Virus record (IMG/VR): IMGVR_UViG_3300045988_000102 | Coordinates: 1 to 5,660 of that record | Reading direction: 5' to 3' (one strand) | From: a virus | DNA length: 5,660 nt | Shown: piece after piece, positions 1-5,660 of the stretch | Layout: every line of letters begins with the position of its first letter | Position numbering within the stretch: the stretch's first letter is position 1 | Position numbers and translations under genes: made by a program | The notes under the pieces: generated by a model | What the model saw: only the letters and a program-made list of their open reading frames with translations | Told to the model about the DNA's origin: nothing | The model's database searches: none

Positions 1-111
1 CGTAAGAAGATGAACGGCGCAAAAGACCGCCGTATGTTCAACGTAACCGCACGCAAAACCAAAACTATCAACCTCAGCCAAAAACCCATGCGTGGGGGCA
101 TCCGGCTGTAA
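1..111 (+). CDS. 3' portion (codons 5-40 plus stop) of the small basic J/VP8-like protein. Duplicate of 5542..5652, truncated by the window edge.
   Basis: Same sequence and frame as the complete ORF 5530..5652, with TAA at 109..111. Confidence 0.6.
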   Translation, partial: RKKMNGAKDRRMFNVTARKTKTINLSQKPMRGGIRL

Positions 112-119
112 AAAAAAAG
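1..119. repeat. Terminal redundancy: exact copy of 5542..5660, the signature of a circular genome linearised with overlap
   Basis: Base-by-base comparison shows 1..119 identical to 5542..5660. The offset of 5541 nt is the unit genome length. Confidence 0.95.
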
Positions 120-129
120 GAGCAAAACA

Positions 130-369
130 ATGAAACACAACTATTACGGTATCTGGGACAATGTAGCAAAGTGCTATGCATGGGTAGGTGAAAACAAAAA
201 CGATGCAACCTTTGCAAGAATGTGCAACGTAATGGCAAAGGACGAAAAGACCTTCATCGGACAGAGCCCACAGGACTACATCGGGTACAAACTGGCAGAA
301 TTCGAGGACGAAACAGGACTTTTTCAGAACGGGAAAGAGAAAGTATGGGAGGGCAAGCCAAATGAATAA
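130..369 (+). CDS. VP5: Gokushovirus VP5-like small non-structural protein (79 aa)
   Basis: SD AAGGAG at 117..122 lies 7 nt before the ATG at 130. Size and position (directly upstream of the scaffold and capsid genes) fit VP5. The motif pattern also fits: an aromatic-xxxD N-terminus and ...PQDYIGYKLAEFEDETGLF..., resembling the P-x-DY...G-x-FD-x-x-TG signature as I recall it. The 3' end overlaps the next gene by 8 nt. Confidence 0.6.
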   Translation: MKHNYYGIWDNVAKCYAWVGENKNDATFARMCNVMAKDEKTFIGQSPQDYIGYKLAEFEDETGLFQNGKEKVWEGKPNE

Positions 370-772
370 ACGATACGAGGAAGGGCGTAAGCCCTTCTTT
401 TCAAATCCGGGTGAAAACGAACGGAAGCAATACGTTGTGGCAAAAAACGAAAACGGAGAAGAGTATCTGCAGGAAACCGAAAATATCGACATCCAAGCAG
501 AAATCGAAAGCTATGCAGACGAGTGCGACATTAAAAATATCGTGCGAAAAGCAAGTTTCGACCCGCAGTTTCTGAAAAGCCTGTCACAAGGCGCACTAAC
601 CACAGAGGAAACGCCTGTAACAGATATAACGGAATTTCCACAGAATATCCACGAATATCACCAAATGATGGCAACGGCACAAACAAAAGCAATGGAGCTA
701 GCAAAGCTGCAAGAGATGGCAAAAGCAGAGCCTAACCCGAAAACCGAAGTAAAGGAAGAAGAAATGGAATGA
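362..772 (+). CDS. VP3: Internal scaffolding protein, VP3-like (136 aa)
   Basis: GGAGG at 348..352 lies 9 nt before the ATG. The motif ESYADECDIKNIVRK resembles the conserved S-x-x-x-E-C-D-I-N-x-I block of gokushovirus scaffold proteins, and the C-terminus is acidic. The gene sits immediately upstream of VP1 and is coupled to it by an ATGA overlap. Confidence 0.65.
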   Translation: MNKRYEEGRKPFFSNPGENERKQYVVAKNENGEEYLQETENIDIQAEIESYADECDIKNIVRKASFDPQFLKSLSQGALTTEETPVTDITEFPQNIHEYHQMMATAQTKAMELAKLQEMAKAEPNPKTEVKEEEME

Positions 773-2463
773 ACAGAAACAATGAAAGACACTTTCTAAA
801 CGCGCCACAGATGCACACAAGCAGAACACGTTTTAACCGTGACCAAACAATCTTAACAACGTTCGACAGCGGGAAACTTATCCCGTTTTTCGTGGATGAA
901 GTATTGCCGGGCGACACTTTCCAAGTTGACACAAGCGCGATAATCCGAATGACTACTCCTAAATATCCGGTCATGGACGATGCTTTCATCGACTTCTACT
1001 ATTTCTACTGTCCAAACCGTATCTTGTGGACACACTTCAAACACTTCATGGGAGAAACTGAATACAAACCATGGGTGTACGATGAAGTAAAAAAAGTTCC
1101 ACAGATTGAAATCAGGGGCACAGAAGAAAAACCACAGCCTATAGAAAATTCAATCCTAGACTATATGGGCGTACCAACAAAAATCAAAGGCAAATTCCAA
1201 ATCAACGCACTGCCTATACGAGCATACGTGAGAATATGGAACGAATTTTTTCGTGACCAGAACGTAGACAACTGGGCGTGGTGGACTGATTTAGACGATC
1301 TAAAGCTTTATACAGACGATGGAGACACTTCAACAATGGAACAAATCCTGAACAGAGCGGAAGGCGGTGGACGATGCCTACCGGTAAACAAGTTCCATGA
1401 CTACTTCACAAGCTGTCTCCCATATCCGCAAAGAGGACCTGAAGTTACATTACCGTTAGCAGGAAATGCAGCGGTAAACCTGTTTAGCGACCAAGAGCTA
1501 ACAGAAAAAATGTCAACGAGCAACGATGGTGAAATCTACCTAAACAGCACAGTAACAGGAAATAACACATCGGTACCAATGATGTCAAACTGGCCAACCG
1601 CAGCAAATCCCGCGCATCCGGTTCTAGTAAACGGAGCAAAAAGCGATACAGACACAAGCGGATACCGTGCAGGATTCTTGGGTGCAGACCTAGCAAGTGT
1701 AACCGCAACAACAATCAACGACTTACGAAAAGCAGTAGCAGTGCAGCAGTATTACGAAGCGCTTGCAAGAGGTGGCAGCAGATACCGCGAACAGATACAG
1801 GCACTATGGAACGTCACAATCAGCGACAAAACGGTACAGATTCCCGAATACTTGGGTGGTGGACGCTACCACGTCAACATGAATCAGATTATTCAGACGA
1901 GCGGGCAGCAGAGCGCAACAGATACGCCCATTGGTGAAACTGGCGCAATGTCAGTAACACCGGTGAACGAAAGCAGTTTCACAAAATCGTTCGAGGAACA
2001 CGGCTTTGTAATTGGTGTTATGTGTGTACGCCATAGCAGAAGCTACCAGCAGGGGCTTGAGCATTTCTGGAGCAGGCTTGACAGACTCGACTACTACGTA
2101 CCGCAGTTTGCAAACCTAGGCGAACAACCGGTAAAGAAAAAAGAAATCATGATGACCGCAACAGCAACAGACGATGAAACGTTTGGCTATCAGGAAGCAT
2201 GGGCAGATTACCGGATGAAACCGAACCGTGTAAGCGGACTTATGAGAAGCAACGCAACGGGAACGCTAGACTTCTGGCACTATGCAGACAACTACGACAC
2301 GGTACCAACACTGTCGCAAGGTTGGATGAAGGAAGGGAAAGCCGAAATCGCAAGAACACTAATTGTGCAGAACGAGCCACAGTTTTTCGGAGCAATCCGA
2401 GTAGCGAACAAGACCACACGTTGTATGCCATTGTATAGCGTGCCAGGGCTGGAAAAACTGTAA
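769..2463 (+). CDS. VP1: Major capsid protein VP1 (Microviridae F-protein family), 564 aa
   Basis: Hallmark N-terminal block SRTRFNRDQTILTTFDSGKLIPFFVDEVLPGDTF. Conserved core INDLRKAVAVQQYYEALARGGSRYREQIQALW...IPEYLGGG. Length is typical of gokushovirus VP1. The start codon overlaps the VP3 stop (ATGA at 769..772). Confidence 0.95.
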   Translation: MNRNNERHFLNAPQMHTSRTRFNRDQTILTTFDSGKLIPFFVDEVLPGDTFQVDTSAIIRMTTPKYPVMDDAFIDFYYFYCPNRILWTHFKHFMGETEYKPWVYDEVKKVPQIEIRGTEEKPQPIENSILDYMGVPTKIKGKFQINALPIRAYVRIWNEFFRDQNVDNWAWWTDLDDLKLYTDDGDTSTMEQILNRAEGGGRCLPVNKFHDYFTSCLPYPQRGPEVTLPLAGNAAVNLFSDQELTEKMSTSNDGEIYLNSTVTGNNTSVPMMSNWPTAANPAHPVLVNGAKSDTDTSGYRAGFLGADLASVTATTINDLRKAVAVQQYYEALARGGSRYREQIQALWNVTISDKTVQIPEYLGGGRYHVNMNQIIQTSGQQSATDTPIGETGAMSVTPVNESSFTKSFEEHGFVIGVMCVRHSRSYQQGLEHFWSRLDRLDYYVPQFANLGEQPVKKKEIMMTATATDDETFGYQEAWADYRMKPNRVSGLMRSNATGTLDFWHYADNYDTVPTLSQGWMKEGKAEIARTLIVQNEPQFFGAIRVANKTTRCMPLYSVPGLEKL

Positions 2464-2473
2464 GAAAGGAGGA

Positions 2474-2503
2474 AGCCCGGGCAAAAACCCGGGCTATTTT
2501 TAA
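2474..2503 (+). terminator. Intrinsic-terminator-like hairpin between VP1 and VP2 (candidate attenuator)
   Basis: Perfect 8-bp stem AGCCCGGG (2474..2481) / CCCGGGCT (2488..2495) with loop CAAAAA, followed by ATTTTTAA (2496..2503). It begins 11 nt after the VP1 stop. Confidence 0.6.
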
Positions 2504-3349
2504 ATGTCAATACTAGGAACAATCGGAACAGCCGGAAAAGCGATAGGGGGCTGGCTTGCAAATAATCCACAAGTCGTAACAAGCGCACTGACACTGGCGG
2601 GAAAAGGACTATCAAGCCAATTCGGACAGAAGTCAGACAGCCAAAGCAGCGGATGGAATCAAAGCCAAAGCCAAGGCGCTGGCACAAGCTCGTCAAGCAG
2701 CGAAAGTGGCACAAACGACAAACAAATCATGGAATACCTAGATAGGTTCTATGGATGGCAAGGCGGGCAAAATGCTTTTCAAAGCAAAACAAACCGACAA
2801 AATATGCTTATGCAGATGGGCTACAACACACTAGGAGCTATCCAGCAAGGCGTATATAACGCAATAGAACGGAACACGGCAATGCAGTACAACAGCGCAG
2901 AAGCGCTTGCAAACAGGAACTTCCAAGAGCGCATGAGCAGCACAGCATACCAGAGAGCCGTAGAGGATATGCGGAAAGCCGGACTAAATCCGATTCTAGC
3001 ATACGCGCAAGGCGGTGCAAGCACACCGGGAGGATCAGGAGCAACAATCACAGGCGCGAGCATGGGAATGCCATCAGCAAGCGCACTAGGAGTATCTGCA
3101 ATGAGTGGCAATGTGCCGAACAGCTATTACAGCCGGTCAGAAAGTCAAGCACAATGGTATCAGCTTGCAGAAGCCGTGGGCAGTCAGCTAAGCACAAGCC
3201 ACAGCAGCCCAACAGCACTTGTGAACGACCTATTAAAAACGTACAACGCCATGGAAAAGACGGAAGCTACAGTACCAAGCATGGGCGGTGGAAAAGCCGG
3301 CGGTGGAGCAGGCAGAAAAAAGAAAGGACAGGGAGGTGGAGGATACTAA
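2504..3349 (+). CDS. VP2: Minor capsid / DNA pilot protein VP2 (281 aa)
   Basis: Gly-rich hydrophobic N-terminus MSILGTIGTAGKAIGGWLA. S/Q-rich low-complexity linker. Conserved block ERMSSTAYQRAVEDMRKAGLNPILAY, typical of gokushovirus VP2. Gly/Lys-rich C-terminal tail. An in-frame TAA immediately precedes the ATG, so no upstream start is possible. Confidence 0.9.
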   Translation: MSILGTIGTAGKAIGGWLANNPQVVTSALTLAGKGLSSQFGQKSDSQSSGWNQSQSQGAGTSSSSSESGTNDKQIMEYLDRFYGWQGGQNAFQSKTNRQNMLMQMGYNTLGAIQQGVYNAIERNTAMQYNSAEALANRNFQERMSSTAYQRAVEDMRKAGLNPILAYAQGGASTPGGSGATITGASMGMPSASALGVSAMSGNVPNSYYSRSESQAQWYQLAEAVGSQLSTSHSSPTALVNDLLKTYNAMEKTEATVPSMGGGKAGGGAGRKKKGQGGGGY

Positions 3350-4369
3350 ATGAGTTGTTACAAGCCATTAATAAGGCTGTACAACCCGAACAATAAAGAA
3401 GTAAGCGGGAGAGTATATTCACTCTCCCGCTATTCTCAGTTAGCAGGGAAACAGCTAAAATATGAAGATTTGATGTACAGAAAAGATGTCATGTTGATAC
3501 CATGCGGACAATGCATCGGATGTAGAATCAGACAGCGCGAGGACTGGACAACGCGCATAGAACTGGAAGCTAGAGATTATCCGAAAGAAGAAGTATGGTT
3601 TATTACACTAACCTATGATGACGAACACGTGCCGGGAATGATAGTCAAGACAGGCGAAATCATGCGAAAGGTTCAATACGTTTGGAAGCCGGGTGAAAAG
3701 CGTCCTGAAAGCGTCCAAACGTTGCTGTATACTGACGTTCAAAGATTCTTAAAACGTCTCAGGAAGGCTTACAGGGGCAAATTACGCTATTTCGTAGCGG
3801 GAGAATACGGAGAGCAGACAGCAAGACCGCATTACCACATGATACTGTATGGATGGCGACCGACAGACCTAGAGAATCTATACAAGATACACCACAACGG
3901 ATACTATACCAGTAAATGGCTAGTAGACCTATGGGGCATGGGTCAGATACAGATAGCGCAAGCAGTGCCGGAAACATATAGATACGTTGCAGGATATGTA
4001 ACCAAAAAAATGTATGAAATAGATGGAAAAAAAGAGAATGAATATTATGAACTAGGACAACAAAAGCCGTTCGCTTGTATGAGCCTTAAACCGGGTCTTG
4101 GAGATAACTATTACCAAAAAAACAAAACAAAAATCTGGAAACAAGGATACATCCAGTGTACAAACGGAAAACACGCACAAATACCGCGCTATTACGAAAA
4201 AATGATGGAAGCCGAAAACCCACAAAGATTGTGGAGAATTAAACAGAACAGACAAGCAGCAGCAATAGATGCAAACCGTAAAAGATACGAAAACACAGAC
4301 TTTGCAGAGCAATGTAAGACGAAAGAAAGAGTAATCAAAAAGCAGATGAAGAAGAGAGGGACACTTTAA
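3350..4369 (+). CDS. VP4: Replication initiator VP4 (HUH rolling-circle endonuclease, phiX174 A-protein family), 339 aa
   Basis: Motif I FITLTY. HUH motif PHYHMILY, with HYH encoded at 3830..3838. Double-tyrosine catalytic motif YVAGYVTKK (Tyr codons at 3983 and 3995), compare phiX174 YVAKYVNKK. Cys cluster CGQCIGC. Tandem GGAGG SD ends 7 nt before the ATG, and the ATG directly abuts the VP2 stop (TAAATG). Confidence 0.93.
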   Translation: MSCYKPLIRLYNPNNKEVSGRVYSLSRYSQLAGKQLKYEDLMYRKDVMLIPCGQCIGCRIRQREDWTTRIELEARDYPKEEVWFITLTYDDEHVPGMIVKTGEIMRKVQYVWKPGEKRPESVQTLLYTDVQRFLKRLRKAYRGKLRYFVAGEYGEQTARPHYHMILYGWRPTDLENLYKIHHNGYYTSKWLVDLWGMGQIQIAQAVPETYRYVAGYVTKKMYEIDGKKENEYYELGQQKPFACMSLKPGLGDNYYQKNKTKIWKQGYIQCTNGKHAQIPRYYEKMMEAENPQRLWRIKQNRQAAAIDANRKRYENTDFAEQCKTKERVIKKQMKKRGTL

Positions 4370-4387
4370 CAGTGCCATGGTGTCACC

Positions 4388-4430
4388 TAGCCCAGTACCT
4401 ATCAAGTAAAGGTACTGGGCTATTAGTTTA
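4388..4430 (+). terminator. Strong hairpin after VP4: likely the main transcription terminator, alternatively an ssDNA structural element
   Basis: Perfect 12-bp stem TAGCCCAGTACC (4388..4399) / GGTACTGGGCTA (4411..4422) with an 11-nt loop, followed by T-containing TTAGTTTAT. It begins 19 nt after the VP4 stop. Confidence 0.6.
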
Positions 4431-4484
4431 TCAAGCGTGCAAAAACGCTATTATATAACTTGTTGTAGCCGTAGTAGTAGGGAA

Positions 4485-4659
4485 TGTGGAAAAGTTGAAA
4501 AACAATAAAATTTAACGTTAAAGCGTAAATAAAAGAACAAAAAACATGTTGAAAATATTGTTAATAAATTGTTGAAATGTTGAAAGTTAGTCAAAATGAC
4601 GAAAAACATTGTGCAATATTTTGTGGAAAACCTGTTGAAACTGTTGAAACTGTTGAAAA
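4485..4659 (+). repeat. Array of eight same-orientation 9-mers TGT(T/G)GAAAN (iteron-like / DnaA-box-like)
   Basis: Copies: 4485..4493 TGTGGAAAA, 4547..4555 TGTTGAAAA, 4570..4578 TGTTGAAAT, 4578..4586 TGTTGAAAG, 4622..4630 TGTGGAAAA, 4633..4641 TGTTGAAAC, 4642..4650 TGTTGAAAC, 4651..4659 TGTTGAAAA. There is also a partial copy AGTTGAAAA at 4493..4501. All lie in a non-coding region. Confidence 0.85.
4632..4658 (+). repeat. Perfect tandem repeat (CTGTTGAAA) x3
   Basis: Read directly: 4632..4640, 4641..4649 and 4650..4658 are identical 9-mers with no spacer. Confidence 0.95.
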
Positions 4660-4733
4660 CGCGCAAGCGCGCAAGGAATGGATTTAGCCGAATTCCGCTG
4701 CGCTCCATACGGCAAGGCGCTAAAGCGCCATTC
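4660..4733 (+). promoter_or_regulatory. GC-rich structured island directly after the iterons (candidate origin or primosome-assembly element)
   Basis: Tandem CGCGCAAG x2 (4660..4675). Imperfect palindrome AGCcGAATTCcGCT (4686..4699). Hairpin GGCGC-TAAA-GCGCC (4716..4729). Alternative long-range pairing GAATGG (4676..4681) / CCATTC (4728..4733). The island stands out sharply from the flanking A-rich sequence. Confidence 0.45.
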
Positions 4734-4751
4734 AAAACAAAAGAAAAAAAT

Positions 4752-4780
4752 TTGACAACGCCAAAAAAGGATGGTAAAAT
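4752..4780 (+). promoter_or_regulatory. Near-consensus sigma70-type promoter with extended -10
   Basis: -35 TTGACA (4752..4757), 17-nt spacer, TGg extended -10 (4772..4774) and -10 TAAAAT (4775..4780). An A-tract at 4735..4750 resembles an UP element. The expected transcription start is near 4787. Confidence 0.6.
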
Positions 4781-4806
4781 CAAAAATAGAAAGCGAGGTG
4801 AACAGA

Positions 4807-5199
4807 ATGATAAAAAGCTATATCATGGACACAGACGCAAACGAAAAAGTTGGACAGCACTTCAAAGTAAAAGAATTTGCTTGTAAAGACGGTTCTCAAG
4901 TGGTATTCATAGACGACCATTTAGTATCAATTCTGGAAATCCTCAGAAATCAAATCGGAAAACCGGTACACATAAACAGCGGTTACAGAACACCGACAAG
5001 AAACAAAGAAGTAGGAGGTGCAAAATACAGCTATCACATGAGAGGTATGGCAGCTGACATCAGGGTAAACGGCATGAACGCAAAAGAAATTGCCAACAAA
5101 CTAAATGCAATTGTGTCGCCGGATGAATGCGGTATCATCGTATACAAAAGCTGGGTGCACTTAGACACTAGATACAAAAAATACAGAAAGGGGGTTTGA
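4807..5199 (+). CDS. Zinc D,D-/L,D-peptidase of the M15 type (Peptidase_M15_3-like, LAS fold), a candidate peptidoglycan hydrolase/endolysin. 130 aa from ATG 4807; the ORF is open from ATG 4771 (142 aa).
   Basis: Motifs FKVKEFACKDG, INSGYRTPTRNKEVGGAKYSYHMRGMAADI and WVHLDTR give an H-x6-D...H-x-D zinc-ligand pattern (numbering from ATG 4771: His89 codon 5035..5037, Asp96, His130). Start 4807 is preferred because AGGTGA (4796..4801) lies 5 nt upstream. ATG 4771 lies inside the predicted promoter and its only SD-like match (AAGGA) directly abuts the ATG, with no spacer. Confidence 0.8.
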   Translation: MIKSYIMDTDANEKVGQHFKVKEFACKDGSQVVFIDDHLVSILEILRNQIGKPVHINSGYRTPTRNKEVGGAKYSYHMRGMAADIRVNGMNAKEIANKLNAIVSPDECGIIVYKSWVHLDTRYKKYRKGV

Positions 5200-5201
5200 A
5201 A

Positions 5202-5306
5202 ATGGCACTAGTAAGCCTGAAAGACATCAAACAGGCAATCGCAGTAATGCGGGAGATTCTCGAAAAACTGGATGAAATTTACCACGTACTGCACGACAAG
5301 AGCTAA
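5202..5306 (+). CDS. Hypothetical 34-aa protein (MALVSLKDIKQAIAVMREILEKLDEIYHVLHDKS)
   Basis: Not in the ORF track because it is too short. SD AAGGGGG (5188..5194) lies 7 nt before the ATG at 5202, inside the 3' end of the peptidase gene. It exactly fills the gap between two genes. Translation suggests an amphipathic helix with no transmembrane segment. Confidence 0.4.
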   Translation: MALVSLKDIKQAIAVMREILEKLDEIYHVLHDKS

Positions 5307-5321
5307 GAAAGGAGAACAACA

Positions 5322-5546
5322 ATGATGAAATCATGGAACGTACGAGACCAGACCAGAGAAGCTCTTGAAGAGCTTCTAACACGCAAATACAAAGAGATAG
5401 ATGGCAACTACAGTATGATGAAAAAGGTCTCAAACATCAACGATGCAAAGAAGCTGCTAGATGAAATTTGGCAGATGAAGAGCTTTGCGAAAGCAATCGA
5501 AATAGAAATCATCAGAAGGGAGTACAGCGATGGCACAGCATCGTAA
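5322..5546 (+). CDS. Hypothetical 74-aa protein, charged and probably helical, no recognisable family
   Basis: SD AAAGGAG (5308..5314) lies 7 nt before the ATG. Same strand as, and packed against, its neighbours. The 3' end overlaps the J-like gene by 17 nt. Confidence 0.55.
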   Translation: MMKSWNVRDQTREALEELLTRKYKEIDGNYSMMKKVSNINDAKKLLDEIWQMKSFAKAIEIEIIRREYSDGTAS

Positions 5547-5652
5547 GAAGATGAACGGCGCAAAAGACCGCCGTATGTTCAACGTAACCGCACGCAAAAC
5601 CAAAACTATCAACCTCAGCCAAAAACCCATGCGTGGGGGCATCCGGCTGTAA
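5530..5652 (+). CDS. Small highly basic DNA-binding/packaging protein (phiX174 J / gokushovirus VP8 / SpV4 ORF8 analogue), 40 aa
   Basis: Hand translation gives MAQHRKKMNGAKDRRMFNVTARKTKTINLSQKPMRGGIRL, with 11 K/R against 1 acidic residue. SD AAGGGAG (5516..5522) lies 7 nt before the ATG. The C-terminal RGG-basic-hydrophobic ending resembles the SpV4 ORF8 tail as I recall it. Stop TAA at 5650..5652. Confidence 0.7.
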   Translation: MAQHRKKMNGAKDRRMFNVTARKTKTINLSQKPMRGGIRL

Positions 5653-5660
5653 AAAAAAAG
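5542..5660. repeat. Second copy of the terminal redundancy (identical to 1..119)
   Basis: Exact 119/119 identity read directly from the sequence. Confidence 0.95.

Follow-up and report, generated by a model that had tools for sequence, protein, structure and literature searches.

Which protein are the short, co-oriented repeats in the ~400-nt intergenic region between the VP4 and endolysin genes of a gokushovirus meant for, and what might they do there? To our knowledge, the Microviridae are textbook rolling-circle replicons in which no role of DnaA is known, and for this family, whose genomes already encode a rolling-circle initiator, no description of DnaA-dependent replication exists. A full-text search of the literature for "DnaA box" together with microvirus gave 0 matches, and the combination of DnaA with Microviridae or gokushoviruses returned nothing relevant. 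In the GenBank relatives the region is without annotation.

The 5,660-nt stretch of DNA analyzed here (the window) comprises a circular gokushovirus genome in full (~5,540 nt), bases 1-120 being repeated at 5541-5660. Every gene is on the + strand: an ORF5-like gene (130-369), the VP3 scaffold (362-772), VP1 capsid (769-2463), VP2 pilot (2504-3349) and VP4/Rep (3350-4369) genes, the M15 peptidase endolysin gene (4771/4807-5199) that follows the array, and small ORFs together with a basic ORF8/J-like peptide (5530-5652). The + strand of this genome is A-rich and T-poor (A 37.6%, T 18.0%).

The repeat array and its cassette

The motif TGTKGAAA occurs nine times in the window, with eight of the occurrences on the + strand within 4485-4658 (starts at 4485, 4547, 4570, 4578, 4622, 4633, 4642 and 4651). 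Shuffled sequences predict 0.59 occurrences for the whole window, and nine were reached in none of 200 shuffles. GTTGAAA at 4494 is a partial copy of the repeat, CTGTTGAAA forms 3.0 perfect tandem copies at 4632-4658 (TRF), and a tenth copy is degenerate in the window (TGTTAATAA, 4559-4567) and full in relatives, which have TGTTGAAAA there; the whole is a cluster of ten candidate boxes in 175 nt, away from the chromosomal origin. The original prediction had described eight full same-strand copies and one partial copy, three of them perfect head-to-tail units, as a co-oriented, non-coding binding array with DnaA-box character, designed and too frequent for chance, and is borne out in each of these respects.

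Its argument from the E. coli motif fared less evenly. The two TGTGGAAAA copies fit the relaxed DnaA consensus TTWTNCACA on the minus strand, as claimed, but two such matches are reached in 36 of 200 shuffles and are not significant alone, so that the case rests on the host-specific motif described below. The six TGTTGAAA copies had been placed one base off that consensus, which is correct for those at 4547 and 4651 (TTTTCAACA) and incorrect for the other four, where box position 1 differs as well. The extent given to the array, 4485-4659, stands for the array itself but not for its left border: the element starts at 4449, and its most function-informative part (4449-4484) had been left outside. 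It had likewise been overlooked that a DnaA-trio/AT-rich unit adjoins the array and that the element is a cassette.

The array belongs to a discrete cassette of 212 nt (4449-4660), whose limits are set both by inversion and by BLAST. Matches to the intergenic DNA occur in 66 GenBank phage records, many of them otherwise sharing little with the window, and the common core of these matches (query positions 80-291) corresponds to window positions 4449-4660. Among 80 loci of close VP4 relatives, nearly all that are long enough carry the array, six of them on the opposite strand; in these six the inverted segment has constant limits (4449/4452-4659/4660) and the orientation of the flanks is unchanged. 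Altogether, the conservation expected of related gokushoviruses was found, with the cassette kept in more than 160 gokushovirus/microvirus contigs and GenBank genomes, in either orientation. Full cassettes are present in 96 IMG/VR microvirus contigs, co-oriented with the genes in 82 and inverted in 14, at VP4 identities of 34-95% and VP1 identities of 40-89%. The most distant clade has it inverted and in the VP2-VP4 gap, just upstream of VP4, its DNA being ~70% identical as against 36-46% for the proteins. The cassette is missing from one close VP4 relative, L007, a contig of 8.8 kb that has the appearance of a chimera and whose ORFs beyond VP4 run on the opposite strand.

Several other accounts of the cassette were considered and rejected. 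The window has a minus-strand ORF (4451-4783, 110 aa) and a plus-strand ORF (4596-4886) in this region; no conserved reading frame exists on either strand across 66 unique cassettes, neither of these frames stays open, the alignments show indels of 1-2 nt, and the three T-rich frames are open to a similar degree, so that a protein-coding reading is rejected. Rfam yielded no match at E ≤ 1 for the element, and no tRNA was found; the fold of the cassette is no better than that of shuffled sequences (z = -0.22), which speaks against a structured ssDNA or RNA element. Against an assembly chimera or host DNA captured recently stand two observations: BLAST similarity to host oriCs does not go beyond the motif level, and the independent microvirus contigs and GenBank genomes that have the cassette number more than 160.

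Motif arrays in candidate host origins

A scan of prokaryotic genomes, one per species, with three 9-nt-spaced copies of the motif as the query returned many contigs of Ruminococcus, Oscillospiraceae and Clostridia, with motif arrays of 16-36 copies per kb. In three of them (L104, L141 and L111), a TTTTC(A/C)ACA array fills the gap between genes encoding DnaA (TIGR00362, E about 1e-141) and DnaN (TIGR00663), that is, oriC; six more array loci are linked to dnaA and/or dnaN. The arrays at these loci number 21-33 boxes; the host oriCs measure 650-1350 nt, with 26-37 boxes, and those of L104, L141 and L111 contain 0 copies of TTATCCACA and of the Spo0A box TGTCGAA. The logos of 103 host boxes and 554 phage boxes are equal, (T/c)TTTC(A/c)ACA, down to the A:C ratio at box position 6 (85:15 in hosts, 86:14 in phages), and the start-to-start spacings of 9 and 11 nt that are modal in host oriCs recur in the phage array.

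In domain IV, each of the eight host DnaAs analyzed has P423A/V, T435S and H439Y, substitutions at three of six residues that are reported to be base-specific and that Firmicutes and E. coli otherwise conserve. From location, abundance, architecture and these DnaA substitutions, we infer that TTTTC(A/C)ACA is the DnaA box of the Ruminococcus/Oscillospiraceae clade, in which case the TGTTGAAA copies are not the near-miss DnaA boxes of the original prediction; they would represent the main box variant of the host clade.

Through origin mimicry, and by that route only, the cassette suggests Ruminococcus/Oscillospiraceae-type Clostridia as the host. One cassette-bearing contig (L124) was binned with a Prevotella MAG, which may mean that a free phage contig was wrongly binned. 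When viral contigs were scanned for canonical-box equivalents, TAGTAGTAG-N2-8-TGTGGATAA, 41 matches came up, which by our own estimate is roughly the order expected by chance; only one of the 41 was a microvirus, with a single box, so that this narrow test lends no support to other box dialects in microviruses.

Not all host arrays are origins. A cluster of ~26 boxes lies between DUF6512 and VTC genes (L099/L108), with mixed box orientation (26:27) and without the trios described below; the phage cassette thus resembles the origin type and not this sink type.

The putative unwinding unit

At the left end of the cassette, outside the originally predicted array, lies an AT-rich segment (4449-4465), a weak duplex conserved in all clades and predicted to be a DNA-unwinding element, in which TTG TTG (4460-4465) may represent extra degenerate trios. 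It is followed on the + strand by a run of DnaA-trios, TAG CCG TAG TAG TAG (4466-4480), equivalent to 3'-GAT-5' repeats, whose second triplet varies (NNG) among relatives, and by a 4-nt spacer, GGAA (4481-4484), of variable sequence and mostly G-rich in relatives. Next come two boxes on the minus strand, box 1 (TTTTCCACA, 4485-4493), which has one mismatch to TTATCCACA and is a perfect host-type box, and box 2 (TTTTCAAC(T), 4493-4501), in tandem with it at an 8-nt offset.

Read along the bottom strand, this unit is TTTTCAAC-TTTTCCACA-TTCC-CTA CTA CTA CGG CTA CAA CAA G-TTATATAATA or, in another grouping, TTTTCAAC-TTTTCCACA-TTCC-CTACTACTAC-GG-CTAC-AACAAG-TTATATAATA. In the dnaA-to-dnaN direction, the corresponding origin ends are TTTTCCACA-G-TTTCAACA-CCCC-(CTA)5-AT/T-rich in L104, TTTTCAACA-G-TTTCAACA-CCCC-(CTA)5-AT/T-rich in L111 and TTTTCAAC-TTTTCAACA-GCCC-(CAA)5-AT-rich in L141. 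Host oriCs thus carry (CTA)3-6 at the position of the phage trios and CCCC at that of the spacer, and the AT-rich end of the cassette is placed as is their AT/T-rich tract after the trios; L141, in which TTTTCAACTTTTCAACA precedes the trios, and L116 use TTG-type trios. A 17-mer spanning phage boxes 1-2, TTTTCAACTTTTCCACA, is also found in the host oriC of L111, and boxes are directed at the trios in 86 of 100 cases in host oriCs and in 9 of 9 cases for the strict phage boxes. TAGTAGTAG occurs once in the window and in any copy in 3 of 200 shuffles, and TAGTAGTAG-N4-TGTKGAAA in none of 200. The box-spacer-trio unit is present in every clade, including phages with ~40% VP1 identity, often with five perfect TAGs.

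The basal unwinding system of bacterial origins has been defined by a DnaA box with at most two mismatches to TTATCCACA or a species-specific box, an optional tandem second box (in 57% of origins), a box-to-trio spacer of 0-16 bp forming a GC-rich gap that averages 4 bp, and at least three consecutive NAN trios with the consensus 3'-GAT-5' (PMC8287927). In C. difficile, CACC-TACTACTATTACTACTA precedes the unwinding element. Judged by its primary structure, the phage cassette has every published sequence feature of the system. Box 1 differs from the E. coli consensus at one position and fits the host logo exactly; TTTTCAAC-TTTTCCACA forms the tandem (4485-4501); the spacer is 4 bp; and three consecutive TAGs (4472-4480) are joined by a fourth at 4466-4468, in the same strand relation as in hosts. 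Among the 20-mer duplexes of the genome, only one is less stable than the AT-rich tract at 4449-4468 (-19.3 kcal/mol, against a mean of -25.9 with sd 2.4), though the tract is short here, with ~17-20 bp before a GC hairpin. The chromosomal location between dnaA and dnaN is absent, the cassette lying between VP4 and the M15 endolysin gene, and the cassette is thus best regarded as a viral mimic or derivative of an oriC module rather than as a member of that class.

To the right of box 2, an A/T-rich variable spacer (4502-4546) of low duplex stability, whose composition tracks the genome strand bias, contains in each aligned relative a small palindrome that is a different one each time. Boxes 3-6 (4547-4586, minus strand) follow at 4547-4555 (TTTTCAACA), 4559-4567 (the degenerate copy), 4570-4578 and 4578-4586, and boxes 7-10 (4622-4659, minus strand) at 4622-4630 (TTTTCCACA), 4633-4641, 4642-4650 and 4651-4659 (TTTTCAACA), the last three (4633-4659) forming a perfect 9-nt tandem. 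Between these two groups lies a conserved non-box segment (4589-4616) with a palindrome, (C)GTCA-AAA-TGACG (4589-4601), and ATTGTGCAA (4608-4616); it is kept in nearly all cassettes, including those of the inverted clade, and is absent from host oriCs.

Taken as a whole, the cassette matches the dnaN-proximal end of Ruminococcus/Oscillospiraceae oriCs almost feature by feature, and its motif and architecture are identical to those of the host origins. With the oriC basal unwinding system, as exemplified by DnaA-boxes 6/7 of B. subtilis incC and by C. difficile oriC2, it shares tandem boxes, a 4-nt spacer, at least three trios and an AT-rich tract in equal relative orientation, as well as an upstream directional array of more boxes at 9-11 bp spacing. 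It differs from that system in sitting on a 5.5-kb ssDNA phage with its own rolling-circle initiator and not beside dnaA/dnaN, in having an extra conserved palindrome and in occurring in either orientation; unlike a host oriC, it comprises only 212 nt and 10 boxes and is without the dnaA-upstream partner cluster.

These features lead us to favor, as the probable explanation, a set of ten co-oriented sites for host DnaA within a miniature oriC that would act on the double-stranded replicative form. The main rival to this reading is a DnaA sink, in which the boxes of the replicative form would only titrate host DnaA, thereby blocking or reprogramming host initiation and DnaA-regulated transcription, and no phage origin would fire. 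Ten boxes multiplied by the copy number of the replicative form must sequester DnaA regardless, and the host has a non-origin cluster of its own in the ~26 boxes of L099/L108; as a dense box cluster outside an origin, the cassette indeed resembles that cluster, E. coli datA and the B. subtilis DBCs. Such sinks, however, have mixed box orientation and no trios or DUE, whereas the boxes of the phage cassette all run one way and a conserved unwinding unit forms its end. Titration needs neither trios nor spacer, AT-rich end or uniform box direction, none of which the host sink has, and in the phages these are conserved as strongly as the boxes or more so. We therefore consider titration as the sole function rather unlikely.

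Orientation, selection and the proposed mechanism

The existence of inverted cassettes provides a natural comparison. Between the consensus sequences of the direct and inverted clades, the TAG run is identical at 15 of 15 positions, the box columns at 82 of 88 and the spacers at 50 of 75. Along the cassette strand, the spacers have A 45%/T 27% in the direct clade and A 24%/T 50% in the inverted one, which indicates that the spacers have drifted to the bias of the genome + strand whichever way the cassette points. Boxes and trios that stay constant as the spacers drift argue for sequence-specific recognition of duplex DNA and against a function tied to the packaged strand. In these alignments, boxes and trios are shown to be under purifying selection and the cassette to be independent of orientation and position.

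The same comparison bears on whether DnaA could act on single-stranded DNA. DnaA recruitment had been one of the hypotheses of the original prediction and is the one we favor, but in the form of an ssDNA site of the ABC-primosome type, with DnaA on the incoming viral strand nucleating a primosome for complementary-strand synthesis, it seems very improbable. The packaged, coding-sense strand is the 5'-TAG-3' trio strand, to which DnaA binds, in 85-90% of genomes, which speaks for such priming. The A-site of the ABC primosome, however, is a hairpin with one duplex DnaA box on ssDNA, and the boxes of the cassette are all co-oriented, with no inverted pairs and hence no fold-back duplex box; its ssDNA folds no better than shuffled sequences, as given above. 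Moreover, the cassette is inverted with boxes and trios intact in 14 of 96 and 6 of 69 genomes, and its spacers adapt to the strand of the genome, not to that of the cassette. In the origins of P1 (oriR), F, pSC101 and RK2, a single DnaA box or a small number of them accompanies iterons for the element's own Rep, which does the opening. The phage cassette is like these plasmid origins, dsDNA-phage origins and the A-site in that DnaA boxes let a mobile element draw on the DnaA of its host, and unlike them in having trios and neither separate Rep iterons nor ssDNA structure.

Position and orientation also weigh on two further hypotheses of the original prediction, neither of which we favor. One saw in the array the operators of an adjacent promoter; DnaA or a Spo0A-like regulator bound there would couple lysis-gene or VP4 expression to host physiology. 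DnaA does double as a transcription factor, the sole strong promoter-like site of the region, TTGACA-17-TAAAAT (4752-4780), lies ~90 nt downstream of the cassette, none being found within it, and in the distant clade the cassette is just upstream of VP4. Yet the cassette flips and relocates, so that orientation, distance and downstream gene all differ between clades, and trios and AT-rich end are left unexplained, which makes this reading improbable. A Spo0A-box array proper was rejected, the exact 0A box TGTCGAA having 0 copies in the cassette; it is missing from the host origins as well. Phages of the phi29 family carry Spo0A-box arrays on their genome. The cassette resembles these arrays in that many copies of a host origin or regulator motif tie the phage cycle to host physiology, and differs in lacking TGTCGAA and in copying an origin-unwinding architecture rather than operator sites.

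The other hypothesis took the repeats for the iterons of a VP4 (Rep)-binding origin, and we judge it to be the least probable of all; the nick site of the rolling-circle origin would in that case possibly lie in the conserved AACTTG beside the trios. Direct repeats next to GC-rich hairpins do resemble iteron origins, and AACTTG recalls the core of the phiX174 origin. Iterons normally co-vary with their Rep, however; this motif stays the same while VP4 identity ranges over 34-95%, and it is also the main repeat of the host origins. AACTTG is not strictly conserved (TTACTTG, TAATTTG, ACTTTTTG); given the TTG-type trios of L141 and L116, it more plausibly continues the trio run. Finally, the cassette inverts between fixed flanks, which for a rolling-circle origin would switch the packaged strand, and relocates to the VP2-VP4 gap in the distant clade.

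If the miniature-oriC reading is correct, the cassette would reproduce, in 212 nt, the dnaN-proximal half of the host oriC, in which unwinding takes place, and DnaA is very probably the protein that binds it. DnaA-ATP would dock on the boxes of the replicative form, oligomerize directionally along them and reach the trio strand by way of the two tandem boxes, whereupon the AT-rich end (4449-4468) would melt and could give entry to the host helicase loaders (DnaD/DnaB/DnaI-helicase in Firmicutes) and to primase. The predicted outcome is DnaA-dependent initiation or priming of the replicative form beside VP4-driven rolling-circle synthesis, and the opened cassette might serve replicative-form amplification or plasmid-like carriage; unwinding, helicase loading and a benefit to the phage are suggested here by analogy with the host system. 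For autonomous replication, oriCs of the B. subtilis type mostly depend on the box cluster upstream of dnaA as well, and the palindrome at 4589-4601, which has no host counterpart, is not accounted for by the model. In a bolder version, which we offer tentatively as a possibility with the odds against it, a widespread clade of gut gokushoviruses would have in the cassette a captured, functional mini-oriC from which DnaA would start theta-style replication of a cell-cycle-coupled episome (a carrier state in Ruminococcus/Oscillospiraceae) before a switch to VP4-driven ssDNA synthesis, and which divergent phages would exchange as a host-specificity module.

As a by-product, the analysis points to a divergent box dialect, TTTTC(A/C)ACA, coupled to P423A/T435S/H439Y in domain IV of DnaA; origin predictors built on TTATCCACA would fail in this clade. 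The 212-nt cassette would itself be a compact natural substrate for studies of DnaA-trio-dependent unwinding. For an abundant group of gut microviruses whose hosts are essentially unknown, the cassette offers a host assignment from sequence only, and matching the box/trio modules of phages to the oriC dialects of hosts suggests itself as a general approach. Such a conserved box and trio module would add a second, host-initiator-dependent step to the replication of Microviridae and may offer a mechanistic handle on the persistence of gokushoviruses in the gut.

Elements flanking and within the cassette

Directly 3' of the VP4 stop codon, the window carries a perfect 13-bp hairpin with a 9-nt loop (4388-4422; arms TAGCCCAGTACCT and AGGTACTGGGCTA), whose predicted fold as single-stranded DNA is much better than that of shuffled sequences (z = -5.4) and whose orientation is unchanged in genomes where the cassette is inverted. 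This hairpin could be a terminator, a minus-strand origin or a Rep site. GC-rich palindromes lie on both sides of the cassette (4435-4448 and 4660-4735). The 5' side is occupied in relatives (L003-L082) by long alternating GCGCACGCGCGCG...CGCGCACGCGC palindromes, which are far less extensive in the window. On the 3' side lies a conserved segment, AAGGAATGGATT-AGCCGA..TCCGC..GGCAAGGCGCTAAAGCGCC. These flanking elements may mediate the inversions or contain the rolling-circle origin. Further downstream, 5' of the M15 endolysin gene, a predicted near-consensus sigma-70 promoter (4752-4780; TTGACA, 17-nt spacer, TAAAAT, extended -10 TG) is consistent with a Firmicutes-type host.

Within the cassette itself, the palindrome (C)GTCA-AAA-TGACG and the accompanying ATTGTGCAA (4589-4616) are kept across cassette clades, the AAA loop being replaced by TTA in the inverted-cassette clade. 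Neither element was found in the host origins, and the site may serve a second factor.

Contigs of atypical content or placement

Canonical units (AT-rich, TAGTAGTAG, GGGG/GGGC, TGTGGATAA-TGTGGATAA) with 6-9 boxes nearby occur in several large IMG/VR "viral" contigs, namely L278, L289 and L307, which are one and the same sequence, L288, L314 and L304. These could be host origins captured in provirus calls, or dsDNA phages or plasmids with oriC-like origins. The locus at L007 3520-6017 encodes a VP4 91% identical to that of the window on an 8.8-kb contig devoid of the cassette; large opposite-strand ORFs follow VP4, and the contig looks chimeric or rearranged. L124, a complete-looking microvirus of 5,840 nt with the cassette and a VP1 of 49% identity, is binned in a Prevotella MAG. 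This placement contradicts the Clostridia host suggested by origin mimicry and is probably a binning artefact.

Host box arrays and a putative DnaA-box variant

In a syntenic chromosomal locus of the host clade that is not an origin (L108 2680-3275; L099 520-1115), with a DUF6512 gene on one side and either a VTC-domain gene or a SpoU methylase on the other, approximately 26 host-type DnaA boxes of mixed orientation are found with no trios among them; this cluster may be a DnaA sink akin to datA or DBC.

At the dnaN-proximal end of two host origins (L141, about 1262-1290; L116, about 2780), (CAA)5 replaces the (CTA)n found at the same place in the others. The resulting 5'-TTG-3' trios have a middle T, against the published NAN rule; TTG TTG is also present immediately past the phage TAG trios (window 4460-4465).

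Origins of Ruminococcus, Oscillospiraceae and Clostridia MAGs (L104 4464-5809, L141 1152-2166, L111 3042-3696; also L110, L116, L129, L133, L145 and L150) are made up of 21-33 TTTTC(A/C)ACA boxes and contain no copy of TTATCCACA. The DnaA proteins of these MAGs carry P423A/V, T435S and H439Y at base-contacting positions. TTTTC(A/C)ACA looks like a previously undescribed DnaA-box dialect in these bacteria, whose origins would be overlooked by consensus-based origin finders.

Follow-up and report, generated by a model that had tools for sequence, protein, structure and literature searches.

A conserved Peptidase_M15_3 enzyme as the probable lysis protein of a gut gokushovirus-like microvirus with no detectable holin gene

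M15_3 peptidases have been described in human-gut Gokushovirinae and Alpavirinae, where they were read as horizontally acquired, possible or probable endolysins with an affinity to Faecalibacterium (Roux et al. 2012, PLoS One; PMC3394797), and lysis-associated peptidases in microviruses have been discussed elsewhere (PMC9239249). In GenBank, KX513868, a 'Human gut gokushovirus', is annotated with a 'peptidase M15', and MG945334 and MG945383 with a protein 'similar to peptidase'. LysPM1 of Proteus phage Homer, a member of the same family, is a 116-aa single-domain Zn-dependent endolysin that was tested experimentally (PMC13461873). Gp7 of the Rhodobacter microvirus Ebor is a peptidoglycan hydrolase that was active on peptidoglycan and of which purified virions contained traces; its best profile match is PDB 6SSC, and Ebor additionally encodes a 45-aa membrane protein (mBio 2025, PMC11980548). 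The initial annotation of the DNA analysed here called the function of its peptidase uncharacterised, a statement that these two biochemical studies modify; no experimental test of a gokushovirus M15 peptidase was found in the literature searched.

The window, by which we mean the whole stretch of 5,660 nt analysed, holds a circular gokushovirus-like genome with a unit length of 5,541 nt and a terminal redundancy of 119 nt (1-119 = 5542-5660). VP1, VP2, VP3, VP4 and VP5 all lie on one strand of the small circle, as in gokushovirus-type genomes (PF02305, phrog_8742, PF09675, PF23343, PF20577), and the GenBank relatives are classified as Gokushovirinae. Pfam and PHROG profile matches place VP5 at 130-369, the VP3 scaffold at 362-772, the VP1 capsid protein at 769-2463 and the VP2 pilot protein at 2504-3349, all on the + strand, with a terminator-like hairpin after VP1 (2474-2495, terminator scan). 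The VP4 replication initiator (3350..4369, +; PF23343, phrog_942) is the upstream neighbour of the peptidase gene. The gene for a J-like 40-aa basic protein (5530..5652, +; phrog_10695, E=9.9e-12) extends into the terminal redundancy, and 10..111 is a second reading of it. The whole genomes of the GenBank relatives are 72-81% identical to the window and carry a peptidase of the same gene family in the same slot after VP4, and the nearest peptidase cluster is 95% identical to the window peptidase. The window genome is a further member of the group of Roux et al., with no difference of substance. Published work and GenBank annotations already cover the gene, the horizontal origin and the probable role in lysis, so the partial novelty granted by the initial annotation was correct but understated how much had been published since 2012. 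Added here are a clade-wide check for the missing holin, a corrected start codon and the conservation of the promoter.

The peptidase gene (393 bp, 130 aa) occupies 4807..5199 on the + strand, in the stretch that separates VP4 (stop 4369) from the J-like gene (5530). A longer version of the ORF (4771..5199, +) is also open, and the gene had earlier been drawn from 4752. Both upstream positions were rejected, since 4752 is the first base of a promoter-like -35 hexamer and ATG 4771 falls within the -10 region. The start conserved among relatives is ATG 4807, with the Shine-Dalgarno sequence GAGGTG (4795..4800, +), read from the sequence, 6 nt upstream; similar GAGG boxes are present in the relatives. 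Residue numbers below refer to the 130-aa protein that starts at ATG 4807.

The initial assignment to the M15/LAS zinc peptidases is borne out by a profile search, in which PF08291 (Peptidase_M15_3) matched with E=1.8e-23 and 83.2 bits against a cut-off of 23.2, over profile positions 2-108 of 108. PHROG 894, 'endolysin', also matched (E=1.6e-41), as did the Streptomyces albus Zn DD-peptidase 1LBU (E=1.5e-5 alone and 2.7e-9 with a profile). The previously reported signature is intact and comprises SGYR (R61), S75-Y-H77-M-R-G80-M-A82-A-D84 and W116-V-H118-L-D120, the key codons on the + strand being R61 4987-4989, H77 5035-5037, D84 5056-5058, H118 5158-5160 and D120 5164-5166. In the SxHxxGxAxD motif as defined for LysPM1, the His and Asp are zinc ligands (PMC13461873); H118, in the (W/F)xH motif and followed by the acidic D120, corresponds to the third ligand. 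None of the motif residues varies in an alignment with bacterial homologues at 38-50% identity, and in a second alignment D84 is kept at 90% or more. Moreover, R61, H77, D84, W116-x-H118 and D120 align one-to-one with R47, H63, D70, F102-x-H104 and D106 of LysPM1, with the same spacing from H77 to H118 as from H63 to H104, and R61 aligns with the GFR motif of 1LBU, which holds the substrate-carboxylate Arg R138. LysPM1, the endolysin of Faecalibacterium phage FP_Toutatis and the window peptidase are therefore alike in having 116-130 aa, one catalytic domain and the same-spaced R, SxHxxGxAxD, (W/F)xH and D residues.

An AlphaFold model of the peptidase reached moderate confidence (pLDDT 71). 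Its top PDB fold matches were VanY, VanXYc, 1LBU, ShhN, LdcB and ChiX (E about 4e-3, TM 0.45-0.53), and viral 'Peptidase M15A' models, including microvirus ones, matched it with E=9e-11 and TM 0.65. Within M15, DD-, LD- and L-Ala-D-Glu specificities are all found. The predicted fold and zinc-ligand residues of the window peptidase resemble those of cellular LAS and Hedgehog/DD-peptidase enzymes of wall metabolism or vancomycin resistance; the similarity is distant (17-29% identity), and their substrate specificity may not carry over. Ebor Gp7 is likewise a wall-degrading enzyme encoded by an accessory gene of a microvirus, but Ebor belongs to another microvirus lineage with another host. PDB sequence searches with the window peptidase did not return 6SSC and thus did not establish homology with Gp7. 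On sequence grounds, the gene product is predicted to be a compact single-domain Peptidase_M15_3 (MEROPS M15A, LAS fold) zinc peptidase of the endolysin type.

The full peptidase gene is present in all 43 circularly closed relatives, which had been picked by VP4 alone, and its median dN/dS is 0.107 at a dS of about 1.1. Relatives in which it is absent or truncated (MG945200, L130, L132, L146, L152 and L162) were rejected as deletions; they are linear or partial contigs that end in or beside the gene, so the loss reflects an assembly break. Across the genomes compared, the peptidase is a fixed clade gene under purifying selection and no insertion peculiar to the window genome. A roughly 1.15-kb insertion had been proposed to make the genome larger than usual, a view at odds with the presence of the gene in every closed relative and with the genome length, since 5,541 nt is the minimum of the clade (the closed relatives span 5,557-6,053 nt) and falls inside the published range of 4.3-6.3 kb (PMC9865509). 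Much of the 1.15-kb interval lies outside the peptidase gene; it also carries non-coding elements and two small genes, all of them conserved, and both small genes evolve under purifying selection.

The first of these genes, O36 (5202..5306, +), encodes a helical, acidic protein of 34 aa with no transmembrane segment. It is syntenic in most relatives, has a dN/dS of 0.12 and is also present in a divergent lineage. Its ribosome-binding site, AAGGGGG, sits within the final peptidase codons, and 2 nt separate the peptidase stop from its start, an arrangement in which the two genes are apparently translationally coupled. The second, O74 (5322..5546, +), encodes a hydrophilic, helical protein of 74 aa and is supported by synteny and a dN/dS of 0.17. 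Neither O36 nor O74 has a Pfam or PHROG match. On the VP4 side, DNA folding revealed a hairpin with a 13-bp stem right after the VP4 stop (4388..4422, +), which holds the most conserved 26-mer of the genome, common to 70/118 relatives, and is present in 102/103 window-like genomes. It probably marks the end of a transcription unit, but may alternatively be an origin or a recombination site. Non-coding element A (4449..4652), with the only GTTGAAA repeats of the genome, occurs in either orientation in the relatives. Element B (4655..4750, +) contains GC-rich hairpins directly upstream of the promoter; its orientation is constant, and it retains 80-94% nucleotide identity even where VP1 is only about 40% identical. 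An Rfam search of the window, element B included, gave no match. A + strand ORF across this region (4596..4886, 96 aa) was rejected as a gene, since the conservation of its N-terminal part merely reflects the underlying DNA repeats. Further downstream the frames diverge, and an inverted element A would break the ORF.

The sigma-70-type promoter-like site (4752..4780, +) consists of TTGACA, a 17-nt spacer and TAAAAT with a TG extension. It matches the consensus at 11/12 positions and is the sole site in the window above 9/12, every other one scoring 9/12, in agreement with its earlier description as the only clear promoter. In the window genome, as also stated before, the peptidase is the first gene downstream of it; in about half of the relatives, an additional small ORF lies between the promoter region and the peptidase. 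A site of at least 10/12 is found about 55 nt before the peptidase start in 44/84 genomes. A genome-length transcription unit, ending at the hairpin after VP4, seems to start from this one promoter. In phiX174, transcription is constitutive and is not known to have early or late classes. If transcription is likewise untimed here, proximity to the promoter would predict dosage rather than timing. The promoter-proximal position had been considered unexpected timing for a lysis enzyme, an objection weakened by the one apparent transcription unit and by the small ORF that intervenes in about half of the relatives.

The closest non-microvirus homologues of the peptidase are Clostridia prophage and phage endolysins (42-49% identity), whose genes directly adjoin holins (phrog_199, phrog_443); among them, the homologue in FP_Toutatis is annotated as an endolysin and is 45% identical to the window peptidase. 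The capture from a host or another phage suggested initially is consistent with this horizontal ancestry. In 185,579 species genomes, no exact DNA match to the most conserved 20-mer turned up, a single-sequence VP1 scan found nothing, and hairpin arms with a free spacer returned 114 scattered hairpins that were uninformative for the host. The one host clue among these approaches came from a VP1 profile scan, in which the closest integrated VP1 relatives (39-46% identity) were all on Clostridia contigs. One of them is a 5,225-nt prophage of the isolate Oscillibacter sp. PC13 (NZ_FOXE01000003), bounded by 32-nt repeats, whose peptidase is 48% identical. These sequence relationships point to a probable host among the Clostridia. 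The strong Shine-Dalgarno sites and the TG-extended -10 element are consistent with a Clostridia host.

The peptidase bears no sign of export. Its N-terminus, MIKSYIMDTDANEKVGQHFKVKEFACKDGS, contains neither a signal peptide nor a SAR segment, as had been noted, and the first 30 residues are hydrophilic with many charges; the most hydrophobic stretch, VVFIDDHLVSILEIL, is internal and contains charged residues. The cationic C-terminal tail KKYRKGV was considered as a membrane-active feature and rejected, as the overlapping O36 ribosome-binding site explains it better. The reported lack of a transmembrane ORF on the + strand was confirmed in all + strand frames of the window, where no 19-residue stretch reached a Kyte-Doolittle value of 1.6 (best 1.26), and no conserved + strand segment reached this threshold in 83 relatives scanned stop to stop in three frames. 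These scans therefore detected no holin encoded beside the peptidase. The M15_3 endolysins of tailed phages act together with a holin, to which spanins are added when the host is Gram-negative; no holin was detected in the window. The locus resembles phiX174 in that a microvirus would lyse its host with, apparently, one dedicated gene. However, phiX174 E is a membrane-anchored, overprinted MraY inhibitor and no enzyme, and three-frame scans of the window and its relatives revealed no E-like overprinted ORF with an N-terminal transmembrane helix.

Taken together, we consider it likely that the gene encodes a soluble cytoplasmic, Zn-dependent M15_3 peptidoglycan peptidase with which a gut gokushovirus-like microvirus, probably infecting Clostridia, lyses its host. 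Assuming untimed transcription as in phiX174, the peptidase would be made throughout the expression period along with the structural proteins and would accumulate in the cytoplasm. Once the membrane barrier fails, it would cleave the peptide stems of the wall. Access to the wall would be independent of a holin, the most likely routes being that another viral product damages the membrane or abolishes its potential, or that the host exports the enzyme in an unconventional way. Candidate membrane factors are the glycine-rich hydrophobic N-terminus of VP2 and the partner proteins O36 and O74.

A canonical holin-endolysin pair would require that a holin was missed, for example one that is very short, weakly hydrophobic, encoded on the minus strand or overprinted. 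Precedents exist, in that the related microvirus prophage L187 has a 42-aa transmembrane ORF after VP2, prophages L167, L168 and L177 carry proteins matching holin families (phrog_6918; PF09682, Holin_LLH), and Ebor has its small membrane protein. The minus-strand ORFs of the window are also hydrophobic, but this follows from composition, since that strand is 38% T (the + strand has 37.6% A and 18% T). The best minus-strand candidate can be read as 110 aa (4451..4783) or, from ATG 4609, as 52 aa. It has no Shine-Dalgarno site, and in relatives L051 and L076 the shorter reading is cut to 34 aa and lacks the ATG, respectively. With the small accessory ORFs of the relatives hydrophilic and the stop-to-stop scans negative, we regard a missed holin as highly improbable. 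The minus-strand ORF ends exactly at a conservation boundary.

An entry function, in which a few virion-borne copies open the wall locally so that the pilot protein delivers the DNA, would likewise dispense with a holin and would suit the inferred Clostridia host, whose wall would be thick if it is Gram-positive. M15A domains do occur in very large tail-associated proteins and virion-associated lysins of tailed phages, and the traces of Gp7 in Ebor virions (PMC11980548) point in the same direction. However, the window protein consists of the catalytic domain alone and offers no additional segment for capsid anchoring, its architecture is that of the free endolysins adjoining holins, neither our data nor the cited papers give any sign of stoichiometric incorporation, and a release mechanism would still be absent, which makes this role unlikely. 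Slightly harder still to credit, and in our estimate very unlikely, is an enzymatic form of single-gene lysis, in which the cytoplasmic peptidase destroys wall precursors (UDP-MurNAc-pentapeptide, D-Ala-D-Ala or lipid II stems) and growing cells lyse from absent wall synthesis. The effect would resemble that of phiX174 E, Q-beta A2 and phage M Lys, protein antibiotics that act by inhibition and not by catalysis. Such lysis would account for the lack of any holin or export signal in 118 genomes, constant expression from the main promoter would suit slow depletion, and VanY and VanXYc, among the best fold matches of the predicted model, act on such precursors. On the other hand, the peptidase is 42-49% identical to holin-linked endolysins, its active-site residues all match a conventional endolysin, no microvirus-specific residue pattern suggesting a change of substrate was found, and the conserved C-terminal RKGV is explained by the overlapping O36 ribosome-binding site. 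In tailed-phage infections, peptidases of this kind build up in the cytoplasm and lysis does not set in prematurely; these enzymes therefore seem inefficient at depleting precursors.

For the preferred reading of a cytoplasmic lysis enzyme, a bolder form can be stated, namely that the clade, which probably infects Gram-positive-type Clostridia, lyses its host by the cytoplasmic endolysin alone, through a non-holin membrane breach (by VP2 or O36/O74) or through precursor destruction. We consider this rather unlikely; to our knowledge, no endolysin-alone lysis mechanism of this kind has yet been described for any phage. As a discovery, the peptidase gene matters little, as it is already published and annotated. 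Its value lies in a testable question, why a whole abundant clade of gut microviruses keeps a selected endolysin without a holin, signal sequence or E-like protein. The link to Clostridia, with a peptidase-bearing prophage in a cultured strain of Oscillibacter, could provide an experimental host for viruses that are otherwise uncultured. In related prophages the reverse is seen, with a holin homologue but no endolysin. If endolysin-alone lysis is true, this arrangement would point to a division of the two-component lysis system in small-genome phages, which would take the missing half from the host.

The open reading frame at 4771-5199 matched the full Pfam Peptidase_M15_3 profile (E=1.8e-23, 83 bits against a cut-off of 23) and PHROG family 894, 'endolysin' (E=1.6e-41), with the zinc DD-peptidase 1LBU also among its matches, bearing out the M15-type assignment of the initial annotation. 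The signature residues quoted there are present: R61, H77, D84, H118 and D120 are invariant in an alignment that took in bacterial homologues down to 38-50% identity. The best PDB matches of an AlphaFold model, built from a shallow alignment (pLDDT 71), were VanY, VanXYc, 1LBU, the Hedgehog N-domain, LdcB and ChiX, which we take to be LAS-fold proteins. The model also matched those of viral 'Peptidase M15A' proteins, several of them microviral (E=9e-11, TM 0.65). The five residues correspond one-to-one, with equal spacing, to R47, H63, D70, H104 and D106 of LysPM1, a 116-aa single-domain Peptidase_M15_3 endolysin whose zinc requirement has been demonstrated by experiment (PMC13461873). The peptidase is real and was correctly identified.

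Since bases 1-119 are repeated exactly at 5542-5660, the window represents a 5,541-nt circular genome whose ends overlap in the assembly. Its recognisable genes all lie on the + strand: VP5 (130-369; PF20577), the VP3 scaffold (362-772; PF09675), the VP1 capsid protein (769-2463; PF02305, E=1.4e-128), the VP2 pilot protein (2504-3349; phrog_8742), the VP4 replication initiator (3350-4369; PF23343, phrog_942) and a J-like basic protein of 40 aa (5530-5652; phrog_10695). Whole-genome relatives in GenBank, from faeces of pig, human and monkey, are 72-81% identical in nucleotide sequence and are labelled 'Gokushovirinae sp.', 'Human gut gokushovirus' or 'Microviridae sp.'.

The peptidase had been placed in an insertion that makes the genome larger than usual. 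This view is not upheld, as the full gene is present in all 43 circularly closed relatives (5,557-6,053 nt), which were picked by VP4 alone, independently of the peptidase. A peptidase-based scan recovered 80 microvirus-sized contigs with proteins 73-92% identical, and the order VP4, gap, peptidase, O36, O74, J, VP5, VP3, VP1, VP2 is kept in about 65 of them; truncated peptidases among the relatives are explained by contig ends. The median dN/dS of the peptidase is 0.107 at a dS of about 1.1 (VP3, 0.128; VP4, 0.057), and the gene is under purifying selection, as are the core genes. Besides the peptidase, the 1.15-kb VP4-J interval holds about 440 nt of conserved non-coding elements and the small genes O36 (5202-5306, 34 aa) and O74 (5322-5546, 74 aa). 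Both encode hydrophilic proteins, are found 3' of the peptidase in almost every relative and evolve under purifying selection (dN/dS 0.12 for O36, 0.17 for O74); Pfam and PHROG searches matched neither to a family. The ribosome-binding site of O36 sits inside the final peptidase codons, which accounts for the conserved C-terminal RKGV, and O36 appears to be translationally coupled to the peptidase.

The gene itself begins further downstream than first proposed. Position 4752 belongs to the -35 hexamer of a promoter-like site (4752-4780; TTGACA, 17-nt spacer, TAAAAT, TG extension; 11/12 match), and ATG 4771 falls within its -10 region. Translation from the conserved start, ATG 4807, 6 bases 3' of GAGGTG, gives a product of 130 aa. 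No other site in the genome exceeds 9/12, in agreement with the description of this promoter as the only clear one. It is kept at a match of at least 10/12, about 55 nt upstream of the peptidase start, in 44 of 84 genomes, and the remaining genomes carry an extra small hydrophilic ORF 5' of the peptidase. Our reading is that the genome forms a single transcription unit, running from 4752-4780 to a hairpin at 4388-4422. Transcription in phiX174 has no early and late classes, and on this premise the promoter-proximal position of the peptidase, previously regarded as unexpected timing for a lysis enzyme, is not odd.

This hairpin, with a 13-bp stem, directly follows VP4 and is found in 102 of 103 close relatives. 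It holds the most conserved 26-mer of the genome, common to 70 of 118 relatives, and its minus-strand loop, ACTTGATA, is the same 8-mer as in the phiX174 origin core. Its two inverted arms are laid out like the dif-like repeats that flank related prophages; searches for a host site matching the hairpin were uninformative. A role as terminator, origin or recombination site is possible. The adjoining non-coding element A (4449-4652, about 205 nt) is 72-91% conserved, is flanked by GC-rich palindromes and contains short palindromes and six of the seven GTTGAAA heptamers of the genome, the seventh spanning its right edge; all seven start at 4494-4652, on the + strand only. Element A occurs in either orientation: 7 of 100 close relatives (L076, L081, L054, L099, L104, L128 and L145) have it inverted in place, and 13 members of a divergent lineage (L050, L067 and others) have it both inverted and relocated between VP2 and VP4. 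Our guess is that it serves as a replication origin or a protein-binding array functioning in both orientations. Element B (4655-4750), just 5' of the promoter, is non-coding with GC-rich hairpins (e.g. GGCGCTAAAGCGCC) and constant in orientation, and retains 80-94% identity even where identity in the capsid protein drops to about 40%; an Rfam search gave no match for it. The slot between element B and the peptidase looks like an accessory-gene hot spot, with small hydrophilic ORFs of 50-75 aa from at least 11 unrelated families (L081, L054, L099, L104, L091, L056 and others), often preceded by their own near-consensus promoter.

In the divergent lineage, in which VP1 is about 40% and VP4 37% identical to those of the window (L050, L056, L067, L070, L094 and others), O36 is also found and the peptidase is 74-92% identical, the best match reaching 88.6% nucleotide identity over 403 nt (window 4806-5208). 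These sequence comparisons indicate that the peptidase gene was exchanged recently between distant microvirus lineages; module exchange of this kind has already been reported (PMC9239249). In L143 and L147, two close relatives with 90% identical VP4, the slot corresponding to 4807-5199 carries an allele only 49-53% identical, which retains the C-terminal KYRKGV and the junction with O36, suggesting allele replacement at a fixed site.

The nearest non-microvirus homologues (42-49% identity) are overwhelmingly from Clostridia (Lachnospiraceae, Lacrimispora, Faecalibacterium, Oscillospiraceae), where a holin (phrog_199 or phrog_443) adjoins the homologue gene; the endolysin of Faecalibacterium phage FP_Toutatis is 45% identical. 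In a VP1 profile scan, the nearest integrated relatives (39-46%) were all on large Clostridia contigs. The isolate Oscillibacter sp. PC13 (NZ_FOXE01000003; L187 4700-9956) carries a 5,225-nt prophage between 32-nt palindromic direct repeats, adjoining a xer-like tyrosine recombinase gene, with the order VP4, J, peptidase (48% identical), VP5, VP3, VP1, VP2 and a 42-aa transmembrane ORF. It and L177 (5777-10865) are both complete gokushovirus-like prophages in Clostridia, about 5.0-5.2 kb long, with 32-37-nt palindromic direct repeats and a xer-like gene beside them, a layout expected of elements integrating at a dif-type site. The first report of microvirus prophages in Firmicutes isolates dates from 2022 (PMC9239249). 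Strong Shine-Dalgarno sites precede nearly every gene of the window, which, together with the TG extension of the -10, is circumstantially consistent with a Firmicute host. A Clostridia origin of the peptidase, and a Clostridia host of the virus, are likewise suggested on circumstantial grounds.

As initially annotated, the hydrophilic N-terminus of the peptidase has no signal peptide or SAR-like segment. Scanned stop to stop in the three + frames, the window contains no 19-residue segment at a Kyte-Doolittle value of 1.6 or more (best 1.26), and across 83 related genomes, scanned in the identical way, no hydrophobic segment proved to be conserved; the sole recurring one was the glycine-rich VP2 N-terminus, in a few genomes. 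The many minus-strand ORFs are hydrophobic because of the base asymmetry of the + strand (A 37.6%, G 23.9%, C 20.5%, T 18.0% over the whole window), which makes every such ORF seem hydrophobic and sets a trap in membrane-protein searches; the best minus-strand holin candidate is not kept as an ORF among relatives. With no conserved hydrophobic segment in the + frames and a compositional origin of minus-strand hydrophobicity, the claim that a holin is missing stands for the clade as well as for this genome, and an overlooked holin is very unlikely. The Clostridia MAG prophages L167 (5589-5927), L168 (5546-5887) and L177 (5800-6210) encode, beside a J-like gene, an N-terminal-transmembrane protein matching holin families (phrog_6918; PF09682 Holin_LLH, 25.6 bits, cut-off 24.9), and no endolysin or peptidase was detectable in them, a mirror image of the endolysin without holin in the window. 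We consider it unlikely that the peptidase is a virion-borne entry enzyme, and very unlikely that it destroys wall precursors catalytically from inside the cell. Most probably, it is a conventional zinc muralytic peptidase for host lysis, which would be produced together with the structural proteins and would get to the wall by a holin-independent route.

The peptidase adds one more member to a class that is well populated and already published, and GenBank relatives of this genome are already annotated 'peptidase M15'. Roux et al. (2012) described M15_3 peptidase genes in five gut Gokushovirinae and six Alpavirinae, showed their horizontal origin, proposed an endolysin role and pointed to an affinity with Faecalibacterium and to neighbouring holins in prophages (PMC3394797). 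In later surveys, peptidases figure as the typical accessory genes associated with lysis in microviruses (PMC9239249, PMC11499846). Among cultured microviruses, roseophages (PMC11499846) and Bacteroides phage phiHBP1 (PMC13064476) carry M15 peptidases, and activity has been demonstrated for the microvirus peptidoglycan hydrolase Ebor Gp7 (PMC11980548). We found no paper testing a gokushovirus M15 peptidase or explaining its membrane crossing. An endolysin lacking any visible route to the wall is a genuine residual puzzle, but one that belongs to the clade as a whole rather than to this genome alone.
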